This document shows positions 1 to 64,000 of a DNA stretch of 64,000 bases, piece after piece. Numbering within the stretch: the first letter of the stretch is position 1; each line of letters begins with the position of its first letter. The notes beneath the pieces were generated by a model. That model searched no databases and was not told the DNA's origin. It worked only from the letters and a program-made list of their open reading frames with translations. This DNA is from Bacteroidota bacterium (lineage in GTDB: Bacteria; Bacteroidota; Bacteroidia; JAIBAJ01): positions 679-64,678 of the forward strand of contig CANJNG010000001.1 in assembly GCA_947475205.1 (NCBI GenBank), read 5' to 3'. The position numbers were made by a program, and so were the translations under genes.

Positions 1-986
1 GGAAAAGAATACCCTATTACTACTAATATATTTGTGCCTTTTGCTGCCTCTATTGCTTTTTGATAATTTTCATTTTTACTAATCTCATTTTCCTCAAATG
101 CAAATCTAATATCTGATGAATCTTTATAAACCCCTTTTTTAAAAGAAAATTTTAGAAAAGCTCTACTTGATTCTAAATATGACTCAAAGGAATCTAAACC
201 ATATATTCCCGAAATGTCAGATTTTTTTTCATTTTTATCGGGTCTATAGCGACAAAGCCCATTCAAATGAATAGGCAATAGTGAACTTAAAGAACTATTT
301 TGGGATACGGCTGAACTTTTGATTTTATTAATTGGGAATATTTTAGTGTGAGGTTCAATGTAATCCATTAATGCTAATTCCATTTGAATATCATAGTTCC
401 AGGTTAAAACATTAATATTACTTGGAAATTTATCTGAAAAATCATCATATATAGTTGTAATGAAACTCCTATAGCGTTTATCAGATTCTCTTTCTGAAGA
501 ATATTCAAATCTTTCTTCATACGTTGAATAGTCCTTGTGGCCACCGTAAGTTAATGGAAATGGATTTGCTATGCAATCTAAATTATAAACTAATTGTTTA
601 AAAACCAGGTATTGTTCGAATATAAGTTTTTTTTCATAAAACCAAAGCTTGTCTTTATAGAATAAATATTTAAAATAAGTATCAATAGTCAAGAAGGAAC
701 TTGATTCTCTGCCTAAAGCCTCAACACTGATAATAAAGTTATGTAGTTGATTGTATCTATCTTTGTTTCCATTTAGATTGGCTAATCCTGTAAAATCGGT
801 ATATGTATTTACAACAGTACTAAAATTATTTAATTCTTCAGATAGAGAGTCATAACGCTTTAAAATTTTTACAAAGTGTTTTGGATTCTCTTCTGTTGCT
901 ACCTCTTCCTCTTGAAACCTTTCTTTAACTAATGGCAACACCCCTACGCTTGCACCTGCTCCTAATAAATATGTTATTTTTGGCAT
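1..986 (-). CDS. SIR2_2-like (SIR2 superfamily) protein, C-terminally truncated by the window edge; candidate defence-type NADase
   Basis: ATG at 984-986 on the minus strand. The frame was checked codon by codon down to position 3 and has no stop, so the gene runs off the window. The translation starts MPKITYLLGAGASVGVLPLV (GAGxS NAD-binding motif) and later shows TWNYD (the TTNYD-like motif), PIHLNG and VVIGYSF (the GYS motif), in the order seen in Pfam SIR2_2-type proteins. The region is ~30% GC against ~47% for the flanks. It is missing from the ORF track because it has no in-window stop. Confidence 0.5.
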   Translation of the reverse strand, partial: MPKITYLLGAGASVGVLPLVKERFQEEEVATEENPKHFVKILKRYDSLSEELNNFSTVVNTYTDFTGLANLNGNKDRYNQLHNFIISVEALGRESSSFLTIDTYFKYLFYKDKLWFYEKKLIFEQYLVFKQLVYNLDCIANPFPLTYGGHKDYSTYEERFEYSSERESDKRYRSFITTIYDDFSDKFPSNINVLTWNYDIQMELALMDYIEPHTKIFPINKIKSSAVSQNSSLSSLLPIHLNGLCRYRPDKNEKKSDISGIYGLDSFESYLESSRAFLKFSFKKGVYKDSSDIRFAFEENEISKNENYQKAIEAAKGTNILVVIGYSF

Positions 987-1191
987 ATCGTATATATTGG
1001 GTGTAAATATATTAGAATAATAGTTCTAGTATTAGATATCAAATAGAACATTTTCTGAAATTCGAACTTACTAAATATAGGGATTCTTTGATTCTAACAT
1101 GGAAATTCAATCAATCACGGCACCTACAAGTAGTAGCGTGAAAACACTTCCAACATTTATGCTAAAGGTTGCAAATGGTCCCCCTCCACCC

Positions 1192-2202
1192 CTACATCTT
1201 CACCTTCCTCAATTTATGAAAGAAAGCACTTTCTTTATCGCCAATATCCATCAGTAGGTTCGCAATAGATTTAAAATCCTCGTTTCCGGCTTGTCGTCCT
1301 TTGCATATCCGTCCGGCCGAGAACGCAAAATCTCGCCATTGGTCGCCTATGCCGGTCATTTCTTTCGAGAGTAAAGATAGTTCCGGGTTATCCAATCGCT
1401 TGGCGGCCTGTTGCAAGAAAGCGGCATAAATAAACCGAAATCCCGCACCGCCTGTGCCTATTTCTTCCTGCATCCGCACAATGTTTCCCAAGAACAAAAT
1501 AGCTTTTCGTTCATCCATGGCCGTGGGGTATTTAGCTACTTTATTGGCCATATAGTTGATGGCCCGGCTACCAAAAAAGGGCAAAAAGGGCGGAGTCATA
1601 ATATTTTCGAAACCACTCCAGCGTATCGCCTTTTTAATGGCCGGATTAAAATCCACCTTCTCGGGAACCGACACCGGATAATACATCCTTCCGTTCGGAG
1701 CCAAAACACCTTTCGGAAAACGAGCCCGCTCTAAATCCTTCGGCGAAATGGTGGTGGTGAAATCCAATACCGGATCGCTTACCAAATACTCCCCGTTTTG
1801 CTTTCCGTAAATCAATAAATTATGAGCATTAAAATGAAACCGGAAAGCCTTAGGCAAATAGGGCAGATAGTAAACCGAGGTGAGCATCCCAACGGGAAAA
1901 CCCCGGTCTAAGACCCTATCCAGTTCATCCATTCCCTTTTGGCGGTTGTTTCCAAAGCTTTCGGCCTGAAAGTTTATGCCCAACCTATTGGTTAGTCGCT
2001 TCGAAATCAATCCCGGCATCACGCGATAGGTGGTTCCGGGTATTCCGTTAAGTTTCAAAAAAGGCATGTGGGCAAAAAATATCCCCGAGCCAATTCCAAA
2101 CGCCATTGGCTCGCTTATGTCAAGCCCGTGAAACCTTAGTAAATTGCTTATGGTGCCGCTTTCGCAATGGGCTGCCTGGCGGTGTGTGTAATTTATGCTC
2201 AA
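1192..2202 (-). CDS. BtrH_N (papain-like) / DUF4872 domain protein
   Basis: 336-aa ORF. The N-terminal HCESGTISNLLRFHGLDISEPMAFGIGSGIFF segment matches the BtrH N-terminal family signature (Cys/His papain-like), with a DUF4872-like remainder. Confidence 0.6.
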   Translation of the reverse strand: MSINYTHRQAAHCESGTISNLLRFHGLDISEPMAFGIGSGIFFAHMPFLKLNGIPGTTYRVMPGLISKRLTNRLGINFQAESFGNNRQKGMDELDRVLDRGFPVGMLTSVYYLPYLPKAFRFHFNAHNLLIYGKQNGEYLVSDPVLDFTTTISPKDLERARFPKGVLAPNGRMYYPVSVPEKVDFNPAIKKAIRWSGFENIMTPPFLPFFGSRAINYMANKVAKYPTAMDERKAILFLGNIVRMQEEIGTGGAGFRFIYAAFLQQAAKRLDNPELSLLSKEMTGIGDQWRDFAFSAGRICKGRQAGNEDFKSIANLLMDIGDKESAFFHKLRKVKM

Positions 2203-2211
2203 TGTAAAATT

Positions 2212-2640
2212 TTATTCCGCTCTCAACAGTTCGTTTAGGTCAATGTTTAACACTTCGGCATATTTTTCTTTGGTAGCAGCGGGCAAGGCAGCAAAGGCCG
2301 CCGGGTTATACAGATGTTCCTTCACCTTGGCTTTCGACATATCCATGTATTCCGAAAGCATGGCCTCGTTCATCATGCACTTAGTGCTGTGATAAGCAAG
2401 GGTGCTCCACTGTCCGGCTTTCACCTTTTCCAATGCTTCCTTTGCCTGCTCGTTCACTTCGTCCCAAGCTTGGCTCAGCACCGTTATTTCGGCATCCCAA
2501 CCTATGGATTGCACTTCCACATAATTGCCATTTTCGTCGGTTGCATATTTCAACCCGGTGAATTTTCCACCAATAACGCCACTGTCGTCCTGTGGCACTT
2601 CGTTTGCTTTCATTTGTGTTAATAGAGGCAAATTATCCAT
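2212..2640 (-). CDS. hypothetical protein (142 aa), co-operonic with the BtrH_N gene
   Basis: ORF on the same strand with normal coding composition. Its stop lies 9 nt before the downstream gene's start. No family was recognised. Confidence 0.5.
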   Translation of the reverse strand: MDNLPLLTQMKANEVPQDDSGVIGGKFTGLKYATDENGNYVEVQSIGWDAEITVLSQAWDEVNEQAKEALEKVKAGQWSTLAYHSTKCMMNEAMLSEYMDMSKAKVKEHLYNPAAFAALPAATKEKYAEVLNIDLNELLRAE

Positions 2641-2820
2641 ATCAATACGGATAGATTTTGCGATTCAAAAATAGTGGTTCTGGCTTTAGGGTGGCCTATT
2701 TAATTCTTTTCCCAATTTTTTGGTATTAACTTTAAACAGTAAACCTCAAACTTTAAACCCCTTTAGTATCCCTTTTTTTATCATTTTTGCACCCTCAATT
2801 TTATCCCCGTATTTTTTGAA

Positions 2821-3072
2821 ATGGATTCACTGCTAAGCCGCGTAAATAAAGCTTTAGAACAATTGCGGCCCTTTCTGCAAAACGATGGCGGCGATATAGA
2901 ATTGGTGGAAATTACGCCCAATAAAATAGCCCGAATCAAACTTTTGGGGGCTTGTTCTGTTTGTAGTATGAGCGAAATGACCATGAAGGCAGGCGTAGAA
3001 GAAGCCATTTTAAAGGCTGTTCCCGAAATTAAGGGAGTGGAACCTGTGGTGGACGATGTATTTTTAATTTGA
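2821..3072 (+). CDS. NifU-like Fe-S cluster assembly domain protein
   Basis: 83 aa. The GGDIELVEI...LGACSVCSMS sequence has the CxxC pattern of the NifU C-terminal domain. Confidence 0.8.
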   Translation: MDSLLSRVNKALEQLRPFLQNDGGDIELVEITPNKIARIKLLGACSVCSMSEMTMKAGVEEAILKAVPEIKGVEPVVDDVFLI

Positions 3073-3087
3073 TTTTGAAATTTAGTT

Positions 3088-4947
3088 TTGATGAACAAAA
3101 CCACTGAGATTAAGAAAGATGTTACGATTTTGTTTGCCGGCGACAGTGGCGATGGAATTCAACTCACCGGAACCCAGTTTACAAACACCAATGCCCTTTT
3201 TGGCAACGATTTAAGCACTTTCCCTAATTTCCCTGCCGAGATACGGGCCCCCCAAGGCACTTTGGCCGGAGTGTCGGGCTTTCAATTGCATTTTGGAAGC
3301 GAACAAATTTATACTCCCGGCGATGAATGCGATGTGTTGGTGGTAATGAATGCGGCTGCCCTAAAAGCGAATCTTAAAAACCTAAAAGCCGGAGGAAGCA
3401 TTATTGCAAACACGGACGGTTTCGACCCCAAGAATTTGAAATTGGCTAAATATCCCGATGGAGTTCAGCCACTCGAAGATCATTCGCTCGATAAATTCAA
3501 ACTCTATACCATCGATGTTACCAAAATGACCAAAACGGCTTTGGCCGATAGTGGTTTGGGTACAAAAGAGATTGACCGCACAAAGAATATGTTTGTGCTT
3601 GGTTTCATTTGTTGGATGTATAACCGTTCGCTCGAAACCAGCGTCAATTATGTAAAAGAACAGTTTCGCAAAAAGCCCGAAATTGTTGAAGCCAACACCA
3701 AGGTTTTGAAAGCCGGTTACCATTTTGGCGAAACCAGCGAAACCTTCACCACCCGCTATCAGGTGGAGAAGGCTGCGATGCCTCCCGGAGTGTATCGCAA
3801 TATAATGGGCAACCAGGCAACAGCTTTGGGTTTATTGGCTGCTTCAAAACTATCGGGCTTGGAAATGTTCTTTGGAACCTATCCCATTACGCCCGCGTCC
3901 GACATATTGCACGAGCTATCGAAATACAAGAATTTTGGGGTGAAAACCTTTCAGGCCGAAGACGAAATAGCAGCCATTACTTCAGCTATTGGAGCAAGTT
4001 TTGGCGGAGCATTGGGTGTTACATCATCATCCGGCCCCGGCATTGCCTTAAAAGGCGAAGCTATTGGTTTGGCTTTGATGCTCGAATTGCCTTTGCTCAT
4101 CGTAAACGTTCAGCGGGGCGGCCCTTCCACCGGATTGCCCACCAAAACCGAACAAGCCGATTTGATGCAAGCAATTTATGGCCGAAATGGTGAAAGTCCG
4201 GTTCCCGTGATAGCAGCTTATTCGCCTTCCAACTGTTTCGATACGGTGATAGAAGCGGCCCGTTTAGCTGTTGAATTTATGACTCCCGTTTTCTTCCTTT
4301 CCGATGGATATATTGCCAATGGTGCCGAACCATGGCGTTTCCCTAAGGAAGCCGATTTGCCTAAGATTACCCCGGTGTTCGCCACCATTAATTCTAAAAC
4401 CGAAGATGGCAAGTTTCTTCCCTACAAACGTAACGAAAAGCTAAGTCGCGAATGGGCAATTCCGGGCACAAAAGGATTGGAACATCGCATCGGAGGCTTA
4501 GAAAAAGAACACGAAACCGGAAACATTAGCTACGACCCCGCCAACCATGAGTTTATGGTGAAAATGCGTCAGGCCAAAGTGGATAAAATTGCCGACTATA
4601 TCCCCTTGCAGAAATTGGAATCAGGCCCTGAAAAAGGAAAACTCTTGATTGTGGGCTGGGGGAGCACTTACGGTTCTATCACCGCAGCCGCAAAGCAGGC
4701 CGTTGCCGAAGGGATTGAAGTATCGCATGTTCATTTACGTTATCTGAATCCTTTACCTAAAAACTTAGGTGAAATCCTTTCCAACTTCGAACGGATTATT
4801 GTTCCTGAAATGAATAATGGCCAGTTGGTGCGTATTCTGCGTGACAAATACTTAGTGCCTGCTGAAGGATTTAATAAAATTAAAGGAGAACCATTTTCAA
4901 CGAAAGAAATTTTAGGGAAGATTAGAGAAGCTGTTTTAGTTAGTTAA
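3088..4947 (+). CDS. korA: 2-oxoglutarate/2-oxoacid:ferredoxin oxidoreductase subunit alpha
   Basis: 619 aa with a KorA-like domain order (gamma/alpha region). It sits 16 nt after the NifU gene and directly before the TPP-binding beta subunit. Confidence 0.85.
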   Translation: MMNKTTEIKKDVTILFAGDSGDGIQLTGTQFTNTNALFGNDLSTFPNFPAEIRAPQGTLAGVSGFQLHFGSEQIYTPGDECDVLVVMNAAALKANLKNLKAGGSIIANTDGFDPKNLKLAKYPDGVQPLEDHSLDKFKLYTIDVTKMTKTALADSGLGTKEIDRTKNMFVLGFICWMYNRSLETSVNYVKEQFRKKPEIVEANTKVLKAGYHFGETSETFTTRYQVEKAAMPPGVYRNIMGNQATALGLLAASKLSGLEMFFGTYPITPASDILHELSKYKNFGVKTFQAEDEIAAITSAIGASFGGALGVTSSSGPGIALKGEAIGLALMLELPLLIVNVQRGGPSTGLPTKTEQADLMQAIYGRNGESPVPVIAAYSPSNCFDTVIEAARLAVEFMTPVFFLSDGYIANGAEPWRFPKEADLPKITPVFATINSKTEDGKFLPYKRNEKLSREWAIPGTKGLEHRIGGLEKEHETGNISYDPANHEFMVKMRQAKVDKIADYIPLQKLESGPEKGKLLIVGWGSTYGSITAAAKQAVAEGIEVSHVHLRYLNPLPKNLGEILSNFERIIVPEMNNGQLVRILRDKYLVPAEGFNKIKGEPFSTKEILGKIREAVLVS

Positions 4948-5009
4948 TAGATTAACATTAATCTCCCATCTCAAGTCTGATATCTAAAATCTAATGTCTA
5001 AAATCTAAA

Positions 5010-6020
5010 ATGACCACTACATATACAGCCAAAGACCTCGTTACCGACCAAGATGTGCGTTGGTGTCCGGGTTGCGGCGACTATTCTATCTTAAAACAGG
5101 TTCAAACCGTTATTCCTGAATTGGGAATTGAAAAAGAAAAGCTTGTTTTTATCTCCGGCATCGGCTGTTCAAGCAGATTCCCTTATTACATGGATACTTT
5201 CGGCATGCATAGCATCCACGGAAGAGCAACAGCTATTGCCAGTGGCTTGAAAGCTACCCGACCCGATTTAAGCGTTTGGATTGTTACCGGCGATGGCGAC
5301 TCTATGTCGATTGGCGGCAATCATCTCATTCACCTGCTTCGCCGCAATTTTGATGTGAATATTTTATTATTCAACAATGAAATCTATGGCTTAACCAAAG
5401 GACAATATTCTCCTACATCGGAACGAGGCAAAATAACCAAATCCACGCCTATGGGTTCGGTAGACCATCCATTTAATCCTTTGGCCTTATGCTTGGGTGC
5501 CGATTCTACTTTTATTGCCCGCACAATGGACAGAGACCCGGTTCATTTACGCACAACCTTAAAGCGGGCTCACCAACATAAAGGAACTTCTTTGTTGGAA
5601 ATATACCAAAACTGCAATGTGTTTAATGATGGTGCTTTTGAATTATTCACCGAAAAATCATCGAAACCCGAAGAGGCTTTGTTTTTGGAACACGGCCAAC
5701 CTTTAGTTTTTGGTATCAATAAAAATAAAGGCATCAAATTAGATGGCTTCAAACCCGTGGTGGTTGAATTGGAAGGCAATTCATTGAACGACCTTTGGAT
5801 TCACGATGAATCTGACCGCATGAAGGCATCATTGCTTACCCGTTTCTTTGGCGAAATGGGTGCAGAAAACCATTTACCACGGCCCTTTGGTGTGTTTTAT
5901 CAGGAAAATCGCTACACCTACGAAGATGCTATGCTGGAACAACTTGAAGAGGCTACCTCAAAAGGTATTGGCAATTTAGATGCAATGATTCAGGGAAAGA
6001 ATACCTGGGTGGTGGAATAA
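5010..6020 (+). CDS. korB: 2-oxoacid:ferredoxin oxidoreductase subunit beta (TPP-binding)
   Basis: 336 aa with the GDGD TPP motif (VTGDGDSMSIGGNH). Confidence 0.85.
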   Translation: MTTTYTAKDLVTDQDVRWCPGCGDYSILKQVQTVIPELGIEKEKLVFISGIGCSSRFPYYMDTFGMHSIHGRATAIASGLKATRPDLSVWIVTGDGDSMSIGGNHLIHLLRRNFDVNILLFNNEIYGLTKGQYSPTSERGKITKSTPMGSVDHPFNPLALCLGADSTFIARTMDRDPVHLRTTLKRAHQHKGTSLLEIYQNCNVFNDGAFELFTEKSSKPEEALFLEHGQPLVFGINKNKGIKLDGFKPVVVELEGNSLNDLWIHDESDRMKASLLTRFFGEMGAENHLPRPFGVFYQENRYTYEDAMLEQLEEATSKGIGNLDAMIQGKNTWVVE

Positions 6021-6153
6021 TTAATTATTCCTATAAAGTTATAAAGGGTAACATCTGCGTTCCTTTCTGTAGATAAGGCTTTACGAATATTGATGGATTA
6101 GAGACCATAAACTGTTTGTTTCATACAAACGATTTTATCCTGAAATTCGCTCC

Positions 6154-7023
6154 GTGCCTAAATTCTCATTTCGCAGTCTGTTTTCTTCCTCCGAAAAGGA
6201 ATCAACTTCAGCCAAGCCCGTAGATGTTGGTGAATTTTACAATCAAACCACCGATAAGTTCTTAGCCGTTTATGGTGAGATAATTCAGGCATTTCGCACC
6301 AATGATGTAACGAAGTATTTAGATTACACAGCTCAAAGTGCAAGGCTTGCCGATGGAATGACGGTAATAGATGCCGGATGCGGTGTGTGCGGTCCGGCTT
6401 TACATTTTGCCGATAAGTATCCTACTATAAAAATTGAAGCCTGCACGGTTTCTTCCGTTCAGGTGGAAAAGGCTAATGAGAGAATAGCGGCCGCCGGCAA
6501 ACAAAATCAAATAGCAGTTACCGAAGGGGATTATCATAAGCTCAATAAAACATACCCCAACAGCCATTTCGACAGGGTGTATTTTTTGGAGTCCTTTGGT
6601 CATTCAAACGATAAACGAACATTGCTTAATGGGGTTTGGGATGTGCTGAAACCCGGCGGAATGGTTTACATTAAAGATTTGTTTCGCCGCATATCGTCTG
6701 ATGAGTGGGAACAACTGCACATCGACCACATTTGCGGTCAGATAAATAAGGCATACTGTTATCATATTGCCGACCTCAACGCCATTTTAGATATTCTACG
6801 GAGCAAGGGTTATATACTTCATTTCGTGAAAATTCCCGAGGTAGAAGTTTCGGAGTTTGAGCATTTGAGTATCTCCAACGACTTTCAGAATTTATTTGAT
6901 ATTGGCAAAATAGAATCGTGGAATGACTATGTTTTTCCAATAGATTTTTTTGAGATACTGGCCGAGAAGCCTCGCTTTAATACTGAGGCCGAGAAACATT
7001 TATACTTTATGAATCGGAAGTAG
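6154..7023 (+). CDS. class I SAM-dependent methyltransferase
   Basis: VIDAGCGVCGP SAM-binding motif I. The true start may lie downstream of the listed Met. Confidence 0.7.
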   Translation: MPKFSFRSLFSSSEKESTSAKPVDVGEFYNQTTDKFLAVYGEIIQAFRTNDVTKYLDYTAQSARLADGMTVIDAGCGVCGPALHFADKYPTIKIEACTVSSVQVEKANERIAAAGKQNQIAVTEGDYHKLNKTYPNSHFDRVYFLESFGHSNDKRTLLNGVWDVLKPGGMVYIKDLFRRISSDEWEQLHIDHICGQINKAYCYHIADLNAILDILRSKGYILHFVKIPEVEVSEFEHLSISNDFQNLFDIGKIESWNDYVFPIDFFEILAEKPRFNTEAEKHLYFMNRK

Positions 7024-7030
7024 TTGGAGG

Positions 7031-9370
7031 TTACACCCGCACTCCCATCACCAAAATATCGTCTACTTGCACTTTATTGCCTTTAAACTCTTCGAGGTAG
7101 TTGCGAAGGAAGTTTCCCTGTTCAAACATGGGTGTATCTTGCATAGATAAAACAAGTTCTTTAAACCGCCGTTTGGTGAGTTTACGTTCGGGTTCGCCAC
7201 CAAACTGGTCGGCATAACCATCGCTGAACACATAAATGCTATCACCTTTTTCCAATTGAATGGTATGGTTTGTAAAAGGTAGCGAAGCATCATCGTATTT
7301 TCCAACCCCTTGATTATTCCCTTTTACTTCAATAAGCTCTCCTTTTCTTACAATCCAAAGTGGGTTGTTTGCTCCTGCCCATTGCAGCATATTGGTTTCT
7401 GGGTTAAACAGGCATAGCGAAGCATCCATCCCGTCGGAGATTTCATTTTCGCTTTTCGAGAAATTCTCTACCACTATCTCTGACACTTTATCTAATATTT
7501 TAGCTGGTTCGGTAATGCCAAATTCGCGTACCGCTCTGTTCAATGCATTATTGCACACCACCGAAACCATAGCCCCCGATACTCCGTGGCCTGTGCAGTC
7601 GCAGGCAGCGAACAATACAGATCCTTCCCAGCCACCAAGCCCCTCTCCATCTCTCCCCAAAGGGGAGAGGGCAAATGCCGTATCCTCGTTATGCGTTAGC
7701 CGCATTAACTCCTCCCCCTTTGGGGGAGGCTGGGAGGGGGCCTCCATCCAATAAAAATCCCCGGCAATAATATCTTTAGGCATATAAAGAACAAAGGAGT
7801 TTTGCAGATATTGCTTCACAATTTTGGTGGGTGGCAGTATGGCATTTTGTACCCGCAATGCACAGTTGATGGATTCGAGAATCTGAACGTTTTTGAATTC
7901 TACAATCTCTTTTTGGGTGATTACTTCTAAGCGTTGTTGTTCGATGGTATCGCGTTGCCGCAGGGTGATTTTGTATCGATTATAAACAAAAGCTATAAAA
8001 AGTGCGAGCACAATAAGCCCCACAATCAAGCCAATTCGGACGTTCTTTTGGTTTTTGATAACCAATTCCTGATTCTCTTTTTCTGTATTTAGTAGTTTTA
8101 TTTGTGCTTCCTTTTTTTCAGATTGATACTTCCCATCAAGTTCCTGAATTAGCTGAGCGTTGTTTTGCTGAGCTAGGCTATCGGTATAGTACACACAATC
8201 TTCATAATATTCATATGCCGCTTTGTAATCTCCGGCTTTATATTTTAAGGATGCTAAAGAACGCAGTGCATCGCACATCTTCACTAACCGCTTTTCCTCG
8301 TGGGTTTCGGCTATTTTAAGGGCAGTTTCGAGATATTCTCCCGCTTTGTCATATTGCTTCAATCGTCCATATATTTTGCCATAATATCGGTTAATGTTGA
8401 AATCAAATTGATTGATGTTATGCTCTTTCCCAATGGCTACCGCTTTATCTAAAAAGGATAAAGCCTTGGGAGAGTTATCGTCATAAATATAGAAATGGCT
8501 AAGGTTTACGATATACATAATCTGGCTAGCATAATCGTTTTGCTGTTCGGCAATTTGCACGGCTTTGGACAAATACTCTACTTCTTGGGCGTAGTTTTCC
8601 ATTTGCGAATACATATCTGCGGCCAGGGATAAGCCCTCGGCTTCGAGGCTCAAATCCTTAATTTCCTTAGCCAATCGTATCATTCTTTCATAGTATTCTA
8701 ACGATTGCTCATAGTTTTTTATGCGTTTGAACACCGAACCAACAAAATGCAGCAACTGCCCATAATCGGCTGTCATTATGTGATGCTTTTCATAAATATC
8801 TTGCGACTGCTGCATAAAATGCAAGGCAGTTGTATAGTCTTCCTTGTCGTAATAGTTTCGGCCTTTATCGCGAAGCAGCTTAGCTTCAAAGGCTATGTTT
8901 CCGGCCGGGAGATAGTCAAAAGCACTATCGTTATACATTAGGGCTTTTGAAGGCGAAAACTGAATTGCCCAACAGTGCGACATCAGGTAATAAAGCTCTG
9001 AAAGATATTTGGTGCTCTTAGTCTTTCGGGCTTCATCAATGCCGATTTGTATTGTAGGAAGAGCTTCTTCGGCCTGGTCAGCATCTAACCAGCCACGGCC
9101 AATTTTGAGGCAGCTGCGTTGTTTGTGATCTGAGTTCGTTTCTTTGGCAATATCGGCAAGCAGTTCCTGGGTTAAATGCTTTGCGGCCACCCTATCGGTA
9201 ATTACAAAATGGCGGAATATTCTGATTTTGGTGTTAATCCGTTCGGTATCGGATTTGGCTGCTGCAAGGGCTTTTTGAAGCGAATCGAGATTTGCTTTTT
9301 GGGAATAGGTTTTGGAATATCCCAAACAAAAGATGAGCAGGAAGCTCAAAACCCGAAATAAGTTTTTCAA
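7031..9370 (-). CDS. TPR-repeat sensor with a SpoIIE/PP2C-type serine phosphatase domain
   Basis: 779 aa. It has a signal peptide, multiple TPR-like repeats, one TM helix, and a C-terminal PP2C signature (GDFYW..., CDCTGHGVSGAMVS, FSDGYADQFGG). Confidence 0.8.
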   Translation of the reverse strand: MKNLFRVLSFLLIFCLGYSKTYSQKANLDSLQKALAAAKSDTERINTKIRIFRHFVITDRVAAKHLTQELLADIAKETNSDHKQRSCLKIGRGWLDADQAEEALPTIQIGIDEARKTKSTKYLSELYYLMSHCWAIQFSPSKALMYNDSAFDYLPAGNIAFEAKLLRDKGRNYYDKEDYTTALHFMQQSQDIYEKHHIMTADYGQLLHFVGSVFKRIKNYEQSLEYYERMIRLAKEIKDLSLEAEGLSLAADMYSQMENYAQEVEYLSKAVQIAEQQNDYASQIMYIVNLSHFYIYDDNSPKALSFLDKAVAIGKEHNINQFDFNINRYYGKIYGRLKQYDKAGEYLETALKIAETHEEKRLVKMCDALRSLASLKYKAGDYKAAYEYYEDCVYYTDSLAQQNNAQLIQELDGKYQSEKKEAQIKLLNTEKENQELVIKNQKNVRIGLIVGLIVLALFIAFVYNRYKITLRQRDTIEQQRLEVITQKEIVEFKNVQILESINCALRVQNAILPPTKIVKQYLQNSFVLYMPKDIIAGDFYWMEAPSQPPPKGEELMRLTHNEDTAFALSPLGRDGEGLGGWEGSVLFAACDCTGHGVSGAMVSVVCNNALNRAVREFGITEPAKILDKVSEIVVENFSKSENEISDGMDASLCLFNPETNMLQWAGANNPLWIVRKGELIEVKGNNQGVGKYDDASLPFTNHTIQLEKGDSIYVFSDGYADQFGGEPERKLTKRRFKELVLSMQDTPMFEQGNFLRNYLEEFKGNKVQVDDILVMGVRV

Positions 9371-9470
9371 AGCGTATATTTTGATGGCCGAAATTAATGC
9401 AATTTAAGAGCGAATGTTAAAATTCAGATGGAGGTAATTGTTCAATAAATTTCATTAGAAAGGAAAGCTA

Positions 9471-9511
9471 TACACAATATATTTATTGATAATCAATAAA
9501 TATATTGTGTA
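9471..9511. promoter_or_regulatory. perfect 41-bp palindrome (20-bp arms), candidate operator for the downstream XRE regulator
   Basis: TACACAATATATTTATTGAT-A-ATCAATAAATATATTGTGTA, with arms that are exact reverse complements. It lies in the divergent intergenic region, 39 bp upstream of the DUF2975 start. Confidence 0.5.
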
Positions 9512-9549
9512 ATTCAATGAATTCGATTTACATTTGCCGCCAATACTAA

Positions 9550-10338
9550 TTGTCATTTATGAAAAACTCATCACCCCTAAGCTTTATAAAAGGAATGTTT
9601 TGGTTCTTTCGGATTGGATTTTGGCTTCAATTGGTAATAATCTTTATTCAACTCTTTTTTAATTATGTAATGTATGACAGCGAGCAGGGTTTATACTTTA
9701 CAGTGCGGGGGAATATTTACGCCCATACTACACAGCCGCATCTTCCCAATTTACACCCTTTAGATTCAGTTATTCATAAAACACCCGCAACCTCCGTAAG
9801 TCGCAGCAAATATGGCGTAACAACATTGGATACAATTGGGAGCAAAACTATTTATATGTTCAACGGCCAGCAGTTTGGATTTTTGCGGGTTGATTACACT
9901 GAATTCACCAAGGCATTTACGGTTACAAATATGCTTTGGTTCTTGGCCGATATTTCATTTTTTCTGCTTTGGCTTATCATTACTTATCAGATTATGAAGA
10001 TACTTCAATCCATTAAGGATGAGGCTGTTTTTATTCAGCAGAATATAAAACGAATTACCTTCATCGGTTGGGCTTTTATTCTTATGACTTTTGTTGAAAT
10101 TGTAAAAGATCAGGTTTTTTTCTTAGTTGCAAAGCAGCACTTGCAGGATACAGGTCTTACCCTAATTTCAAATGTAAATTGGTATGATTTGGTTCCAATT
10201 TCATTGTATTCTGTTTCTTACGACACCATGAATCATTCCCGATTTCAAGGCATAGCTTTGGGCTTGATAATCCTGGTAATTGCTCAGATATTTAAAAACG
10301 GGTTTGAATTACAAAAAGAAAAGGACTTAACCATTTAA
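9550..10338 (+). CDS. DUF2975-like multi-pass membrane protein
   Basis: Hydrophobic protein with 4-5 TM helices. It sits 4 nt upstream of a short XRE HTH gene, which is the classic DUF2975/XRE pairing. The listed start may be too far upstream. Confidence 0.5.
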   Translation: MSFMKNSSPLSFIKGMFWFFRIGFWLQLVIIFIQLFFNYVMYDSEQGLYFTVRGNIYAHTTQPHLPNLHPLDSVIHKTPATSVSRSKYGVTTLDTIGSKTIYMFNGQQFGFLRVDYTEFTKAFTVTNMLWFLADISFFLLWLIITYQIMKILQSIKDEAVFIQQNIKRITFIGWAFILMTFVEIVKDQVFFLVAKQHLQDTGLTLISNVNWYDLVPISLYSVSYDTMNHSRFQGIALGLIILVIAQIFKNGFELQKEKDLTI

Positions 10339-10341
10339 GCT

Positions 10342-10548
10342 ATGCCTATAATTGTAAATCTTGATGTAATGATGGCGAAACGGAAAATGAGCCTTAATGA
10401 GCTATCTGAAAAAGTAGATATTACGCTATCTAATCTTTCCATTCTAAAAACAGGAAAAGCAAAAGCTATTCGTTTTAGTACGCTTGAAGCCCTTTGCAAA
10501 GCCTTAGACAGTCAGCCTTCGGATATTTTGGAATATAGGGAAGAGTGA
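10342..10548 (+). CDS. XRE-family (Cro/C1-type HTH) transcriptional regulator
   Basis: 68 aa. The MSLNELSEKVDITLSNLSILKTGKAKAIRFSTLEALCKAL sequence is a typical HTH_XRE. Confidence 0.85.
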   Translation: MPIIVNLDVMMAKRKMSLNELSEKVDITLSNLSILKTGKAKAIRFSTLEALCKALDSQPSDILEYREE

Positions 10549-10681
10549 TGCTGAAGGACATTATAGGTATGAAGACACGAAGCACCTCGAAACAGTCCCT
10601 ACAATTTATCCTCCAAGAAAGTAACAACAGCTATCTGTTCTATTTTGGAATTGGAAAGTAAGGCTAACTATACCATTGGCA

Positions 10682-11527
10682 TTACACAGCCACACCAAAA
10701 TCCCTCAAAGCGTCATTCAGCGATGTTTTGAGATCGGTAGAAGGTTTGCGTTTCCCAATTATCAAGGCACATGGCACTTGATATGTTCCGGCAGGAAACT
10801 CTTTTGTGTATGAACCGGGGATTACCACCGAGCGTTCCGGCACAAAACTTTTGTAATGAATGGGTTCTTCTTTTGTAACGTCAATTATTTTGGTGGAAGC
10901 AGTTAATACCACATTGGCTCCAAGTACGGCTTCCTTTCCAACCCTCACACCTTCTACCACAATGCAACGCGAACCGATAAAACAACCCTCTTCCACTATC
11001 ACCGGTGATGCCTGAACAGGCTCTAACACGCCACCAATTCCTACCCCTCCACTTAGATGTACGTTTTTTCCAATTTGGGCACAAGACCCTACTGTGGCCC
11101 AAGTGTCCACCATAGTTCCGCTATCTACATAGGCCCCAATATTGGTGTAAGAAGGCATTAATATTACGCCCGGAGCGAGGTAAGCTCCATAGCGAGCCAC
11201 AGCATGAGGCACTACTCTAACACCAAGTTTTGCGTAATCGGTTTTGAGTTGCATTTTGTCGTGAAACTCCATTGGGCCTGCCATCAACGTTTCCATTTTG
11301 CGAATACCAAAATACATCAGAACGGCTTTCTTCACCCATTCATTTACTTGCCAACCATCGGCAATGGGTTCTGCTACACGAAGTGTTCCGGCATCTAAAA
11401 GTGCTATGGCCGCTTCTATTGCTTGGCGGGTTTCGGGTGCTTCGAGAAGGATACGATTATCCCAAGCTTGTTCAATAAGGTTTTTCAATTTTGCTGATAA
11501 TATATTGCTTAGAGGTTTTTCGGTCAA
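10682..11527 (-). CDS. dapD: 2,3,4,5-tetrahydropyridine-2,6-dicarboxylate N-succinyltransferase
   Basis: 281 aa with hexapeptide-repeat (LbH) C-terminal region and a DapD-like N-terminus. Confidence 0.8.
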   Translation of the reverse strand: MTEKPLSNILSAKLKNLIEQAWDNRILLEAPETRQAIEAAIALLDAGTLRVAEPIADGWQVNEWVKKAVLMYFGIRKMETLMAGPMEFHDKMQLKTDYAKLGVRVVPHAVARYGAYLAPGVILMPSYTNIGAYVDSGTMVDTWATVGSCAQIGKNVHLSGGVGIGGVLEPVQASPVIVEEGCFIGSRCIVVEGVRVGKEAVLGANVVLTASTKIIDVTKEEPIHYKSFVPERSVVIPGSYTKEFPAGTYQVPCALIIGKRKPSTDLKTSLNDALRDFGVAV

Positions 11528-11529
11528 TT

Positions 11530-12699
11530 TTAATTCGCCTCAAATTTCTTTAGCGTTGCGTCCAAATCAGTGATGTCATCACCCGCTTTCTTGGCTAATT
11601 CAATAGCTTTTTTCTCCATTTCAATGGCCAAAACTTTGTTGGCTCTCTTCATCAGAATATTTGCATAAGTGTCTAAATTGTATTGATTTTCTTTAATTTC
11701 TACCGAACGTTTTGCCCAACGTTCTATTACAGCTAGTTGTTTATTGTTTGAGCTATTTTCAAAAATTGCCCAACTCACGTTATTTAAAAAATCAGCGTCT
11801 TGCCCTTTGTATCGATCCACTAAGTTTGAGGCTGCTCTGATATACTTTTCATAGTCCTTGCTCACTTCTGCCGATTCTAAATCTATCATAAAGTTTAGCT
11901 CATCTGCCCTTTCAAAGCCCGTGTTTACTATCTTTTCTTTGTAAAGGTCAATTTTTTCAACATTAGCATTTTCTTTGTGTGTAAGGGTGTTGGCTTCAGC
12001 TAAATACACATCATAAATCTTGGTGTTAACGCTATCGGCTGTATATTTTTCGCCAAATGCTTTTCGGGTTTTAACCAAATAGTCGAACACATTTGATTCG
12101 GTGGACGACAGGTAGCGTTTAATCACTTTCCAATTATCGGGCAATATTAAATCGTCTTCCTTTACAGCAGAAAAGTAGGTTTTAAGGGCTTCGTCGGTTG
12201 AAAGGCAACTTTCTGAAAGGGTTTTCAGATAATCTAAATTAAACTCAATAGTGTTTTTGCCTTTTTCAAATTGAGCTTTTCGGGAAGCGAAAGTTTTGGC
12301 AGGAGTTAAGGCTGTTTTACCAAGTTCGATAAACGCTTCCGGTTTGTGAAATCCTGCTGCCTGGTGCACTAATTTTCCTTCGCCATCAATAAATAGCAGG
12401 TTTGGGTAACAGCTTACCTGATACTCCTTGGCCAATTCAATTCCTTCACCTTTCTCCATATCTATCTTTACATTAATAAACTTTTCGTTAAAAAGCTTCA
12501 CAACCTCTGCATCGGCAAACGTATTCTTAGCCATTGCTTTGCACGGGCCGCACCAAGTGGTAAATGCATCCACAAAAATTAGTTTTCGTTTTGATTTGGC
12601 TTTTGCTTTAACCTCTGTCCAGGTTCCGGTTTCAAAGGTTATTTCTTGGGCATTTAGCGTTGAACCCCAAAAGGTTATTAACAGAAAAAGATATTTCAT
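11530..12699 (-). CDS. secreted thioredoxin-fold protein (WCGPC) with a C-terminal helical domain
   Basis: Signal peptide followed by the WCGPCK thioredoxin active site. Confidence 0.75.
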   Translation of the reverse strand: MKYLFLLITFWGSTLNAQEITFETGTWTEVKAKAKSKRKLIFVDAFTTWCGPCKAMAKNTFADAEVVKLFNEKFINVKIDMEKGEGIELAKEYQVSCYPNLLFIDGEGKLVHQAAGFHKPEAFIELGKTALTPAKTFASRKAQFEKGKNTIEFNLDYLKTLSESCLSTDEALKTYFSAVKEDDLILPDNWKVIKRYLSSTESNVFDYLVKTRKAFGEKYTADSVNTKIYDVYLAEANTLTHKENANVEKIDLYKEKIVNTGFERADELNFMIDLESAEVSKDYEKYIRAASNLVDRYKGQDADFLNNVSWAIFENSSNNKQLAVIERWAKRSVEIKENQYNLDTYANILMKRANKVLAIEMEKKAIELAKKAGDDITDLDATLKKFEAN

Positions 12700-12950
12700 T
12701 TTATGAATAAGTATGTTCGTGAGGGAGTAAAATTAGTGCAATATTGCATAGACATTGTTTGGGCAGACTACAATTTTTATTTCTCTTTCGGGTAATTGGT
12801 TAATTAAAGGCAACAATTTGCCTGATGCCGACCATTAGCAATGAAACTCAATTATCGTTGGGGATGAATGCCATTTCGCACAAAATATCTCCTTAAAAAC
12901 CTATCGCTAAACCATTACTTTTGCCACCGAAATTTTAAAACCTTAAACCA

Positions 12951-14090
12951 ATGCTTTTCGAACTTACCGAAGAACAAAAAATGATAAAACAGGCAGCACG
13001 CGATTTTGCCCAAAACGAGTTGTTGCCGGGCGTAATTGAGCGTGACGACAAGATGATATTCGCCAAAGATCAAATTAAGAAGATGGGCGAATTGGGGTTC
13101 TTGGGTTTAATGGTTGACCAAAAATATGGCGGCGCCGGAATGGATACCGTTTCTTATGTGTTGGCGATGGAAGAAATATCGAAAGTGGATAATTCCTGTT
13201 CGGTGTGTATGAGCGTGAACAATTCTTTGGTTTGCTGGGGTTTGGAAACCTACGGAACTGAAGAACAAAAGCAAAAATATTTAGTACCATTGGCCAAAGG
13301 CGAAATAATTGGTGCTTTTTGTCTTAGCGAACCCGAGGCTGGAAGCGATGCCACTTCGCAACGCACCACCGGACAAGACATGGGCGACCATTATCTAGTG
13401 AATGGAACCAAAAACTGGATTACCAACGGGGGCAAAGCATCGGTGTATTTGGTAATGGTGCAAACCAACCCCGAAAAAGGTTCAAAGGGCATCAACTGCC
13501 TAATTGTGGAGAAAGGACAGGAAGGCTTTATTGTGGGTGCTAAAGAAAACAAATTAGGCATTCGCTCTTCCGACACCCACACCCTAATGTTTCAGGATGT
13601 GAAAGTGCCGAAGGCTAATCGTATTGGTGATGACGGTTTCGGATTTACCTTCGCTATGAAAACCCTTGCTGGTGGACGTATCGGTATTGCGGCTCAAGCA
13701 TTGGGAATTGCCGCAGGTGCTTATGAATTAGCATTGGCTTATTCCAAGGAGCGGAAAGCCTTCGGGAAATTGATTAACGAACACCAGGCCATTAGTTTTA
13801 AATTGGCTGATATGGCTACCGAAATTGAAGCAGCCCGCCTGATGGTTTACAAAGCCGCCTGGCACAAAGACCAACATTTAGATTACACCCAAAGCGGAGC
13901 AATGGCCAAGCTTTATGCCTCGTCTGTGGCGATGAAACACACCGTGGAAGCAGTTCAAATTCACGGTGGATATGGTTTTGTGAAAGAATACCATGTGGAA
14001 CGGTTGATGCGTGATGCTAAAATCACTCAGATATATGAAGGCACTAGCGAGGTTCAGAAGATTGTAATTTCGAGAGGGCTTTTGAAATAA
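12951..14090 (+). CDS. acyl-CoA dehydrogenase (short/medium-chain type)
   Basis: 379 aa. Full-length ACAD signature including the C-terminal YEGTSEVQ motif. Confidence 0.9.
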   Translation: MLFELTEEQKMIKQAARDFAQNELLPGVIERDDKMIFAKDQIKKMGELGFLGLMVDQKYGGAGMDTVSYVLAMEEISKVDNSCSVCMSVNNSLVCWGLETYGTEEQKQKYLVPLAKGEIIGAFCLSEPEAGSDATSQRTTGQDMGDHYLVNGTKNWITNGGKASVYLVMVQTNPEKGSKGINCLIVEKGQEGFIVGAKENKLGIRSSDTHTLMFQDVKVPKANRIGDDGFGFTFAMKTLAGGRIGIAAQALGIAAGAYELALAYSKERKAFGKLINEHQAISFKLADMATEIEAARLMVYKAAWHKDQHLDYTQSGAMAKLYASSVAMKHTVEAVQIHGGYGFVKEYHVERLMRDAKITQIYEGTSEVQKIVISRGLLK

Positions 14091-14099
14091 TACTCCCCA

Positions 14100-14148
14100 A
14101 AAACAACAAGCCCCCTGCTTTTCTTAAAAGCAGGGGGCTTGTTGTTTC
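14100..14148. terminator. bidirectional rho-independent terminator between the convergent acd and bcp genes
   Basis: AACAACAAGCCCCCTGCTTTT-CTT-AAAAGCAGGGGGCTTGTTGTT. Long perfect stem with U-rich 3' ends on both strands. Confidence 0.7.
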
Positions 14149-14165
14149 CAGTAATCTATAAAACC

Positions 14166-14627
14166 TTAACCCAATGCAGCTAAGATTTGCTGAGTGTGGT
14201 TGCCTGTTTCCACTTTGGAAAATATTTTTTGAATAGCTCCGGTTTCGTCTATAACAAAAGTGTAGCGGTTCATTCCCATATATTTTCGCCCCATAAACTT
14301 TTTTTCGCCCCAAGTGCCATAAGCATTGGCCACCACTTTGTCCACATCTGAAATAAGGGGAAAAGGAAGTTGGTATTTGGTGATAAACTTTTGGTGCGAT
14401 TTTTCACCATCGGCACTTACCCCGAGCACCGCAAACCCTTTTTCAAGCAAGGCTTCGTAGTTGTCGCGAAGGTTGCACGATTCTGCTGTACAGCCGGGCG
14501 TGTCGTCTTTGGGGTAGAAATATAGAATTAGTTTTTTTTCTGCAAAATCAGACAATTTCACGGTGTTGCCATTTTGGTCTTTTGCTTCAAATTCAGGGGC
14601 TTTTTGCCCTTCGGTTAGTTCTGACAT
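14166..14627 (-). CDS. bcp: thioredoxin-dependent thiol peroxidase (peroxiredoxin Bcp)
   Basis: 153 aa with the PKDDTPGCTAESC active-site motif. Confidence 0.9.
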   Translation of the reverse strand: MSELTEGQKAPEFEAKDQNGNTVKLSDFAEKKLILYFYPKDDTPGCTAESCNLRDNYEALLEKGFAVLGVSADGEKSHQKFITKYQLPFPLISDVDKVVANAYGTWGEKKFMGRKYMGMNRYTFVIDETGAIQKIFSKVETGNHTQQILAALG

Positions 14628-14746
14628 TTTTTTTGAGGTTTAAATTAAGGCCTTTTTAGTGTTAGGGGCAAAAATATACACTGAAAACCATTCAGGGCAG
14701 GGAATGTTTATATTTAGAATTGCCAATCCCAATCTACATTAGTATC

Positions 14747-15307
14747 TCACCCATTAAACTGGTTCATCGTGTGATTTATCCCGATGCTGCAAAAGGCTTT
14801 CACGGCATCAGCGGCTTTAGTTACATGCTCGGTCAATAGTTTCTTTTCATCTGTATTCCATTTTCCTAAGACATATTCCACCTGTCTGCCTTGAGAAAAA
14901 TTGTTACCAACACCAAATCGCAGTCGAGGATAATTTGGTGTCATCAACAGTTCCTGAATACTTTTTAGTCCGTTGTGGCCGCCATCGCTTCCTTTGCCTT
15001 TTATGCGGATTGTGCCAAATGGCAAAGCAATGTCATCGGTAACTACCAAAAGATTTTCCAACGGAATCTTTTCAAAGTTCAACCAATATTGCACGGATTT
15101 TCCACTCAAATTCATATAGGTAGATGGTTTCAGGAGGATAAGCGTGCGGCCTTTTACTTTTATATTGCACACCGAACCCAACCGATCGTTTGCAAACCGC
15201 ACCCCTTCGGTATTGGCTAAATGTTCCAACACGGTAAACCCAATGTTATGACGGGTGTTTTCGTATTCTTCGCCTATGTTGCCCAGACCGGCTATAAGGT
15301 ATTTCAT
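14747..15307 (-). CDS. pth: peptidyl-tRNA hydrolase
   Basis: 186 aa. The MKYLIAGLGNIGEEYENTRHNIGF sequence is the Pth N-terminal signature. Confidence 0.9.
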   Translation of the reverse strand: MKYLIAGLGNIGEEYENTRHNIGFTVLEHLANTEGVRFANDRLGSVCNIKVKGRTLILLKPSTYMNLSGKSVQYWLNFEKIPLENLLVVTDDIALPFGTIRIKGKGSDGGHNGLKSIQELLMTPNYPRLRFGVGNNFSQGRQVEYVLGKWNTDEKKLLTEHVTKAADAVKAFCSIGINHTMNQFNG

Positions 15308-15323
15308 TGTTGGTCGTTTGTAC

Positions 15324-17000
15324 TTACTTATTTATCAACTTCAAAATTGCTTCCCGTTCCGCCACACGGGGTATTTGCTTTGTCAAGGCTGCTTTATACA
15401 TCGTTTGGGCTTTGGCCATTTCTTTGTTCCTAGTATAAAAATCTCCGGCTAACCAATAACTTTGATAGAGTTCGGGGTTAGTAGCAACTAATACTTCGGC
15501 TTCATTTTGAGAAAAATCGCCTCTGCCTCTCAGGTATGATTGCAATTTTAGTTTCAATTGATGAAAAGTCTGATAATCTTTAAATTCCTTAGATACCAAA
15601 AAAGTATCGGCTTCAATAGTAAGGCTATCCACCACGGCATTCGTATAGCTTCCAGTAGCGGGTTTATCAAAGATTTTCTTCAAATCATAACAAATATATT
15701 TACCCAACTGAAAGGGCTGGGTAGAAACCCAAACTAATTGTTGTTGCGGTTTAAAAATTACTGAATGATGACAAAGCAGTTGGTTGATTGCCTTTTCGTT
15801 TCCGTACCCGAAAAAAGCATCATTTAGTCCCTTTTGGCTCCGAAGAATAGCCGCCGTTTGGGTTTCATTTAGTTTAGGCTTTTGCGAAAGCAGTTCATTT
15901 ACCCGTTTAAACCTATAGGCTGATGTGGTGGCATTGGCTTCACTCATATTCAGCGTGTCCGAATTAAATTCAGGACTTTGGTAATGGTTGGAGCACACAA
16001 TTTTATTTTCCTTCGGATAAACAATAGCCGTTCGTTTTGGCGACTTTTCAATAATGGCCGTTTTACCGTCTGCCGCCGAACCTATCATTATGCTTTCGGC
16101 CACAAAAGTTTTTCGTTTTTGAGCAATGGCGAAAGCTTCGTCAATGGTTTGAGCAAATTGCAAAATCTCTCTTGCCAACAAAGAAATGGGTGTAGCCGCA
16201 TAGGTCGGGAAATTGCTTTTAGCGGCATTCAGCGTAACAGTTAGCCCTTTTTCATTCATTCCTGATGTTGCCCCGATAAATCCCCCCCAGGTAACGGTCA
16301 TAAATCCATAGCCCGAATAGGGACGGGTAAACATCACTATTTTGTCTTTGGCAAAATCATCGCCGGTATAAAAATCGAAGTTGCGACCAATTATCAATGA
16401 ACCGTCTTCCGATTTATCGCCCCAAACCGAAAAGGACGTGCAACCCACCACCAATCCCATTTCCTGCAAAGCGTGACCAATATCGTGAGCCGCATGATAG
16501 TTGAGATTTCGTTCGTAGTTGCTACCGATAAAGTTGAATTTGGGGGAGAAGGAGTGCGAAATCCCGAAAATCTCTTCCTGATAATCGAGCCGGACATAAT
16601 TGGGCATATTTCGATTAAACCACACCGTGAAGTATTTCAAAAACTTTAAATAATTTTCGCTGGGAATAAGGTTTTTGATACTGGAAACGAAATATTCTTC
16701 CTGATTTTGAACAAGTTCGGTGGCCAACTTTCCGTTTATTACACCACGTTCAAAGGGTTTACCTTCCACATACATTTCCCATACTCCGCTTGTGTTTTTC
16801 AGCAACCAGTTATTCCCAATCTTGAAATGATTATCTGAAACTACTTCCCGTTTCAAGTTTAGTGACGTTTGATCTTGAACAGCGGGAGGCGAGAATTTAA
16901 CTATAAATTGATAGTATGCTGTAAGAAGCAATATCAACACGAATAAAGGCAGAACAAGCCATTTCAGAAAGCCTTTCAGAAACTTTTTTAACACGGACAA
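15324..17000 (-). CDS. C45-family (acyl-CoA:6-APA acyltransferase-like) peptidase/hydrolase with a C-terminal TPR
   Basis: 558 aa with an N-terminal TM helix. GCTSFSVWGDKSEDGSLIIGRNFDF is the Ntn Cys nucleophile region of peptidase C45. Confidence 0.65.
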   Translation of the reverse strand: MSVLKKFLKGFLKWLVLPLFVLILLLTAYYQFIVKFSPPAVQDQTSLNLKREVVSDNHFKIGNNWLLKNTSGVWEMYVEGKPFERGVINGKLATELVQNQEEYFVSSIKNLIPSENYLKFLKYFTVWFNRNMPNYVRLDYQEEIFGISHSFSPKFNFIGSNYERNLNYHAAHDIGHALQEMGLVVGCTSFSVWGDKSEDGSLIIGRNFDFYTGDDFAKDKIVMFTRPYSGYGFMTVTWGGFIGATSGMNEKGLTVTLNAAKSNFPTYAATPISLLAREILQFAQTIDEAFAIAQKRKTFVAESIMIGSAADGKTAIIEKSPKRTAIVYPKENKIVCSNHYQSPEFNSDTLNMSEANATTSAYRFKRVNELLSQKPKLNETQTAAILRSQKGLNDAFFGYGNEKAINQLLCHHSVIFKPQQQLVWVSTQPFQLGKYICYDLKKIFDKPATGSYTNAVVDSLTIEADTFLVSKEFKDYQTFHQLKLKLQSYLRGRGDFSQNEAEVLVATNPELYQSYWLAGDFYTRNKEMAKAQTMYKAALTKQIPRVAEREAILKLINK

Positions 17001-17027
17001 AAGTAGGTGTTAGCCCAAAATGAGGTT

Positions 17028-17714
17028 CTAAAAAACCAAACCCAATTCTTTGATTTCGGTTTCGGCCTTTTCTTTCAAAATGCCACTGGCCATTTGATAC
17101 TTCAACACTAGTCTGTAACTGGAATAGGTAACCAAAGGGGCAATTAAAATGTCGATAGAGTAATGAACATGTTGAACTGCTAAGCAGCCCATAAGTATAA
17201 TGCTGCATATACCCGTGTAAAGCCTAAAATTGCGGGTAGAGGAAAACAAAAAAGTAATGGTAATTACTGCCGAATGTCCCGAAAAGAACAAATCGCGGCT
17301 GAGGATATTACTATTGGGAATAAGCACATTTACCATTGGGTCCACCATAGGAATATAACCTGCGGGAGGGTCTAATGGAGTTAAATAAATGGCCATACTC
17401 CTGAAAACATACATTAGCAAAAAAGTTTGCACACCAAGCACAAGCAATATAGGTTTATTTGCAAGCTGATATATAGCCATTACGAGGCATGAATATAAAA
17501 TTGTGAATACAATCCAAGATAAGTCAGCTGCAGGTATGATGTTTAGCAATGGGTCCGGAAGCACAATGCCCTGCCGTTTTTCGATATTTAAAATGAAAGA
17601 ACCATAAGTAAATAGAAACAACGTGAGTAAAGCAGTAGTGCCGATAGTTTGGCGGCGAAACTCGGGCATCGAAAGATGCGATTTCCAAATATTGCTTATT
17701 GACGAGGACGACAT
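17028..17714 (-). CDS. PAP2 (phosphatidic acid phosphatase type 2) family membrane protein
   Basis: 228-aa polytopic membrane protein. It carries PAP2 motifs 2 and 3 (SGHS...; HYSIDIL with His/Asp). Confidence 0.65.
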   Translation of the reverse strand: MSSSSISNIWKSHLSMPEFRRQTIGTTALLTLFLFTYGSFILNIEKRQGIVLPDPLLNIIPAADLSWIVFTILYSCLVMAIYQLANKPILLVLGVQTFLLMYVFRSMAIYLTPLDPPAGYIPMVDPMVNVLIPNSNILSRDLFFSGHSAVITITFLFSSTRNFRLYTGICSIILMGCLAVQHVHYSIDILIAPLVTYSSYRLVLKYQMASGILKEKAETEIKELGLVF

Positions 17715-18088
17715 TAAATACTAAACTGGCGGCAAAAGTAAAAAAATCTCGTACTCGAAAGATAACGATATTTCATTGGGGTTTTTACACCACACATGGA
17801 ATAAATCAGGGCCTTCGATTTCTACATCCAATGCCATTAAGTTAAAGAAAATGTCTGAGAAAATAGGCCGTTCATTGCGAGGTACTCGGAAGCAACCTGC
17901 GAAGCTGCTCTTGGATTCCATATAAAAACAAAATACTATTCCAAAATCTCTAACTGCATTTAGGTAGAGATTTTGGATGTAGCAATTGTTATTACCATCC
18001 AAGAGCTAAAGGTTGCTTCGGTGGAATACCACCTACCATTGACGTATTTTGCAAACACATAATTTACAATAAATTAAAAAATCATTTT

Positions 18089-18181
18089 CCTATGTGAACA
18101 TCTATGTGAACTATGTGCCTATGTCGTTCAAAAATATTAAAAACCACATAGAATCATAGAGAACATAGGGTTTCACATAGT
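18089..18181. promoter_or_regulatory. iteron-like dyad: 4 direct CTATGTG repeats plus 4 inverted CACATAG copies flanking an AT-rich spacer
   Basis: Direct CTATGTG/CTATGTC copies sit at 18090, 18102, 18111 and 18119. Inverted (CA)CATAG copies sit at 18145, 18154, 18163 and 18174. Spacing is 8-12 bp around the central TTCAAAAATATTAAAAAC. Confidence 0.45.
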
Positions 18182-18272
18182 TTTCTGTTCTAACGTCATT
18201 ACATATTGCTTTATTTGAAAAATATAGAAACTCGCAAAGACGCAACGTGAACGACGAAGTCCCCACCGAAGG

Positions 18273-18666
18273 TAATTAACGTGAGTTATGGATTAGATAT
18301 AGGAATTATCAGCCTAAATCCAGAGAATCTCCAAATGGCTTTGCCCCCGTAACCGACCACATGGAGCTCTTAGTTTCCTTAATATTCAAAACACTAAAAC
18401 TAAAAACTTCCCAGCAATAGCGGCGGACAAAGCGAAGCGTAAGCAAGTGCGATGTGGGCTTTGCCCGTCCGCGGTTTCCCCTTCGCCCCAAGGCGTTGGG
18501 GAAATTGCCTTGAACCTACCGAAGGGAGCTCACGTTTACGTAAAGTTTCCATGGTTTTTTGCTCACTTTTTGCCAAAACAAAAAGTGAGATAGGAGGAAA
18601 AATGAATTCAAGAAAAAGATAATCAACAAAATACAGGTTTTGCTAATCCATAACTCACGGTAATTA
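18273..18666. mobile_element. MITE-like non-coding element bounded by 24-bp terminal inverted repeats (23/24 identical)
   Basis: Left repeat at 18273-18296 is TAATTAACGTGAGTTATGGATTAG. The right repeat at 18643-18666 reverse-complements to TAATTACCGTGAGTTATGGATTAG. The ~350-bp interior is GC-rich, hairpin-rich and has no credible ORF. No clear target-site duplication was seen. Confidence 0.4.
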
Positions 18667-18708
18667 TGAAAAAATCTAAAGGAATACAGATAATTTCCGA
18701 GTTCTCTG

Positions 18709-18744
18709 AAACAAAAAAGAGTCTCGGTAACCACACCGAGACTC
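18709..18744 (-). terminator. rho-independent terminator of the EEP-family gene
   Basis: On the minus strand, GAGTCTCGGT-GTGGTT-ACCGAGACTC followed by TTTTTTGT. Confidence 0.7.
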
Positions 18745-18845
18745 CCAAACCCAATGAAAAATAAACGATATTTTACTATCGAAGTAGTCTAACTACGTTT
18801 TGAAACAAGGGTTTCAAAAAAATGCGTTTTAGAAATTAATTCCGA

Positions 18846-19721
18846 TTAAAAACGTACTTCGGCCTCAACTGCATAATGGTCGCTAAGGTCTTTGTGTTTT
18901 CTATGCCATGGCGATTCAAAGATGCGAACTCGTCGAATGGTTTCCAGAATAGATTTACCATTGTCACGAATCAAGATATAATCAAGCACTTTTCGATTTT
19001 TGTTATCAGGTTCTAAATCGTTATTCCCATTTATGTCCTTAGTGTAACATATATCGCCGGAAAGCAATCCGTTTTGAGCTTTACAACAGGCTAACATACG
19101 GTTTTGGGCATTGGTGTCTAAATCAGAAAGGTTAAAATCTCCACATAGTAGCTGAGGAACTCCATCCTTTTTGTTGGGAATTACAAGTTTCTCTGACAAT
19201 TCGGCCACTTGGCGAAGCTTTAGTTCTTTATCGCCTGCCGCTTGAATGTGGGTTCCCAAAACTTGTATTTTTTGGCCATTCCAATCGGTTTCTACCATCA
19301 AAGCACCTTTGCGAGCCTGACAATCGGAAAATCCATAGCATTCAGTAAATTTAATGCTGCCTAATTTGGTAATAGGGGTTTTGCTCAAAATCCATACTCC
19401 ACTACTTGTTTTGAATGAGCCCGCAATACGATTGGCAGGACCGATAGCATAAGGATAAATACTTTTCAGGCCCTTCAATATTCGGCGTCTGGCACCGCTG
19501 TGAAAGGCTTCTTGGAAAACAATCATATCATAGCTTTCCTTTGTTAACACCTCGGCTATTTTATTTGCACGCGACATTTTTCCCGTAAACTTAATGAGAG
19601 GAGGAAGCATATAAATGTTCCAGGATAGCACCTTAAACGATTGGTTTAGGTGTACAGAAGGCTGAGAATAGCTATGCTGAAAAAGAATAATAGCAATTAG
19701 GAAGAGGAAGAGGTGTTTCAT
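18846..19721 (-). CDS. secreted endonuclease/exonuclease/phosphatase (EEP) family protein, sphingomyelinase-like
   Basis: 291 aa with a signal peptide. EEP motifs are present (LSWNIY..., VFQEA, GTHI, CGDFN, SDHYAV). Confidence 0.7.
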   Translation of the reverse strand: MKHLFLFLIAIILFQHSYSQPSVHLNQSFKVLSWNIYMLPPLIKFTGKMSRANKIAEVLTKESYDMIVFQEAFHSGARRRILKGLKSIYPYAIGPANRIAGSFKTSSGVWILSKTPITKLGSIKFTECYGFSDCQARKGALMVETDWNGQKIQVLGTHIQAAGDKELKLRQVAELSEKLVIPNKKDGVPQLLCGDFNLSDLDTNAQNRMLACCKAQNGLLSGDICYTKDINGNNDLEPDNKNRKVLDYILIRDNGKSILETIRRVRIFESPWHRKHKDLSDHYAVEAEVRF

Positions 19722-20674
19722 TATTCCGTAAGTGATGCGGCTGAAATCTCTTCACCACTCAGTTTTACCGATGAAATAAAAATCTCATTCATGGAGGGGA
19801 CAATTTCCCGAAATAAAGAAACATTGCCTGTTTCTACCAAAAGCCGAAGCAAATCGTTGGCGTTGTTTTCGCCCAAAAGTCGAATCTTCGCCTTGATTGA
19901 ATTCCCTTCTACTCCCTTATTTTCTATAATTTCATAACCTGTCCATAAATTATTGGAGAGTTTTATAGAATTGGTGTCGCTCAATCCAACCTCGTAAATT
20001 TGGCTGCTGTGCTGCTTTTGAATATCGGAAACCGAACCCTCTAAAATCACTTTAGCCCGGTGGATTAAAGCTATATGGCTGCACATTTCCTCTACCGATG
20101 ACATATTATGGGTAGAGAAAATGATAGTTGTTCCTTTTTGTTGAAGTTCAAGAATTTCGTTTTTAATCAGATTGGCATTTATTGGGTCGAAGCCGCTAAA
20201 AGGCTCATCTAAAATCAAAAGTTTAGGCTCATGCAACACGGTAACAATGAACTGAATTTTCTGAGCCATCCCCTTGGAGAGTTCTTCTACTTTCTTCTTC
20301 CACCAGCCCTGAATCTCAAATTTCTCGAACCAATATTTTAGCTTTTGCATAGCATCGGCTCGGCTCAACCCTTTTAAACGTGCCAAATAAAGAGCCTGCT
20401 CGCCCACTTCCATCTTTTTGTAAAGCCCCCGTTCTTCGGGCAAATAGCCAATTTGTGACGTGTGTTTTTGTTGTAAGGGTTCCCCATTAAACAGAATCTG
20501 TCCTTCGTCTGGGCCCGTAATTTGATTGATTATTCGAATGAGGGAAGTTTTACCGGCTCCATTTGGGCCAAGCAACCCAAAAACACTTCCTTCAAGCACG
20601 TTTATGCTCACATCATCGAGAGCTGTGTGGCCATGATACCGCTTTACGATATGTTGAGCGTTAAGAATATACAT
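19721..20674 (-). CDS. ABC transporter ATP-binding protein
   Basis: 317 aa with Walker A GPNGAGKTS, an LSKGMAQK signature region and Walker B LILDEP. Confidence 0.85.
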   Translation of the reverse strand: MYILNAQHIVKRYHGHTALDDVSINVLEGSVFGLLGPNGAGKTSLIRIINQITGPDEGQILFNGEPLQQKHTSQIGYLPEERGLYKKMEVGEQALYLARLKGLSRADAMQKLKYWFEKFEIQGWWKKKVEELSKGMAQKIQFIVTVLHEPKLLILDEPFSGFDPINANLIKNEILELQQKGTTIIFSTHNMSSVEEMCSHIALIHRAKVILEGSVSDIQKQHSSQIYEVGLSDTNSIKLSNNLWTGYEIIENKGVEGNSIKAKIRLLGENNANDLLRLLVETGNVSLFREIVPSMNEIFISSVKLSGEEISAASLTE

Positions 20675-20878
20675 AGGGCAAAGGTGGGGAAAAGTTTATT
20701 TGTTTGGGATAGAATAATAATTGATGATTAATCTATTTACTTTAATCTCTTGAATTCAACAGCTTTGGAACCTGAATAAGCAATAGTGCAAATGCAATTG
20801 TCCAATTTTTCCTTGCATTCAATATTCAACTCTCAAAAACTATACTTTCGCACCTCAATAGCATATTGAACATTTAGC

Positions 20879-22312
20879 ATGATTACAGCACTACTTATAT
20901 TAATCCCATTCCTTGGTGGACTTGCCGCATTAGCCATAGGCGGAAAAACTGCCCGAATTATTGCCATAGCCGCATCAATAATCACCCTTGGTTTGGCCAA
21001 ATATGCCGTTTGGACTTTCGATTCACAAGCTGGTAAACAGTTTGCCACTAATCTCCCATGGATAAAATCTCTTGGGGTTAATTTTCATGTGGGTATGGAT
21101 GGTATTTCCATACTATTAGTGGTTCTTACAGCTTTTCTTGTTCCAATTATTCTTATTTCTGTAAAAGAAAATACCTATTCAAACCCGGCACTTTTTTATG
21201 GCTTGACTTTAATAATGGAGAGTGCCTTAATTGGAGTTTTCACAGCCTACGATGCTTTTCTTTTCTATGTTTTCTGGGAATTAGCTCTTATCCCCATTTA
21301 CTTTATTTGTATGCTTTTCGGTGGAGAAGGCCGTTTCCGTATAACGCTCAAGTTTTTTGTTTACACCTTGGCTGGTTCATTGCTAATGTTGATTGGCATA
21401 ATCTATCTCCGTCAAATCAACCCGGAAGGCAGTTTTGAGATTTCATCTTTCTATAAAATTACCCTTAGCGGCAGCCAACAATCTTGGTTGTTTTGGTTGT
21501 TTTTAATCGCCTTTGCCATTAAAATGCCAATTTTCCCTTTCCATACTTGGCAACCTGACACCTACACCAATGCACCGGCACAAGGCACAATGCTCTTGGG
21601 TGGAATTATGAGCAAAATGGGCGTGTATGGTTTAATTCGGTTCATTATTCCCCTGTTTCCTTCCGCTTTGCACGAATGGGGAAATGTAGTTATCGTTCTT
21701 TCCATAATTGGTATAGTTTACGGTTCATTGATGGCTTGGGTGCAAACCGACATAAAACGCCTGATTGCTTATTCATCTTTTGCTCACATTGGGCTAATTG
21801 CTGCCGGAGTTTTGGCCAATAACCAACAGGGAATGGACGGTGCAATGGTGCAAATGATTGCACATGGTATTAATGCTGTGGGACTTTTCTTGATTGTTGA
21901 TTATATTGAACGTACGTCTGGCACTCGATTGATTTCAGCTTTGGGAGGAATAAGAACAATTGCCCCCGTGGTAGCTACCTTGTTTTTGCTCATTTTGCTT
22001 GGAAGTGTTGGATTGCCTTTAACCAATGGTTTTGTTGGAGAGTATCTTCTACTTACAGGAATATTCCAATTTAAAGCAGGTGCTGCACTATTTGCCGGAC
22101 TAACAATGATTCTTGGGGCGGTGTATATGCTCAATGTTTACCAAAAAACTATGCTGGGAAATTCAGGGACAGCTTCCGCAATATTTGCCGATGTGAAAGG
22201 CTCAGACCTCTATCTATTGGCCTTAGTTGCCGGACTTGTTATCATTTCCGGAATATTCCCAACCTTCATTACCAACATATCGGGACCGGCGGTTGAAATG
22301 CTTCTGAAATAG
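20879..22312 (+). CDS. NuoM/ND4-family proton-conducting membrane subunit (complex I subunit M-like), stand-alone
   Basis: 477-aa polytopic protein with the full NuoM-like signature (WLPDAxxGPTP-like region, FPFHTWQPDTY). Confidence 0.75.
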   Translation: MITALLILIPFLGGLAALAIGGKTARIIAIAASIITLGLAKYAVWTFDSQAGKQFATNLPWIKSLGVNFHVGMDGISILLVVLTAFLVPIILISVKENTYSNPALFYGLTLIMESALIGVFTAYDAFLFYVFWELALIPIYFICMLFGGEGRFRITLKFFVYTLAGSLLMLIGIIYLRQINPEGSFEISSFYKITLSGSQQSWLFWLFLIAFAIKMPIFPFHTWQPDTYTNAPAQGTMLLGGIMSKMGVYGLIRFIIPLFPSALHEWGNVVIVLSIIGIVYGSLMAWVQTDIKRLIAYSSFAHIGLIAAGVLANNQQGMDGAMVQMIAHGINAVGLFLIVDYIERTSGTRLISALGGIRTIAPVVATLFLLILLGSVGLPLTNGFVGEYLLLTGIFQFKAGAALFAGLTMILGAVYMLNVYQKTMLGNSGTASAIFADVKGSDLYLLALVAGLVIISGIFPTFITNISGPAVEMLLK

Positions 22313-22413
22313 TAGAATAGCTGCACATCAAGGCATTCAACCTCGGATTTATTTCCTTACCCATCCTTAATATAAAAATTAAGCCCGTTTAATCCATTCC
22401 ACGTTCACCGTGC

Positions 22414-22421
22414 TACCTTTG
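22414..22421 (+). promoter_or_regulatory. Bacteroidota-type -7 promoter box (TAnnTTTG) upstream of pyk
   Basis: TACCTTTG lies 18 nt before the pyk ATG. The same octamer precedes the ABC permease (25777-25784) and dnaN (56901-56908). Confidence 0.35.
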
Positions 22422-22438
22422 CACAAAGAATTAATGAA

Positions 22439-23866
22439 ATGGAAAACAGCGTAAAGCGGACGAAGATTGTGGCTACGATTGGCCCGGCATCGTCGAGTAT
22501 GGAAATGCTTGAAAAGATGATGCAAGCCGGAATGGATGTGTGCCGGATAAATTTTTCGCACAGCAGCTACGAACAGCACAAGCGAGTGATTGAAAATGTA
22601 AGAGCTTTGAATCTAAAACACGGACTATTTGTACCAATATTAGCCGATTTGCAAGGTCCTAAACTTAGGATTGGAGAGGTAGAAGGCGGTTCGGTGGAGA
22701 TTGTGGAAGGCAATAGCATTTTATTCACCACCGAAAAATGTATCGGAACAGCCGAGAAAGTATATATGACCTATCAGCAATTTCCGAAGGATGTAAATCC
22801 GGGAGAAATTATATTGGTGGACGATGGCAAATTGGTTTTCAAGGTGCTTGAAACTAATGGAAAAGATAATGTTAAAGCCAGGATTGAACACGGCGGACGC
22901 TTATCTTCCAAAAAGGGAGTGAATCTACCCAACACCAAAGTTTCATTACCTTCTTTAACTGAGAAAGATTTATATGATTTAGATTTTGCCTTAGAAAATG
23001 ATGTGGAATGGATTGGACTAAGCTTTGTGCGATCGGCGGCAGATATAATAGAGCTGAAACACCGCATTGATGCTGCTGGAAAGCGGGCAAAAATCATTGC
23101 TAAGGTAGAAAAGCCCGAAGCCGTTGAAGACCTCGATGCCATTATAGCCGAAACCGATGGAGTGATGGTAGCTCGTGGCGATTTGGGCGTAGAAGTTCCT
23201 ATGCAGAAAGTACCCGGCATTCAAAAAACGATTGTTCGGAAATGTCTAAAAGCCTCGAAACCCGTAATTATCGCCACCCAAATGATGGAAAGTATGATTA
23301 CCAGCGTGCAACCCAGCCGAGCAGAGGTAAACGATGTAGCCAATTCGGTAATTGATGGTGCCGATGCCTTAATGCTAAGTGGCGAAACCAGCGTAGGCGA
23401 CCATCCTGATAAAGTGATAGAAGCCATGCATAAAATCATTTTGCAAATCGAAGCTACCGAAAGCGTTTACCACAAAGAAAACCCACCATCGGCCGATTCC
23501 CCTCGGTTTTTGTCGGAATCTATTTGCTACACCGCCACTACATTAGCCCGACAAAGCGGAGCAACAGCCATTATCACCATGACCAATTCGGGTTTCACCG
23601 CTTTTCAGGTATCGGCAAACCGCCCGGAAGCCAATATTTTCGTTTTTACCGATAACCGCCCAATTTTAAATACCCTCAATTTAGTGTGGGGGGTGAAATG
23701 TTTTTACTACGATAAATATGTAAGCACCGACCACACAATTGCCGACATTAAACACAAACTCAAAAAGGACGGATTAGTTCATGCCGGCGAACGAATCATC
23801 AATATTGCCAGTATGCCAATTTCCGACAAAGGCGGCTCAAATATGCTGAAATTAAGTGAGGTGTAG
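22439..23866 (+). CDS. pyk: pyruvate kinase
   Basis: 475 aa with a canonical PK signature (MGDVCRINFSHSSYEQHK, ...MVARGDLGVE...). Confidence 0.9.
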   Translation: MENSVKRTKIVATIGPASSSMEMLEKMMQAGMDVCRINFSHSSYEQHKRVIENVRALNLKHGLFVPILADLQGPKLRIGEVEGGSVEIVEGNSILFTTEKCIGTAEKVYMTYQQFPKDVNPGEIILVDDGKLVFKVLETNGKDNVKARIEHGGRLSSKKGVNLPNTKVSLPSLTEKDLYDLDFALENDVEWIGLSFVRSAADIIELKHRIDAAGKRAKIIAKVEKPEAVEDLDAIIAETDGVMVARGDLGVEVPMQKVPGIQKTIVRKCLKASKPVIIATQMMESMITSVQPSRAEVNDVANSVIDGADALMLSGETSVGDHPDKVIEAMHKIILQIEATESVYHKENPPSADSPRFLSESICYTATTLARQSGATAIITMTNSGFTAFQVSANRPEANIFVFTDNRPILNTLNLVWGVKCFYYDKYVSTDHTIADIKHKLKKDGLVHAGERIINIASMPISDKGGSNMLKLSEV

Positions 23867-23948
23867 TTGTAAATTGAGGTTTATCGTTTTCAAAATTTGT
23901 GATTATTTGCTCAATTAGCGTTATTAGCGTTCCCATTTCTTCGCCTAA

Positions 23949-24911
23949 ATGAAGCCATCTAAATCCCGATTCCTTCCCGTTTTTTATCTTCTGCTGGCCT
24001 ACCTTCTGCTCCAGTTTTCGTGGTGGGCATATAGCATTGCCCAGCTCAATGCCGAAATCATTTCCCTAAAAATAGAACTTGCCCAAACCAATGGAGCAGC
24101 CCCCGAAAAGATATCCGAAATAAACAATACGCTCGACAAAAAACTATGGATGGTAAGCGGCGAAGGCACCGTATTCCTCATCTTGCTATTGGCCGGAGCC
24201 TTCTATATCCGCCGGAGTTTTAAAAAGGAAATTTTGCTCCGCAATCAGCAAAAGAACTTTATGCTATCCGTTACCCACGAACTCAAATCCCCGCTTTCTT
24301 CCATAAAATTGTATTTACAAACCCTTATCAAACGCGACCTTCCTCCCGAAAAACAAAAAGAAATCACCCGCCACGCCCTCGCAGATAGCGATCGTCTTGC
24401 CATCTTAATCGATAACATCCTCACCGCCTCTCGCATCGAAAGCGGAAGATTCGAGCTTCATCCCCAAAAAGAAAACCTCGGAATATTTGTCCAAAAATTA
24501 GCCCTCCAACACTTCCAACCCGGACTAGGCACCCATAAACTCTACACCGAAATAGCATCCGACATCGAGCTAAAATTCGATTCAATGGCCCTCTCCATCA
24601 TCATCGGCAACCTCCTCGACAACGCCACCAAATATTCCCCCCAGCAAACAACCATCAGCGTTTTACTTAAAAAAACAGCCACCGAAACAACCCTCCAAAT
24701 AGCCGACCAAGGCAACGGAATCCCCGCCGCAGAACGCCAAAAAATCTTCGACAAATTTTACCGCATCGGCAACGAAGACACCCGCAAAGCAAAAGGCACC
24801 GGACTCGGCCTCTACATCGTCAAAACCCTTGCCGATTTAAGCCGAATCACCATATCCGTTGCCGATAACGAAAAAGGCGGCTCCACATTTACCCTTCACT
24901 TTCAGCAGTAA
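23949..24911 (+). CDS. sensor histidine kinase (HisKA + HATPase_c) with an N-terminal TM segment
   Basis: H-box HELKSPLSSIKLYLQTL. N, G1 and G2 boxes are present (DNATKYSP, DQGNGIP, GTGLGL). Confidence 0.85.
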   Translation: MKPSKSRFLPVFYLLLAYLLLQFSWWAYSIAQLNAEIISLKIELAQTNGAAPEKISEINNTLDKKLWMVSGEGTVFLILLLAGAFYIRRSFKKEILLRNQQKNFMLSVTHELKSPLSSIKLYLQTLIKRDLPPEKQKEITRHALADSDRLAILIDNILTASRIESGRFELHPQKENLGIFVQKLALQHFQPGLGTHKLYTEIASDIELKFDSMALSIIIGNLLDNATKYSPQQTTISVLLKKTATETTLQIADQGNGIPAAERQKIFDKFYRIGNEDTRKAKGTGLGLYIVKTLADLSRITISVADNEKGGSTFTLHFQQ

Positions 24912-24923
24912 AACCCAACCACA

Positions 24924-25130
24924 ATGGACATCACCCGCGGCCACTGGATTTTCGCCCTCCTCTTCACCATCGGCTTCATCATCATGATGTTTTTCGCCTA
25001 CCGCGACGACATCAAAGCCAACCCCCAATACTTCAAAGGCTCCTGGAAAATCACCCTCATAATCGTCGGCTCCATCATGGTTCTCGTAGTCATAAAAATC
25101 CTCTTTCGGTTTTCAGGATATACCCTTTAA
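24924..25130 (+). CDS. small two-TM membrane protein (68 aa)
   Basis: Starts 13 nt after the HK stop and has two clear hydrophobic helices. Confidence 0.45.
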   Translation: MDITRGHWIFALLFTIGFIIMMFFAYRDDIKANPQYFKGSWKITLIIVGSIMVLVVIKILFRFSGYTL

Positions 25131-25385
25131 ATTCTTTTTTGGAGCAGAACCTTTGGCATTTCAAGCCAACGTTTGGGTCCCGCTATCCGTTCCAAGTCCG
25201 CCAGCCCCACAAGCCAAACCCACTTCGGGCTTTCCACTCCTATCGGGGCTAAACCGAAAGGACCGTATTTCAAACTAACGGTTGCTAAAATACCCTTCGG
25301 CGGCTTTAATTACCCTTACCCTTCTACTCACCCCCTTCAATACACTTCACAAGCTTATCGTCACTATACTCACGTCAATAACTAC

Positions 25386-25595
25386 GTTTCGCATGCCCAC
25401 CTCTACCGTACTCGCGTCCATCACGATGCTTCGCACATCTAACACTACGGTACTCACGACTATCACGATGCTTCGCACGTCTATCACTACTGTACTCGCG
25501 ACTATCACGATGCTTCGCACGTCTATCACTACTGTACTCGCGTCCATAACGATGCTTCGCACATCTATCACTACTGTACTCGAGTTCAACACTAC
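25386..25595. repeat. 42-bp tandem repeat, about 5 copies (consensus CTATCACGATGCTTCGCACGTCTATCACTACTGTACTCGCGA)
   Basis: Units at 25386, 25428, 25470, 25512 and 25554 with >90% identity between the middle copies. The array sits in a 660-bp non-coding, strand-asymmetric region that is C-rich on the top strand. Confidence 0.85.
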
Positions 25596-25789
25596 GACCC
25601 TCACTTAATACATGTTTTGAAAAATAATGCCATGAATGATTAAATTCTTTAGCCTAGTAGCAAAAATACACCCATCAATTTTCCTCTAAATTAAAAGTTG
25701 TACCACAATTATTTCAAGGCATTCAAATCAAATTTATAGCCCCTAACATAACCATTCTCCCCTTCTAATTCCCCATTACCTTTGCCCCA

Positions 25790-27040
25790 ATGTTCATCTA
25801 CCTAAAACTTGTAAGCGAAAGTTTTATTATGGCTGCCGGTGCCATGATGGCCAATAAACTCCGAACCTTCCTCTCTCTTCTTGGCATTTCAATAGGCATA
25901 TTAGCCATTATTTCAGTCTTCACAGTTGTCGATGGAATGAAAGACTACGTCCACAAAAGCGTACAAAGCCTTGGCGACGATATAATCTACATCGGCAAAT
26001 GGCCCTGGGAGTTCGGCGGCGATTACCCTTGGTGGAAATACTGGCAACGCCCTGTCCCCAGCATCGACGAAGCAATCCAGCTAAAACGCAAACTCAAAAA
26101 TGCCGAAGGAGTATGTTTCAGAGCCGGAACAAAAAAGACAGTAACTTTCCTTAACAACTCCGTGCAAAGTGTCGACGTAAACTGCGTCTCCCACGACTGG
26201 GAACGCATCCGCGATTTAGAACTCACCGAAGGCCGCTATTTCACACCCGCCGAAAGTGCCTCAGGCCGAAACGTTGGAGTCGTAGGTTACGCCATTTCGC
26301 AAGCCCTCTTTGGCGGCCTAAACCCGGTGGGCAAAGTCGTGAAAATGAACGGCCGAAAAATCACCATTGTAGGCGAAATTGCCAAAGATGGCGAAAGCAT
26401 TTTCGGTAACAACAAAGACAACTATTTGGTGATACCTGTAAATTTTGCCCGAAACATGTTCGATCTCCGCAAAGAAAATCTTGACCCATTGATTCTTGTT
26501 AAAGCCAAAGACGGCATTAGCAACATCGAAATGAAAGAAGAACTTTCAGGCATGATGCGAGGTATTCGTCGCCTGAAACCCACCGCCGACGACAACTTCT
26601 CCCTCAACGAAACCAGCCTTATCTCCAAAGGCTTCGACGGCCTTTTTATTTTGCTCAATGTGGCCGGATGGTTTATCGGAGGTTTCTCCATTTTGGTTGG
26701 CGGCTTCGGAATTGCCAACATTATGTTTGTCTCAGTCAGAGAACGAACTAACCAAATCGGAATCCAAAAGTCATTGGGAGCCAAGAATTACTTTATTCTT
26801 TTCCAATTCCTTTTCGAAGCTGTACTTCTTTGCCTAATTGGTGGTGTTGCCGGATTAGTCGTTGTCTTTATCTTAGTTCAGATTGCAAATGCAGTATTAG
26901 ATATGGAAATGGCTTTGACCCTATTTAACATTCTTCGAGGTGTTCTAATATCAGTGGTGATTGGGCTTGTGGCAGGCATTATCCCTGCCTGGAGTGCCTC
27001 TCGCCTCGACCCCGTAGAAGCGATTCGCAGCAATGGTTAA
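25790..27040 (+). CDS. ABC transporter permease (FtsX/MacB-like)
   Basis: 416 aa with an N-terminal TM helix, a large periplasmic domain and a C-terminal FtsX 3-TM bundle. The true start is probably an internal Met (for example MMANKLRTF). Confidence 0.8.
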   Translation: MFIYLKLVSESFIMAAGAMMANKLRTFLSLLGISIGILAIISVFTVVDGMKDYVHKSVQSLGDDIIYIGKWPWEFGGDYPWWKYWQRPVPSIDEAIQLKRKLKNAEGVCFRAGTKKTVTFLNNSVQSVDVNCVSHDWERIRDLELTEGRYFTPAESASGRNVGVVGYAISQALFGGLNPVGKVVKMNGRKITIVGEIAKDGESIFGNNKDNYLVIPVNFARNMFDLRKENLDPLILVKAKDGISNIEMKEELSGMMRGIRRLKPTADDNFSLNETSLISKGFDGLFILLNVAGWFIGGFSILVGGFGIANIMFVSVRERTNQIGIQKSLGAKNYFILFQFLFEAVLLCLIGGVAGLVVVFILVQIANAVLDMEMALTLFNILRGVLISVVIGLVAGIIPAWSASRLDPVEAIRSNG

Positions 27041-27070
27041 AACCAAATTAAATTACCTTCGCCCTTTACA

Positions 27071-28024
27071 ATGAACTATCTAGATTTCGAAAAACCAATA
27101 GCCGAACTGGCCGATCAGATTGAGAAGCAGAAACAAATAGCCGAGAAAAACAAGGTAGATGCTTCGCAAACAATCCTCCAACTCGAAGACAAATTAGAAC
27201 AAACACGTAAAGAGATTTACGGCAATCTCACTCCTTGGCAGCGTGTTCAGGTTAGCCGCCATCCCGATAGACCCTATACTCTTGCTTATATAAATCATAT
27301 CACCGATGGCACATTCACAGAGTTGCACGGCGACCGCACCGTGAAAGACGATAAAGCAATGGTGGGTGGTTTTGGAAGTATTGATGGCAGAACGGTTATG
27401 TTCATTGGTCAGCAAAAGGGCATAAACTTAAAGATGCGACAACTTCGTAATTTCGGAATGCCAAACCCCGAAGGCTATCGAAAAGCTCTCCGCTTGATGA
27501 AGTTAGCCGAAAAGTTCAATAAACCCATTGTTACCATAATTGACACCCCTGGAGCTTTCCCCGGTATAGAGGCCGAAGAACGTGGTCAAGGAGAGGCTAT
27601 TGCTCGCAACCTTTTTGAAATGACCCTTTTAAAAGTACCTGTAATTTGTATAATCATAGGCGAAGGTGCATCGGGCGGAGCTTTAGGCATTGGCATTGGC
27701 GATAGAGTTTTGATGTTGGAAAACACTTGGTATAGTGTAATTTCTCCCGAAAGTTGCTCTTCAATCCTTTGGCGTAGCTGGGATCATAAAGAAACCGCTG
27801 CAAGTGCCTTGAAACTCACCCCAAATGATATGTTAGGAAATGGGCTAATTGACGGCATTATTAAAGAACCCATCGGCGGAGCACACACCAATCAGGAAGA
27901 AACATTTTGCCGAGTAAAAAAAGAAATACTGAAAAACCTAACTGAACTCGACAAGCTAAGTTCCGATGCACGTGTAATCCATCGAATTGAGAAGTTCAGC
28001 AATATGGGTGTAGTGGTCGAGTAA
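27071..28024 (+). CDS. accA: acetyl-CoA carboxylase carboxyltransferase subunit alpha
   Basis: 317 aa with an AccA signature ([27 protein letters not shown]). Confidence 0.9.
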
Positions 28025-28138
28025 TTGTGGGAACACAAACCACTGAGACCGCAGAGTGAATATTCACAGAGCTCGCAAGTCTTAAACTTTGGGTTCCTTG
28101 TGTGTAATTACTTTGGGTTCTCTGTGGTAAAATGGAAA

Positions 28139-28651
28139 TTACTCCTTTTTCCGAAAAGCTAAATATTGAGCTAAAAATAACAATATTAGCGTTGAAAGCG
28201 AACTCAGAATTACCCTTAAAAGTGTATAGAAGAACTCCGAAAGCCGGAACACTTCTATATAAAACAATAAAGTGTGATGGAGCAAAACCAATATTCCTGA
28301 ATAAGCAAAGAACCACGGGATACCAAAGAAATCAATTGTGGGGCGCGCCCCAAATTCATAACCTTCACGGGGCGAAAGAAATTTCAAGACTCCCGGACGG
28401 CAAAAAGCAATGAATAGCGTTGCAATCGTATGCATCCCATAAGTATTGGAAAAAGCATCAATGATAATTCCTGTGATAAACCCAAGCGAAAGGAGAAGCC
28501 AGCCCGGAGTTTGCAGTGGCAACATCAAAATAAAGTAAACATAAAACCACGGATTTATGTAACCGCCAAGCCTCAGTTCATTCAAGATGAACACCTGCAA
28601 GGCAATTGCAACTACAAACCTGATGGAATTACTTATTACTTCCTGAAACAT
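28139..28651 (-). CDS. mreD: rod shape-determining protein MreD
   Basis: 170-aa hydrophobic protein at the end of the mreBC operon. Confidence 0.7.
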   Translation of the reverse strand: MFQEVISNSIRFVVAIALQVFILNELRLGGYINPWFYVYFILMLPLQTPGWLLLSLGFITGIIIDAFSNTYGMHTIATLFIAFCRPGVLKFLSPREGYEFGARPTIDFFGIPWFFAYSGILVLLHHTLLFYIEVFRLSEFFYTLLRVILSSLSTLILLFLAQYLAFRKKE

Positions 28652-29493
28652 TATTGTTCTTCTTCTTTTTGGCCAACGGCTTCAAGGTTTTCCTGCTCTG
28701 CTTTCATCATATTCCTAACCACATACACATAGGTTACCCGCTGAAAATTAGTGTTTAGCCGTATTTTAATGTCGTAAAAGTTGTTGCCGGGCTTCAAATC
28801 AAAGCTCTGAATAATTCCTACTGTAATCCCTTCGGGGAATAATTTGGAATAGGAAGAGGTAATAATCGTGTCACCAATGTGAACTTCGGCGTGGCTTGGA
28901 ATATCGTTTAGCATGGCCTCTTTTGGGTTGCCGCCTTCCCAATAGCAGGTGCCGAAATAGTCTCCGTTTTTAATTTTGGCCGAAATGCTACATTTTTTAT
29001 TGAGAAACGAAATAACTGATGAAAAATTAGGCGAAACATCTTTCACTATTCCTACAATTCCTTCACCATTCACCACAGCCATATCGGGTTTTATTCCATG
29101 TAATAAACCCCGGTTTAGGGTGATGAAGTTGTTGCGTTTTCCGGTAGAATTATTAATAGCTTTGGCTGGAATATATACATACTGCTGACGATAAACGGTG
29201 TCGTTTACCGTAATCTGATCGGCTTTTTTGTAAAGAAAATAGCTCTGTTTTAAATCGCTGCGAAGTCCTGAGTTTTCGTAGGCCAATTGCTGATTGATTG
29301 ACTTTAGCCTGAAATACTCAAAAAACTGGTCATACCCATCTTGAATTCGGGCAGTTTGTTCCGATAGTTTGCTGTAATATCCCGACTCGTGGTATTCGTT
29401 ATTATCCACCAACAGCCCAACCGAAAAGCCTTCTAAAATTAGAAAGAGGAAGAAGAAATAGTAACGCCAGATGAAAATCAGGACATTTTTCAT
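28651..29493 (-). CDS. mreC: rod shape-determining protein MreC
   Basis: 280 aa with an N-terminal TM and coiled-coil region, directly downstream of mreB. Confidence 0.8.
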   Translation of the reverse strand: MKNVLIFIWRYYFFFLFLILEGFSVGLLVDNNEYHESGYYSKLSEQTARIQDGYDQFFEYFRLKSINQQLAYENSGLRSDLKQSYFLYKKADQITVNDTVYRQQYVYIPAKAINNSTGKRNNFITLNRGLLHGIKPDMAVVNGEGIVGIVKDVSPNFSSVISFLNKKCSISAKIKNGDYFGTCYWEGGNPKEAMLNDIPSHAEVHIGDTIITSSYSKLFPEGITVGIIQSFDLKPGNNFYDIKIRLNTNFQRVTYVYVVRNMMKAEQENLEAVGQKEEEQ

Positions 29494-29501
29494 TTAAGCT
29501 T

Positions 29502-30524
29502 TTATTTCATCAGGAATGGGAATTTCCCAACATTTTTCAAGGCAATACCGGTTCCGCGAGCCACTGCACGAAGTGGATCTTCGGCTATGTGAACAGGCAG
29601 TTTTGTTTTTTGTGAAATACGTTTATCTAAACCTCGCAACATAGAACCTCCACCGGCTAAATATATTCCGGTGCGAAATATGTCAGCAGAAAGTTCCGGC
29701 GGAGTCATTTCTAAAGCGTTCAAGATAGCTGCTTCAATTTTTGAAATAGATTTATCAAGGGCATGAGCAATCTCAATATAGGAAACCGTGATTTCTTTCG
29801 GAATCCCGGTCATTAAGTCGCGGCCTTGTACGGCGTAGTCTGGTGGGGGATTGTCGAGTTCTGTAGTGGCCGCACCTACTTCTATTTTGATTCGTTCGGC
29901 GGTGCGTTCCCCCACCAAAATATTGTGCTGTCTTCGCATATAATCTTCAATATCGGAAGTGAAATCATCACCCGCCACACGAATACTTTTATCGCAGACA
30001 ATACCGCCTAAGGCTATAACCGCAATTTCGGAGGTTCCGCCCCCAATGTCGATAATCATATTCCCCATCGGCTCTTCCACATCGATACCAATCCCGATTG
30101 CCGCCGCCATCGGCTCCTGAATCAAATATACTTCCTTTGCTCCAGCATGTTCGGCACTGTCTTTAACGGCTCGTTTTTCCACCTCGGTGATACCACTTGG
30201 AATACAGATTACCATTTTAAGTGAAGGTTGAAAGAAGTGCTTCCCGGGATTAATCATCTTTATCATTTCCCGAATCATCTGTTCTGCAGCATGAAAATCG
30301 GCAATAACTCCATCCCGTAAAGGTCGAATAGTCTTAATGTCTTCGTGGGTTTTTCCGTGCATTTGCATTGCCCGTTTACCCACTGCCATTACCCGCCCAT
30401 CGCGACGATTGATGGCTACAATCGAAGGCTCATCCACTACCACCTTGTCGTTGTGAATGATAAGTGTATTTGCTGTGCCAAGGTCAATCGCTATTTCTTG
30501 GGTAAAAAAGTTGAATAATCCCAT
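29502..30524 (-). CDS. mreB: rod shape-determining protein MreB
   Basis: 340-aa actin-like ATPase (IDLGTANTLI, DIGGGTSEIAV). Confidence 0.9.
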   Translation of the reverse strand: MGLFNFFTQEIAIDLGTANTLIIHNDKVVVDEPSIVAINRRDGRVMAVGKRAMQMHGKTHEDIKTIRPLRDGVIADFHAAEQMIREMIKMINPGKHFFQPSLKMVICIPSGITEVEKRAVKDSAEHAGAKEVYLIQEPMAAAIGIGIDVEEPMGNMIIDIGGGTSEIAVIALGGIVCDKSIRVAGDDFTSDIEDYMRRQHNILVGERTAERIKIEVGAATTELDNPPPDYAVQGRDLMTGIPKEITVSYIEIAHALDKSISKIEAAILNALEMTPPELSADIFRTGIYLAGGGSMLRGLDKRISQKTKLPVHIAEDPLRAVARGTGIALKNVGKFPFLMK

Positions 30525-30710
30525 ATTTTTCGAAGTATTTCGGTAAAACGCTATTTGTTAAATCTCTCTATTTGAATATGCAAAAGTGCGTATTTCTATC
30601 GATAGAAATTTGCCAAAGATTGCAAGTTTTCAGATACTTGATTTCACTGTAATAAAATATTCTAAACCGTTAATTGTTGAATACCTAAGCAGGGAATTTA
30701 GGGACAGACT

Positions 30711-30754
30711 AAAAACAAAAAAGGCCGACAAAATGTCGACCTTTTTTGTTTTGT
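30711..30754 (-). terminator. rho-independent terminator downstream of Cys-rich lipoprotein gene 2
   Basis: Minus-strand RNA AAGGUCGACAUUUUGUCGGCCUU followed by UUUUGUUUUU. Confidence 0.6.
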
Positions 30755-30766
30755 TAGAATGGAAAA

Positions 30767-30964
30767 TTAGTCTGAGACCCAAGTTCCACCACCCAAACTA
30801 CAAAGAGTTTTAGACAAATCGTAAGCCTCTTGACTATCTTTGTCGCACAGTTTTGGAATAGTAGTGGCTCCGCTACTATTTTCGCAGTGGCCACATTTTT
30901 TACAAGAAGAAAAAGTGCTAACACATAGTGTGGCTATTGATAAAAATAGCAATGCTTTTTTCAT
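30767..30964 (-). CDS. small Cys-rich lipoprotein (CKKCGHC...GGGTWVSD), paralog 2
   Basis: 65 aa. Signal peptide with a lipobox (FSSC), then 4 further Cys, and a C-terminal motif shared with the neighbouring paralog. Confidence 0.6.
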   Translation of the reverse strand: MKKALLFLSIATLCVSTFSSCKKCGHCENSSGATTIPKLCDKDSQEAYDLSKTLCSLGGGTWVSD

Positions 30965-31002
30965 TTTTTGAAATTTAGTTAAAAAGGCAATTTATAAAAA
31001 CG

Positions 31003-31034
31003 AAAAAGGCCGACAATATGCCAGCCTTTTTTGT
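31003..31034 (-). terminator. rho-independent terminator downstream of Cys-rich lipoprotein gene 1
   Basis: Minus-strand hairpin AAGGCUGGCA-UAUU-GUCGGCCUU followed by UUUCGUUUUU. Confidence 0.5.
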
Positions 31035-31048
31035 CTTAAGGATTAAGA

Positions 31049-31264
31049 TTAGTCTTTTACCCAAGTACCGCCACCTACAGAGCAAGATGTTTCGTAAGCG
31101 TTGTAATAGGCTTTTCCTAATGTTCCATTGTCGCAAACTGATGGTTCAGCTGTAGACCCTGGGTATGTACAGTGTCCACACTTTTTGCAAGAGGCTAAAG
31201 AACCGATAGCTAATAAAGCTACAGCAGCAATTGATAATACTTTTTTCATTTGTTTAAAAATCAT
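31049..31264 (-). CDS. small Cys-rich lipoprotein (CKKCGHC...GGGTWVKD), paralog 1
   Basis: 71-aa ORF whose likely start is the internal MKKVLSIAAVALLAIGSLASC. It has a lipobox (LASC) and the same Cys spacing as paralog 2. Confidence 0.6.
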   Translation of the reverse strand: MIFKQMKKVLSIAAVALLAIGSLASCKKCGHCTYPGSTAEPSVCDNGTLGKAYYNAYETSCSVGGGTWVKD

Positions 31265-31329
31265 TATATAGGATTAAATTACCATTTAAAGCATCATTTT
31301 ACCTTTCTAAACCTAAGCCTTTCCTACTT

Positions 31330-33120
31330 TTGACCTCAACTATTGATAGCCAAATGCACTATAAAATTCACTACGAAAACCCGCAAACCCGTTTCGTTTC
31401 CTTGGAATTTTCGGTTGAGAAGGAGTATTTCAACGAATCGGGAATACTGCTTTTTCAGTTGCCCGATTGGAGGCCGGGCCGATATGAGTTAGGTAATTTT
31501 GCTAAGAATATTCAGCGTTGGCAAGCGTTTAACGAAAAGGGAGAGACTCTTTCTTTTGAAAAAACGGGTAAAGCAACATGGGAGGTCAAAACAAAGGACG
31601 CCGAAGCCGTAACAATAAAATACAAATATTATGCAGCTTTACTTGATGCAGGAAACTGTTGGATAGACGAAAGGCAATTGTATGTAAATCCGGTTCACTG
31701 CTGCTTATTCATTCCCGGCTTAGAAAACGTGCCTTGTTCCCTCGAATTGGAATTGCCCCATCATTTTAAGGTAGCCACCTCATTGTCGCGGGTTTTCCCG
31801 AATAACGCGAAGCAAAGCAATCGTACTGCAAAAGGTGAATTGTTCTTTGCTGCTGATTTTCACGAACTGGTAGATAGTCCGTTTATAGCTTCGTCTTCAT
31901 TGAAGCACAACCACTATGAAGTGGGAGGAACGAAATTTCACCTGTGGTTTCAAGGAGAATGCAAACCGGAATGGGAGCGGATTATCCCCGATTTTGATGC
32001 CTTCACTAGAAAGCAGATGGAGGTGATGGGTGGATTCCCGGTGGAGGAATATCATTTTTTATTTCAGATTGTAACTAATCATTTTTATCATGGTGTGGAA
32101 CATTTGAAATCTACAGTTATTGTTCTTGGGCCAAGTTATGATTTGATGAAACCAGTATTGTACCCCGAACTATTGGGCATTAGCAGCCATGAGTTGTATC
32201 ATAGCTGGAATATAAAAGCAATTCGTCCGGCGGAAATGCAACCGTATAACTATAGCAAAGAAAATTTCAGCAAAATGGGCTATGTGGCCGAAGGAATCAC
32301 CACCTACTACGGTGATTTATTCCTTCGACGCAGTGGCGCTTTCAGCACTTATGAAATGATGAAAGAGCTTACCCGTCACCTGCAAAAGCATCTGGATAAT
32401 TACGGAAGATTCAATTTGTCGGTAGCTGCTTCGAGCTGGGATACTTGGCTTGATGGTTATGTGGAGGGTATTCCGCACCGCAAAGTTTCTATTTATACCG
32501 AAGGGGCATTGTGTGCTTTTATGTTGGATATTTTGATTCGGAAGCAAACCAAGAACACACGAAGTATTGATGATGTGATGCGTGAAATGTATAACCGATT
32601 CGGGAAAACAGGTATTGGTTATACTGAAAACGACTATCAAGATGTATTGGAAAGTATTTCCGGCATTGATTTAACTTGGTTTTTTGAGAAATATTACAAC
32701 GGCGTTACCGATTACGAACCGCTTTTGGCCGAATGCTTAGAATACATTGGTTACAAAATCATCAAAATACGATCAAGAATGTATTTTGAAAACAGGTTTG
32801 GATTTAAGGTGAAGGCGGATGCAAATGGTAGTGTGCGGATTACAACTGTTGCTCCAGGTTCATTGTCAGAGGCCGCCGGACTATCGAAAGACGATTTAAT
32901 AACGGGTATCAATGGGATAAAACTGGAACATAACCTCAAAGAATGGACGAAGTATTTTCAAGAAGAGGCAATTGAGCTGGATATTTATTCTCAAAACAAA
33001 TTCAGGCAGGTTATGCTTACCCCAACCGATACGGAGAGGTATTATGAATTGGTGAATTTACAGCCTATAGAAAATGTGGATGTGGAGCAGAAGAATAATT
33101 TAAGTGCTTGGACGAACTAA
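31330..33120 (+). CDS. M61-family (glycyl aminopeptidase-like) metallopeptidase with a C-terminal PDZ domain
   Basis: 596 aa with HELYHSWN (HExxH), then a PDZ-like GLSKDDLITGINGIKL segment. Confidence 0.75.
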   Translation: MTSTIDSQMHYKIHYENPQTRFVSLEFSVEKEYFNESGILLFQLPDWRPGRYELGNFAKNIQRWQAFNEKGETLSFEKTGKATWEVKTKDAEAVTIKYKYYAALLDAGNCWIDERQLYVNPVHCCLFIPGLENVPCSLELELPHHFKVATSLSRVFPNNAKQSNRTAKGELFFAADFHELVDSPFIASSSLKHNHYEVGGTKFHLWFQGECKPEWERIIPDFDAFTRKQMEVMGGFPVEEYHFLFQIVTNHFYHGVEHLKSTVIVLGPSYDLMKPVLYPELLGISSHELYHSWNIKAIRPAEMQPYNYSKENFSKMGYVAEGITTYYGDLFLRRSGAFSTYEMMKELTRHLQKHLDNYGRFNLSVAASSWDTWLDGYVEGIPHRKVSIYTEGALCAFMLDILIRKQTKNTRSIDDVMREMYNRFGKTGIGYTENDYQDVLESISGIDLTWFFEKYYNGVTDYEPLLAECLEYIGYKIIKIRSRMYFENRFGFKVKADANGSVRITTVAPGSLSEAAGLSKDDLITGINGIKLEHNLKEWTKYFQEEAIELDIYSQNKFRQVMLTPTDTERYYELVNLQPIENVDVEQKNNLSAWTN

Positions 33121-33151
33121 AAAGCCCCTAACTACTTTATAATCCATCAAT

Positions 33152-33388
33152 ATGCCAACTACCGAACAATTTATTCTCGAATATCTTAAGGAAGAAATAT
33201 TGGGTACAGATGTAGCCTGCGATACCGAAACTTCATTTGAAGGATTAGGGCTTGATTCTTATTCCACCATCCAAATGGTATTGGCTTTAGAAGAAAAAAC
33301 GGGAAAATCTTTGCTCGAAAATGGTTTGAAGCAAATTCATATTCAAAATGTAAGAACTTTGGCAGCCTTTGTTGATGGCATCGTATGA
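33152..33388 (+). CDS. acyl carrier protein-like (phosphopantetheine-binding) protein
   Basis: 78 aa with the LGLDSYS (DSxS) attachment motif. It is translationally coupled (ATGA overlap) to the next gene. Confidence 0.65.
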   Translation: MPTTEQFILEYLKEEILGTDVACDTETSFEGLGLDSYSTIQMVLALEEKTGKSLLENGLKQIHIQNVRTLAAFVDGIV

Positions 33389-34629
33389 GAAAAACTGTTT
33401 CCCTTTTCCTGTCTGCTATACTCTGTGTTGCTGGAATTGCTCATGGGCAAAGGGTTATTTCAGGCTCGATCATAAATTCCAAAACTAACGAGCCACTCTC
33501 CTTTGCGGCACTTTCATTAAAGAAAGCTAATTTAGGAACGGTGAGCAACGAGAATGGCGAATTCGACTTTTTGATTCCCGCCGATATAAAGGGCGATTCA
33601 TTAGTGGTGAGCTATATTGGATATAAGAGCAGAGTAATGAGTGTGGATGCAATTGAATCGCCTATTCAAATTAAACTTGAAGCTCAGAGTTTTGCCCTGT
33701 CGGAAGTCGTTGTAAGGCCGCTTCCTCCCACTTATTATATACGCGTTGCGATGCAGAGCATTGGTAAAAACTATCCCAACAAGCCGTTTCAAACTGAGGC
33801 ATATTACCGAGAGCGTGTGAAAGAGAACAAGGTTTATGTGGACGACATTGATGCTGTATTTAAGAGCTATTATCCGCACTATGTGGCTAAGACAAAGAAT
33901 CAGCATCAGTTAATGCTTTACCGAAAGGGCGATATTCATAAGTTTCAATTTATGAAGTATAAAATCGAAAAAGAGAAGTTGAAGGAAATGAAGCAGGCCA
34001 AGAAAGACGGAACTGAATATACCGATAAGGATATTGCCGGTTTGTTTGGTGGCCCCGAAAACACTCTTGATATTGATTTTATTCGTGATAAGGAGGCTTT
34101 TATGGACACCACAGCTTTCAATAAGTTCAATTATAGTTTTGGGAAACCTACTACTTATGATGGAAAAGAATTAATGGTGATTAACTTTGAATCGAAGCGG
34201 GTGGTGGATTATCAGCGGATGGTGGGGAAAGTGCTTTTGGAGCCGGGTTCGTTGGCAGTGGTGATGGTGGAATACAAATCAGATTTTGTGGTGCCGCTTT
34301 TACTGCGACCCGTTTTGTTTGCCTTGGGTTATTCGGTGGAGAACCCAAAACTCGAAAAGAAATACAGTTACCGTGAAATGGGTGGCCGGTGGTATCCGCA
34401 AAACATAGAATATGTGGTAGATGTTGGACTAACGAAGCGGCACTTGTTTAAATCAAACGAAGTGGCCGAATTTCATGTAGAGAACAGGTTTATGATTAAC
34501 AAAATCATTACTGATAAGCCCGCCACCATTGACGCTGCTAAACGATTCAATGGTGAAAAAAAATATGAAGAACAAATCTTCAACGATAGCGGGATAAGCT
34601 GGGGCGATGTGAATATAATAAAGAAGTAG
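33385..34629 (+). CDS. secreted protein with an N-terminal carboxypeptidase-regulatory-like (CarbopepD_reg) domain
   Basis: Signal peptide followed by GSIINSKTNEPLSFAALSL...GEFDF, a beta-sandwich motif. The rest is uncharacterised. Confidence 0.55.
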   Translation: MRKTVSLFLSAILCVAGIAHGQRVISGSIINSKTNEPLSFAALSLKKANLGTVSNENGEFDFLIPADIKGDSLVVSYIGYKSRVMSVDAIESPIQIKLEAQSFALSEVVVRPLPPTYYIRVAMQSIGKNYPNKPFQTEAYYRERVKENKVYVDDIDAVFKSYYPHYVAKTKNQHQLMLYRKGDIHKFQFMKYKIEKEKLKEMKQAKKDGTEYTDKDIAGLFGGPENTLDIDFIRDKEAFMDTTAFNKFNYSFGKPTTYDGKELMVINFESKRVVDYQRMVGKVLLEPGSLAVVMVEYKSDFVVPLLLRPVLFALGYSVENPKLEKKYSYREMGGRWYPQNIEYVVDVGLTKRHLFKSNEVAEFHVENRFMINKIITDKPATIDAAKRFNGEKKYEEQIFNDSGISWGDVNIIKK

Positions 34630-34634
34630 CTTTC

Positions 34635-35513
34635 TTATCCCAACACAAAGCTCCGCATACTTATGCTCGACACCTGAAGTTCTTCAAAAATGGTATTTAG
34701 CTTTTCTCCTTTATCCGCAGCCCCCAAAGTATATAGTAAAGGCAGATAATGGTCGTGAGTAGGGTGAGCTTTGATGGCTAAATTAGCGTTCTGTTGGAAG
34801 TTTACTAATTGCATGTAGTCGCCAGATTCGAGGTTTTTCTTTACAAAAGAGTCAAACTCTACAGTATAATCATAAGGGGCGGGATTTGGAGAGTTGAAAT
34901 TTACTTCCCTAAGATTATGCACCACATTTCCACTTCCCATAATCAATACTCCTTTTTCGCGAAGCTTTTTAAGCTGGGCGGCCAATTCAAAATGCTTGGC
35001 CGGCGGAGCAGCATAATCAATGGAAAGCTGAAAGCAGGGAACGTCTGCCTTAGGGAAAATATGTTTCAGAATGGTCCACGCTCCATGGTCGAGGCCCTGT
35101 TCGTGGTTTTCATGAATTTTGATGGAAGATACCATCGCTGCAGTCTCACGAGCCAAAACCGGATGGCCGGGTGCAGGATATTTTACCTGCGATAATGCCG
35201 GAGGGAACCCTCCAAAATCGTAAATAGTCTCTGGGTTAGGATTTACTGATATTTTGGTGTTGTGCATCGTAATCCAATGTGCTGACACCATTAAAATGGC
35301 TTGTGGCTTTTCTATGCTCTCGCCCCATTTGCGAAGCGTTTCGGTAAAGGGGTTTTGCTGAATGGCATTCATCGGGCTTCCATGCCCAATAAAAACTACG
35401 GGCAACTTGCTCGACTTAGCAAAATTTCCGGCAATAGATTCAAGGGCATTCAAACCAAAAGGTGAAGTAATACTCATAGCAGAAAGGGATTTAAGAAACT
35501 GGGAACGGGTCAT
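34635..35513 (-). CDS. 4,5-DOPA dioxygenase extradiol-like (class III extradiol dioxygenase, YgiD family)
   Basis: 292 aa with the VFIGHGSPMNA motif and conserved His residues. Confidence 0.75.
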   Translation of the reverse strand: MTRSQFLKSLSAMSITSPFGLNALESIAGNFAKSSKLPVVFIGHGSPMNAIQQNPFTETLRKWGESIEKPQAILMVSAHWITMHNTKISVNPNPETIYDFGGFPPALSQVKYPAPGHPVLARETAAMVSSIKIHENHEQGLDHGAWTILKHIFPKADVPCFQLSIDYAAPPAKHFELAAQLKKLREKGVLIMGSGNVVHNLREVNFNSPNPAPYDYTVEFDSFVKKNLESGDYMQLVNFQQNANLAIKAHPTHDHYLPLLYTLGAADKGEKLNTIFEELQVSSISMRSFVLG

Positions 35514-35588
35514 TGGGAATCAAAAGTATTCAACTTTACTCTAATATACTATAATTCCTCGATAATAGAGTGTACCTTAATTGTTGAT

Positions 35589-37247
35589 CTAGTTTTTCAC
35601 TAAAACTGCTCTATATGTTTGAGTTTGGCTAGTGGACAGCACATTATAAATGCCGGCAACAATGCCAGAGATATTTATGGTTTCTTGGCCATTCTGCGTG
35701 TCTTGTGACAGCACGGTTTGCCCTAGACTGTTAATAATACTTATGGTTCTTGATTGCGGTTTGTCGAATGTAAGGGTGATGGTTTCCTTACTAGGGTTAG
35801 GGAATAGTGCAAGCCTTGGCAAAGTAGCCTCATTTATATCTGTTAAGTTGCTAAGCTTTATCACCCAATAATCAGAACCTCCGTGATTGTTTGTTACCTC
35901 TCCGTTATTAGAAACCGTATATCCAGCAACTATATATCCTCCATCGGTGGTTTGCTGAATGGAAGTCCCAAAATCACTTTCCGTTCCGCCTAGACATTTT
36001 TGCCACTTTATAGCTCCTGCTGTATCGAGCTTCACCACCCAATAATCATAGCCGCCATGGTTGCCGCTTACATCCCCGTCGTTGGAAGAGGTAGAACCGG
36101 CAACTATATAACCTCCGTCGGTGGACTGCTGGATGAAATAGCCTGGCTCTGCTTGGGTGCCGCCGAGGCATTTTTGCCATTGAATGGTTCCGCTTGAATT
36201 GATTTTCACCACCCAAGTATCAATTTCTGGCGACTGGCTGTGATTGTCGCTTACATTCCCGTTATTGGAAGACGAGTATCCTACCAGAATATATCCCCCA
36301 TCATTGGTTTGTTGAATATAAGTACCTGTTTCTTCATGTGAGCCGCCATAGCTTTTTTGCCATTGTATTGCTCCGGAAGTATCGAGTTTTACCACCCAAT
36401 AGTCAGACCCTCCATGGTTGCCGGTTACATCCCCACTATTGGAGGAGGATGCCCCTATAGCTGCATATCCTCCATCGGTGGTTTGGATTACGGAACCTAC
36501 GAATTCACCACTATATCCACCAAGGCATTTTTGCCATTGTATTGTGCCGGCAGTATTGAGCTTCACGACCCAATAATCAGTTCCACCATGAAAGCCGCTT
36601 ACATCTCCGTCATTAGCACTTGCAATTCCTCCAACAATATATCCTCCATCGCTGGTTTGATTTATGGAATTTAAGTAATCATCGCCTGTGCTACCGAAGC
36701 TTTTTTGCCATTGTATTGCTCCTGTGGCATTGAGTTTTACTACCCAATAATCCCATCCTCCGTGATTGTTGGTCACATCGCCATCGGTGGATGAAATATA
36801 TCCGGCTACTATATATCCACCGTCGCTGGTTTGCTTAACATTACCTGCATATTCATCGTTTGTGCCGCCAAGGCATTTTTGCCACTCAATAGCACCCGTG
36901 GCGTCTTGCTTTACAACCCAGATGTCGGAATAAGAATACCAAGTGGAATCTGTATAAAGATAATTGCCATCAAAATCATAAATATCTTCATAAGTGTACC
37001 CTCCGTTAAAATGCAAGCCACTTACATCGTTGTCGGTTGACGCGGCAATTCCTACAAAAATATAACCTCCATCAGAGGTTGGTTGAATGAATCCTCCTGA
37101 ACCTTCACGATCTGTACCTCCAAGGCATGTTTGCCATTCAATATCTGGATCTTGTGCTTGGCAATGGGTTGTTGATAATTGGAAATTAATAAGGAGCAGA
37201 AAGAAGAGAGATAGTTTATTCATTTTAAACAAGGCAATTATTTGCAA
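35589..37247 (-). CDS. T9SS type A sorting-domain (Por C-terminal domain) cargo protein with about 8 tandem ~47-aa repeats
   Basis: Repeats of the form TSDGGYIVAGY...GDV(S/T)xNHGG.DYWVVKL...G.IQWQKCLGG. The C-terminus has a Por_Secre_tail-like ALFPNPSKETITL...YRAVLVKN. Confidence 0.75.
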   Translation of the reverse strand: MQIIALFKMNKLSLFFLLLINFQLSTTHCQAQDPDIEWQTCLGGTDREGSGGFIQPTSDGGYIFVGIAASTDNDVSGLHFNGGYTYEDIYDFDGNYLYTDSTWYSYSDIWVVKQDATGAIEWQKCLGGTNDEYAGNVKQTSDGGYIVAGYISSTDGDVTNNHGGWDYWVVKLNATGAIQWQKSFGSTGDDYLNSINQTSDGGYIVGGIASANDGDVSGFHGGTDYWVVKLNTAGTIQWQKCLGGYSGEFVGSVIQTTDGGYAAIGASSSNSGDVTGNHGGSDYWVVKLDTSGAIQWQKSYGGSHEETGTYIQQTNDGGYILVGYSSSNNGNVSDNHSQSPEIDTWVVKINSSGTIQWQKCLGGTQAEPGYFIQQSTDGGYIVAGSTSSNDGDVSGNHGGYDYWVVKLDTAGAIKWQKCLGGTESDFGTSIQQTTDGGYIVAGYTVSNNGEVTNNHGGSDYWVIKLSNLTDINEATLPRLALFPNPSKETITLTFDKPQSRTISIINSLGQTVLSQDTQNGQETINISGIVAGIYNVLSTSQTQTYRAVLVKN

Positions 37248-37418
37248 AGTTACACCCTTTACACGCGAATAAACATGTTTTTCGTTGATAACATTGACGG
37301 TTCTAAGGGCAAGGTTATCTTAATCTATGTATAAATTTAGTCTGTATTCTTTAAAAACACGGATTTCATTTCCTTGCATATTTTTATGACCCATCCCCCT
37401 TACTTTTGCCCTTATACA

Positions 37419-39146
37419 ATGACACCAGAAATTACCAAAAAAGCTCAACAGTGGCTCAGTTCAGATTATGATGAAGCCACCCGCAATGCAGTAAAGCACC
37501 TTCTTGATTCCGACCCAAAGGAACTTACCGACTCCTTCTACACCCAGTTAGAATTTGGCACCGGCGGCCTGCGGGGGCTGATGGGAGTGGGCACAAACAG
37601 GATGAACAACTACACCGTGATGATGGCTACTCAGGGATTGGCCACTTATATCAATCAGCAATTTCCAAACGGGAAAAGCAAGGTGGCTATTGCTTATGAT
37701 AGCCGCAATAACAGTCCGCTATTTGCACGAAAAGCCGCTGAAGTATTAGCTGCAAACGGGATTGAAGCCCACGTTTTCGCTGAACTTAGGCCTACGCCTT
37801 TGCTTTCATTTGCTGTGCGTCAATTGGGCTGTCAGGCAGGAATAGTGGTTACGGCATCGCACAATCCCAAGGAATATAATGGCTACAAAGTGTATTGGGA
37901 CGATGGCGGGCAAATACTCCCTCCCCACGATAAAAATATTATTTGGGAAGTGGAGAAGATTAAAGGCATTGCCGATGTGAAGAAAAATTTTGATTCCTCC
38001 CTGATTAAAACTATTGGACCCGAGGTGGAGGAATTGTATCTTCAAAAAGTAAAAGCCCTTTCGTTGGCTGCCGATGCCGTGAAACGCCAAGAGAATCTCA
38101 AAACAGTTTACACCCCCATTCACGGAACGGGCATAACGCTTTTGCCTAAATGCCTCGAGAATTTTGGTTTCAAAAATGTTACCATTATTCGGGAACAGGC
38201 CACACCAGATGGCAACTTCCCGACCGTTGTGTCGCCAAACCCCGAAGAAAAAGCTGCAATGGATATGGCCATGAAAAAAGCAGATGAAATTGATGCCGAT
38301 TTGGTGCTGGCCACCGACCCCGACAGCGACAGGGTGGGTATTGCCATTCGCAACGATAAAGGCGAACTTGTCTTGCTCAACGGCAACCAAACGGCTATTC
38401 TATTGATTAATTTTCTTATCCAAAAGAACAAAGAAAACGGCACGCTGAAACCCAACCATTATGTGGGGAAGACCATTGTTACCACCTATATGCTGGACCA
38501 CATGGCTACCCAAAACGGCTTGAAGGTTTACAATACGCTGACCGGGTTTAAGTATATCGCTGAACTTATCCGCAACCTCGAAGGGCAGGAAGTATTCCTC
38601 GGTGGCGGCGAAGAAAGTTATGGCTACCTGGCCGGAGAGTTTGTTCGCGATAAAGATGCCATCCTTTCCGCAACCCTCATTGCCGAAATGTGTGCATGGG
38701 CTGCCGATAAAGGGCTATCGCTTTATTCGATGCTGAAAGGTTTGTATGTGGACTATGGTTTTTATAAAGAAAGCCTGATTTCCGTTACCAAAAAAGGGAT
38801 GGACGGTTTGGCTGAAATAACCGCCCTGATGGATAAATTTAGAAACACACCACCGCAAAGCCTTAACGAAACAGCAGTATTGCGGATTAAAGACTATAAA
38901 ACCCAGAAGATACAGGACACTGCAGGCACTATACTTGGTCATACCCAAATGCCCAAAAGCAACGTACTTCAATACGAACTGGCCGATGGTTCTCTGGTTA
39001 CTATCCGCCCCAGCGGCACCGAACCTAAGATAAAATATTACTTTTCGGTGAATGTAGATTTGAAGAGTTTGGGAGAATATGAAGCGGTGAATGCAGTCTT
39101 AGAAGCCCGGTTGCGGAAATTGGAAGAGGAAATGAAGGGGTTTTGA
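37419..39146 (+). CDS. phospho-sugar mutase (phosphoglucomutase/phosphomannomutase family)
   Basis: Active-site TASHNPKEYNGYK plus the metal-binding DPDSDR. The start was chosen at MTPEITKK, 15 codons downstream of the listed Met. Confidence 0.85.
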   Translation: MTPEITKKAQQWLSSDYDEATRNAVKHLLDSDPKELTDSFYTQLEFGTGGLRGLMGVGTNRMNNYTVMMATQGLATYINQQFPNGKSKVAIAYDSRNNSPLFARKAAEVLAANGIEAHVFAELRPTPLLSFAVRQLGCQAGIVVTASHNPKEYNGYKVYWDDGGQILPPHDKNIIWEVEKIKGIADVKKNFDSSLIKTIGPEVEELYLQKVKALSLAADAVKRQENLKTVYTPIHGTGITLLPKCLENFGFKNVTIIREQATPDGNFPTVVSPNPEEKAAMDMAMKKADEIDADLVLATDPDSDRVGIAIRNDKGELVLLNGNQTAILLINFLIQKNKENGTLKPNHYVGKTIVTTYMLDHMATQNGLKVYNTLTGFKYIAELIRNLEGQEVFLGGGEESYGYLAGEFVRDKDAILSATLIAEMCAWAADKGLSLYSMLKGLYVDYGFYKESLISVTKKGMDGLAEITALMDKFRNTPPQSLNETAVLRIKDYKTQKIQDTAGTILGHTQMPKSNVLQYELADGSLVTIRPSGTEPKIKYYFSVNVDLKSLGEYEAVNAVLEARLRKLEEEMKGF

Positions 39147-39176
39147 TTAGGCTAAATTAAATTCCCTATTAAACAC

Positions 39177-39968
39177 TTGCTAATGCTTAAACACATCACC
39201 CAAATACTTCTTGCCTGGCTTGTGTTCGTATTGCTGAATTCCTTTTCAAAAATTCACTCTCCCCGCAGTTTCTCCAATCCGGTAGGAGACAGCGATGAAG
39301 TATTTGTGGTGAAAGAATTTCAGGATTTTCCCGACAGCGGTTGCGTATTTAAAGGCAATTTGAAGATTGGAGAAACTACCAAACCTGAAGAATGTGGTTA
39401 TAAAAATACAATTGAAAAGGCTAAGAAAAAGGCTCGCAAAGCCGGTGGAAACATTGTAAGAATAACCAGCCTTAAAGAGCCGAATGATGGAAATGCCTGC
39501 TTTCGATTAAAAGCCGATATCTATTATAGTGAAGACCCAAAGGCAGTAATAGCAAAAATGGTTTCGGTGCAGGATTCCATCACTAAATCTAAATTTCCTG
39601 AAAATCCTCAATATGCATTGTTGTATTTGTATAACAAGAATGCAGCCTTTGGAGACTCGTTTATGGACCTAGATATATATGATGAAAATACAAAAATAGC
39701 AACGGTAAGAAACAGTTCGAAATATGCAATAAAGCTATATGAAGAAGGCGAAAGGAAGATTTGGTTCAACTCTGAAAAATCTGATTCCGTTAAGATTGAT
39801 GTAAAATTCGGACAGGAATATTTTATGGAATTTGGTTTAAGTTCAAGGGTCGGCACCGGTTTAATGTATGGCACTGTTGGAACTACTTTAATGCAATCTT
39901 CAATACTAAGATTTAGATATAAAGAAAGAGGAAGGAAGGAGTTCCAAAATTTAGAATCAAAAGAGTAA
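39177..39968 (+). CDS. hypothetical secreted protein
   Basis: 263-aa ORF with an N-terminal hydrophobic signal. No family was recognised. Confidence 0.5.
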   Translation: MLMLKHITQILLAWLVFVLLNSFSKIHSPRSFSNPVGDSDEVFVVKEFQDFPDSGCVFKGNLKIGETTKPEECGYKNTIEKAKKKARKAGGNIVRITSLKEPNDGNACFRLKADIYYSEDPKAVIAKMVSVQDSITKSKFPENPQYALLYLYNKNAAFGDSFMDLDIYDENTKIATVRNSSKYAIKLYEEGERKIWFNSEKSDSVKIDVKFGQEYFMEFGLSSRVGTGLMYGTVGTTLMQSSILRFRYKERGRKEFQNLESKE

Positions 39969-40001
39969 CAACCTTCATAGCCTTTCAACAGCACCTTCAA
40001 T

Positions 40002-41126
40002 ATGCTTAGCTACTGGGAAAGTAAAAGCTTCTTGTTTCACCCCGATGTGTTGATTGTCGGTGGGGGAATTGTGGGTTTGTCGGCGGCTTTGTGGGCCAAG
40101 AAACTAAACCCTCAAGCATCGGTATTGCTTATTGAACGCGGCAATTTGCCCTCGGGTGCCAGCACCAAAAATGCAGGGTTTGCCTGCTTTGGCAGCATTG
40201 GAGAACTAATTGATGATTTAAAAGCAAGCCCCGAAGCCGAGGTATTGGCTTTGGTTAAAAACCGTTTCGAGGGACTTAAACTTTTACGAGAAACCCTAGG
40301 CGACGAAGCCATAAACTATGTTCCCTGCGGCGGCTACGAGTTGTTTCTTGAAAACGAAAGTCGGCATTTTGCAAAATGTTCTTCACAAATTAAGGCATTC
40401 AACGAAAAGATACAACAGCTTATGCAGCTCGAAAATACCTATTCGGTGGCTTCCGACCAAATCAGGGAGTTTGGCTTTTCGGGCGTTAGGGAATTCATTT
40501 TTAACCAACACGAAGGAGCTCTTGATACCGGAAAAATGATGCGGGCATTGTGGAAGAAATGTGTGGAAATGGATGTTGTGACCCTAACCGGCATTGGAGC
40601 GGAACAATTAGAAACCGGTAATGATTCCATTATTGTGAAGCTTTCGAACGGGTATCAAATTAATGCATCAACGGTGATTGTTGCCACTAATGCTTTTGCC
40701 CGCCAACTATTACCTGCTTTGGATGTGAAACCCGCCCGTGCTCAGGTTTTGATAACCGAGCCCATAGAAAAGCTCCCCTTTTCGGGAGCGTTTCACTTTG
40801 ATAAAGGCTATTACTATTTCAGGAATATAGATAACCGAATACTGCTTGGCGGAGGGCGTAATTTGGACTTCGAAACCGAAACCACTTATGAAATGGGCCT
40901 CACCAACCTTGTTCAGGAAGAGTTGGAGCATTATCTTCATACCCTGATTCTTCCCCGCCACAATGCAAAGATTGCCCAACGCTGGAGCGGCATTATGGGT
41001 TTGGGCGAAAACAAAAAAACAATACTTGAACGCTTGGATAAAAACCTCGTGGTAGCCGTCAGGATGGGTGGCATGGGGGTTGCCTTAGGCAGTTTGGTGG
41101 GAAAAAGGGCGGCGGAGATGATATAA
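40002..41126 (+). CDS. FAD-dependent oxidoreductase (DAO family)
   Basis: N-terminal VLIVGGGIVGLSAALWA Rossmann motif. 374 aa. Confidence 0.8.
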   Translation: MLSYWESKSFLFHPDVLIVGGGIVGLSAALWAKKLNPQASVLLIERGNLPSGASTKNAGFACFGSIGELIDDLKASPEAEVLALVKNRFEGLKLLRETLGDEAINYVPCGGYELFLENESRHFAKCSSQIKAFNEKIQQLMQLENTYSVASDQIREFGFSGVREFIFNQHEGALDTGKMMRALWKKCVEMDVVTLTGIGAEQLETGNDSIIVKLSNGYQINASTVIVATNAFARQLLPALDVKPARAQVLITEPIEKLPFSGAFHFDKGYYYFRNIDNRILLGGGRNLDFETETTYEMGLTNLVQEELEHYLHTLILPRHNAKIAQRWSGIMGLGENKKTILERLDKNLVVAVRMGGMGVALGSLVGKRAAEMI

Positions 41127-41139
41127 TCCTACCCTATCA

Positions 41140-41571
41140 CTACCCTTTAATCTCCATAAAAGCCCCCTTCTTATTCAGGTTTATCACTGCCTGTAGTTTT
41201 CGAAGCACATTTGTTCCCAATACGCCATCAATAGGGTCTTTCCCCATAGAAGCATAGGATTGATTAACGTGGGACAAATCCATCAATACCATGTGGAACT
41301 TTTTTAATTTAAGGTCGCCAATTTCCAGTGATTTAAGTTTCACATAATGGCTTTGCATAGAGTTTGTGCCAAGCCCGGTAGATAGCGATTCGTTTTCCTT
41401 TGGTTTTTCGTCAGTGGAAAAGGACTTGAATCGCTCTATGTCCATAACAGAATGCGTTGCACCGGTATCCACCAAAAAACTGGCCTTTAGCCCGTTTATT
41501 TTCAGTTTAAGAAAATAATGATAGCCGTTTTTTTCGTGTTCTACCTCTACGAGCTTTAGTTTTTGCTTCAT
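41140..41571 (-). CDS. retropepsin-like (clan AA) aspartic protease
   Basis: 143 aa with the LVDTGATHSVMD DTG active site. Confidence 0.7.
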   Translation of the reverse strand: MKQKLKLVEVEHEKNGYHYFLKLKINGLKASFLVDTGATHSVMDIERFKSFSTDEKPKENESLSTGLGTNSMQSHYVKLKSLEIGDLKLKKFHMVLMDLSHVNQSYASMGKDPIDGVLGTNVLRKLQAVINLNKKGAFMEIKG

Positions 41572-42314
41572 ACGAATGATAGGAAATGGTCATACACCGG
41601 ATTAGCCGGAATAAGTTGGTCTTTAATAGTGTGGAAAAATTCGGGATGCCATTGCACCGCCACCACTTTCCCTTCTTCTGCACCCTTCCAAGTAAAGGCT
41701 TCCACCAAGCCATCAGCAGGACTTATAGCTTGCACTTTAAGGTTTTTGCCTAAATCTTTTACGCCTTGATGATGAACCGTATTTACTTGTGGTTTGGAAT
41801 ATTCGGTGAAAAGCTTCGCAAACAGTCCATCGGGCGTAAAACTCACCGGATGGCAAATCTTATCATACAATTCAGCACTGCGGTGAGCGGAAATGGTCGG
41901 AATTTGCGTTTGCAAATCTTGATACAATGTTCCTCCAAAGTATGCATTCATCAACTGAAACCCGCGGCAGATAGCAAATACCGGTTTGTTGTTCTTAATA
42001 GCGAAATCCATAATCTTCAACTCATAGCCATCCCGGTGGGCATCGCCTTTCCAACGGCCATCGAGAATGGGCGTTTCGCCGTAGGTTTCAGGTGCCAAAT
42101 CAGCTCCTCCTTGAAAAACAAAACCATCCATCTGCGAAATGAAATCGGTGAACTGCTCTTCATCATCCAAGTCGGGAATCAAAATAGGCATATACCCTTT
42201 GCGAGAAAGGTATCGCGACATATCCCGCTCAAAGTATTGCAGGGTTTTATGTCCGTGGGCGGTGCGGGCGGAATCGGGGTAAATAAAACAAGCGGAAACG
42301 CCAATAAACTTCAT
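41568..42314 (-). CDS. class I glutamine amidotransferase / gamma-glutamyl hydrolase (peptidase C26) family
   Basis: 248 aa. The catalytic Cys lies in FAICRGFQLMN. VQWHPE is the His region. Confidence 0.8.
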   Translation of the reverse strand: MKFIGVSACFIYPDSARTAHGHKTLQYFERDMSRYLSRKGYMPILIPDLDDEEQFTDFISQMDGFVFQGGADLAPETYGETPILDGRWKGDAHRDGYELKIMDFAIKNNKPVFAICRGFQLMNAYFGGTLYQDLQTQIPTISAHRSAELYDKICHPVSFTPDGLFAKLFTEYSKPQVNTVHHQGVKDLGKNLKVQAISPADGLVEAFTWKGAEEGKVVAVQWHPEFFHTIKDQLIPANPVYDHFLSFV

Positions 42315-42339
42315 TGGCCAAAGGTAGTAAAAACTGATT

Positions 42340-43068
42340 CTAACTGTAAATCCCGCCGTTTACATTTATCACCTCGGCCGTAATATAGGATGCTTCGGGA
42401 GAAGCTAAAAACCCAACTACAGCAGCTACTTCTTCGGGTTTACCAAAACGGTTCATAGGTATCATCCCCTTTAACTCAGCTTCGGGAAGTTCGGCAGTCA
42501 TATCGGTAGCAATAAAGCCCGGTGCTACTGCATTAACGGTAATATTTCGTTTAGCTAATTCTAAACCCAAGGATTTGGTAGCACCAATAATTCCGGCTTT
42601 TGCCGCAGCATAATTCACCTGGCCCGGATTACCTTTTACTCCCGCCAAAGAAACAATATTTATTATCCTACCATAGCGTTTCCTAACCATGCCTTGCAGC
42701 AAGGGCTTGGTAACATTGTAAAAACTATTCAGGTTTGTATTGATGATTTTACCCCAATCCTCCTGCTCCATTTGAACCATTAGCAAATCGCGGGTAATGC
42801 CGGCATTATTTACCAGCACCTCTACAATGTGTTCGGGGTGAGATGCTAACCAAGCCTCCAAAGTAGATTTAGTATTTTCAAAATTGGAAACATCAAACTG
42901 CAGAACTTCTCCATCTCCCCCTTCCGTTCTTATCTCGTCTAAGGTGATTTGGGCTTCATCAATTTTGGAATTAAAGTTCACCACAACATAGTAGCCCATC
43001 TTGCCCAACTTTCGGGCAACGGCTCGCCCTATGCCACGCGAAGCTCCAGTTACTAGTGCTGTTTTCAT
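42340..43068 (-). CDS. fabG: 3-oxoacyl-ACP reductase-like SDR
   Basis: 242 aa with TGASRGIGRAVA, NNAG and the YxxxK triad. Confidence 0.8.
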   Translation of the reverse strand: MKTALVTGASRGIGRAVARKLGKMGYYVVVNFNSKIDEAQITLDEIRTEGGDGEVLQFDVSNFENTKSTLEAWLASHPEHIVEVLVNNAGITRDLLMVQMEQEDWGKIINTNLNSFYNVTKPLLQGMVRKRYGRIINIVSLAGVKGNPGQVNYAAAKAGIIGATKSLGLELAKRNITVNAVAPGFIATDMTAELPEAELKGMIPMNRFGKPEEVAAVVGFLASPEASYITAEVINVNGGIYS

Positions 43069-43156
43069 ACGTGTTGATTAGGTGATTATTGGAATTTTGT
43101 TTTTAAACCCCCTCCAACTCCCCCTTTAAAAGGGGGAGAGCAGCGGAAACTCTTTC

Positions 43157-44689
43157 TTACAGCTCCAAATCGTTTTCTTTCAAATAATCGCTAAGCTTTT
43201 TAATCTCTTTGTATTTGGGCGAATCGGTAACAAATTTATCCGAAACACTTCGGATATGGTCATACACCTTTCGGGTAAGCGGCGACATCTTTTTGTCCGA
43301 TTTCAAAAAGTCAATTGCCTGAGCAATGGCCATCATCTCAATAGCCAACACATCAAAGGTGTTGTCGATTACTTTTTTGGTGATAAGGGCAGCATTAGTC
43401 CCCATGCTCACAATATCCTGATTGTCGTTATTGCAGGGAATACTGTGAACATACATTGGGTTGCTGAGTGTTTGATTTTCGGCAGTAGTGCTGGTCGCGG
43501 TAAACTGTATGCCTTGCATTCCGAAATTCAAGCCCAGTTTGCCCAAATTGACAAAGGGGGGTAAAACGTTATTCAGTTTATCGTTCACCAAAAAGTTAAG
43601 TTGACGTTCGGCCAACATGCAAGTTTTGGTAACTGCAATCTTCATTTTGTCCATCTCCAATGCCACATAATCACCGTGGAAATTTCCACCGTGATATACA
43701 TTCTCGCGTTCGGCATCTATCACTGGATTATCATTCACCGAATTCAATTCATTCACCAACACCCTTTCGGCATATTCCAAAGTGTCCCAAACGGGGCCTA
43801 AAATCTGGGGAACGCATCGAACAGAATAGTATTCCTGCACTTTTTCCTTGATAACATCCACCTCCACTTTCTTATTGTAAAGATGGTCGGGACGATGCTT
43901 AACCAATTTGCTTCCGGCCAAGAGTTTTCGCATTTCGGCAGCCACATTTGCCTGACCGTTATGGCGTTTAGTGTCGTTTAGTTCAAACGAGAAGTGGTCA
44001 TCATAAGCCTGCACAATTTCGTTTATGATAGCCGAGGCTACAATAGAATAGTGCATAGCACGGCGAGCTAGTTTCAGGTTTATAAGTCCAATACCCGTCA
44101 TGGCCGAAGTGCCGTTCATGAGAGCTAGACCCTCCCTTACATGTACCTTTAGCTGGGTAATGTTGTTAGTTGCGAATACGCCTTTTGTTTCTTGAATTTT
44201 ACCATCAAAAAGCACTTCTCCTTCGCCAATAAGCCCCAAGGCCAAGTGAGCCAATTGCACCAAATCGCCGCTGGCACCTACTCCCCCATGTTCGGGAATT
44301 GCAGGAAGGATGTTTTTGGAAAGCAATGTGGCCAACAGTTCCACTGCGTCGGTATGAATGCCCGAAAAGCCTTTTAGAAGTGTGTTGAGCCGAGCTAAAA
44401 CAACAGAGCGGAGATACAATTCAGGTAAGAAATTCCCAGCCCCTGCACTGTGACTGCGGATTAAATTATATTGAAGTTCCTCGCGGCTTTCGTCATCAAT
44501 TTTGAATTGAGCCATGGACCCGAAGCCCGTGTTGATGCCGTAAATGACTTTGTCTTGCGAAAATTTCTTTAAAAAGGCATAGCTTTTCTCCACCTTTTCC
44601 TTGGCTTCTGAAGAAATTTCTACTGTATCTCTATTTGATATTACTTGAAAAAACTGTTCTGCACCAAGTTCGCCGCTCCCTATTCTCAT
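43157..44689 (-). CDS. aromatic amino acid ammonia-lyase (HAL/PAL/TAL family, MIO cofactor)
   Basis: 510 aa. The GASGDL (Ala-Ser-Gly MIO-forming triad) sits in a conserved context. Substrate (His or Tyr) cannot be assigned from sequence alone. Confidence 0.85.
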   Translation of the reverse strand: MRIGSGELGAEQFFQVISNRDTVEISSEAKEKVEKSYAFLKKFSQDKVIYGINTGFGSMAQFKIDDESREELQYNLIRSHSAGAGNFLPELYLRSVVLARLNTLLKGFSGIHTDAVELLATLLSKNILPAIPEHGGVGASGDLVQLAHLALGLIGEGEVLFDGKIQETKGVFATNNITQLKVHVREGLALMNGTSAMTGIGLINLKLARRAMHYSIVASAIINEIVQAYDDHFSFELNDTKRHNGQANVAAEMRKLLAGSKLVKHRPDHLYNKKVEVDVIKEKVQEYYSVRCVPQILGPVWDTLEYAERVLVNELNSVNDNPVIDAERENVYHGGNFHGDYVALEMDKMKIAVTKTCMLAERQLNFLVNDKLNNVLPPFVNLGKLGLNFGMQGIQFTATSTTAENQTLSNPMYVHSIPCNNDNQDIVSMGTNAALITKKVIDNTFDVLAIEMMAIAQAIDFLKSDKKMSPLTRKVYDHIRSVSDKFVTDSPKYKEIKKLSDYLKENDLEL

Positions 44690-44977
44690 ATCTATTTGTT
44701 GACGGATATATCCGTTTATGTTTTTCTGAAAAATCTAATTCTAAATCCTTGATTTTATAGATAAGTCCTGATTTTCAGGACTATTTTTTATAAAGGCGGC
44801 AAAGATACATTTTGTGTTAAATATTGGTAACAACAGAATTAGGATTTTATCAAATTCTTACTAAAGTGTTATCAAGTGCCAATATAATTAAGAAAACCTG
44901 TACCTTTTCTAAAACAAAAACTACCTCTTAAAACGATGCTTTCGCTTTAAGGGGTAGTTAGTTACAGCAAGTATTTT

Positions 44978-45937
44978 CTAATATGCAAACACGGCATTAT
45001 TAGCTGTGCCATTGAAATCCCAAGCTACTTTATAGCCATAAGCACAACCCGATGCTGAGGCTGCTGTGCCATCTTGATTTACACCAAGGGTAAGCGTATA
45101 ATTAGCATTATTTACGTGGCAAACCAATTCACCTGATTTAAACTTCCATAACCCGCAGGTTGTGTTGGATTGGATGGGGGTATTGTAATAGGTTGTGAAA
45201 GGTTGATTTATTCGGGTTAGTCCCCAAGTGTCGGTGTTGGCAAAGCCATTAACGGTAGTATCGCCATAAGCCTTGAAGTTAATTGCACCTGTAGCTGACA
45301 CATAACTCCATTCCGACCTGCGTGCACTGTTCCATATGGCTTGGCCATTATTGTTGAATTTCACATCAACGTTGAAAGCTCGTTCTTGATAAGTAACAGG
45401 ATTTCCATAATACACTTGAAGCCAGTCTAAGCCATTCACATTCTTAAGTGTTTTAACACCGTTAAACATGATATATCTTCCGCTACTTATGTGTGTAATT
45501 TTATAATCGGTAAAGGTTTCAGTAATTACCGAACCAGCATCGTTCCATTGTTGTCCAGTTGTAAGTTGTACTTTAATATTTCCTGACCTTTTGTAGGCAG
45601 AATTCAAGCAAGTGGCCACGGCATCATTGAAGCTAAAATAAATGATTTTATCATTCGCTCCTGAAACTGAATCAATGGTACACCCGCAAATAGTTGTTGC
45701 AGCTATTTGAAAGCCTTCTTCTGTTTTGTTGAACGTTGAATTACCCCTCAAAACGCTATTAATGTCATTGTCCGCTTGGTCCATTTGGCTTTTGTAATCA
45801 TTACCATCTTTATTTTGTTGATCCACGTTAGCATCTAGGGTGGAGTCTGTAGTAGTTGTTGTTGGTTTTTTGCAAGATGTCATAACACCAAACATTAAAA
45901 CAGCCATTATAGAGGCTGAAATAACTGAAATTTTCAT
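44978..45937 (-). CDS. hypothetical lipoprotein
   Basis: 319 aa with a signal peptide and lipobox (MTSC). Ser/Thr/Asn-rich. No family was recognised. Confidence 0.5.
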   Translation of the reverse strand: MKISVISASIMAVLMFGVMTSCKKPTTTTTDSTLDANVDQQNKDGNDYKSQMDQADNDINSVLRGNSTFNKTEEGFQIAATTICGCTIDSVSGANDKIIYFSFNDAVATCLNSAYKRSGNIKVQLTTGQQWNDAGSVITETFTDYKITHISSGRYIMFNGVKTLKNVNGLDWLQVYYGNPVTYQERAFNVDVKFNNNGQAIWNSARRSEWSYVSATGAINFKAYGDTTVNGFANTDTWGLTRINQPFTTYYNTPIQSNTTCGLWKFKSGELVCHVNNANYTLTLGVNQDGTAASASGCAYGYKVAWDFNGTANNAVFAY

Positions 45938-46070
45938 TTTAAGAATTGAATTTTAATTTGATGGCAAAAGTAAAGCATTTTTTAAACACCAAGCAGGTTA
46001 TGCTATTACTTTTTATTACTCTTGCTATTTTTAGCCGCAATTGGAAAGCAGGACACCAAATTATTATGTG

Positions 46071-47210
46071 TTACGCCACTAATTCCAATTCGTAAATCTT
46101 CATTAGTTGAGCCACGGCATAATCAATTTCAGCTTTTGTGGTGAATTTAGAAAACGAAAATCGCACCGATGGCCTGTCGGGGTTGGCATTAATTCCACGC
46201 AAAACGTGCGAGCCAATTTCGGTTCCGCTACTACAGGCACTTCCGCCCGAAGCAGCCACTCCGGCAATATCTAAACTAAAAAGAAGCATTTCGGCTTTGG
46301 AGGTTGGGGGAAACGAAACATTCAAAACCGTGTAAAGCGATTTGCCTTTTGCGTCGCCGTTAAACTGCACATCGGGAATATTGGCCTCTAATTTTTCAAT
46401 CATATAGGTTTTAATTCCCTGCACATAATCAATGTGTTCCTGCATTTCACGCATGCAAATTTCGAGGGCTTTTGCCAATCCAACAATCCCATACAAATTT
46501 TCGGTACCGCCTCGCATATTGCGTTCCTGTGAGCCGCCATGAATCAATGGTGTTATGCTTACATCGGAATTTACATACAAAAACCCAACACCTTTTGGCC
46601 CATGAAATTTGTGTGCTGCCGAATTAAGAAAATGCACCTTCGTTTCTTGAAGATTAAAGCCATAATGTCCGATGGTTTGAACGGTATCGGTATGAAAAAT
46701 GGCCTTGTGCTTTTCGGCTAATTCCGAAACGGCTTTTAAATTCAGCAAATTTCCTATTTCGTTGTTGGCGTGCATCAGCGATATAAAACTTCGTTCGTTT
46801 GCGGTCAAAAGCTCTTCGAGATGAGCTAAATCTATATGCCCATCGGCCAACAATTTCACAAAACTAAGCTTTATCAATCCACGCTTTTCCATAGCTTCGA
46901 GGGTATGCACCACAGCATGATGTTCTATGGGAGAGGTGATGGCGTGGGTTATCCCTAAATCAAAAATACTGCACTGAATAGCCATGTTGTTGGCTTCGGT
47001 GCCGCCCGATGTAAAAAATATTTCGGAAGGAGAAACGTGCAAATAATTGGCTACCGTTTTGCGGGCTTGTTCAATGGCTGAGCGGGTTTTACGGCCAAAA
47101 CCGTGAATTGAGGAAGGGTTGCCAAAATGCTCGGTCATGTAGGGGAGCATCGCTTCGAGCACTTCTTTGTCGAGCGGAGTGGTGGCGGCGTTATCTAAAT
47201 AGGCTTGCAT
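46071..47210 (-). CDS. cysteine desulfurase (aminotransferase class V, IscS/NifS-like)
   Basis: 379 aa with a PLP-binding region (SAAHKFHGPKG) and a C-terminal SGGSACSSG. Confidence 0.85.
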   Translation of the reverse strand: MQAYLDNAATTPLDKEVLEAMLPYMTEHFGNPSSIHGFGRKTRSAIEQARKTVANYLHVSPSEIFFTSGGTEANNMAIQCSIFDLGITHAITSPIEHHAVVHTLEAMEKRGLIKLSFVKLLADGHIDLAHLEELLTANERSFISLMHANNEIGNLLNLKAVSELAEKHKAIFHTDTVQTIGHYGFNLQETKVHFLNSAAHKFHGPKGVGFLYVNSDVSITPLIHGGSQERNMRGGTENLYGIVGLAKALEICMREMQEHIDYVQGIKTYMIEKLEANIPDVQFNGDAKGKSLYTVLNVSFPPTSKAEMLLFSLDIAGVAASGGSACSSGTEIGSHVLRGINANPDRPSVRFSFSKFTTKAEIDYAVAQLMKIYELELVA

Positions 47211-47289
47211 TTTTAAATAGGAAGCAAAGGTAGTAATAAGAATAGAGTAGTGAGAGGTTGCCGCCGGATGGTTCTCTACCCAGACAACC

Positions 47290-47649
47290 CTACGACATTT
47301 CGGCCAACTCGGCCTTCAGCTTCTTGGTGAGCGAATCACATACTAATCTGTAGGAATCGTCAATCCATTCCCGAACCAATATGTCGGCCACCGAACCGTC
47401 AAGCATCACCGTGTTCCAGTTTTGCTTGTTCATGTGATAGCCGGGCAAAACGCAGGGATACGTTTCCCGCAACAAAATAGCTTTTTCAGGGTCGCATTTC
47501 AGATTTACCGATGGGTCAATACTATCTAATCCCGTGAGGGCAAACATTTTCCCCATCACTTTAAAAACAAGGGTTTCGGGGCCAAAGGGAAAGGTTTCTT
47601 CCACGCCCGGCTTTGCAAGGCAGAAATCACGCAGTTGTTCTAAATTCAT
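47290..47649 (-). CDS. MmcQ/YjbR-family protein
   Basis: 119 aa. The MNLEQLRDFCLAKPGVEETFPFGPETLVFKVMGKMFA sequence matches this family. Confidence 0.7.
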   Translation of the reverse strand: MNLEQLRDFCLAKPGVEETFPFGPETLVFKVMGKMFALTGLDSIDPSVNLKCDPEKAILLRETYPCVLPGYHMNKQNWNTVMLDGSVADILVREWIDDSYRLVCDSLTKKLKAELAEMS

Positions 47650-48214
47650 TTTTCAAGGCATTATCAATTTCGTTCAATTCCTTATACCAATCTTCACCAA
47701 ACTTCCGAATCAGGGGTGTTTTCAGGAATTTGAATACCTGTACATCCAATTTTTCGCCACAGTTGCATGCGGGTTTGCAAATATCCCACTCATGAAAATT
47801 CACAGCATCAAACCCCTCATATTCCGTTACCCTAACCGGATATAGATGGCAAGAAACCGGTTTCTGAAACTCAACTTTACCAGCTAACCAAGCCTTTTCT
47901 ATAGCACACGACGCTTTTCCGTCGGCTTCAAAAACAGTGTAAGCACATTCCCGTCCGGCCACAAGCGGCGTGCCCAAATCGCCATCCTTATCGGTAACCG
48001 AAGTGCCAAGTTCTTCCACTGTCTTTATGCCCTTTTCGTTCATAAAGGGTTTTACATCTTCATAAATTTCTTCTAAAACTAAGGCTTCTTTTACCGAAAG
48101 CGGTGCTCCCGAATCGCCAGCCACACAGCATGCACCTTTGCAGGCAGCGAGGTCGCACACAAACTTTTTGCTTAGAAGTTCCTGACTTACAATAGTATTT
48201 TGAATGGCAAACAT
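47627..48214 (-). CDS. DUF3109-family protein (Cys-rich)
   Basis: 195 aa with CDLAACKGACC and further conserved Cys. It overlaps the downstream MmcQ gene by 23 nt. Confidence 0.6.
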   Translation of the reverse strand: MFAIQNTIVSQELLSKKFVCDLAACKGACCVAGDSGAPLSVKEALVLEEIYEDVKPFMNEKGIKTVEELGTSVTDKDGDLGTPLVAGRECAYTVFEADGKASCAIEKAWLAGKVEFQKPVSCHLYPVRVTEYEGFDAVNFHEWDICKPACNCGEKLDVQVFKFLKTPLIRKFGEDWYKELNEIDNALKNEFRTTA

Positions 48215-48324
48215 TTGGGCAAAAATAGCCTTTTGGCAATGTTTTTTGGTTTTTTAGCGATTATTTGATGCTAATGGTAGCTACAGCGACTTAATTCCAA
48301 CTATTTTCGCCCTTCAATTTACAA

Positions 48325-49050
48325 ATGAAAAAACACCTTCTGCTCATTTTAGGCTTGTCGGCATCCTTAGTTTCGCAAGCAATTTCGCCCGATTCGCTCA
48401 CAGTTAAAAAGCCAAAAGCTAAACCACAGGCTAAAGAACGCACTTTTTTGACTTACGATTTCAATTTTCTATCCAGTTCAGGTTCGGGGATTAAAGTTTC
48501 ACCTATCCGTTCGGGAGGTGTTACTGCCGCTGTGTTTTTCGACAAACCACTTGGTCGTTCACCTATCAGCCTGGCCATTGGAGTTGGCTTTTCTTCATTC
48601 AATATCCACAGCCGTTCGGTTATTGCTTCCGACTCCGTAGGGGCAAATTATTTTATGAAGCTGCCCGATTCAATGAACATCAAACGCAACAAACTTTCTT
48701 TAAACTATGTGGAAGTTCCTTTTGAATTGCGTTTCCGCTCAAAACCGAACGCCAAGAATCAAAGTTTTAAATTTGCTGTAGGCTTCAAAGTTGGCTATAT
48801 GCTTCAAAGCCACTGGAAATTTAAAGGAGAAGATTTAAGCACCGCCGCCAAAGATGTTATCAAAACCAAATCTTTCGACATCAACAATATTTCGCCTTTC
48901 CGCTTCGGGCCAACTGTTCGCGTAGGCTACGGAATGTTTAACGTTTACGCGTTCTATTCTATGCAGGGAATTTTCAACGATGTAAATGTGTCGAAAGGCC
49001 AACCCAACCCACAAGGTTTAACATTTGGAATAGCAGTAACCCCGTATTAA
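48325..49050 (+). CDS. outer-membrane beta-barrel protein
   Basis: 241 aa with a signal peptide, alternating amphipathic strands and a C-terminal aromatic residue. Confidence 0.65.
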   Translation: MKKHLLLILGLSASLVSQAISPDSLTVKKPKAKPQAKERTFLTYDFNFLSSSGSGIKVSPIRSGGVTAAVFFDKPLGRSPISLAIGVGFSSFNIHSRSVIASDSVGANYFMKLPDSMNIKRNKLSLNYVEVPFELRFRSKPNAKNQSFKFAVGFKVGYMLQSHWKFKGEDLSTAAKDVIKTKSFDINNISPFRFGPTVRVGYGMFNVYAFYSMQGIFNDVNVSKGQPNPQGLTFGIAVTPY

Positions 49051-49071
49051 GCTTCCGAACACGATTTTTAA

Positions 49072-49119
49072 AAACCCCGAAACAAATAACATTACTGGTT
49101 ATTTGTTTCGGGTTTTTTG
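49072..49119 (+). terminator. rho-independent terminator after the OM beta-barrel gene
   Basis: CCCGAAACAAATAAC-ATTACTG-GTTATTTGTTTCGGG followed by TTTTTTG. The 15-bp stem is perfect. Confidence 0.85.
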
Positions 49120-49222
49120 TTTCCTGATAAGTTTTATTCTGCCGTCCCATTCGTTCAAATTTAGCCGTAGTGTTGCAATATTTTGAATCCTGCATACTTT
49201 TGTCTGATAAACACCCCAGCTA

Positions 49223-50176
49223 TTGCAAACACTTTCGTCAGAAAATCCTCCTGATTTCTCGGTAATAGTGCCGGTGTATAACAGTGCATCAACCCTTGAA
49301 CGGCTTTTTAAAGAAATTGATAAAACCTTCAAAAAGGAACATCAAAGCTACGAGGTAATATTTGTAGATGATTTCAGCGTGGATGGTTCATTGGCTAAAT
49401 TGAAAGAACTTCAAAATAAACACCCACATCAGCTTAATTACATCAGCCTAAGCCACAATCACGGCCAGCATATTGCTACTTTTTGTGGGATATTGCACAG
49501 CAAAGGACACTACATTATAACCCTCGACGACGATTTAGAAACCCCGCCAGCCGAAATTCAAAAACTTATTACTTGCCTTTCAGAAACTCAGGCCGACTTA
49601 GTATATGGAATGTCGGGCAAAGCAAATGGGCAGGGAAACGGAAAATTGGTTAGGGATGCTGGAGGTTTTTTATTCAAAAAGATTTTAAGCAAGGGAGCCG
49701 AAGTGAATGGCAAAGGGTCGTCGTTCCGTCTATTTAAAGGCGATTTACGGCAAAAGCTGGCCGCCATAAATTTTGAGTTTATTTTTTTGGATGAAATACT
49801 GCATTGGCACGTTTCCAAAATTCATCACACCGAAATAGAAACAGCAAAGCGGATTGCAGGCCAGTCGGGATATTCTCTCTTTAACCTGATTAGTATCTCT
49901 GCCCGAATTGTATTCAACTATTCCGATTTCCCGATAAAACTAATGATTTGGGGTGGAACATTTTCGGCAATGATATGCTTCGGCTTGGGTATTTATCATG
50001 TTTACAACAAACTGTTTAATGATGTTCAGCTTGGGTTTACATCCCTCATCACCTCCATTTTTTTTGGCACGGGTATTATTCTGTTTGCTTTAGGAATAAT
50101 AGGCGAATATCTTCGGAAAATCTATTTTCTGCAATTGGGTAAGCAAAACTTTAAAATTAAAGATTCCTCGTTTTGA
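49223..50176 (+). CDS. family 2 glycosyltransferase, GtrB/ArnC-like polyprenyl-phosphate glycosyltransferase
   Basis: FSVIVPVYN...VDDFSVDGS...DDDLETPP. It has C-terminal TM helices. Confidence 0.8.
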   Translation: MQTLSSENPPDFSVIVPVYNSASTLERLFKEIDKTFKKEHQSYEVIFVDDFSVDGSLAKLKELQNKHPHQLNYISLSHNHGQHIATFCGILHSKGHYIITLDDDLETPPAEIQKLITCLSETQADLVYGMSGKANGQGNGKLVRDAGGFLFKKILSKGAEVNGKGSSFRLFKGDLRQKLAAINFEFIFLDEILHWHVSKIHHTEIETAKRIAGQSGYSLFNLISISARIVFNYSDFPIKLMIWGGTFSAMICFGLGIYHVYNKLFNDVQLGFTSLITSIFFGTGIILFALGIIGEYLRKIYFLQLGKQNFKIKDSSF

Positions 50177-50820
50177 AGATAGTATTTCAGGGCATTTCGC
50201 TACATCTTGTCAGTCAGGAAACCTTAGAAGACTTAAGGCAAATTAGAAACCGTGCTTCTGAAATGGGTTTTATGATTGACCGAAATCCTATTAGCAGCGA
50301 AAGTCAGCAACGGTGGTATAATAATTTAGATAGAACCCTAAATTTCTTTTTCCTTATTGAATCGGGCGGCGAAAACATCGGCGTAGGACACATTACGGCT
50401 ATAAACTACCAAGCTCAAACTGCGGAATGTGGACTTTACCTCACAAACGAGCAGTATAACGGCACACAGGTTTCTGTGCTATCGTCCTTGGTGTTGCTGT
50501 TTTTAGTGTTTGAAATCTTCAAACTCGAAGAGCTAAAGGCAAAAGTTTTGGTGGAGAACACCGTTGCGAAAGCATACAATATTCGTTTGGGTTTTCAGTT
50601 TATGGGTAATATTGATGCCGATGCAATCTGGATGACGTTAAGCAAAGAGCAATACCAAAAGCAAAGCAAAAAATTACTAAGTAAATTGCTAAAAAATGGA
50701 GTAATTCAAATTGGTGATAATATGCAATCGGATAATCCTACATTATGGAAAGCCGTTGAATTATTTCAAATTAATACCGATTCGTCGCAAATCGAGCTTG
50801 AGGTTCATCAAGGTAAATAA
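50173..50820 (+). CDS. GNAT-family N-acetyltransferase
   Basis: 215 aa with ATGA start overlap to the GT2 gene and an acetyl-CoA-binding-like core. Confidence 0.6.
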   Translation: MKIVFQGISLHLVSQETLEDLRQIRNRASEMGFMIDRNPISSESQQRWYNNLDRTLNFFFLIESGGENIGVGHITAINYQAQTAECGLYLTNEQYNGTQVSVLSSLVLLFLVFEIFKLEELKAKVLVENTVAKAYNIRLGFQFMGNIDADAIWMTLSKEQYQKQSKKLLSKLLKNGVIQIGDNMQSDNPTLWKAVELFQINTDSSQIELEVHQGK

Positions 50821-51621
50821 AGCCGGGTTGTTTGCCCAATACCAATACCGCAGCGGAAAGCCCTTCTCAAAATAGGGAAACTTTTTAATATCAAACCTTT
50901 CCCAAAGTTTCGGCTTTATTTTCCGAAAGAATGTTTTACGATTGTGCCAGTATAGCTGCTTATCGCGGGGCTTGAATATTTCCATACCCAAATGAAACGT
51001 TACATCCTCATTGGGAAATAGTTTCGGATTATTGGCAAAGCAGAACAGATTATGTGCTACCGTGGCTTCCACAAAGGGAATCCCAACACAAATATCTTCC
51101 ATTTCAAACCTCTTTTGCATTCCGGACTTAAACACAAAGCAGTCGAATCCGGGATGGGTTTTGCCCTTTAGTTTATAAAGTAATGGTAAATCAGCTGCGG
51201 TGTAAGGCTTATACGGAATCCGGCGGCGGTTAATTATCAAAGTATCGTAGCCTTTCTTAATTTCGTCAAATACAAAGTTGTAAAATTCAGGCTTTAGGGC
51301 TATGTCTATATTGGTGTATATAAAGTAATCGGCCTCCAAAGTATTAAAGATGGAGAACAGTTCAGCAATAAATGGCAGTTGTTTTAAGGTTGAAAATTCG
51401 GGTTTATCTTTTACAGATTGCCTTAGCAGCGGTGCAGAAAGAAAATCAGCGGGTGTATCTATCTGTTCATTTTCAAACTTAGTGAAATAAACCTCAACCG
51501 CACCTTTCCTTGAAAATGCTGCCTTTGCCGCTTCTACTGAGGCAAATGTTAGCTTTTGCGTAATGTCGTTTTCAGAATTCGCCGCCGAAGCAAAAGGGTT
51601 TATTAAATGTATAATCTTCAT
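50761..51621 (-). CDS. hypothetical protein (286 aa)
   Basis: Convergent ORF whose 3' end overlaps the GNAT gene by 60 nt. Coding-like composition. Family unknown. Confidence 0.45.
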   Translation of the reverse strand: MKIIHLINPFASAANSENDITQKLTFASVEAAKAAFSRKGAVEVYFTKFENEQIDTPADFLSAPLLRQSVKDKPEFSTLKQLPFIAELFSIFNTLEADYFIYTNIDIALKPEFYNFVFDEIKKGYDTLIINRRRIPYKPYTAADLPLLYKLKGKTHPGFDCFVFKSGMQKRFEMEDICVGIPFVEATVAHNLFCFANNPKLFPNEDVTFHLGMEIFKPRDKQLYWHNRKTFFRKIKPKLWERFDIKKFPYFEKGFPLRYWYWANNPALFTLMNLKLDLRRIGINLK

Positions 51622-51796
51622 TTAGAATTGCAAATGTATCATTTCGGTAGGTTGGGGTTTGTTAGAATGGCGTTTTCTTAAAACAACCTTTCATTTTTAC
51701 AAAAAACATCAAAATCAATCCTCAGTCGAACATTTTTGTTTTTTCATCGTTACGATTGCCGTATTCAAAAAATCGTACATTTGTCCATTCAATTCA

Positions 51797-53908
51797 TTGA
51801 AGACTAAGGCTTACATAGTAGCATTTTTTTGCTTTTTTATCATTTCGGTAAAGGGCTATGGGCAGTTGCAAGCGGATGTATCCCAAACACCAACCGATTT
51901 AGTTCAGAATGTGCTTTTAGGAGGCGGCGTAACAGCAAGTAATATTACATATACCTGTGGTTCAACACAAATGGGTTATTTCTTTGGAAGTTCAAATTTA
52001 GGACTTTCATCTGGTATCATAATGAGTACTGGGTTTGCAATAGATATTGTAGGCCCAAATGATAATTTAGCGGTGTCCAATCTATTGTTGGGGCCGGGCG
52101 ATTTTACATTAGACGCCGTTGTAGCTCCTTTAACTACAAACGATGCTTGCGTTTTAGAGTTTGATTTTATTCCACTTACCGACACTGTAAGTTTTCGATA
52201 TGTGTTTGGTTCAGAGGAATACGCACAGTTTGTAGGTACAAGTTTTAATGATGTCTTTGGCTTTTTTATTAGTGGTCCCGGAATTCCAGTTCCAACCAAT
52301 ATTGCTATAGTGCCTGGAACAGTTTCTACTCCTGTAAGTATTAATAATGTAAATGGCACAACCAATTCAGCATATTATGTAAATAATGGAGACTTGGCGG
52401 GTGTCCCACAAGGGCAGACTGTTCAGTACAATGGGTTTACTACTGTGCTAACAGCAACCTCTACGGAAGTTACACACTGCGAAACCTATCATATTAAATT
52501 GGCCATAGCCGATGTTGGTGATGGTGCGTACGATTCCGGTGTTTTTCTTGAGGCTGGCTCATTCTCATCTGGTACAGTAAGCCTTTCTTCTCAAGCCGAT
52601 TATTCTTCTTCCTTAAACGATACTGCCCTTTTTGAGGGCTGCGGAAGTACTAAAATTATTTTTGAACGGGGCGGAAATACTTCAGAACCATTAACCATTA
52701 ACTTTAATGTTACGGGTACCGCTACTCAAGGGGTTGATTATACCCTTTCTTCTACAAGTGTTACTATCCCTGCAGGTTTCAATATTGCATCTATTGATTT
52801 GAACACGATTTATGATAATGTTTCCGAGCCACTCGGCGAAAGTGTTACAATCACTCCAGTTATTACTTTCTTATGTGCTGCCCAAACACCCCCGTCTATC
52901 ACGCTTACCCTCGCCGATCAGCCCCCATTATCTGTAACCACATCACCCGACTTCACTACTGCCTGCCCGGCACAAACCACTTTTGAGGCTTTCCCTCAGG
53001 GCGGAATTCCGGGTTATGTGTATGAATGGAAAGATAGCACGGGCACAGTTCTCAGTACGCAAAGCACCTTAACCGCTTTTCCACTTCAAACAACGCATTA
53101 TTCTTTAACTGTTACTGACACCTGCAAAAACCAACAGGCGACGGCTACAGCATCCGTAATTATTCCAGGTTATACTCCGATGCAGTTTGAATTGGCACAA
53201 GCCAGTATTTGCAAAGGCGACACTGCACGATTAGTTGTTAATGTTACCGAAGGTAAAGCTCCTTACACCTATTTATGGCCAAGCACAGGCAGTATCAATA
53301 ATTTCACTTTTGTAGCTCCATCTGTTTCGGGTAGCTTTACTGTCCAAGTAACCGATTTGTGTGGAATAGTAGATAATGCTTCTTCTCGGGTAAGTGTGGT
53401 TGGTCCCAAAGCCCAATTCTCTTCCAACCAAACCGCCGAACGCGATTTTGTGTTTACCAATCAATCGGTTGATGCCATATTTTATTATTGGAATTTTGAT
53501 GATGGCGACACTGCTCAAACATTAGATGCAGCTCACTCCTTCCCTGATTCAGGTTGGTATAATGTGTTGCTAACCGTAGAAAACAGGGAAGGCTGCTTCG
53601 ATACAGCAAGCTTACTGATTCACGCTTTCCCCGATTTGAATGTCTATATTCCCAATGCATTTACCCCTAATGGCGATGGAAAGAACGATTCATTTTATGC
53701 CGATGGTGAAGGATTCGCTACCTCGGATATGAAAATTTACGACCGCTGGGGACAGGAAGTATATCATGCCGAACATCAGGCTTGGGCTTGGAACGGACAA
53801 TCGAGAAGCGGTGTAAAATTAGAAGGGATGTATTGTTACGTTTTTGAATTCGTAACGCCGCTTGGCAATGCAGTCAAACGCATGGGGCATGTTATGGTGG
53901 TGAGGTAA
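51797..53908 (+). CDS. T9SS type B (gliding motility-associated C-terminal domain, CHU_C) cargo protein with a choice-of-anchor-L-like N-terminal domain
   Basis: The C-terminus NAFTPNGDGKNDSF...IYDRWGQEVY...WNGQ...GMYCYVF is the canonical T9SS type B sorting domain. The most plausible start is the TTG at 51797, which gives the signal peptide (M)KTKAYIVAFFCFFIISVKGYGQ. The ORF track begins at the upstream ATG at 51659. Confidence 0.75.
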   Translation: MKTKAYIVAFFCFFIISVKGYGQLQADVSQTPTDLVQNVLLGGGVTASNITYTCGSTQMGYFFGSSNLGLSSGIIMSTGFAIDIVGPNDNLAVSNLLLGPGDFTLDAVVAPLTTNDACVLEFDFIPLTDTVSFRYVFGSEEYAQFVGTSFNDVFGFFISGPGIPVPTNIAIVPGTVSTPVSINNVNGTTNSAYYVNNGDLAGVPQGQTVQYNGFTTVLTATSTEVTHCETYHIKLAIADVGDGAYDSGVFLEAGSFSSGTVSLSSQADYSSSLNDTALFEGCGSTKIIFERGGNTSEPLTINFNVTGTATQGVDYTLSSTSVTIPAGFNIASIDLNTIYDNVSEPLGESVTITPVITFLCAAQTPPSITLTLADQPPLSVTTSPDFTTACPAQTTFEAFPQGGIPGYVYEWKDSTGTVLSTQSTLTAFPLQTTHYSLTVTDTCKNQQATATASVIIPGYTPMQFELAQASICKGDTARLVVNVTEGKAPYTYLWPSTGSINNFTFVAPSVSGSFTVQVTDLCGIVDNASSRVSVVGPKAQFSSNQTAERDFVFTNQSVDAIFYYWNFDDGDTAQTLDAAHSFPDSGWYNVLLTVENREGCFDTASLLIHAFPDLNVYIPNAFTPNGDGKNDSFYADGEGFATSDMKIYDRWGQEVYHAEHQAWAWNGQSRSGVKLEGMYCYVFEFVTPLGNAVKRMGHVMVVR

Positions 53909-54051
53909 GGAATCAACAGAATTCGAACTGACGTTAAACTAATGAAAATTATTCGATTTCCATTTCCTCCAAAAGCTTCCAACTAATTAGTTGAACGCAA
54001 CCCACGAAGTGGCTCTTTGACACAAATAAAAAATAAAGCAATAGTCCAAAA

Positions 54052-54540
54052 TCCCTAAGCCCGGAACCCTCTACGGTAAATGCTTGAGAGCATTCCCTGA
54101 TCCCCGAACCCCTTCAAGCAATTGCTTGAGAGCATTCCCTAATCCCTTAATCAGTTCAAGCAATTGCTTGAGAGCAATCCCTAAGCCCGGAACCCTCTCC
54201 GGCAAATGCTTGAGAGCAATCCCTAAGCCCGGAACCCTCTCCGGTAAATGCCTGAGAGCAATCCCTAAGCCCGGAACCCTCTCCGGCAAATGCCTGAGAG
54301 CATTCCCTAAGCCCGGAACCCTTTCCGACAAATGCCTGAGAGCATTCCCTAGGCCCGGAACCCTCTCCAGCAAATGCCTGAGAGCATTCCCTAATCCCGA
54401 AACCCTCTCCGGTAAATGCTTGAGAGCAATCCCTAAGTCCCGAACCCGTTCAAGTAAATGCTTGGAAGCATTCCCTAAGCCCCTAATCCGTTCACGCAAT
54501 TGCTTGAGAGCATTCCCTAGGTCCCGAACCCGTTCTAGCT
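54052..54540. repeat. 42-bp tandem repeat array, about 12 copies (consensus TCCCTAAGCCCGGAACCCTCTCCGGCAAATGCTTGAGAGCAA)
   Basis: Units lie head-to-tail every 42 bp from 54052, with point variants only and no intervening spacers. The last unit is degenerate. Both strands keep long open frames (152 and 164 aa) only because of the periodicity. Confidence 0.9.
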
Positions 54541-54569
54541 GATTCATTTGTGAAACAAAACACAAGTTG

Positions 54570-54595
54570 ACTCAGGTTTGCAACCTGAGTTTTTA
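54570..54595 (+). terminator. terminator-like hairpin immediately downstream of the 42-bp array
   Basis: ACTCAGGTT-TGC-AACCTGAGT followed by TTTTTAGG. Confidence 0.45.
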
Positions 54596-54873
54596 GGTAT
54601 GAAGGTGCGAAACATCCTTCGAAACACCTTCCACTTTTTATTCATAGAAAATTAACAATGGGAAGCCCTTTTCTTCCATACATTTCAATTCACGGCAGGT
54701 ATATATTGGCTGCAAAATTCAAAACTCCATTTAATTTGCTCAACCCTATTGTATATGCATAGGTATGCAATCGGGGTTTTATGCTAAGAAGAACGAATAC
54801 CTGTTTTATGGGTTTTTAAACCCAATCTTTTTGTAAGCCGATGCCTTTAATGAAATAAAACTATCTTCGCCCT

Positions 54874-55818
54874 ATGGAAAAAAGCATCGAAGAACTCGAA
54901 CGCCAATTCAACGAAAAAATAGAAAAAGGCATAAAGATTGAACCCAAAGACTGGATGCCAGACCGCTACCGCAAGCAATTGCTGCGGATGATGAGCCAGC
55001 ATGCACACAGCGAAGTGGTAGGAATGTTGCCCGAAGGCAATTGGATTACCCGGGCTCCCAGCCTGAAACGCAAAACTGTTTTATTGGCCAAAGTGCAAGA
55101 CGAAGGTGGTCACGGACTCTACATTTATTGTGGAGCCGAAACCTTGGGCGTGGACAGAAGCGAAATGATTCAGCAATTGCTCGATGGAAAAGCCAAGTAT
55201 TCCAGCATTTTTAATTACCCTACCGTTTCCTGGGCCGATATTGGCACAATTGGCTGGTTGGTTGACGGGGCCGCAATTGTAAACCAAACCCTCTTAGCTA
55301 AAGGTTCCTATGGCCCATACAGTAGGGCAATGGTAAGAATTTGCAAAGAAGAAAATTTCCATCACCGTCAGGGCTACGAGCTTATTTCAACCTTAATGAG
55401 TGGCACACCCGAACAGCGAGCCATGGCTCAAGATTCGTTTAACCGCTGGTGGTGGCCTACTTTAATGATGTTTGGCCCATCCGATGCTCATTCACCAAAC
55501 AGCGGCGAGTTGCTGAAATGGAAAGTGAAACTAATGACGAATGACGAATTGCGTCAACGCTTTATTGACCGCACCATTCCGCAAGCCGAAGCACTTGGAA
55601 TTACTATTCCTGACCCCGATTTAAAGTATAACCCCGAAACCAAGCATTACGAATACGGCCAACCCAATTGGGAAGAGTTAACCAACGTAATTAATGGAAA
55701 TGGGCCTTGCAACAAGCAACGCCTCAATACCCGAATTGAAGCAGAGGCAAACGGACAATGGGTGCGTGAAGCGGCCGAAGCCTATGCTGCAAAACGTGCA
55801 ATGAAACAGGCCAGTTAA
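54874..55818 (+). CDS. paaA: 1,2-phenylacetyl-CoA epoxidase subunit A
   Basis: 314 aa with the di-iron ferritin-like PaaA signature. Confidence 0.85.
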
Positions 55819-55825
55819 CCCCACA

Positions 55826-56104
55826 ATGAAAAACAACCTTAATCTATACGAAGTTTTTATACAACCCAAGCCGGGTTTACCTCACCAACATGTTGGCAGT
55901 GTTCATGCCTCGGATTCCGAAATGGCCCTTCAAAACGCCCGTGATGTTTATACCCGCCGCGAAGAAGGTCGGAATATCTGGGTAGTGCCTTCGGTGCATA
56001 TTGCAGCCAACTCGCCCGAAGAAGATGGCTATTTCTTCGACCCGGCAAACGATAAAATCTATCGGGCACCGATGTTTTACAATACCGGAAACATTAAAAT
56101 GTAA
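55826..56104 (+). CDS. paaB: 1,2-phenylacetyl-CoA epoxidase subunit B
   Basis: 92 aa. The NLYEVFIQPKPGLPHQHVGSVHA sequence is a typical PaaB. Confidence 0.85.
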   Translation: MKNNLNLYEVFIQPKPGLPHQHVGSVHASDSEMALQNARDVYTRREEGRNIWVVPSVHIAANSPEEDGYFFDPANDKIYRAPMFYNTGNIKM

Positions 56105-56106
56105 GG

Positions 56107-56868
56107 ATGGAAGTAAAACAAAAAGCTCTTTTCGATTATCTGCTTTGGTTGGGCGACAATGGGCTTATCCTTGGACAACGCATTGCTGAATGGTGCGGCC
56201 ACGGCCCCTATTTGGAAGAAGACATAGCCCTTACTAATATTTCACTTGATTTGATTGGTCAGGCTCGTGCTTTTCTTTCCTATGCCGGAGAGTTGGAGGG
56301 AAAGGGCAGAGATGAGGACAAACTGGCTTTCTTTCGCAACGACAGGGAATTTAAAAACAATCTTTTAGTAGAAGAGCCCAATGGCGATTTTGGTAAAACC
56401 ATTTTACGGCAATACTTTTTCAGTGTTTTTGCTGAATTATTGTTTGAAAAGCTATCCGCATCAAACGATGAAAAATTAGCTGCTTTGGCTGCTAAATCTT
56501 TAAAAGAAGTAAAATACCACAAAGTGCATTCTCAAAAATGGTTACTACGCTTGGGCGATGGTACCCCTGAAAGCCATTCCAGAATGCAAGCCGCCTTGAA
56601 CGAAATGTGGCATTTAACGGGAGATTTATTTGAGAATGCAGAAAGCGACAACCTGCTTTTTTCTGAAAGGATTGCTTTTGATTTAGCCGAAACTAAACCA
56701 CATTGGAGCAAAGAAGTGATTTCCGATTTATTGGAAGCAAGCCTTCAAATTCCAACAAACGCATTTATGCTCAAAGGCGGGCGAAACGGTTTTCATTCCG
56801 AACATTTAAGCCACATTCTCACAGAGATGCAAGCACTGCCACGGGCGATACCCGAAGGAAAGTGGTGA
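56107..56868 (+). CDS. paaC: 1,2-phenylacetyl-CoA epoxidase subunit C
   Basis: 253 aa with a PaaC/PaaI-like ferritin fold. It follows paaAB with 2-nt spacing. Confidence 0.75.
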   Translation: MEVKQKALFDYLLWLGDNGLILGQRIAEWCGHGPYLEEDIALTNISLDLIGQARAFLSYAGELEGKGRDEDKLAFFRNDREFKNNLLVEEPNGDFGKTILRQYFFSVFAELLFEKLSASNDEKLAALAAKSLKEVKYHKVHSQKWLLRLGDGTPESHSRMQAALNEMWHLTGDLFENAESDNLLFSERIAFDLAETKPHWSKEVISDLLEASLQIPTNAFMLKGGRNGFHSEHLSHILTEMQALPRAIPEGKW

Positions 56869-56967
56869 GGTTGAAAACTTATTCATAATTCTGACTTATC
56901 TACCTTTGTCAAATGTAGAAACAAGGGTATTTCTGCTAATTTTGCCGCTTCTTACGAACACACACAA

Positions 56968-58089
56968 ATGAAATTTATTGTTTCCAGCAACGCACTTTTA
57001 AAGCAATTGCAATCCATTGGGGGCGTTTTGAACTCCAGCAATACAATCGCTATTTTAGATAATTTTTTATTTAAAATTGATAAAGGTGATTTAACCATTT
57101 CGGGTTCCGACCTCGAAACTACCATGACCACTACCATTCAGGTAGAATCAAAAAGCAAAGGCTCAGTAGCTATACCGGCACGTTTACTTTTAGATACATT
57201 AAAATCTTTCCCCGAGCAACCGCTTACGTTCAGTGTTAATGAAGACAACTGGGGCATTGAGATTTCGAGCGATTACGGGAAATATAAACTTTCCGGCCAA
57301 GATGCTCGCGAGTACCCTGAAATTCCAACTTTAGACAGTACTACCTCCACTACGCTTTCTTCTAAAGTATTGTCGGAAGCAATTACCAAAACGATTTTCG
57401 CAACCGGTAATGATGACCTGCGTCCTGTAATGTCGGGCGTATTCTTTCAGTTTTCACCCGAAAATGTTACATTCGTAGCTACTGATGCACACAAACTAGT
57501 TCGCTATCGTCGTTTGGATGTAAAGTCTGAGCAAGTGGCATCTTTTATCCTTCCCAAAAAGCCATTAAACTTGTTAAAAAGTACATTGGGGAATGATGAT
57601 TCGGAAGTTCAGATTATCTATAACGAGAAAAACGCCTTTTTCAAATTCAACAATTTAGAACTGATTTGTCGTTTGATTGATGGCCGCTACCCCAACTATG
57701 ATGCGGTTATTCCTTTGGAAAACCCGAATAAACTCACCATCGACCGCTTGTCATTTTTAGGGTCTATTCGCCGAGTTTCGATATTCTCAAACAAAACAAC
57801 ACATCAGGTTCGCTTAAAAATTACCGGAAACGAATTACAGGTTTCTGCCGAAGATTTGGATTTTGCAAACGAAGCCAACGAACGCCTTACCTGCCAGTAT
57901 GAAGGTACTGATATGGAAATAGGGTTTAACTCTAAGTTCTTAGCCGAAATGCTATCTAACTTACCATCAGAAAATGTTAACTTAGAAATGAGCGTTCCGA
58001 ATCGTGCCGGAATTTTACTTCCCTCCGATAGCACTTCGGAGGGCGAAGAAATTTTGATGTTGGTAATGCCAGTAATGCTTAATTATTAA
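56968..58089 (+). CDS. dnaN: DNA polymerase III subunit beta (sliding clamp)
   Basis: 373 aa. It starts MKFIVSSNALLKQLQ and ends ...LMLVMPVML. Three-domain clamp architecture. Confidence 0.85.
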   Translation: MKFIVSSNALLKQLQSIGGVLNSSNTIAILDNFLFKIDKGDLTISGSDLETTMTTTIQVESKSKGSVAIPARLLLDTLKSFPEQPLTFSVNEDNWGIEISSDYGKYKLSGQDAREYPEIPTLDSTTSTTLSSKVLSEAITKTIFATGNDDLRPVMSGVFFQFSPENVTFVATDAHKLVRYRRLDVKSEQVASFILPKKPLNLLKSTLGNDDSEVQIIYNEKNAFFKFNNLELICRLIDGRYPNYDAVIPLENPNKLTIDRLSFLGSIRRVSIFSNKTTHQVRLKITGNELQVSAEDLDFANEANERLTCQYEGTDMEIGFNSKFLAEMLSNLPSENVNLEMSVPNRAGILLPSDSTSEGEEILMLVMPVMLNY

Positions 58090-58109
58090 GCTTCGATTTT
58101 TAGGCCGCT

Positions 58110-58907
58110 TTGACCACCGTAAAACTTTCGGGCAATACCGATGTTTTCTGCTTGCATAAGCCGGAAGCATTTGTGTTAGATAGCCATGTTGAAGGCTACA
58201 TGATTAACGGAATTGACGTAAAAGATGGCAATACTGTTTTTGATGTAGGTGCAAATATTGGTGTGTTTGGAGTACGGATGTTGCAACGTGGTTCAAAGGT
58301 AAAAGTGTTTGCCTTCGAACCCATTCCCGACATTTTTGAAGTCCTTACAGCCAACAGCAAAAAGTATGATAGCAAACGCTTGATTCCATTAAATTGTGGT
58401 CTAAGCGATACTAAGGGCGAGGCCACTTTTACCTATTATCCACACGCTCCGGCACTTTCAACAAGCAAGCCCGAAATGTGGGACGACGACCCCAATATGT
58501 TTAAGAATGCCGTTGAAGGCAGCATGAAAAATGCCCCTAAAGAAATGTGGTATGCCAAATTTGTTCCATCCTTCCTTTCCGGCATTATGGCAAAATTTCT
58601 TCGGTCTGGCGGGAAAGAATTTACTTGTCAATTACGCACTATTTCATCTGTAATAGATGAATATAAAGTGGATAAAATCGACTTACTTAAAATAGACTGC
58701 GAAGGTGCTGAGCTTAGTGTTTTATTGGGTTTAGAAGACCGCCACTGGCCGCTCGTTCAGCAAATGGTTGTAGAGGTGCACAACACCGAAGGCCGTTTAG
58801 ACACCATTAAGGCAATGTGCCTAAAACATGGAATAACCAATTTAATTGCCCAACACGAAAGTGGATTTGAGGACACTAAATTGGTTAATTTGTATGCGAA
58901 GAGGTAG
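58110..58907 (+). CDS. FkbM-family methyltransferase
   Basis: 265 aa with VFDVGANIGVFG motif I and an FkbM-type layout. Confidence 0.7.
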   Translation: MTTVKLSGNTDVFCLHKPEAFVLDSHVEGYMINGIDVKDGNTVFDVGANIGVFGVRMLQRGSKVKVFAFEPIPDIFEVLTANSKKYDSKRLIPLNCGLSDTKGEATFTYYPHAPALSTSKPEMWDDDPNMFKNAVEGSMKNAPKEMWYAKFVPSFLSGIMAKFLRSGGKEFTCQLRTISSVIDEYKVDKIDLLKIDCEGAELSVLLGLEDRHWPLVQQMVVEVHNTEGRLDTIKAMCLKHGITNLIAQHESGFEDTKLVNLYAKR

Positions 58908-59031
58908 GTGTCCTTTAAGCAAAACCAAAGCCCAAAGAGGAGAATTAGTGGAATAGTCGTTACTGTTTTCCATTTTACATGAATTTCCTGCAATTCAAAA
59001 TTGAAATATCTTTGCTTAATAATTTTCAACC

Positions 59032-60171
59032 ATGCAAACCACAGAACTTTCCCCTTTAGAATTACTTCATAAAAACAATTCATCCGATTTTTTACCCCTT
59101 AAAGGCACCGACCACGTTGAGTTTTATGTGGGAAATGCCAAACAAAGTGCATACTACTATCAAGCTGGCTGGGGATTTGAACTAGTCGCTTATGCAGGTC
59201 CGGAAACCGGCCTTAAAGACCGTGCGAGTTATGTGCTGCAACAAGGTAAAGTTTGGTTGGTGCTAACCACTTCTTTCGACCCCGAAAGCGAAATTAGCCA
59301 GCATGTTCGTAAACACGGCGACGGCGTAAAAGCCCTCGCTCTTTGGGTGGATGACGCAGAAAAAGCTTTTGAAGCCACCACAAGTCGCGGTGCCGTGGCT
59401 GTTCATCCGGTTAAAACTATCAAAGACCAATGGGGCGAAGTAAAACTGGCTTCTATTAAAACATACGGCGAAACCATTCACACGTTTATAGAACGAAAGA
59501 ACTATACCGGTGCTTTTCTTCCGGGGTATCAACCGAAAGCGAGTGCTTTCAAGGCCGAAAGTGTGGGTTTGCAATTCATCGACCATTGTGTTGGAAATGT
59601 AGGCTGGGGCGAAATGAACACCTGGGTGAAGTTTTATGAAGAGGTCATGGGCTTTAAACTACTTATCACCTTCGATGATAACGACATTGGAACGGAATAC
59701 ACCGCACTAATGAGTAAAGTGGTGAGTAACGGAAACGGTTATGTAAAATTCCCGATAAATGAGCCCGCCGAAGGGAAAAAGAAAAGTCAGATTGAGGAAT
59801 ATATTGATTTCTATGGTGGAGCTGGGGTGCAGCACTTGGCATTAGCAACAGATGACATTATTAAAACCGTTACCGAACTTCGCAAACGGGGTATTGAATT
59901 TTTGCAAGTTCCCGAGACTTACTATGAAGATTTGCTTTCTCGTGTAGGGAAAATAGACGAAGACATTGCAGACCTGAAACGCTTGAATTTATTGGTAGAT
60001 AGAGATGAAGAAGGGTATTTGTTACAGCTTTTCTCAAAACCGGTAGAAGACCGCCCAACCGTTTTCTATGAAATCATCCAACGCAAAGGAGCAAAATCGT
60101 TTGGCAAAGGAAATTTCAAAGCTTTGTTTGAAGCTATTGAAAGAGAGCAAGCCTTGAGAGGAACGCTATAG
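59032..60171 (+). CDS. hppD: 4-hydroxyphenylpyruvate dioxygenase
   Basis: 379 aa with two VOC modules (HVEFYVGNAKQ..., IDHCVGNV...) and the C-terminal FGKGNFKALFEAIE. Confidence 0.9.
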   Translation: MQTTELSPLELLHKNNSSDFLPLKGTDHVEFYVGNAKQSAYYYQAGWGFELVAYAGPETGLKDRASYVLQQGKVWLVLTTSFDPESEISQHVRKHGDGVKALALWVDDAEKAFEATTSRGAVAVHPVKTIKDQWGEVKLASIKTYGETIHTFIERKNYTGAFLPGYQPKASAFKAESVGLQFIDHCVGNVGWGEMNTWVKFYEEVMGFKLLITFDDNDIGTEYTALMSKVVSNGNGYVKFPINEPAEGKKKSQIEEYIDFYGGAGVQHLALATDDIIKTVTELRKRGIEFLQVPETYYEDLLSRVGKIDEDIADLKRLNLLVDRDEEGYLLQLFSKPVEDRPTVFYEIIQRKGAKSFGKGNFKALFEAIEREQALRGTL

Positions 60172-60278
60172 AAACCACTGGATAATGTTGGGAAAAGCCA
60201 CCTCCAAACATTTTTAGTAGAAATAAAACATTTCCGCTATTTTCGCACTGGCTTGATTTTTGAAACTTTAACCAAATT

Positions 60279-60659
60279 ATGAAAACTATTCTGTTTTATG
60301 TCCTGTTTTTGGTTCAACCCATCATCGTTGGTTTTGAAATTCACGATGAAATTGCTTCCGCTATAAAATCAGGCAGCGGTGAAAGTGTTGCAAAATTTTT
60401 TTCCGGAAATGTTGACTTAACCATTATTGATAAGGAAGGAAACTATTCTAAGCAACAGGCCGGTCAAATCTTAAAGGACTTCTTCACCAAACATCCCGTT
60501 AAGGATTTCAGAATTCTGCACCGTGGTGAAGCAAAAGACGGCTCTAAGTATGCTATTGGGACGCTGAGTACAGCTAACGGCAACTTCCGTGTTTATTTCT
60601 TGGTAAAAAAACAAGGGGACAAAATGCAGATGCAACAGTTGCGTTTCGAGAACGAATAA
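60279..60659 (+). CDS. DUF4783-like small secreted protein
   Basis: 126 aa with a signal peptide. It sits immediately upstream of nadC. The family assignment is from memory and is tentative. Confidence 0.45.
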   Translation: MKTILFYVLFLVQPIIVGFEIHDEIASAIKSGSGESVAKFFSGNVDLTIIDKEGNYSKQQAGQILKDFFTKHPVKDFRILHRGEAKDGSKYAIGTLSTANGNFRVYFLVKKQGDKMQMQQLRFENE

Positions 60660-60666
60660 AATTCTT

Positions 60667-61518
60667 GTGCTTTCTCAGGACTTATCTATTGACTTAATCC
60701 GCTTAGCCATAGCTGAAGATATTGGCGATGGTGACCACAGTTCATTAGCCTGTATTCCTCTTAATGCAAAAGGTAAAGCTAAACTATTAGTTAAAGAAAA
60801 TGGCATTTTAGCTGGCATTTCGGTGGCTCAAAAAGTAGCTGAACTGATTTCAGCTGATTTAAAATTAGAAATCTGCTTAACGGATGGAGAGGAAATAAAC
60901 CCTGGCGATATAGCTTTTTGCCTTTCAGGCCCTGAGTTACAAATTTTGCAATCCGAAAGGCTTATTCTTAACTTTATGCAGCGAATGAGCGGCATTGCCA
61001 CTTTCACTAATCGATTAGTGAAAATGGTTAGCCATACTTCGGTTACGCTGCTCGATACTCGCAAAACCACGCCCGGGCTTCGATGGTTTGAGAAGGAAGC
61101 TGTACGAATTGGTGGAGGACAAAATCACCGCTTTGGCTTGTATGATATGGTGATGCTGAAAGATAACCATATTGACTTTGCCGGAGGAATAGAAAAAGCA
61201 ATCCAACTAACAAATTCCTATCTTCAAACTAAAGGTAAAGACTTGAAAATTGAAGTAGAAGTTCGCAATTTTGAGGAACTGGAAACGGTTTTAAGAACGG
61301 GTAATATCCATAGAATTATGCTGGATAACTTTTCCCCCAAAAGCATTAGAAAAGCCATAAATATTATTGACAAACGCTACGAAACTGAGGCTTCAGGCGG
61401 AATAAACGAAAGCAATTTAGAAAGCTATGCCGAAACCGGGGTCGACTATATTTCCATTGGAGCATTTACGCACCAAATTAAGTCGTTAGATTTATCCCTA
61501 AAGGCGGTGGTGGGCTGA
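60667..61518 (+). CDS. nadC: nicotinate-nucleotide diphosphorylase (carboxylating) / quinolinate phosphoribosyltransferase
   Basis: 283 aa with LLDTRKTTPGLR, MLDNFSP and GGINESNL motifs. Confidence 0.9.
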   Translation: MLSQDLSIDLIRLAIAEDIGDGDHSSLACIPLNAKGKAKLLVKENGILAGISVAQKVAELISADLKLEICLTDGEEINPGDIAFCLSGPELQILQSERLILNFMQRMSGIATFTNRLVKMVSHTSVTLLDTRKTTPGLRWFEKEAVRIGGGQNHRFGLYDMVMLKDNHIDFAGGIEKAIQLTNSYLQTKGKDLKIEVEVRNFEELETVLRTGNIHRIMLDNFSPKSIRKAINIIDKRYETEASGGINESNLESYAETGVDYISIGAFTHQIKSLDLSLKAVVG

Positions 61519-61532
61519 AAACCTTGCTAAAC

Positions 61533-61568
61533 AAAAAAGGCGATTTCTTTTAAGAAATCGCCTTTTTT
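61533..61568. terminator. bidirectional rho-independent terminator between nadC and the convergent TonB receptor gene
   Basis: AAAAAAGGCGATTTCTTTTAAGAAATCGCCTTTTTT. An A-tract and a T-tract flank a GC-containing hairpin. Confidence 0.8.
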
Positions 61569-61586
61569 GTTTATGTGAATTTGCAC

Positions 61587-64000
61587 TCAAAACTTCAAAC
61601 TATATTGCAAAGCCCAAACACGAGGCGGCATCATCACCAATGGGCGTAAGGCATATTCTCTATTAAGAAGATTGTTAACAATTAAAGACAAACGGCTGTG
61701 CTTATCAAAATCATAAGCTATGCGTAAGTCAACAACATAATCTCCATTGTTGTGATTTTTGCGATAGCGGGTTACGTTTCCAAAACCGGAACCATTGTTA
61801 TACGATTCAAATATTTTGTCAACATTCTGCATAAAACTATTGAACCGGAAACTGCCTCCCACAAGAATGCCTTTCCACTTAAACTCAAGGTCAGCCTTAA
61901 CTAAGTGCTGAAAACGATATTTCAAGATATTGTTAGTAGTGTCTGAACTTGTATTAATGTAGGTTCTATTGGCCACAGAATCATTGTCAAAAATATAATT
62001 AGGCTGCAATGCAACAGGCAGCATATAGGTATATCCGCATAAAGTATTAATTTCCACCTTACCTATTTTCCCTCCGCCTAAGAATGAAATATCAACTCCT
62101 GAAGAACGGGTATTACCTACATTAACTGAGCGAAAACCAAGCCCACTCAGCCCTCCGGTTGAGGATGTTGCTCCCCAAAAATTGAAAATAAATTCAATGT
62201 TATTTTTATACTCTTGTCTAAAGTATGCAAGATCCAAATATCCCATAAAGTTTCCAATTTTTATTCCCTGCTTTATTCCTGCTTCAGCGTTCCAACTGGT
62301 TTCCGAACCAAGAGTTTGATTAGGGTAAATACTTACTGGGCCAATATTGGTATTAATATATTTTTCTGAAATTGTTGGGAAGCGGAAGCCTTGCCCAAAG
62401 GAACTTCTTATGAAGGTATAGGTGAAAACTTTAACATTTAAGCCAGAACGGAATACTGGTTTACCTTGACTGTTCTTATTAATTGTAAAGTACTCATATC
62501 GCATACCTGCATTTATCGTTAGCCTATCCCAAAATGTTTTGTCGAGCTGTAAATAGCCAGCCAAATTACTTGCTTTGCTTTTACCTGATTTGTCCTCGTT
62601 GCCTGAATATAAACTCGCTTCAGCTATAGTATATGTCCCCATAAAGCCCGTTGTGAGTGTAAAATCCTTTACACCGTAGTCGTCAAAACGTTGCTGATAC
62701 TGATAATCGGCATAAAATAAATCTGATTTATTGGCTCTATTACCAGAGTTAGCATTATTCACATGAAACAATCTAGTACGTAATCCGTGTTTTGCTCCTT
62801 TCTTTCCAAAGTAGGTAAGAAAGGGGTCAATATTATACGTTGTTTGTTTGGTTTCTGTTACCGAGTTCGACCCAGCACGATATAACCCTGTGCTATCATT
62901 GTCCCATAGTAAAGAACCACTCGAATGGCTATACATAAAATTACCGTTTACACCAATTGAAAGACCTTCAACTTTTTTAAATCGGTAACGAAGATTCATA
63001 TTTACCCTCCCCCGACGCTCATAAGACCCTTCTTGACGAGTTAAGGTAGTATCTATTTTAGTGATTTTGCCATTTGCGTCTCTTACTTGTGTGGTGTCAA
63101 CTGCATAAGGAATGCCTAAAATGTATTTATCATTAAGGTTTGAGCCCGGCCCGATAAACCCTTGGTCATAAAATAAATTTCCGCCTAATACAAAATCCAA
63201 TTGTCCAATTTTACGAGAATGCAAAAAATTCAAATTAGATTGGATTGGGTTCACCTTTCCATAATACAAATTGTCTTTTGATTTAGGAGTATCATAAAAT
63301 CCGGTAGCAATAGAGATTTTGGTTAAAGGCACATCTCTTGGGTATGCTGTGCGGATGTTTATCACTCCATTTAAAGCAGCAGAACCGTACAATACAGAAG
63401 ACGCCCCTTTTATTACTTCAATTTGTTCTACGTTTTCTACGGGCAAAAAGCCCCAACTCGGCCGACCTGCATCACCTGAAAGCAATGGCAAATCATCAAC
63501 ACATACTAATACCCGGCTTCCCGCACCAAAGCTATATCCGCTTCCTCCTCTTATTTGTGGCTCGTTGTCTACAATAGTTACACCAGGTGTTTGTTGAACA
63601 GCCTGATCCATAGAGGTGGTGTTTTTATTCTCGATAATGTTTGGCTTAATTACCTCCATCGAAACGGTTACTTTCTCTAAGGGCTTGGCGAACTTACCTT
63701 CCGAATAAACAACCGTTCCCAATTCTTTTGAAGACGTTTCTAAGGTTATCTCCAATTCTACGGTGCCACCTTCTTTTACATCCACCGTTTTCTTTTGTTC
63801 AGCATAAGAAATATTGCTAAAAACGATAGTTTGTTTTCCCGCCGGAACTTTCATTTCAAACTGCCCATCGAGGTTGGTTGCAGTGCCCTTTGTCTTGTCT
63901 TTTTCCCAAACTACGTTCACGCCGGGTACCGTTTCTTTCGTTTTTCCGTCCTTTACTACTCCCTTTATAGTACCCGTTTGGGCGGACGCAAAAAAGTAAA
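61587..64000 (-). CDS. TonB-dependent receptor (SusC-like, with N-terminal carboxypeptidase-regulatory-like domain), 5' end beyond the window
   Basis: The C-terminal beta-barrel ends ...WALQYSLKF. The TonB-box/plug region is NPxxIEVIKGASSVLYGS. The reading frame stays open upstream of the listed GTG start through to position 64000 (...TGTIKGVVKDGKTKETVPGVNVV), so the true N-terminus is off-window. Confidence 0.85.
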   Translation of the reverse strand, partial: YFFASAQTGTIKGVVKDGKTKETVPGVNVVWEKDKTKGTATNLDGQFEMKVPAGKQTIVFSNISYAEQKKTVDVKEGGTVELEITLETSSKELGTVVYSEGKFAKPLEKVTVSMEVIKPNIIENKNTTSMDQAVQQTPGVTIVDNEPQIRGGSGYSFGAGSRVLVCVDDLPLLSGDAGRPSWGFLPVENVEQIEVIKGASSVLYGSAALNGVINIRTAYPRDVPLTKISIATGFYDTPKSKDNLYYGKVNPIQSNLNFLHSRKIGQLDFVLGGNLFYDQGFIGPGSNLNDKYILGIPYAVDTTQVRDANGKITKIDTTLTRQEGSYERRGRVNMNLRYRFKKVEGLSIGVNGNFMYSHSSGSLLWDNDSTGLYRAGSNSVTETKQTTYNIDPFLTYFGKKGAKHGLRTRLFHVNNANSGNRANKSDLFYADYQYQQRFDDYGVKDFTLTTGFMGTYTIAEASLYSGNEDKSGKSKASNLAGYLQLDKTFWDRLTINAGMRYEYFTINKNSQGKPVFRSGLNVKVFTYTFIRSSFGQGFRFPTISEKYINTNIGPVSIYPNQTLGSETSWNAEAGIKQGIKIGNFMGYLDLAYFRQEYKNNIEFIFNFWGATSSTGGLSGLGFRSVNVGNTRSSGVDISFLGGGKIGKVEINTLCGYTYMLPVALQPNYIFDNDSVANRTYINTSSDTTNNILKYRFQHLVKADLEFKWKGILVGGSFRFNSFMQNVDKIFESYNNGSGFGNVTRYRKNHNNGDYVVDLRIAYDFDKHSRLSLIVNNLLNREYALRPLVMMPPRVWALQYSLKF

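What the first reader, a model, noticed from the sequence alone, without database searches (positions are those of the whole stretch)
1..1190. AT-rich island at the window edge carrying a truncated SIR2_2-like gene
The first ~1.1 kb is ~30% GC, while the rest of the window is ~45-50%. This stretch encodes the N-terminal ~328 aa of a protein with GAGAS, TWNYD and IGYS motifs in SIR2_2 order. That family supplies NAD-depleting effectors of Thoeris, DSR and other anti-phage systems. The compositional break just before the BtrH_N gene suggests a horizontally acquired defence cargo. The C-terminal effector or sensor domain and any partner genes lie off-window.
Basis: partly seen in the sequence, partly recalled or inferred. 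Interest (0 to 1): 0.6.

Follow-up and report, generated by a model that had tools for sequence, protein, structure and literature searches.

The report
Lone SIR2-like gene lacking catalytic histidine
The AT-rich window edge is a single acquired gene for a small stand-alone sirtuin-like protein from a large unannotated family carried by phages and mobile elements.

Summary
Window 1-986 has 29.4% GC against 41.7 +/- 2.8% elsewhere (z = -4.4), with GC3 of 20%. It carries an open 328-codon minus-strand reading frame with GAGAS, WNYD and IGYS motifs. An identical 114-kb contig shows that only 86 codons are off-window. The protein is 414 aa with one domain, and the low-GC island is this one gene. 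It sits between darH and a normal-GC orphan gene, with no partner.

It belongs to about 2,000 clusters of unannotated 320-420 aa stand-alone proteins. These sit beside integrases, restriction-modification and toxin-antitoxin genes and inside phage genomes. They share no recurrent neighbour and are always AT-richer than their flanks.

In 199 of 199 members the catalytic His of sirtuins and ThsA ("KLHG") is an Asn ("KLNG"), and no other His is conserved.

The SIR2 fold and horizontal acquisition are supported, and a defence role is likely. The Thoeris/DSR-like multi-domain reading is wrong, and NAD depletion is unproven. I rate this a new variant of a known kind, of moderate interest.

The parts
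1..986 (-). Codons 1-328 of a 414-codon gene for a stand-alone SIR2-like (sirim-like) protein. The ATG is at 984-986. Codons 329-414 and the stop lie off-window, at L089 10641-10899.
948..962 (-). GAGAS loop (residues 9-13), the NAD pyrophosphate-binding signature that follows strand beta-1.
   Evidence: Read from the sequence. At least 99% conserved in 199 family members. HMMER aligns it with GAGVS of KomC.
390..401 (-). WNYD (residues 196-199). N197 corresponds to the catalytic Asn of ThsA (N112).
   Evidence: 100% invariant in 199 sequences. Aligned NYD-to-NYD with BcThsA, EcThsA, SeThsA and KomC.
258..266 (-). LNG (residues 241-243). N242 occupies the position of the catalytic His of sirtuins and sirims (K-h-H-G).
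   Evidence: N242 is 100% and G243 is 99% conserved in 199 sequences, and there is no other conserved His. The greedy hhalign path pairs KLNG with KMHG of ThsA, i.e. H152. That alignment is not statistically significant on its own. The equivalence is inferred from motif order, spacing and secondary structure.
6..17 (-). IGYS (residues 324-327), the start of the GYSFPxFNxxID motif. The rest of the motif is off-window.
   Evidence: G325, Y326, N332 and D336 are invariant. Aligned with GFSF.DPN of ThsA.
987..1191 (.). AT-rich (33% GC) spacer between the darH stop and the gene's start. It is the presumed promoter region and the left edge of the low-GC island.
   Evidence: The sigma-70-type scan was not above shuffles. 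Bacteroidota-type promoters are not covered by the tool.
1033..1066 (.). Tentative: a 14-nt direct repeat (1033-1046) and a 14-nt inverted-repeat arm (1053-1066). Their partners lie just past the stop codon, off-window (L089 10900-10913 and 10917-10930).
   Evidence: Individually p is about 0.07-0.09. Jointly 13 of 2000 shuffles reach the observed values. This is a post hoc observation.
1192..2202 (-). darH (BtrH-like acyltransferase). This is the native-composition flank and is not part of the island.
   Evidence: NCBIfam DarH_acyl 3.5e-133; Pfam BtrH_N + DUF4872.

Best explanation
The island is a single, self-contained, horizontally acquired gene. Its 414-aa product is one SIR2-type Rossmann domain with a helical insert and no zinc module. 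It belongs to a large unannotated family of stand-alone 320-420 aa proteins that travel on phages, integrase cassettes and defence/TA islands.

I think it most likely acts in phage-host or mobile-element conflict as a one-gene effector. It would bind NAD+ through the GAGAS loop, N197/D199 and the GYS motif, and cleave the nicotinamide-ribose bond.

The catalytic His is an invariant Asn. The only described precedent for an amide side chain at this position is the Gln of SirTM ADP-ribosyltransferases. I therefore lean towards ADP-ribosyl transfer to a target rather than bulk NAD+ hydrolysis.

**Shown:** the composition break, gene completeness, SIR2 fold, family size, absence of a partner, mobile contexts and the absence of a conserved His.

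**Inferred:** NAD+ binding, the N242 = His-position equivalence, the chemistry and the defence role.
For: **Fold and homology**
- The Foldseek top hits are E. coli SIR2-HerA, E = 3e-5.
- PADLOC SIR2 models hit 34 of 60 relatives.
- The family HMM scores sirims at per-sequence P of 7e-5 to 9e-3, with NYD and GYSF motifs in register. Canonical sirtuins are not significant.

**Single domain, no partner**
-.

**Family**
- 1,990 representatives (50%-identity clusters) at E<1e-30, all 320-424 aa.
- No Pfam, NCBIfam or PHROG assignment, and all source names are 'hypothetical protein'.

**Mobility and conflict context**
- Integrase immediately upstream in L002, L007 and L103.
- R-M genes adjacent in L006, L100, L110 and L197. 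In L197 the gene sits between the mod and res genes.
- Xre-RES adjacent in L008; IS and SocA adjacent in L195.
- In phage genomes L096, L101/L111 and L114, and in 14 IMG/VR contigs.
- The gene is AT-richer than its flanks in 21 of 21 loci.
- It is absent from 160 darH loci of other species.

**Active site**
- N242 is invariant and there is no conserved His.
- In SirTM, Gln137 replaces the catalytic His, contacts the ribose 3'-OH, and the enzyme is an ADP-ribosyltransferase (PMC4518038).
Against: - There is no experiment of any kind on this family.
- The window protein is a divergent member, about 30% identical to the rest. It deviates at several near-invariant positions: A105F, W297F, R333N.
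- In this genome no integrase, R-M or other defence gene is visible next to it. It lies on the same strand 205 bp downstream of darH, and it is present in every conspecific contig seen.
- His-to-Ala mutations abolish activity in ThsA, KomC and FAM118B, and a KomC(H146N) variant was deposited in the PDB. An Asn here could therefore mean loss of catalysis.
- The residue-level N242/His equivalence rests on a non-significant profile alignment plus motif logic, not on a superposition.
- The context sample is about 22 loci, not a statistical enrichment test.
Confidence: 0.45

Rival explanations
1. Same biological role (one-gene abortive-infection or exclusion effector), but the chemistry is plain NAD+ hydrolysis as in ThsA, DSR2 and KomC. 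The Asn would functionally substitute for the His.
For: All characterised defence sirims are NADases (papers). The closest sequence and HMM matches are ThsA, KomC and PADLOC SIR2 models. The NAD-binding motifs and the catalytic Asn are intact.
Against: The His is required for NADase activity wherever it has been tested: ThsA H152A, FAM118B H206A, KomC H146A. 199 of 199 family members carry Asn instead.
Confidence: 0.25
2. A catalytically dead SIR2-like NAD/ADPR/nucleotide-binding protein. It could be a sensor, or in phages a sponge or decoy that counters NAD-based or nucleotide-signalling defences.
For: The catalytic His is lost. Several members lie in phage genomes, for example between RusA and terminase in L101/L111 and in Leptospira LE1-like phages.
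Against: There is invariant conservation of N197, D199, R171, D102, N332 and D336 and many other polar residues. That is more than a binding protein usually needs. Many members sit in chromosomal integrase, R-M and TA contexts typical of defence cargo.
Confidence: 0.12
3. A lineage-specific accessory or housekeeping gene of the dar (flexirubin/dialkylresorcinol) region. On this reading its low GC reflects the gene family rather than recent transfer.
For: It lies on the same strand 205 bp downstream of darG-darH, with no predicted terminator between them. It is present and at least 99.7% identical in all conspecific contigs. Family genes are AT-rich everywhere.
Against: 0 of 160 darG-darH loci in other species have it. 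Its GC3 is 4 sd below the genome's genes. Relatives are in phages and mobile elements with no dar genes nearby.
Confidence: 0.05
4. One reading: the N-terminal part of a larger SIR2_2 effector of a Thoeris-, DSR- or SIR2-HerA-type system, with its sensor domain and partner genes just off-window.
For: Motif order GAGAS / NYD / GYS. Weak PADLOC SIR2 hit.
Against: The identical contig L089 shows a 414-aa single-domain product. It is followed by a normal-GC orphan and cytochrome c genes. The locus holds no TIR, SLOG, Macro, HerA or long C-terminal domain. All about 2,000 relatives are 320-424 aa.
Confidence: 0.02

Closest known systems
ThsA / KomC-type defence sirtuins ('sirims', Pfam SIR2_2)
   Same: SIR2 Rossmann fold without a zinc module. 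The GAGxS loop, the xxNYDxxxE strand-helix and the G[YF]S[FL]..N motif occur in the same order and with similar spacing. These are the best HMMER per-sequence scores among the reference proteins.
   Different: There is no SLOG or Macro domain and no ThsB, KomA or KomB partner. The Pfam SIR2_2 HMM does not detect the protein. The catalytic His (ThsA H152, KomC H146) is an invariant Asn.
SIR2 subunit of SIR2-HerA (Nezha)
   Different: No HerA gene is present in this locus or in any of 21 family loci. Identity is 13-18%. TM-score is only 0.38. The His is absent.
SirTM (class M ADP-ribosylating sirtuins)
   Different: SirTM has a zinc module and is encoded in an operon with a macrodomain and GcvH-L. 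The replacement there is Gln, not Asn. No detectable sequence relationship was tested here beyond the fold.
DSR1 / DSR2
   Same: SIR2 domain at the N-terminus, acting as a single-gene defence.
   Different: DSR proteins are about 1,000 aa with a large sensor region and keep the catalytic His (DSR2 H171A entries). This protein is 414 aa with one domain.
AbiH (Pfam PF14253)
   Same: A single-gene abortive-infection protein of about 350 aa.
   Different: Only 1 of 60 relatives gives a marginal AbiH hit (E = 0.0012). The window protein gives none, and no PADLOC AbiH hit was obtained.

Membership tests
SIR2 superfamily (fold level) | Rossmann-type SIR2 fold, recognised by structure comparison | tested here: met
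Pfam SIR2_2 (PF13289) / sirims | Match to the SIR2_2 HMM at the gathering threshold | tested here: not met
   No Pfam hit at E<=1 for the 328-aa fragment or the full 414 aa. Only 11 of 60 relatives give weak hits, best 4.3e-4.
Pfam SIR2_2 (PF13289) / sirims | GAGxS NAD-binding loop and catalytic Asn (ThsA N112) | tested here: met
   GAGAS and N197 are 99-100% conserved. NYD is aligned to NYD of four sirims.
Pfam SIR2_2 (PF13289) / sirims | Catalytic His (ThsA H152, KomC H146, FAM118B H206) | tested here: not met
   The position is Asn in 199 of 199 members. The only His-rich column (position 98, 82% His) is Phe in this protein. The pairing KLNG/KMHG comes from hhalign (low probability) together with motif order.
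Pfam SIR2_2 (PF13289) / sirims | No zinc-binding module | tested here: met
   The 414-aa sequence has only two Cys (C138, C245) and no CxxC pairs.
Pfam SIR2_2 (PF13289) / sirims | NADase activity | not testable with these tools
   Needs biochemistry.
Thoeris (ThsA + ThsB) | C-terminal SLOG or Macro domain on the SIR2 protein, and an adjacent TIR-domain ThsB | tested here: not met
   The protein ends after the SIR2 domain. The neighbours are darH and an orphan ORF with no Pfam hit.
SIR2-HerA (Nezha) | Adjacent HerA ATPase gene | tested here: not met
   No HerA in L089 or within 3 kb in 21 family loci.
DSR1 / DSR2 | A protein of about 1,000 aa with a large C-terminal sensor region | tested here: not met
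   414 aa; the family range is 256-424 aa.
SirTM | Gln at the His position, a zinc module, and an operon with a macrodomain and GcvH-L | tested here: not met
   Asn rather than Gln. No Cys4 motif. No macrodomain neighbour. The resemblance is mechanistic only.
AbiH | Match to the AbiH HMM | tested here: not met
   No hit for this protein. 1 of 60 relatives hits at E = 0.0012.
Genomic island (horizontally acquired) | Compositional deviation plus absence from the syntenic site in related genomes | tested here: inconclusive
   Deviation is met: z = -4.35 and GC3 = 0.20. The gene is absent from 160 darH loci of other species. However, the nearest of those share only 75-79% DarH identity and have different synteny. 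No true empty site was found, and all conspecific contigs carry the gene.

The most novel reading that the evidence does not exclude
These stand-alone 'Asn-sirims' may be a distinct, undescribed sirtuin class of about 2,000 sequence clusters, borne on phages and mobile elements. In this class an invariant Asn replaces the catalytic His. The enzyme would then do something other than NAD+ hydrolysis, most plausibly ADP-ribosylation of a phage or host target as in SirTM. It would confer immunity or exclusion as a single gene, sometimes wired into type III restriction-modification operons.
Probability: 0.25. Interest if true: 0.75.

Novelty: new variant of a known kind. Interest (0 to 1): 0.5.

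Why it matters
SIR2 domains are among the commonest effectors of bacterial immunity, and every characterised defence sirtuin is a His-dependent NADase. This large family is invisible to annotation, is carried by mobile elements, keeps the NAD-binding signature and has fixed an Asn at the His position.

That points to one of two things. It could be a second chemistry for defence sirtuins, namely ADP-ribosyl transfer. Or it could be a widespread non-catalytic derivative. Either outcome would change how 'SIR2-like' hits in defence-island screens are interpreted.

The family is also missed by Pfam, NCBIfam and PADLOC thresholds, so current defence censuses do not count it.

For this window specifically, the result corrects the idea that a larger system lies off the edge. 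The element is one gene.

Tried and rejected
**Searches that did not reach SIR2 relatives**
- PDB sequence searches with the protein, the 60-sequence family profile and a 4-sequence subfamily profile found no SIR2 chain.
- hhalign of the family against E. coli CobB alone, and against small canonical-sirtuin alignments (CobB, Af1, Sir2Tm), aligned only the GAGxS loop or gave unreliable paths.
- A big-database search with CobB returned only relatives at least 83% identical, which was useless for building a profile.
- hhalign against ThsA/KomC gave a collinear four-motif path but Prob < 1%. I therefore use it only as supporting evidence.

**Libraries and collections**
- The afdb50 fold library was unavailable.
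- BFVD gave only a marginal Marseillevirus Sir2 hit, E = 0.32.
- The plasmid collection gave no match with P0010.
- PHROGs gave 1 of 60 weak hits.

**Looking for an empty site**
- The downstream orphan gene has no relatives in JGI metagenomes.
- The closest darH loci (75-79% identity) are not syntenic.

**Island boundaries and signals**
- G-rich and C-rich tracts at the two island edges are not a significant inverted repeat.
- There are no tRNA genes in the window.
- Sigma-70-type promoter matches are not above shuffles.

**Partner hypothesis**
- All-against-all BLASTP of neighbours within 3 kb in 21 loci found only integrases and one duplicated phage.

Full report
**1.

The first ~1.05 kb of the window is 27.7-30.0% GC in 300-nt windows, climbing to 41-46% by 1051-1500. 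Positions 1-986 are 29.4% GC. Every other 986-nt window averages 41.7% (sd 2.8, minimum 33.8), so z = -4.35. Third-codon-position GC of the gene is 0.20, against 0.42 +/- 0.05 for 41 long ORFs of the window.

On the minus strand an ATG at 984-986 opens 328 codons that run off the left edge without a stop. In DNA this AT-rich that cannot be chance. The three motifs are present and I located them in the DNA: GAGAS at 948-962, WNYD at 390-401 and IGYS at 6-17.

**2. What lies off-window**

A database search found a 414-aa full-length version, P0001, with one substitution, R173M. Looking up the neighbouring DarG protein led to a 114-kb metagenome contig, L089. It is 100% identical to window 1-8000 and encodes exactly the window's protein.

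Only 86 codons are missing, and they finish the same domain (strands at 320-324, 349-353 and 380-383 of the model). The low-GC stretch in L089 runs from about 9350 to about 11000. That covers the 205-bp upstream spacer, the 1,245-bp gene and a few dozen bases beyond it.

Next come a C-rich tract and one 42-bp repeat unit. After those is a 318-codon ORF of normal GC (44-50%) with no Pfam match, and then cytochrome c and Fe-S genes. The island is therefore one gene with no partner.

**3. What the protein is**

Sequence libraries barely see it.
- Pfam gives no hit at E<=1 for either the fragment or the full protein. Only 11 of 60 relatives give weak SIR2_2 hits, best 4.3e-4.
- NCBIfam gives nothing for 60 of 60.
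- PHROGs gives one weak hit.
- Every source name is 'hypothetical protein'.
- PADLOC's SIR2 models do respond: 3e-6 for this protein, and 34 of 60 relatives hit one model at down to 1.7e-11.

The same search returned EcThsA, SeThsA and KomC sequences. A family HMM scores these four at per-sequence P of 7e-5 to 9e-3, with GAGAS/GAGVS, NYD/NYD and GYSF..FN/GFSF.PN in register. CobB, Af1 and Sir2Tm are not significant.

So the protein is a divergent relative of the defence-type ('sirim', SIR2_2) branch. It is not a canonical sirtuin, and it is below the threshold of the curated SIR2_2 model.

**4. The family**

An exhaustive profile search of 1.84 billion cluster representatives found 1,990 at E<1e-30 and 3,345 at E<=1e-3. 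All 150 listed cover the whole profile and are 320-411 aa. In my 199-sequence set the median length is 341 aa.

The window protein is an outlier, about 30% identical to the others. It has extra insertions and a longer tail, but it keeps every 100%-invariant residue: G9, A10, G11, S13, D102, R171, W196, N197, Y198, D199, N242, G325, Y326, N332 and D336.

**5. The missing histidine**

Sirtuins and sirims share four motifs in fixed order: GAGxS, xxNxD, x-H-G and G-[TYF]-S. The Asn and His are the catalytic pair, for example ThsA N112/H152, FAM118B N163/H206 and KomC H146. Mutating the His abolishes activity (bioRxiv 10.1101/2024.09.18.613514; PMC12700824; PMC13454610). The PDB even holds a 'KomC(H146N)' variant.

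In this family the third motif is K-L-N-G. N242 is Asn in 199 of 199 sequences and G243 is Gly in 99%. The only column with appreciable His (position 98, in the helical insert, 82%) is Phe in the window protein. Whatever the exact alignment, no conserved His exists.

Several lines of evidence place N242 at the His position.
- It sits at the end of the short strand between the NYD strand and the FAWE strand.
- Its spacing from the catalytic Asn is 45 residues, against 38-43 in ThsA, DSR2 and FAM118.
- The K-h-[H/N]-G context is identical.
- A collinear hhalign path pairs KLNG with KMHG of ThsA.

That alignment has a low probability score, and I could not superpose coordinates. I therefore mark the equivalence as inferred.

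The one described precedent for an amide at this position is SirTM. There an absolutely conserved Gln137 replaces the His and contacts the ribose 3'-OH together with a conserved Arg. SirTM is a protein ADP-ribosyltransferase with no deacylase activity (PMC4518038).

**6. Where family members live**

I examined about 22 independent loci.
- An integrase lies immediately upstream in L002/L003, L007 and L103. L007 looks like a minimal integrase-plus-cargo cassette.
- Restriction-modification genes are adjacent in four loci. L006 has a type ISP enzyme plus Rep_1 and an excisionase-like HTH. L100 has type III mod and res. L110 has an Eco57I-type methylase and T5orf172-ResIII. In L197 the gene sits between mod and res with 4- and 35-nt gaps.
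- L008 has Xre-RES and a nucleotidyltransferase gene next door. L195 has an IS1595 transposase and SocA.
- Some members are in phage genomes. These include Leptospira LE1-like phages, a marine phage where the gene lies between RusA and the terminase genes (L101/L111, seen in 75 sample blocks) and L114. Fourteen IMG/VR contigs carry relatives.
- L196, like the window, is a single-gene insertion between housekeeping genes.

All-against-all comparison of every ORF within 3 kb found no recurrent neighbour other than integrases. In 21 of 21 loci the gene is AT-richer than its flanks, by 2-15 points. Low GC is therefore a trait of the family, not only of this copy.

**7. Is this copy acquired?**

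The darG-darH pair is conserved in 160 loci from other species. These comprise 80 from GTDB representative genomes and 80 from JGI metagenomes, at up to 79% DarH identity. None has a family member nearby.

All conspecific contigs (identical DarG) do carry the gene, at 99.7% identity or more. No empty site was found, because the nearest relatives have different synteny. The evidence favours acquisition in the lineage followed by fixation, but it stops short of proof.

A 14-nt direct repeat and a 14-nt inverted repeat bracket the ORF. G/C tracts at the edges are not a significant inverted repeat.

**8. Mechanism and rivals**

Best reading (0.45): a one-gene, mobile, NAD+-using SIR2-like effector of phage-host conflict. 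Given the amide-for-His swap, I lean towards ADP-ribosyl transfer over bulk hydrolysis.

Rivals:
- Same role, but a plain NADase (0.25).
- A non-catalytic binder or phage decoy (0.12).
- A lineage-specific accessory of the dar region (0.05).

**9. Verdict**

It is wrong on three points. There is no hidden domain or partner. NAD depletion should not be assumed.

Novelty is a new variant of a known kind. I set interest at 0.5. The family-level feature (large, unannotated, without the catalytic histidine, mobile) would interest specialists, but nothing functional is shown here.

Noticed in passing
window 25403-25582 and 54052-54531; L001 11439-11555 (off-window, downstream of the gene): There are three unrelated intergenic tandem arrays, all with a 42-bp period (4.3, 11.4 and at least 3 copies). 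The array downstream of the SIR2-like gene has only one unit in L089 but at least three in the MAG contig L001, where the contig ends inside it. Copy number therefore varies between assemblies.
   Followed up: partly
window 25172-25254 (-): A Flavo-1 sRNA (Rfam RF01705, 46.3 bits, above gathering) lies in an ORF-poor stretch with strong negative GC skew at 24-26 kb.
   Followed up: no
window 1192-2640 (-): The darH (NCBIfam DarH_acyl, 3.5e-133) and darG (DarG_fam, 2.8e-35) dialkylresorcinol/flexirubin genes sit beside NifU and a 2-oxoacid:ferredoxin oxidoreductase pair. The darG-darH pair recurs in 150+ loci from Bacteroidota to Campylobacterota and Desulfobacterota.
   Followed up: partly
L197 4248-9805; L100 1557-7107: In L197 a family member is inserted between the methylase and the ResIII/SWI2_SNF2 subunit of a type III-like R-M, with gaps of 4 and 35 nt. 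In L100 it directly follows mod+res. This may be a functional coupling of the gene to R-M in a subset of loci.
   Followed up: partly
21 family loci (L002-L114): The family gene is AT-richer than its 4-kb flanks in every locus examined (-0.02 to -0.15 GC), whatever the host GC.
   Followed up: yes
window 1033-1046 and 1053-1066; partners at L089 10900-10913 and 10917-10930: A 14-nt direct repeat (CTAnnTGATATCTA) and a 14-nt inverted repeat bracket the ORF within 70 nt of its start and stop.
   Followed up: partly
L089 11309-12265 (off-window): A 318-aa ORF of normal GC lies next to the island. It has no Pfam match, no relatives in JGI metagenomes and none in 174 fetched loci, so it appears to be an orphan.
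   Followed up: partly
window 9100-9700 and about 30400-30600: These are the next-lowest GC stretches of the window (33.8-36%). I did not examine them.
   Followed up: no
PDB entry 9xvc: A deposited structure is named 'KomC(H146N), a SIR2-domain NADase'. It is a laboratory mutant with the same His-to-Asn change that this family carries naturally.
   Followed up: partly

What the first reader, a model, noticed from the sequence alone, without database searches (positions are those of the whole stretch)
9371..10548. Perfect 41-bp palindrome in front of a DUF2975-XRE two-gene module
The sequence at 9471-9511 has two exact 20-bp inverted arms, TACACAATATATTTATTGAT and its complement. It lies in the divergent promoter region directly upstream of a membrane protein gene and a 68-aa XRE HTH regulator gene separated by 4 nt. 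The length and perfection point to a dimeric operator, probably for the XRE protein itself. DUF2975/XRE modules are widespread but functionally uncharacterised.
Basis: seen in the sequence. Interest (0 to 1): 0.5.

Follow-up and report, generated by a model that had tools for sequence, protein, structure and literature searches.

The report
Self-operator of a DUF2975–XRE module
The 41-bp palindrome is real and is very probably the binding site through which the neighbouring 68-residue repressor controls its own two-gene operon; it is one well-preserved example of a binding site conserved across many bacterial phyla, so it is a solid but fairly ordinary finding.

Summary
Observation confirmed. 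Window 9471-9511 is a perfect 20+1+20 palindrome, the only copy in 64 kb, and far longer than chance gives (simulated maximum arm 8-12).

Its centre (9482-9500, TTTATTG-ATAAT-CAATAAA) exactly matches a dyad I found upstream of the membrane-protein gene in 57 of 60 related metagenome loci. Of 80 sampled exact occurrences of the dyad in about 185,000 genomes, 51 lie at a DUF2975/XRE module, in Bacteroidota, Bacillota, Verrucomicrobiota and others. GC-adapted versions (TATCG-N5-CGATA) occur in Streptomyces.

Dyads form arrays phased by 21 bp. In canonical loci the dyad overlaps the -33 element and spacer of a Bacteroidota-type promoter, with the -7 box TAnnTTTG 7 nt downstream. In the window and its four closest relatives the strong dyad (O1) lies 21 bp upstream of a weak promoter-proximal dyad (O2, 9503-9521; -7 box 9529-9536). 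The palindrome is O1 plus the inner half-sites of its neighbours.

Most likely mechanism: negative autoregulation by XRE dimers loading cooperatively from O1 onto O2. Binding was not tested. REP element, terminator and RNA readings are rejected.

A 2026 preprint already predicted operators upstream of YoaS-YozG operons. The closest characterised analogue is CylR1/CylR2. Verdict: new member of a known kind, modest interest.

The parts
9471..9511 (.). Perfect 41-bp palindrome (20-nt arms, 1-nt centre at 9491). It consists of O1 plus flanking half-sites.
   Evidence: As single-stranded DNA it folds at -15.9 kcal/mol, z = -9.
9482..9500 (.). O1, the core operator dyad TTTATTG-ATAAT-CAATAAA. It matches the family consensus TTTATTG-N5-CAATAAA with 0 of 14 mismatches.
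   Evidence: It is the only exact site in the window. The same dyad is found in 57 of 60 related loci.
9473..9479 (.). Outer left half-site CACAATA. It sits at the canonical -18..-12 register of a neighbouring dyad and mirrors 9503-9509. No partner half-site lies further upstream.
   Evidence: right-type half-sites are enriched at -18 and -39 across 104 sites. The rest is a direct reading of the sequence.
9503..9521 (.). O2, a weak promoter-proximal dyad TATTGTG-TAATT-CAATGAA (4 of 14 mismatches), centred at 9512, which is +21 from O1. Its left half supplies the -33-like TGTG/TTG, 19 nt before the -7 box.
   Evidence: The four closest relatives (L211, L213, L214, L216) have the same O1/O2 pair 21 bp apart, with O2 at 3 of 14 mismatches.
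9529..9536 (+). Putative Bacteroidota-type -7 promoter box TACATTTG (consensus TAnnTTTG), 7 nt after the right half of O2.
   Evidence: an exact TAnnTTTG starts at +16 to +18 in 44 of 104 related sites. The window has it at +38, which is +17 plus 21.. The motif alone is not enriched in the window; its value comes from its conserved position.
9559..10338 (+). DUF2975 membrane-protein gene (259 aa from ATG 9559). It has four hydrophobic segments, an extra loop of about 85 aa between TM1 and TM2, and a conserved C-terminal tail ...IFKNGFELQKEKDLTI.
10342..10548 (+). 68-aa HTH_26 (YozG-type XRE) regulator gene. It starts 3 nt after the DUF2975 stop, so translational coupling is likely.
   Evidence: AF2 model with pLDDT 80 and five helices. 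Foldseek matches to CylR2, SinR, 434 Cro and C.BclI.

Best explanation
The palindrome is the high-affinity operator (O1) of the 68-aa YozG-type HTH_26 protein encoded 850 bp downstream.

Proposed mechanism:
1. A dimer of this protein recognises TTTATTG-N5-CAATAAA (9482-9500).
2. Further dimers load cooperatively at 21-bp (two-turn) intervals onto weaker neighbouring sites.
3. The important neighbour is O2 (9503-9521). It overlaps the -33 element and spacer of the DUF2975-XRE promoter (-7 box 9529-9536; predicted transcription start about 9541-9545).
4. Occupancy of O2 blocks RNA polymerase, so the two-gene operon represses itself.

The 41-bp length of the palindrome arises because O1 is flanked on both sides, in the family's canonical register, by mirror-image half-sites (CACAATA and TATTGTG).

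What is shown: the sequence, its uniqueness in the window, the conservation of the dyad, its position and phasing, and its co-inheritance with the regulator across phyla.

What is inferred: binding by the XRE protein, repression rather than activation, and O1-to-O2 cooperativity.

A further, weaker inference (about 0.3): the fast-evolving DUF2975 membrane protein senses a signal and relieves repression by acting on the repressor, as proposed for CylR1/CylR2.
For: 1. Exact consensus dyad, single copy in the window.
2. 57 of 60 loci encoding an XRE 84-93% identical carry the dyad (2 or fewer of 14 mismatches), centred 43-55 nt before the membrane-protein ATG.
3. In the motif-first test, 49 of 80 sampled exact sites in about 185,000 genomes have an XRE homologue (61-90% identity) in the same 8-kb locus, and in 48 of them the site lies upstream of the module. 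Two more loci are cut inside a DUF2975 ORF. Chance expectation is about 0.1%.
4. In the protein-first test on plasmids, 9-11 of 14 loci from six phyla have TATYG-N5-CRATA upstream of the operon, including a GC-rich Streptomyces locus (TCTATCG-ATATT-CGATAGA). A GC-rich Opitutae genome from the motif-first scan also keeps the AT-rich site.
5. In canonical loci the dyad spans the -33 element and spacer, and the -7 box starts 7 nt after its right half. That is a repressor-type position.
6. Phasing: second dyads occur at -21 in 31 of 104 sites and at +21 in 13 of 104. Half-sites peak at -39, -30, -18, -9, +3 and +12.
7. The four closest relatives of the window's DUF2975 share the O1 (strong) / O2 (weak) / 7 nt / -7 box layout.
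8. The regulator is a Cro/C1-type five-helix HTH. It is extremely conserved, with median pairwise identity 88% against 36% for its membrane partner. This fits a conserved DNA target.
Against: - No binding, transcription-start or expression data exist for this locus or for any family member.
- In this locus the perfect dyad is centred about 50 bp upstream of the predicted start, outside the core promoter. Repression therefore depends on a weak O2 (4 of 14 mismatches) or on oligomerisation, and an activator or dual role is not excluded.
- The -7 box assignment rests on positional conservation only. TAnnTTTG is not enriched in the window (71 found, 76 expected).
- Twenty-nine of the 80 sampled motif sites had no XRE nearby. 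About nine lie inside ORFs and look like chance. The rest are unexplained and could be further targets or divergent modules.
Confidence: 0.8

Rival explanations
1. The XRE protein binds the palindrome but works as an activator, or as a dual regulator, of the DUF2975-XRE promoter and/or the divergent TPR-SpoIIE gene, rather than as an autorepressor.
For: In the window O1 is centred about 50 bp upstream of the predicted start, upstream of the -33 element. That is a position typical of activators. The region is divergent.
Against: In most related loci the same dyad lies between -33 and -7, a position that blocks RNA polymerase. The upstream neighbour differs among relatives (M61 peptidase in L211, SnoaL in L213), so the divergent gene is not a conserved target. 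The closest structural analogues (CylR2, SinR, Cro, C-proteins) are mainly repressors.
Confidence: 0.1
2. The site is bound by a different host factor, such as a global AT-rich DNA binder, and its association with the XRE gene is indirect.
For: The motif is AT-rich. Twenty-nine of the 80 sampled exact sites lack a nearby XRE gene.
Against: The dyad moves with the module between phyla and onto plasmids of unrelated hosts, and it stays AT-rich or keeps its N5 dyad geometry even in GC-rich genomes. No other protein is constant in the neighbourhood. Dyad symmetry with fixed N5 spacing suits a small HTH dimer.
Confidence: 0.05
3. The palindrome is a structural or mobile element: a REP-like repeat, an intrinsic or bidirectional terminator, an RNA hairpin, or a cruciform with no protein-specific role. 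Alternatively it is a chance product of AT-rich DNA.
For: As a single strand it would fold well (-15.9 kcal/mol, z = -9). Perfect long palindromes can be made by template-switch repair.
Against: It is single copy in 64 kb. Both flanking genes point away from it, so there is nothing to terminate. The stem is AT-rich, with 3 G/C in each 20-nt arm and no T-run, unlike the two terminator-like palindromes elsewhere in the window. No Rfam family matches near threshold. Across loci the half-site sequence is conserved while the 5-nt spacer varies freely; this is the signature of a protein site, not of an RNA or DNA stem. The two IMG/VR hits to the arm are isolated single arms. Simulated maximum arm is 8-12.
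Confidence: 0.03

Closest known systems
Putative operators upstream of YoaS-YozG (DUF2975 + Cro/C1 HTH) operons, reported as sparse-autoencoder feature #790 in bioRxiv 10.64898/2026.09.15.751765 (2026)
   Same: Same gene pair, same AT-rich upstream inverted repeats, and the same proposed role as an autoregulatory operator.
   Different: The preprint calls the repeats 'sequence-diverse' and illustrates Bacillota. It cites only lambda Cro as precedent and gives no consensus. Here the repeats resolve into one conserved dyad (TTTATTG-N5-CAATAAA, more broadly TATYG-N5-CRATA) in 21-bp phased arrays with a fixed relation to the promoter. Neither study includes an experiment.
CylR1/CylR2 of the Enterococcus faecalis cytolysin operon
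   Same: A small multi-pass membrane protein gene is followed by a roughly 66-aa HTH-only repressor. The repressor binds an inverted repeat in overlapping divergent promoters, and there is no phosphorelay (PMC3709268). CylR2 (1utx) is among the best fold matches over the whole chain, with TM 0.81-0.83.
   Different: Sequence identity is only about 21%. The window protein scores on HTH_26, and phmmer against PDB sequences found nothing at E <= 0.01. CylR1 has three predicted TM helices, and its relation to DUF2975 was not tested. CylR2 controls a toxin operon, whereas this module appears to control only itself.
Lambdoid Cro/CI and 434 repressor operator arrays (OR1-OR3), and the OL/OR sites of restriction-modification controller C-proteins (C.AhdI, C.BclI)
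   Same: Five-helix HTH dimers bind dyad sites about 14-19 bp long. Adjacent sites of unequal strength are filled cooperatively and overlap the promoter of the regulator's own operon. 434 Cro, P22 c2, C.BclI and C.AhdI are fold matches.
   Different: There is no phage or restriction-modification context. Site spacing is 21 bp, and the partner gene encodes a membrane protein. Cooperativity is inferred from phasing only.
VanU(G) (PDB 3tyr/3tys)
   Same: It is the only solved structure detectable by sequence profile (E = 5e-5, about 30% identity). It is also a short HTH-only XRE regulator.
   Different: It belongs to a different operon (vanG resistance cluster, from my own knowledge) and has no DUF2975 partner.

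Membership tests
Pfam HTH_26 (Cro/C1-type HTH; YozG-like regulators) | HMM score above the gathering threshold over the whole domain | tested here: met
   76.5 bits against a cut-off of 22, E = 1.9e-21, residues 6-66 matching profile positions 1-61 of 63.
Pfam HTH_26 (Cro/C1-type HTH; YozG-like regulators) | Five-helix lambda-repressor-like fold | tested here: met
   AF2 model with pLDDT 80 and helices at 7-14, 18-25, 29-37, 45-54 and 59-62. Foldseek TM 0.7-0.83 to CylR2, SinR, 434 Cro and C.BclI.
DUF2975 (YoaS-like membrane proteins) | PF11188 HMM score above threshold, and a multi-pass membrane protein | tested here: met
   48.8 bits against 27; four hydrophobic segments of 19 residues.
YoaS-YozG type two-gene module | Membrane-protein gene immediately followed, on the same strand with a gap of a few nucleotides, by the short HTH gene | tested here: met
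   the gap is 3 nt in the window. A 160-220 aa ORF ends 1-4 nt before the XRE gene in nearly all of the 80 related loci.
Family operator TTTATTG-N5-CAATAAA (defined here) | Dyad with N5 spacing and 2 or fewer of 14 mismatches within about 100 nt upstream of the module | tested here: met
   0 mismatches at 9482-9500, 68 nt before ATG 9559.
Family operator TTTATTG-N5-CAATAAA (defined here) | Main dyad overlaps the -33 element and spacer, with the -7 box starting 7 nt after its right half | tested here: not met
   the -7 box starts at +38 in the window instead of +17. The canonical position is occupied by the weak O2. The same variant layout is found in the four closest relatives.
Autoregulatory operator (functional class) | Specific binding by the product of the regulated operon, and a change in transcription when the site or the regulator is removed | not testable with these tools
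   Needs EMSA or footprinting, DAP-seq, or reporter or RNA data.
REP / interspersed palindromic repeat | Many dispersed copies per genome | tested here: not met
   the 41-bp palindrome (two arms, one locus) is its only occurrence in 64 kb; the same single site is present in nine contigs of the same species. The whole source genome could not be scanned (one search was truncated).
Intrinsic or bidirectional terminator | G+C-rich stem followed by a T-run, located at the 3' end of a gene | tested here: not met
   the stem is AT-rich, no terminator-like call was made at this site, and both neighbouring genes start here rather than end.
CylR1/CylR2 system | Sequence homology of both proteins to CylR1 and CylR2 | tested here: inconclusive
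   the HTH has a similar fold (TM 0.81-0.83) at about 21% identity and shows no significant sequence hit. CylR1 against DUF2975 was not tested. I treat the system as an analogue, not as the same family.

The most novel reading that the evidence does not exclude
DUF2975-YozG modules may be a pan-bacterial, phosphorelay-free membrane-to-DNA signalling device of the CylR1/CylR2 type. A nearly invariant 68-aa repressor would sit on a nearly invariant, 21-bp phased operator array. A rapidly diversifying membrane partner would sense different signals and capture or release the repressor through its conserved cytoplasmic C-terminal tail (...F-K-R-G-x-E-x-Q-x-E-N-D-L-T-V). The window's perfect palindrome would then be an unusually strong nucleation site of such a switch.
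Probability: 0.3. Interest if true: 0.6.

Novelty: new member of a known kind. Interest (0 to 1): 0.32.

Why it matters
For this window, the result turns a striking palindrome into an interpretable promoter-operator map: O1, O2, the -33 and -7 elements, and a corrected start codon.

More broadly, the DUF2975/YozG pair is very widespread. The protein search returned 8,000 or more homologues, from many phyla and from plasmids. It has no known function, and only four papers in the library mention DUF2975 at all.

This work provides three things that should make the family experimentally tractable:
- One conserved dyad serves the whole family.
- The dyads have a fixed 21-bp phasing.
- The dyad has a defined relation to the promoter.

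With these, EMSA or DAP-seq probes, reporter constructs and regulon scans can be designed directly. The work also points to CylR1/CylR2 as a testable mechanistic model. The finding does not reveal a new kind of system.

Tried and rejected
- **Same-species contigs.** The intergenic region is 100% identical in all nine, so they carry no comparative information.
- **Genome-wide copy test in the source genome.** I used it instead as a motif-first specificity test.
- **Sequence searches of PDB.** phmmer with the single sequence found nothing. A profile found only VanUg.
- **Rfam on the region.** Only spurious miRNA-hairpin hits far below threshold.
- **Sigma-70 promoter and terminator scan.** Uninformative, because Bacteroidota promoters are not covered.
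- **TAnnTTTG in the window.** Not enriched overall, so a match on its own means little.
- **A possible natural DUF2975-XRE fusion in Opitutae L168.** It turned out to be an open alternative frame in GC-rich DNA.
- **My first idea about O2.** I thought the left half of the window's O2 was displaced by 2 bp, giving an N7 spacer. I dropped this after a position-by-position comparison with relatives. In the canonical N5 register, O2 differs from the relatives' TATTTTG by a single T-to-G at 9507.
- **A promoter for the divergent TPR-SpoIIE gene.** No TAnnTTTG lies on the minus strand in 9371-9558.
- **The first 'YozG' literature search.** It was swamped by 'Yozgat'.
- **The arm 20-mer in IMG/VR.** Two isolated single-arm chance matches.

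Full report
**1. The observation**

The sequence at window 9471-9511 is TACACAATATATTTATTGAT-A-ATCAATAAATATATTGTGTA. The two 20-nt arms are 100% complementary around a single central base.

The arm occurs nowhere else in the 64-kb window, even with three mismatches (expected 0.04). Only three perfect palindromes in the window have arms of 20 nt or more. The other two (14101-14147 and 61528-61573) have G+C-rich cores and sit like terminators. In 100 first-order Markov simulations of the window the longest arm was 8-12 nt.

- On the plus strand, a DUF2975 protein (PF11188, 48.8 bits) followed by a 68-aa HTH_26 protein (PF13443, 76.5 bits).
- On the minus strand, upstream, a divergent TPR-SpoIIE gene at 7031-9370.

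The gap between the two module genes is 3 nt, not 4. The DUF2975 gene most likely starts at ATG 9559, because all seven non-identical relatives align over the full 259 aa. Public gene calls start it at 9595.

**2. What the palindrome is**

Nine contigs of the same species carry an identical intergenic region and so tell nothing. I therefore collected 80 metagenome loci encoding an XRE protein 84-93% identical to the window's. Nearly all have a 160-220 aa ORF ending 1-4 nt before the XRE gene.

An unbiased palindrome search upstream of that ORF kept finding the same sequence. A directed search then found TTTATTG-N5-CAATAAA, with 2 or fewer of 14 mismatches, in 57 of 60 loci. Its centre usually lies 43-55 nt before the first ATG. 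The half-sites are conserved while the 5-nt spacer varies (mostly TTTAT or TTTTT). This is the pattern expected of a dimeric protein site, not of a nucleic-acid stem.

The window's central 19 bp (9482-9500, TTTATTG-ATAAT-CAATAAA) is an exact instance of this dyad. It is the only exact one in the window.

**3. Specificity, tested from the motif side**

I scanned one genome from each of about 185,000 species for TTTATTGWTWWTCAATAAA.
- In 49 loci an XRE homologue (61-90% identical) lies in the same 8-kb stretch.
- In 48 of those the motif is just upstream of a DUF2975-like ORF followed by the XRE gene.
- Two further loci end inside a DUF2975 ORF.

The hosts include Bacteroidota, Bacillota (Lachnospiraceae, Exiguobacterium, Izimaplasma), Verrucomicrobiota, Zixibacteria and some Pseudomonadota MAGs. 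A random site would lie this close to such a gene about once in a thousand.

Of the 29 sites with no XRE gene nearby, about nine are inside long ORFs and look like chance. Several others are extended palindromes in Bacillota, upstream of small membrane ORFs. These remain unexplained.

**4. Specificity, tested from the protein side**

tblastn of the XRE protein against plasmids found 228 records at 41-89% identity. I inspected 14 of them.

| Host | Site upstream of the operon |
|---|---|
| Priestia, B. cereus | TTTATTG-TAAAA-CGATAAA; B. cereus has a second dyad 21 bp away |
| E. faecium | two dyads 21 bp apart |
| Streptococcus, Anaerococcus | two perfect dyads 30-31 bp apart |
| B. mycoides | TATATCG-TAAAA-CAATAAA |
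| Legionella | ATTGTTG-AAAAA-CGATAAT |
| Streptomyces melanogenes | TCTATCG-ATATT-CGATAGA |
| Gemmatirosa | related ATCGAT-rich palindrome |

The family consensus is therefore TATYG-N5-CRATA. Separately, a GC-rich Opitutae genome from the motif-first scan of section 3 keeps the AT-rich form.

The site is inherited together with the module in unrelated hosts and replicons. The only protein that always accompanies it is the XRE regulator.

**5. Architecture**

I aligned 104 sites on the dyad centre. The alignment shows:
- symmetric flanks (ATA at -12..-10, TAT at +10..+12);
- a Bacteroidota-type -7 box (TAnnTTTG) starting at +16 to +18 in 44 sites, which is 7 nt after the right half-site;
- the TTG of the left half-site at the position where the -33 element is expected, 19 nt before the -7 box. 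The -33/-7 consensus is taken from my own knowledge of Bacteroidota promoters.

A protein on this dyad would therefore cover the -33 element and the spacer.

Second dyads (4 or fewer of 14 mismatches) pile up at exactly -21 (31 sites) and +21 (13 sites). Half-sites peak at -39, -30, -18, -9, +3 and +12. The sites thus form arrays phased by two helical turns.

**6. The window's own layout**

The window's DUF2975 belongs to a small subfamily of long proteins (248-263 aa). Four relatives (L211, L213, L214, L216) all show the same order: a strong upstream dyad O1, a weaker dyad O2 centred 21 bp downstream (3 of 14 mismatches), exactly 7 nt, and then the -7 box.

The window follows this layout:
- O1 at 9482-9500
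- O2 at 9503-9521, TATTGTG-TAATT-CAATGAA (4 of 14 mismatches)
- 7 nt
- TACATTTG at 9529-9536
- ATG 9559, 22 nt further on

So the perfect dyad lies one 21-bp register further upstream than in canonical loci.

The 41-bp palindrome is O1, plus 2-nt linkers, plus the inner half-sites of its two neighbours in the canonical register: CACAATA at -18..-12 and TATTGTG at +12..+18. No left half of a '-21' dyad is present.

Comparable four-half-site palindromes occur in L077 (21-nt arms) and L049. The window is therefore at the long end of a family norm rather than unique. Whether the perfect symmetry of the outer arms reflects selection or template-switch repair cannot be decided from the sequence.

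**7. Mechanism**

The regulator is a five-helix Cro/C1-type HTH (AF2 pLDDT 80). Its closest folds are CylR2, the N-terminal domain of SaPI2 Stl, SinR, C.BclI, 434 Cro and P22 c2. By sequence profile the only solved relative is VanUg.

It is exceptionally conserved. Median pairwise identity is 88%, against 36% for the membrane partner in the same loci. This fits a conserved DNA target.

I conclude, with confidence of about 0.8, that XRE dimers bind O1 and repress their own operon. In this locus repression probably works through cooperative filling of O2, which overlaps the promoter. Binding, the sign of regulation and cooperativity are all inferences.

The DUF2975 partners keep a conserved C-terminal tail (IFKRGIEIQxENDLTV; in the window IFKNGFELQKEKDLTI). 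This tail is a candidate contact for the repressor. It is a hypothesis only.

**8. Rivals**

- **Activator or dual role.** Possible for this locus because O1 lies upstream of the -33 element, but the canonical position argues for repression.
- **Another host factor.** Unlikely, given co-transfer of the site with the module.
- **REP element, terminator, RNA or chance.** Rejected. The site is single copy, no gene ends here, the stem is AT-rich with no T-run, and there is no Rfam match. Half-sites are conserved while the spacer varies. The only external hits to the arm are two isolated single arms in viral contigs.

**9. What is already known**

- Makarova et al. 2009 listed an Xre/YoaS-like gene association (PMC2701414).
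- A September 2026 preprint reports that a language-model feature fires on AT-rich, 'sequence-diverse' inverted repeats upstream of YoaS-YozG operons. It proposes autoregulatory operators and cites only lambda Cro as precedent.
- No experimental work on the family was found. Only four papers mention DUF2975.
- The best-characterised analogue is CylR1/CylR2 of E. faecalis: a membrane protein plus a 66-aa HTH repressor acting on an inverted repeat in divergent promoters, with no phosphorelay (PMC3709268). At about 21% identity it is an analogue, not the same family.

**10. Verdict**

The element is a new, well-preserved member of an already predicted kind of site.

This analysis adds the family consensus, the 21-bp phasing, the promoter relation and the O1/O2 variant layout. 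Interest is modest (0.32). The wider module remains an attractive uncharacterised system.

Noticed in passing
window 25172-25254 (-): Flavo-1 RNA (RF01705) at 46.3 bits, above the gathering score of 42. It is the only Rfam family hit in the window and fits a Bacteroidota origin. No tRNA genes were found in the 64 kb.
   Followed up: no
window 14101-14147 and 61528-61573: Two further perfect palindromes with 22-nt arms and G+C-rich cores flanked by A/T runs. The first begins 10 nt after the acyl-CoA dehydrogenase stop. Both look like bidirectional terminators.
   Followed up: no
window 9559-9597: Public gene calls start the DUF2975 gene at 9595 (247 aa). All relatives align over the full 259 aa from ATG 9559, and the promoter geometry also fits 9559. 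The start is probably mis-annotated.
   Followed up: partly
window 10290-10338, and the DUF2975 ORFs of L011-L090: The membrane partners are only about 36% identical to each other, yet all end in a conserved tail, IFKRGIEIQxENDLTV. The adjacent XRE proteins are about 88% identical. The tail may be the contact point for the repressor.
   Followed up: partly
window 9660-9930: The window's DUF2975 has an extra, presumably extracytoplasmic loop of about 85 aa between the first two hydrophobic segments. Typical family members are 160-185 aa. Only seven non-identical relatives share this form.
   Followed up: partly
window 9441-9456 and 9513-9528: A 16-nt direct repeat, TTCAATAAATTTCATT and TTCAATGAATTCGATT (81% identical, 72 nt apart). 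The second copy contains the right half of O2. The first contains an isolated CAATAAA half-site (9443-9449) with no partner. Its meaning is unknown.
   Followed up: partly
L133 (Clostridiales), L140 (Bacillus cereus), L092 (Tissierellales), L126, L127: Exact operator dyads, some inside extended palindromes (for example GTCAATAATAATTTATTGTTTATCAATAAATTATTATTGAC), with no detectable YozG-type XRE gene in the locus. Some lie upstream of small membrane ORFs. They could be extra regulon members or divergent modules.
   Followed up: partly
L211 2630-3532; L228 2004-3201: In some relatives an ABC-transporter ATPase gene follows the DUF2975-XRE pair on the same strand. In the window the next gene is convergent and dapD-like. 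Downstream cargo of the module therefore varies.
   Followed up: no

What the first reader, a model, noticed from the sequence alone, without database searches (positions are those of the whole stretch)
18089..18181. Iteron-like array of four direct and four inverted CTATGTG sites around an AT-rich core
Four CTATGTG or CTATGTC repeats spaced ~8-12 bp apart are mirrored by four CACATAG copies on the other side of an 18-bp A/T spacer. This architecture resembles plasmid or phage origin iterons, or multi-site operators for a dimeric or tetrameric regulator. It sits in a gene-free 1.1-kb stretch between two same-strand genes, which is unusual for a compact Bacteroidota genome.
Basis: seen in the sequence. 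Interest (0 to 1): 0.5.

Follow-up and report, generated by a model that had tools for sequence, protein, structure and literature searches.

The report
Solo heptamer-hairpin repeat linked to GxxExxY genes
The array is real, but it is not a replication origin or an operator: it is a lone, decaying, cargo-less copy of a widespread and apparently undescribed family of intergenic hairpin repeats built from phased CTATGTG heptamers, whose intact copies in other bacteria enclose a small nuclease-like gene of unknown function (GxxExxY).

Summary
Window 18090-18180 carries eight CTATG/CATAG cores in 91 nt, against at most four in 300 shuffles. The two arms mirror each other exactly in spacing (12/9/8 nt) around a 19-nt A/T-rich centre.

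The origin or operator reading does not hold:
- There is no replication-initiator gene, DnaA box or GC-skew switch, and the neighbours are housekeeping genes.
- The 1.1-kb spacer is absent from relatives.
- The pattern has no match in 2.9 million viral contigs.

Both arms match (E about 1e-8 to 2e-9) a profile of a ~45-nt module, (CTATGTG N1-5)x3-4 followed by GTT and an A-run. I built that profile from other genomes and metagenomes. The module occurs in inverted pairs, about 96% of runs outside long ORFs, sometimes in tandem arrays or nested.

GxxExxY genes (TIGR04256, PD-(D/E)XK-like) sit exactly in the hairpin loop in Chitinophagales-type metagenome contigs. The same layout with other heptamers occurs in Bacteroides finegoldii and Bernardetia (CACAGAG) and in Sphingomonas (CGCGAAG). 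The B. finegoldii records hold one gene and most of 38 array places.

The window copy has no gene, its arms are 74% complementary, and it has no sibling in 78.5 kb. It is most likely an inert relic. That the nuclease acts on the arrays is inferred, not shown.

The parts
18090..18125 (+). Left arm. One 'H module' with four heptamer units: CTATGTG at 18090, 18102 and 18111, and CTATGTC at 18119.
   Evidence: nhmmer with a profile of 65 four-unit modules from other loci (window excluded) hits 18089-18134 on the plus strand, E = 1.2e-8.
18126..18144 (.). Centre, GTTCAAAAATATTAAAAAC. It corresponds to the 'GTT + A-run' tail that follows the last unit in the family and forms the loop of the hairpin. 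It is not itself palindromic.
   Evidence: Family consensus downstream of the last unit is CTATGTG-gTt-AAAAA. It resembles the centre of the tandem units in L113, TTAAAAAATATACTAAACA.
18145..18180 (-). Right arm. Inverted H module: CACATAG 18145-51, ATCATAG 18153-59, AACATAG 18162-68, CACATAG 18174-80. Unit spacing mirrors the left arm.
   Evidence: nhmmer hit at 18143-18183 on the minus strand, E = 2e-9.
18085..18089 (.). TTTTC immediately left of the array. The same 5-mer recurs immediately to the right (18181-18185). This could be a target-site duplication.
   Evidence: Read. Other elements with the window's arrangement shown have no such duplication, so this is inconclusive.
18181..18185 (.). 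TTTTC immediately right of the array, the partner of 18085-18089.
18045..18061 (.). TATTTTGCAAACACATA, complementary (76%) to 18120-18136. It may be the decayed outer arm of a former element of the opposite arrangement, which would make the array the junction of two fused elements.
   Evidence: repeat I9. It is not significant with the module profile, so this is weak.
18717..18746 (-). Intrinsic-terminator-like hairpin plus T-run, about 100 nt after the stop of the upstream Exo_endo_phos gene. It places the array downstream of likely termination.
17733..17740 (-). TACTTTTG, which matches the Bacteroidota -7 promoter consensus TAnnTTTG, 19 nt upstream of the PAP2_C ATG (17714). It is about 350 nt from the array.
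   Evidence: Read. The consensus is from established knowledge of Bacteroidota promoters.
18273..18666 (.). A separate MITE-like element in the same spacer: 24-nt terminal inverted repeats (96% complementary) around 346 nt. It is not part of the array, but it shows that the spacer collects mobile debris.
   Evidence: repeat I2. Several independent assemblies break inside it, at window positions 18314 and 18522.

Best explanation
The array is a single, cargo-less copy of a dispersed intergenic hairpin-repeat family.

The building block:
- The block, here called the H module, is about 45 nt.
- It has three or four CTATGTG heptamers 8-12 nt apart, in a conserved order of linkers, followed by GTT(C) and an A-run.

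How the blocks pair. Two modules in inverted orientation make a long interrupted hairpin, in one of two arrangements:
- Head to head: the A/T runs lie outside and a loop lies inside. This is the commoner form.
- Tail to tail: the A-runs lie in the middle. This is the window's form.

The link to a gene:
- In intact head-to-head copies the loop is filled exactly by a GxxExxY gene (TIGR04256 / PF13366, a PD-(D/E)XK nuclease-like protein of unknown function).
- Cargo-less arrays greatly outnumber the genes.
- I therefore read the family as a selfish repeat system of the REPIN/RAYT or MITE type. The arrays would be the cognate sites of the GxxExxY nuclease, which would bind as an oligomer to the phased heptamers and cut or resolve the hairpin or cruciform, or home into empty loops.

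The window copy:
- Its arms have diverged by 26%.
- There is no GxxExxY gene and no sibling array in 78.5 kb of this genome.
- It sits between a terminator and a promoter in a lineage-specific spacer that also holds another MITE-like element.
- It is most likely an inert relic that does nothing for the flanking genes.

Shown: family membership, the association with the gene, the imbalance in copy number, nesting, and different heptamers in different gene lineages.

Inferred: that the protein binds or cuts the arrays, and that this moves them.
For: Membership:
- The module profile, built without the window, hits both arms at E 1e-8 to 2e-9 and nothing else in the window.
- The window aligns with other tail-to-tail units (L063/L118, L065, L056, L116, L072, L113, L098).

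Family:
- Four near-identical copies occur in one Saprospiraceae MAG and one in another.
- The metagenome scan gave 75 loci from many different samples, including marine and activated-sludge assemblies.
- There are 138 runs, mostly of 3-4 units, with spacing modes 8 and 10 and the tail gTtAAAAA. About 96% lie outside ORFs of at least 90 aa.
- Tandem arrays of 85-120-nt units occur in L113, L098 and L083.

Gene link:
- All 7 GxxExxY genes present in 405 kb of array-bearing loci touch an array. Five sit between inverted arms (four of them in the loop of one head-to-head hairpin, and L039 between two hairpins), with flank complementarity z = 15-25.
- Homologues picked only for contig length, giving two further distinct genomic loci (L135/L144; L141-143), are flanked in the same way.
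- The same architecture with other heptamers occurs in B. finegoldii and Bernardetia (CACAGAG) and in Sphingomonas between fabD and fabG (CGCGAAG, z = 11).
- The B. finegoldii records hold 1 gene. The array query found 38 places in 17 records, 15 of them Bacteroides, nearly all this assembly.
- A nested element lies in the loop of another in Gemmatirosa and in L039.

Context of the window copy.
Against: - The gene at the DUF1501/AP_endonuc_2 locus sits in the same place in several related assemblies, so it is not moving often.
- Some GxxExxY genes lack inverted arrays (Persicobacter, four viral contigs; weak in Gemmatirosa H3 and Treponema). Two are flanked by direct repeats instead (Prevotella, Fusobacteria).
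- Arms within one element are no more alike than arms of different elements (0.865 against 0.863).
- No target-site duplication is seen consistently.
- In the window's own genome I found only this copy, so dispersal in that genome is not shown.
- The loci were collected by searching for the array, which biases the array-side statistic.
Confidence: 0.78

Rival explanations
1. It is an RNA-level element. The arms pair in the transcript to form a long double-stranded stem that RNase III cuts, or that blocks exonucleases. This would punctuate or stabilise operon mRNA, as REP elements do in E. coli and as the stems of 23S rRNA intervening sequences do. This could be the function of the family without any mobility.
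For: - The hairpins are very stable as RNA (z = -7.2).
- Elements sit inside co-directional operons, such as sufB-sufC-sufD in L094, radA to the FAD-dependent protein gene in B. finegoldii, and fabD-fabG in Sphingomonas. They therefore must not terminate transcription.
- The GxxExxY start and stop codons abut the stem.
- Three stem pairs show compensatory change.
Against: - Mismatches between arms show no bias towards G-U on the sense strand: 9 sense against 11 antisense.
- The window copy lies after a good terminator and about 350 nt before the next promoter box (sequence), so it may not be transcribed.
- The idea does not explain why the heptamers are tandemly repeated, nor the nesting.
Confidence: 0.12
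2. It is a multi-site operator for a host transcription factor controlling the PAP2_C gene, or the lipid-related gene pair.
For: The sites are phased at about one helical turn with dyad symmetry. The array lies upstream of a gene on the same strand.
Against: - It is 376 nt from the ATG and about 350 nt from the -7 box.
- It is absent upstream of PAP2_C in relatives with 56-71% identical PAP2_C proteins.
- The same module lies next to unrelated genes elsewhere (ftsH, mutS2, sufC).
- No regulator gene is adjacent.
Confidence: 0.05
3. It is a replication origin with iterons, of a plasmid, a phage or an integrated element.
For: Repeated short sites flank an A/T-rich core.
Against: - There is no Rep, integrase or phage gene, and the context is housekeeping.
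- There are no DnaA boxes near it and no skew change.
- The unit size and mirror symmetry are unlike iterons.
- There were 0 hits in viral contigs, and blastn of the array itself found no similar sequence in plasmid records.
- Ten independent metagenome contigs show the same chromosomal context.
Confidence: 0.01
4. It is a local accident: slippage created a short tandem repeat that was then duplicated in inverted orientation. On this view it has no relation to sequences elsewhere.
For: Only one copy was found in 78.5 kb of this genome and none in about 55 kb of relatives.
Against: The arms match a profile from unrelated genomes at E about 1e-8 to 2e-9. The match includes linker order (AAC after the first unit) and the GTTC plus A-run tail.
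Confidence: 0.03

Closest known systems
REP / BIME elements and REPIN-RAYT systems (E. coli, Pseudomonas)
   Same: - Short intergenic repeats occur as inverted pairs that form hairpins.
- Clusters show alternating orientation with two alternating linker types, like BIME-2 (compare L113, L098, L083).
- They are tolerated inside operons.
- A single-copy gene is flanked by the repeat in inverted orientation, while dozens of gene-less copies are scattered around (B. finegoldii: 1 gene, 38 array places in 17 records, nearly all this assembly).
- The repeat sequence differs between gene lineages.
   Different: - Each unit here is not a palindrome but a run of 3-4 direct heptamers.
- There is no GTAG or CGTC tag.
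- The associated protein is a ~125-140-aa PD-(D/E)XK-like GxxExxY protein, not a Y1 HUH transposase.
- Mobility is not demonstrated.
- Copy number in the window's genome appears very low.
Bacterial MITEs with modular structure (e.g. pneumococcal BOX, Neisseria Correia elements)
   Same: These are non-coding, intergenic and hairpin-forming. They have terminal inverted repeats with a variable centre and an internally repeated sub-module, as boxB is in BOX elements.
   Different: - No parent insertion sequence with a DDE transposase is seen.
- There is no consistent target-site duplication.
- The same half-module is used in both head-to-head and tail-to-tail arrangements.
Intervening sequences of 23S rRNA that carry an ORF (four-helix-bundle 'S23p' family)
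   Same: A small ORF of a large paralogous family of unknown function fills the loop of a long stem made by inverted flanks, and is inserted into a transcribed housekeeping unit.
   Different: - The insertions here are between protein-coding genes, not in rRNA.
- The stems are built from tandem heptamers.
- RNase III processing has not been tested.
- The window copy has no ORF.
Heptad operators of the omega repressor (pSM19035) and similar ribbon-helix-helix multi-site operators
   Same: Contiguous 7-nt units occur in direct and inverted orientation and are bound cooperatively.
   Different: - Those lie at promoters of plasmid genes and next to the repressor gene.
- Here there is no such gene, no promoter overlap and a chromosomal housekeeping context.
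- The units are spaced 8-12 nt apart rather than contiguous.

Membership tests
CTATGTG heptamer-hairpin family (H module; defined here) | Three to five CTATGTG-like units in one orientation, 8-12 nt apart | tested here: met
   Each arm has four units, with spacing 12, 9, 8. In the family the commonest run is 4 units, with spacing modes 8 and 10.
CTATGTG heptamer-hairpin family (H module; defined here) | The last unit is followed by G-T-T(-C) and an A-run | tested here: met
   CTATGTC-GTTCAAAAA at 18119-18134. The family consensus is CTATGTG-gTt-AAAAA.
CTATGTG heptamer-hairpin family (H module; defined here) | Significant match to a profile built from other members only | tested here: met
   nhmmer E = 1.2e-8 (plus arm) and 2e-9 (minus arm). 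The next best hit in the window is E = 0.09.
CTATGTG heptamer-hairpin family (H module; defined here) | Paired with an inverted module, and intergenic | tested here: met
   It is a tail-to-tail pair, as in 9 of 30 strictly paired elements. It lies in a 1131-nt gene-free stretch.
CTATGTG heptamer-hairpin family (H module; defined here) | A GxxExxY gene in or next to the element (present in a minority of copies) | tested here: not met
   tblastn found no GxxExxY gene in the window or in the 14.5 kb beyond its ends. The copy is cargo-less.
REP / REPIN-RAYT | Each repeat unit is itself a 20-40-nt imperfect palindrome with a GTAG or CGTC tag | tested here: not met
   Each arm is a direct-repeat run, and only the pair is palindromic. 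No GTAG or CGTC lies at the ends. The defining features are taken from PMC3733652 (abstract).
REP / REPIN-RAYT | Associated Y1 HUH (RAYT) transposase gene flanked by the repeat | not tested
   The only gene seen flanked by these arrays is GxxExxY. I did not scan the loci for Y1 transposase genes, and the complete genome was not available.
REP / REPIN-RAYT | Many copies per genome | tested here: inconclusive
   There is one copy in 78.5 kb of this genome. However, the array query found 38 places in 17 plasmid-database records, nearly all B. finegoldii, and there are at least 6 copies in four contigs of one Saprospiraceae MAG.
MITE | Terminal inverted repeats plus a target-site duplication, and a related autonomous element with a transposase | tested here: inconclusive
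   Inverted arms are present. TTTTC flanks both sides of the window copy, but other copies show no duplication. No transposase-bearing parent was found; the only cargo is GxxExxY.
Iteron-type replication origin (plasmid or phage) | Direct 17-22-nt iterons next to an A/T-rich unwinding element, DnaA boxes and a rep gene, on a replicon | tested here: not met
   The units are heptamers in mirror symmetry. There is no rep gene, no DnaA box within 40 kb and no skew shift. There were 0 viral-contig hits.
Known RNA families (Rfam 15) | Match to a curated covariance model | tested here: not met
   Only sub-threshold matches to microRNA-precursor hairpin models, for the window and for family members.

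The most novel reading that the evidence does not exclude
The phased heptamer arrays are the cognate nucleic-acid sites of the GxxExxY (PF13366) proteins. This would be a selfish hairpin-repeat system analogous to REPIN-RAYT, or to homing-endonuclease genes that occupy their own symmetric site, but run by a minimal PD-(D/E)XK nuclease. It spans Bacteroidota and Alphaproteobacteria and probably Gemmatimonadota, with the heptamer co-varying with the gene lineage (CACATAG, CACAGAG, CGCGAAG). The window's array would be a fossil target or non-autonomous copy.
Probability: 0.35. Interest if true: 0.8.

Novelty: new variant of a known kind. Interest (0 to 1): 0.6.

Why it matters
GxxExxY proteins form a very large family. 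The family is annotated in thousands of genomes, including human-gut Bacteroides.

It has no known function. I found no solved structure by sequence search and almost no literature.

These genes sit precisely inside hairpins made of phased heptamer repeats, and gene-less copies of the same repeats are scattered between housekeeping genes. That gives the family a concrete, testable substrate, and it points to a possible new type of repeat/nuclease partnership alongside REP-RAYT.

It also matters for annotation and assembly, because contigs tend to break at these arrays.

For the window itself the practical message is negative. The array is not an origin or a regulatory site and should not be annotated as one.

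Tried and rejected
- **Orthologous-locus comparison.** The nearest relatives reachable either lack the spacer (L011, L013; L012 has a different neighbour) or have lost synteny (L046, L047). Conservation in place therefore could not be tested beyond showing absence.
- **Other copies in the same genome.** There are none in the window, none in 14.5 kb beyond its ends, and none in about 55 kb of relatives.
- **A larger 1-kb element.** I considered that the whole spacer is one element (16-nt inverted repeat 17768-83 / 18747-62 plus the direct repeat AACGATATTT). It is too weak to claim, and the right arm abuts a terminator.
- **Rfam.** I ran it at gathering and permissive thresholds on the window and on family members. 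Only generic hairpin noise came back.
- **Concerted evolution of arms.** Arms within one element are no more alike than arms of different elements.
- **G-U strand bias, to separate an RNA role from a DNA role.** There is none.
- **Literature.** Searches for GxxExxY, PDDEXK_3, PF13366, TIGR04256, the repeat sequences themselves, and REP or MITE in Bacteroidetes or Bacteroides found nothing describing these arrays.
- **Taxonomy.** I could resolve the window only to a poorly sampled 'Bacteroidia bacterium' MAG lineage.

Full report
**1. Is it there?**

Yes. On the plus strand the left arm has CTATGTG at 18090, 18102 and 18111 and CTATGTC at 18119. A 19-nt spacer, GTTCAAAAATATTAAAAAC (84% A+T), follows. 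The right arm has CACATAG (18145-51), ATCATAG (18153-59), AACATAG (18162-68) and CACATAG (18174-80).

Only two of the four right-hand units are full CACATAG. All four keep the CATAG core.

The arms are exact mirror images in spacing, 12, 9, 8 nt from the outside inward on both sides. The repeat finder reports 39-nt arms that are 74% complementary.

- Five of the window's twelve CTATGTG lie here, against 4.3 expected for the whole window.
- Eight CTATG/CATAG cores in 91 nt compares with a maximum of four in 300 dinucleotide-preserving shuffles.
- The stretch folds into a four-segment interrupted hairpin. As RNA it gives -35.2 kcal/mol (z = -7.2). As DNA it gives -15.3 kcal/mol (z = -3.9).

**2. 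Surroundings**

The array lies in a 1131-nt gene-free stretch (17715-18845) between two minus-strand genes. One is a PAP2_C membrane protein gene (17028-17714). The other is an Exo_endo_phos (sphingomyelinase-like) gene (18846-19721). Housekeeping genes surround them: peptidyl-tRNA hydrolase, a peroxiredoxin, acyl-CoA dehydrogenase, an ABC ATPase, an NADH-dehydrogenase subunit and pyruvate kinase.

- Ten independent metagenome or MAG contigs carry the identical spacer.
- A good terminator follows the upstream gene at 18746-18717.
- A Bacteroidota -7 box, TACTTTTG, lies at 17740-17733, 19 nt before the PAP2_C ATG (read). The array therefore sits between a terminator and a promoter, about 350 nt from the latter.
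- The same spacer holds a separate MITE-like element (18273-18666, 24-nt inverted ends) and another long hairpin (17889-18019).
- In relatives whose PAP2_C protein is 56-71% identical, an epimerase gene ends 45 nt before PAP2_C and there is no spacer.

The spacer is lineage-specific filler, not a conserved control region.

**3. Not an origin**

- No Rep, integrase or phage genes are present.
- There are no DnaA boxes within 40 kb of the array and no GC-skew change.
- The array pattern gave no hit in 2.9 million viral contigs, and blastn of the array found no similar sequence in 72,556 plasmid records.

**4. What it belongs to**

Scanning one genome per species for two adjacent CTATGTGAAC gave 32 loci, most of them isolated matches in unrelated taxa. 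Among them was a repeated element in Saprospiraceae MAGs: four contigs of one MAG and one of another. Most copies lie at contig ends, and their consensus is a ~110-nt palindrome.

A metagenome scan for three units gave 75 loci from many different samples, including marine and activated-sludge assemblies. Across these loci:

- There are 138 same-orientation runs, mostly of 3-4 units, with spacing modes of 8 and 10 nt.
- The order of linkers is conserved (AAC after the first unit).
- The last unit is followed by G-T-T and an A-run. The consensus is aaatCTATGTGAACCTATGTGcCTATGttCCTATGTGgTtAAaAa.
- About 96% of runs lie outside ORFs of at least 90 aa.

I call this ~45-nt unit the H module. Two modules pair in one of two ways:

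- **Head to head** (arrays facing a loop, T-run and A-run outside): 21 of 30 strict pairs.
- **Tail to tail** (A-runs in the middle), as in the window: 9 of 30.

Tandem arrays of five to seven or more alternating units also occur (L113, L098, L083). One unit of L113 has a centre, CTATGTGttaaaaaatatactaaacaCATAG. This is very like the window's CTATGTCgttcaaaaatattaaaaaccaCATAG.

A profile HMM of 65 four-unit modules, with the window excluded, hits the window's two arms at E = 1.2e-8 and 2e-9 and nothing else in the window. The window aligns with the other tail-to-tail units. The consensus fold shows three base pairs with compensatory change at the GTTC/GAAC base of the stem.

**5. The gene link**

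In L039, L078, L097, L094 and L061 a 136-140-aa ORF lies between inverted arrays. In four of them it fills the loop of one head-to-head hairpin. In L039 it lies between two hairpins. In several cases the start and stop codons are within a few nucleotides of the arms.

The ORF is a GxxExxY protein. It scores 118-130 bits against TIGR04256 (cut-off 35) and matches Pfam PDDEXK_3. The D...ExK catalytic signature is conserved in six of the seven aligned proteins, and L039 has ENK.

- All seven GxxExxY genes found in the 405 kb of array-bearing loci touch an array. Flank complementarity for the five with inverted arms has z = 15-25.
- As a less biased test from the gene side, I took homologues chosen only for long contigs. 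These gave two further distinct genomic loci (L135/L144; L141-143), and both are flanked the same way.

In cultured organisms the same architecture appears with other heptamers:

- **B. finegoldii:** radA stop | GTTCACCA(CAGAG..)x3 - GxxExxY - (CTCTG..)x3 TGGTGAAAAAAT | ATG of the next gene.
- **Bernardetia:** the same CACAGAG type.
- **Sphingomonas:** fabD - TTTTTTCA(CGCGAAG)x3 - GxxExxY - (CTTCGCG)x3 TGAAC - fabG.

The B. finegoldii 24.8-kb record has two more gene-less hairpins. A search with one of these found 38 array places in 17 plasmid-database records. Fifteen of the records are Bacteroides, nearly all this B. finegoldii assembly. Those records hold one GxxExxY gene.

B. ovatus has a gene-less copy between two GDP-sugar genes. 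Gemmatirosa has one hairpin nested in the loop of another, and L039 shows similar nesting. In L094 the suf operon carries one gene-bearing and one empty hairpin in successive intergenic gaps.

Not every GxxExxY gene has inverted arrays:

- Persicobacter and four viral contigs have none.
- Treponema has an 11-nt inverted repeat only.
- Prevotella and a Fusobacteria plasmid have 60-70-nt direct repeats instead.

**6. How it most likely works**

Shown:
- The array is a member of this repeat family.
- The family is intergenic, hairpin-forming, multi-copy in some genomes and sometimes nested or tandem.
- A clade of GxxExxY genes lives in its loops.
- Arrays outnumber genes.
- The heptamer differs between gene lineages while the layout is kept: T-run, CA, 3-4 heptamers, loop or gene, mirror image, A-run.

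Inferred:
- The GxxExxY protein recognises the phased heptamers, probably as an oligomer on a symmetric site as other PD-(D/E)XK enzymes do.
- It cuts or resolves the hairpin or cruciform.
- This either spreads the arrays (REPIN-RAYT-like) or lets the gene home into empty loops.

I put about 0.35 on that mechanism.

An RNA-level role, as an RNase III stem or an exonuclease block within operons, is the main rival for the family. It is compatible with the operon locations. However, I found no G-U strand bias (9 sense against 11 antisense).

The window copy has diverged arms, no gene, no sibling in 78.5 kb and a position between a terminator and a promoter. The most likely state is an inert relic. 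It may instead be the junction of two fused head-to-head elements whose outer arms decayed, since 18045-18061 is weakly complementary to 18120-18136. The profile does not support those outer remnants.

**7. Comparison with known systems**

The family works most like REP/BIME elements and REPIN-RAYT pairs, but it fails their defining features:

- The unit is not a palindrome.
- There is no GTAG or CGTC tag.
- The associated gene seen is not a HUH transposase.

It resembles modular MITEs, but no transposase parent or consistent target duplication is seen. The gene-bearing form resembles ORF-carrying 23S rRNA intervening sequences.

Rfam has no matching family. My literature searches found no description of these arrays or of GxxExxY function. 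I cannot exclude a description outside the held library.

**8. Verdict**

- The origin and operator interpretations are not supported.
- The array is a solo, decaying member of a family of heptamer-hairpin repeats tied to GxxExxY genes, which I did not find described.
- Novelty: a new variant of a known kind (REP/MITE-like dispersed palindromes).
- Interest is 0.6. The window copy itself is ordinary junk, but it exposes a testable substrate for a very large protein family of unknown function.

Noticed in passing
window 18273-18666: A MITE-like element with 24-nt terminal inverted repeats (TAATTAACGTGAGTTATGGATTAG / CTAATCCATAACTCACGGTAATTA, 96% complementary) around a 346-nt, more G+C-rich interior. 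Several independent assemblies end inside it (window positions 18314 and 18522), which suggests it is repeated in the genome or the community.
   Followed up: partly
window 17889-18019: A long nested hairpin: three concentric inverted repeats (17889-98/18010-19, 17907-16/17997-18006, 17940-55/17962-77) just upstream of the PAP2_C promoter region. It overlaps a probably spurious 93-aa ORF. It has weak similarity (62 nt, 73%, E = 0.001) to 53997-54058, next to the 42-nt tandem array.
   Followed up: no
window 54052-54531: A tandem array of a 42-nt unit (11.4 copies, 84% matches; consensus TCCCTAAGCCCGGAACCCTCTCCGGCAAATGCTTGAGAGCAT) in an apparently non-coding gap between genes. Each unit contains its own short inverted repeat.
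   Followed up: no
window 25172-25608: A Flavo-1 RNA (Rfam RF01705, 46.3 bits, minus strand, 25172-25254) lies directly beside another 42-nt tandem repeat (25403-25582, 4.3 copies).
   Followed up: no
window 17028-19721: The two genes flanking the spacer are a PAP2_C-type (sphingomyelin-synthase-like) membrane protein and an Exo_endo_phos (sphingomyelinase-like) secreted protein. They may form a sphingolipid or phospholipid head-group pair. In relatives PAP2_C follows an epimerase gene instead.
   Followed up: partly
L151 (Prevotella nigrescens NZ_CP082843.1) and L154 (Fusobacteria plasmid CP102406.1): GxxExxY genes here are flanked by 60-70-nt direct repeats (z about 17) rather than inverted arrays. 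In Prevotella the repeats contain ACAAATNG units. This suggests a different cassette-like mode for the same gene family.
   Followed up: partly
L133 (Gemmatirosa kalamazoonensis NZ_CP007129.1, 1083035-1084868): In a G+C-rich stretch of this Gemmatimonadota plasmid, an A/T-flanked CACAGAG hairpin of the Bacteroides type is nested inside the loop of a G+C-adapted hairpin of the same design. This hints at insertion into existing loops or at lateral transfer.
   Followed up: partly
L010 (k141 contig) versus window 18104: One metagenome contig ends inside the left arm of the array itself. Family copies in Saprospiraceae MAGs also sit at contig ends. These hairpins seem to break short-read assemblies.
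   Followed up: no

What the first reader, a model, noticed from the sequence alone, without database searches (positions are those of the whole stretch)
18273..18666. MITE-like ~394 bp element with 24-bp terminal inverted repeats and a structured GC-rich interior
TAATTAACGTGAGTTATGGATTAG at the left end matches the reverse complement of the right end in 23 of 24 positions. The interior has no credible ORF but contains several strong local hairpins (GGGCTTTGCCC x2, TTTCCCC...GGGGAAA, CTCACTTTTTG...CAAAAAGTGAG). This is the signature of a non-autonomous transposable element or a structured-RNA gene captured between inverted repeats. It sits directly downstream of the EEP gene terminator.
Basis: seen in the sequence. 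Interest (0 to 1): 0.55.

Follow-up and report, generated by a model that had tools for sequence, protein, structure and literature searches.

The report
IS982-type miniature transposon (MITE) insertion
This is a short, gene-less relative of the IS982 family of bacterial jumping genes, sitting harmlessly between two genes of an uncultured Bacteroidota bacterium; it is an ordinary kind of element.

Summary
The inverted repeat is real: 18273-18296 against 18643-18666, 23 of 24 positions, none in shuffles. Its anatomy needs correcting. The outer six bases, TAATTA, are a palindromic target-site duplication. The true terminal inverted repeats (TIRs) are 18 bp, ACGTGAGTTATGGATTAG, at 18279-18296 and 18643-18660.

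This TIR fits the published IS982-family consensus AC(N)6T(N)5TT exactly. The 6-bp duplication lies in the family's 2-10 bp range. An exact-match scan of 185,579 species genomes found the same terminus at 14 loci, all in Bacteroidota. Four adjoin IS982-family transposase sequence. One is an intact 1,023-bp IS with a 304-aa transposase and a 7-bp duplication. Others are 201-289 bp gene-less elements with unrelated interiors.

The window's 346-bp interior has no transposase remnant, Rfam match, Pfam match, protein homologue or Bacteroidota promoter motif. Its hairpins are equally strong on both strands.

It is best read as a non-autonomous IS982-type element (MITE) in a terminator-proximal spacer. 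Not shown: other copies of this interior, a cognate IS in the same genome, or a clean empty site. Assemblies read straight through it, which argues against a recent multi-copy burst. It is a new member of a known kind, of low interest.

The parts
18273..18278 (.). Left copy of the target-site duplication, TAATTA. Alternatively a 7-bp GTAATTA from 18272.
   Evidence: It is identical to 18661-18666. The exact direct repeat abutting both termini is 6 bp. Sister elements with the same TIR have 7-bp duplications TAATTTA, TAAGTTA and TAATCTA.
18279..18296 (+). Left terminal inverted repeat, ACGTGAGTTATGGATTAG
   Evidence: It fits the IS982-family consensus 5'-AC(N)6T(N)5TT (PMC7335449). The same 18-mer is the terminus of IS982 elements at L001, L009 and L014.
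18297..18642 (.). Non-coding 346-bp interior. It has a roughly 50% G+C core and local palindromes at 18475-18504 and 18562-18589, plus GGCTTTGCCC at 18337 and 18457.
   Evidence: There is no Rfam match, no Pfam match and no protein homologue. tblastn with an IS982 transposase gave no match. It shows no similarity to the interiors of the other elements.
18643..18660 (-). Right terminal inverted repeat. Read inward it is CCGTGAGTTATGGATTAG, so the outermost base differs (C instead of A).
   Evidence: Five of 69 catalogued IS982 members also start with CC (PMC7335449).
18661..18666 (.). Right copy of the target-site duplication, TAATTA
18717..18746 (-). Context: terminator-like hairpin plus T-run downstream of the EEP gene, about 50 bp from the element
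18846..19721 (-). Context: upstream neighbour, an endonuclease/exonuclease/phosphatase family gene (PF03372)
17028..17714 (-). Context: downstream neighbour, a PAP2_C-domain membrane protein gene. Its start lies about 560-600 bp from the element.
   Evidence: A TAnnTTTG motif at 17733-17740 (-) lies just upstream of the gene and well outside the element.

Best explanation
This is a non-autonomous transposable element of the IS982 family, that is, a MITE. It is 382 bp long (18279-18660), with 18-bp terminal inverted repeats and no transposase gene. It is inserted at a TAATTA site that was duplicated on insertion. Shown here: the termini, the flanking direct repeat, the absence of any coding capacity, and the use of the same termini by genuine IS982-family insertion sequences and by multi-copy short elements in other Bacteroidota. 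Inferred: an IS982-type DDE transposase supplied in trans bound the two ACGTGAGTTATGGATTAG ends. It then moved the element into an AT-rich, near-palindromic target (TAA-N-TTA type) by staggered cleavage of 6-7 bp. At its present site, between a terminator and the next gene's promoter region, it is most likely neutral. It is probably a solitary or old copy rather than part of a recent burst.
For: 1. The TIR and duplication are real and not a chance match.
2. The TIR matches the IS982 consensus AC(N)6T(N)5TT at every fixed position. The 6-bp duplication lies in the family range of 2-10 bp; Bacteroidota-group members give 4-8 bp (PMC7335449).
3. An exact 21-mer scan of one genome per species returned 14 loci, by my own arithmetic about 0.5 expected by chance. 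All are in Bacteroidota.
4. L014 123-1145 is a 1,023-bp element with these TIRs and a 7-bp duplication TAATCTA. It carries a 304-aa ORF scoring 189 bits on NCBIfam 'IS982 family transposase' (cutoff 130) and hitting Pfam DDE_Tnp_1_3 at 1e-47.
5. Transposase homologues also adjoin the TIR at L001, L009 and L010.
6. Gene-less elements of 201-289 bp share the TIR, and two have 7-bp duplications (L008, L013). L006, L007 and L008 come from one Chitinophagaceae genome assembled from a metagenome (MAG) and share their interior at 73-87% identity, so this TIR does support real MITE families.
7. The interior carries no coding or known RNA signal.
8. There is precedent for an IS982-derived MITE in Bacteroidota: MITECca01 from ISCca4 in Cardinium (PMC9769881).
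Against: No second copy of this interior was found anywhere. That covers the 64-kb window, the 14 TIR loci, JGI metagenomes, plasmids, phages and viral contigs, and called proteins in any frame. No IS982 transposase lies in the window. Several independent assemblies, including MEGAHIT k=141 contigs, read straight through the 394 bp at 100% identity. By inference from how such assemblers work, this argues against another near-identical copy in the same genome. No clean empty site was found. The nearest EEP homologues are only 67% and 60% identical and are not syntenic. The 99.9%-identical strain variant L032 lacks the element, but it also lacks the whole EEP side. The outermost base of the right TIR deviates from all the other termini examined, so the copy may no longer be mobile.
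Confidence: 0.85

Rival explanations
1. It is an in-situ deletion derivative. A full-length IS982-family element inserted here and later lost its transposase gene by internal deletion. That would leave a one-off remnant rather than a member of a mobilised MITE family.
For: Only one copy of this interior is known. Assemblies traverse it without breaking. The TIRs and the duplication would be kept by such a deletion.
Against: The 346-bp interior has no detectable similarity to IS982 transposase genes. It also has none to the subterminal regions of the IS copies recovered. Its roughly 50% G+C core is unlike the AT-rich IS sequences seen. Short elements with unrelated interiors and the same TIRs are common in other genomes.
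Confidence: 0.07
2. The GC-rich hairpin core is a structured non-coding RNA or other functional passenger. It is either carried by the element or closed by the long-range stem.
For: The core G+C is about 50%, against 33-40% in the surrounding spacer. The interior folds better than its shuffles, z about -3.9.
Against: No Rfam family matches inside the element, even at E up to 10. The fold excess is the same on both strands, as expected of DNA palindromes. There is no Bacteroidota -7 motif TAnnTTTG inside. No homologue is available, so no covariation test could be run.
Confidence: 0.05
3. It is an invertible DNA segment (inverton), flipped by a site-specific recombinase acting on the inverted repeats, as in Bacteroidales phase variation.
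For: Inverted repeats of about 20 bp flanking a few hundred bases in an intergenic region of a Bacteroidota genome fit the general layout. This comparison rests on my own knowledge of invertons.
Against: All ten metagenome and MAG contigs carrying the region have it in one orientation at 100% identity. No integrase or resolvase family appears among the Pfam hits on record for the genes called within about 10 kb on either side. No promoter motif lies inside. The repeats are those of an IS982 element and are flanked by a direct repeat, which inversion sites do not need.
Confidence: 0.02

Closest known systems
MITECca01, derived from ISCca4 (IS982 family), in the Cardinium endosymbiont of Oedothorax gibbosus (PMC9769881)
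   Same: Both are gene-less short elements in a Bacteroidota genome bounded by inverted repeats of an IS982-family insertion sequence. Both are presumed to be mobilised in trans.
   Different: MITECca01 is about 240 bp. It keeps short subterminal sequence of its parent and has spread to many copies alongside intact parents in the same genome. Here the element is 382 bp and its interior is unrelated to any recovered IS. Neither multiple copies nor a parent IS could be shown in the host.
IS1187 (Bacteroides fragilis) and ISPrsp2 (Parabacteroides), autonomous IS982-family members of the Bacteroidota group (PMC7335449)
   Same: The termini are of the AC(N)6T(N)5TT type. They give 7-bp direct repeats, as at three sister elements here; the window copy has 6 bp. 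Size and gene layout match the full-length relatives found at L014 (1,023 bp, 304 aa).
   Different: These carry a 324-326 aa DDE transposase, while the window element carries none. IS1187 is known for an outward promoter that activates cfiA (PMC9330008). No promoter motif was found in this element.
Short elements with the same TIR in other Bacteroidota MAGs (L006/L007/L008 Chitinophagaceae, L011/L013 Saprospiraceae, L010 Cesiribacter)
   Same: They have identical or near-identical 18-bp termini and TA-flanked AT-rich duplications, and they are gene-less.
   Different: They are 201-289 bp, and each lineage has its own interior. None resembles the window's interior.

Membership tests
IS982 family (as a non-autonomous derivative) | Terminal inverted repeats with the conserved positions 5'-AC(N)6T(N)5TT-3' (PMC7335449) | tested here: met
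   The left TIR ACGTGAGTTATGGATTAG has A1 C2, T9, T15 and T16. The right TIR is the same except that it starts with CC, as do 5 of 69 catalogued members.
IS982 family (as a non-autonomous derivative) | Direct repeat of 2-10 bp generated on insertion | tested here: met
   TAATTA abuts both termini. Sister elements have 7-bp repeats.
IS982 family (as a non-autonomous derivative) | The same termini bound an element encoding an IS982-type DDE transposase | tested here: met
   The L014 ORF scores 189 bits on NF033520 (cutoff 130) and hits PF13612. Transposase sequence also lies next to the TIR at L001, L009 and L010.
IS982 family (autonomous member) | About 1 kb in length with one transposase gene of about 240-326 aa | tested here: not met
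   The element is 382 bp. The longest ORFs lying within it are 60 aa or less and have no homologues. It is therefore not an IS itself.
MITE | Short, TIR-bounded, flanked by a target-site duplication, with no transposase | tested here: met
MITE | Several copies of the same element in the host genome | tested here: inconclusive
   Only 64 kb of the host is available, and it holds one copy. No other copy was found in any collection searched. Assemblies traversing the element argue against near-identical copies.
MITE | A cognate autonomous IS in the same genome to supply transposase | not testable with these tools
   There is none in the window, and the rest of the genome could not be read.
MITE | Presence/absence (empty-site) polymorphism among relatives | tested here: inconclusive
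   All same-population contigs carry it. The nearest other EEP genes are not syntenic. The L032 variant lacks it but is rearranged at this point.
Invertible promoter segment (inverton) | Both orientations present in a population, a recombinase nearby, and a promoter inside | tested here: not met
   All ten contigs show one orientation. No recombinase family is on record for the genes called nearby. There is no TAnnTTTG inside.
Any Rfam RNA family | A covariance-model match | tested here: not met
   No match lies inside 18273-18666 at the gathering score or at E up to 10.

The most novel reading that the evidence does not exclude
The unusually GC-rich, hairpin-dense core of the interior (about 18420-18540) might be a functional passenger, such as a small structured RNA or a protein-binding module, moved around by IS982-type termini. 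Alternatively, the element might take part in the strain-level rearrangement whose breakpoint lies about 15 bp from its left end.
Probability: 0.05. Interest if true: 0.5.

Novelty: new member of a known kind. Interest (0 to 1): 0.2.

Why it matters
The practical value is modest. First, it gives a precise annotation for a piece of intergenic DNA that gene callers leave blank. Second, it shows that the terminus ACGTGAGTTATGGATTAG is shared by IS982-type insertion sequences and many unrelated miniature elements across several lineages of Bacteroidota. That makes the 18-mer a convenient probe for finding them. Third, it flags this spacer as a hot spot. A second, unrelated 143-bp MITE sits 73 bp away in a 99.9%-identical strain, and a rearrangement breakpoint lies next to the element. 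This helps to explain why metagenome contigs often end here. Nothing suggests a new mechanism.

Tried and rejected
- Rfam at gathering and permissive thresholds, and tRNA/tmRNA search: nothing inside the element.
- JGI metagenome scan with a 24-mer from the interior, and with both TIR cores 331-361 nt apart: no match in either. The host organism seems absent from that collection, because even the locus itself was not found.
- Viral contigs with the 18-mer, and blastn of the element against plasmids and phages: nothing.
- A six-frame concatenate of all stop-free stretches of the element against 5.8 billion proteins, hoping for ORFs called in sibling copies: nothing at E up to 0.01. Pfam at E up to 10 gave nothing meaningful.
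- An empty-site test through the neighbouring EEP gene failed. The next relatives are 67% and 60% identical and sit among different neighbours.
- Literature search for the TIR string: no paper holds it.
- Bacteroidota promoter motif TAnnTTTG: no match inside the element. A generic sigma-70 scan gave no more sites than shuffles did.
- A 21-nt similarity between the left flank and the interior (18262-18282 against 18515-18535, 76%) was considered as a sign of nesting. I set it aside as probably chance.
- A model with TA as part of the TIR and a 3-bp duplication fits the three sister elements but not the window copy (AAT against ATT). I therefore prefer the AC-terminus model with a 6-7 bp duplication.

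Full report
**Observation**

The arms 18273-18296 and 18643-18666 pair at 23 of 24 positions with 346 nt between them. None of 100 dinucleotide-preserving shuffles of the window gave a single match to the 24-mer at up to three mismatches. No other inverted repeat of this kind occurs in the 64 kb.

The interior alone folds more stably than its shuffles, z = -3.9 on the + strand and -3.7 on the - strand. That symmetry is what DNA palindromes give and is not evidence for a strand-specific RNA.

The longest start-to-stop ORFs lying within the element are 60 aa or less. The element lies about 50 bp beyond a terminator-like hairpin at 18717-18746 (- strand). That hairpin follows the endonuclease/exonuclease/phosphatase (EEP) gene at 18846-19721. 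The next gene, a PAP2_C-domain protein at 17028-17714, starts about 560-600 bp further on.

The window is a chromosomal stretch of an uncultured Bacteroidota bacterium. It carries housekeeping genes and a Flavo-1 RNA at 25172-25254.

**Related sequences**

An exact-match scan of one genome per species (185,579 species) with TTAMCGTGAGTTATGGATTAG returned 14 loci, where by my own arithmetic about 0.5 was expected by chance. All are Bacteroidota: Chitinophagaceae, Saprospiraceae, Lentimicrobiaceae, Spirosomataceae, Cesiribacter and unclassified Bacteroidia. Several come from the same metagenome-assembled genome (MAG).

Looking for the partner arm gave seven complete elements, counting the window's. 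Two are about 1 kb.
- L014 123-1145 is 1,023 bp. It carries a 304-aa ORF that scores 189 bits on NCBIfam NF033520 'IS982 family transposase' (cutoff 130) and 1e-47 on Pfam DDE_Tnp_1_3.
- L010 3610-4715 holds a disrupted homologue.

Transposase sequence also adjoins the terminus at L001 and L009, where the contigs end. The other elements are 201-289 bp and gene-less. L006, L007 and L008 come from one Chitinophagaceae MAG and share their interior at 73-87% identity. L011 and L013 come from one Saprospiraceae MAG and share their first 62 nt at 98%. This terminus therefore serves both autonomous IS982 elements and real multi-copy miniature derivatives.

**Corrected anatomy**

In the three best-preserved sister elements, the seven bases outside ACGTGAG...CTCACGT are identical on the two sides: TAATTTA at L008, TAAGTTA at L013 and TAATCTA at L014. 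These are target-site duplications. They place the element's ends at AC.

Applied to the window, this gives the following layout.
- The TIRs are 18279-18296 (ACGTGAGTTATGGATTAG) and 18643-18660.
- They match at 17 of 18 positions. The one difference is the outermost base of the right end, C instead of A when read inward.
- Each is flanked by TAATTA, at 18273-18278 and 18661-18666.

TAATTA is its own reverse complement, so the duplication looks like six more bases of inverted repeat. A 7-bp reading (GTAATTA, with the right end one base short) is equally possible.

The observed duplications suggest a preference for AT-rich, near-palindromic TAA-N-TTA targets. Three older-looking elements keep only the flanking TA.

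**Comparison with the family definition**

The review 'IS982 and kin' (PMC7335449) gives these features for the family:
- length 845-1,282 bp with one transposase gene;
- 57 of 69 members starting with AC and 5 with CC;
- direct repeats of 2-10 bp, with 4-8 bp in members from the Bacteroidota group (IS1187 7, ISPrsp2 7, ISCca4 6).

The window's TIR has every fixed position of that consensus, and its duplication of 6 bp is in range. It lacks the transposase, so it is not an IS but a non-autonomous derivative.

A direct precedent exists in the same phylum. MITECca01 is a roughly 240-bp element derived from the IS982-family ISCca4 in Cardinium (PMC9769881).

**The interior**

The interior has no similarity to the transposase or to the subterminal parts of the recovered IS copies. 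It has none to the interiors of the other short elements, or to anything else in the window. No Rfam family matches it even at E up to 10. No Pfam family matches in any frame. A six-frame concatenate found no homologue among 5.8 billion proteins. The Bacteroidota -7 promoter motif TAnnTTTG is absent from it.

Its core is about 50% G+C in a spacer of 33-40%. With no homologue, covariation could not be tested. The RNA reading cannot be excluded outright, but nothing supports it.

**What could not be shown**

- Related TIRs elsewhere and a cognate IS family: clearly found.
- Multiple copies of this element: not found in the window, the 14 loci, JGI metagenomes, plasmids, phages or viral contigs.
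- An empty site: not found.

Ten contigs from ENA, Logan and NCBI assemblies of the same population carry the region at 100% identity and in one orientation. Six span the whole element, and four end inside it. Several of the spanning contigs are MEGAHIT k=141 contigs that run straight through it. By inference from how such assemblers behave, another near-identical copy in that genome is unlikely. The single orientation also speaks against an invertible segment.

The nearest other EEP genes are 67% and 60% identical and sit in different neighbourhoods. A classical empty-site comparison was therefore impossible.

**A strain variant**

Looking up the PAP2_C protein uncovered a 26-kb contig (L027/L032, sample ERZ27263780). 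It is 99.9% identical to window 7028-18209 and then departs. It differs in two ways.
- It carries an unrelated 143-bp MITE with TIR CGCACTCGTCCCTTTGGATACAG and an 8-bp duplication ATATGTAA. The window has the uninterrupted site at 18199-18206.
- After a diverged copy of a roughly 45-bp unit, it continues into a 1,186-aa gene and a SurA-like gene. The window has the IS982-type element and EEP there instead.

Similarity to the window fades around 18255-18260, about 15 bp from the duplication. In the same sample, the EEP-side contig stops 42 nt inside the element. This is a strain-level rearrangement next to the element, not a clean empty site. I could not resolve how it arose. The intact duplication argues that the element itself was not the recombination point.

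**Mechanism and verdict**

The shown facts are:
- IS982-type termini and a flanking duplication;
- no coding capacity;
- the same termini on autonomous IS982 elements and on multi-copy miniature elements in related bacteria.

The inferred steps are that an IS982-type DDE transposase supplied in trans bound the two ends and inserted the element at a TAATTA site with a 6-7 bp staggered cut. The copy is now a neutral and probably solitary resident of a terminator-proximal spacer. Its mobility may be impaired by the changed terminal base.

Confidence that it is an IS982-type non-autonomous element is about 0.85. It is a new member of a known kind, and interest is low.

Noticed in passing
window 18090-18180: An imperfect hairpin (39-nt arms, 74% complementary) is built of repeated CTATGTG/CACATAG units, 93 bp left of the element. 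A 99.9%-identical strain (L027 2482-2580) has one extra CACATAGG unit. Four metagenome contigs end in or just beside it (18104, 18152, 18193 twice). The same AACCACATAG / CTATGTGGTT motif lies subterminally in the Chitinophagaceae MITEs L006 and L007.
   Followed up: partly
L027 2313-2455 (= L032 7426-7568); empty site at window 18199-18206: A second, unrelated 143-bp MITE is present in a sister strain and absent from the window. It has a 23-bp TIR CGCACTCGTCCCTTTGGATACAG and an 8-bp duplication ATATGTAA. This is a clean presence/absence polymorphism 73 bp from the IS982-type element. Its TIR was not found elsewhere in the window or in the fetched loci.
   Followed up: partly
L032 1-7570 against window 18210 onwards: There is a strain-level rearrangement. 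A contig 99.9% identical to window 7028-18209 continues into a 1,186-aa gene, a SurA-like PPIase and a HAD phosphatase, where the window has the MITE, EEP and an ABC transporter. The junction region holds two diverged copies of a roughly 45-bp unit (TTGCGAG..ATATTTTTCAAATAAAG) that occurs once in the window at 18199-18240.
   Followed up: partly
L016/L017 and L020/L022 contig ends (window 18314 and 18522): Contigs coming from the EEP side stop inside the element. One assembly and its MAG stop at element position 42. Two Logan runs stop at position 250. The repeated break points suggest population variants or graph branches inside the element. The cause is unexplained.
   Followed up: no
window 25172-25254 (- strand): A Flavo-1 RNA (RF01705) scores 46.3 bits against a gathering score of 42. 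It is the only Rfam match in the window and supports a Bacteroidota origin.
   Followed up: no
window 25403-25582 and 54052-54531: There are two 42-bp tandem arrays, of 4.3 copies at 91% matches and 11.4 copies at 84% matches. The first lies inside a 108-aa repetitive ORF just beside the Flavo-1 RNA.
   Followed up: no
L001, L010, L014 (TIRs and transposases): The 18-bp terminus is identical or nearly so across lineages, although the associated IS982 transposases are only 40-44% identical to one another. The exact-match search biases this observation, but the partner arms, which the search did not constrain, are also near-identical.
   Followed up: no
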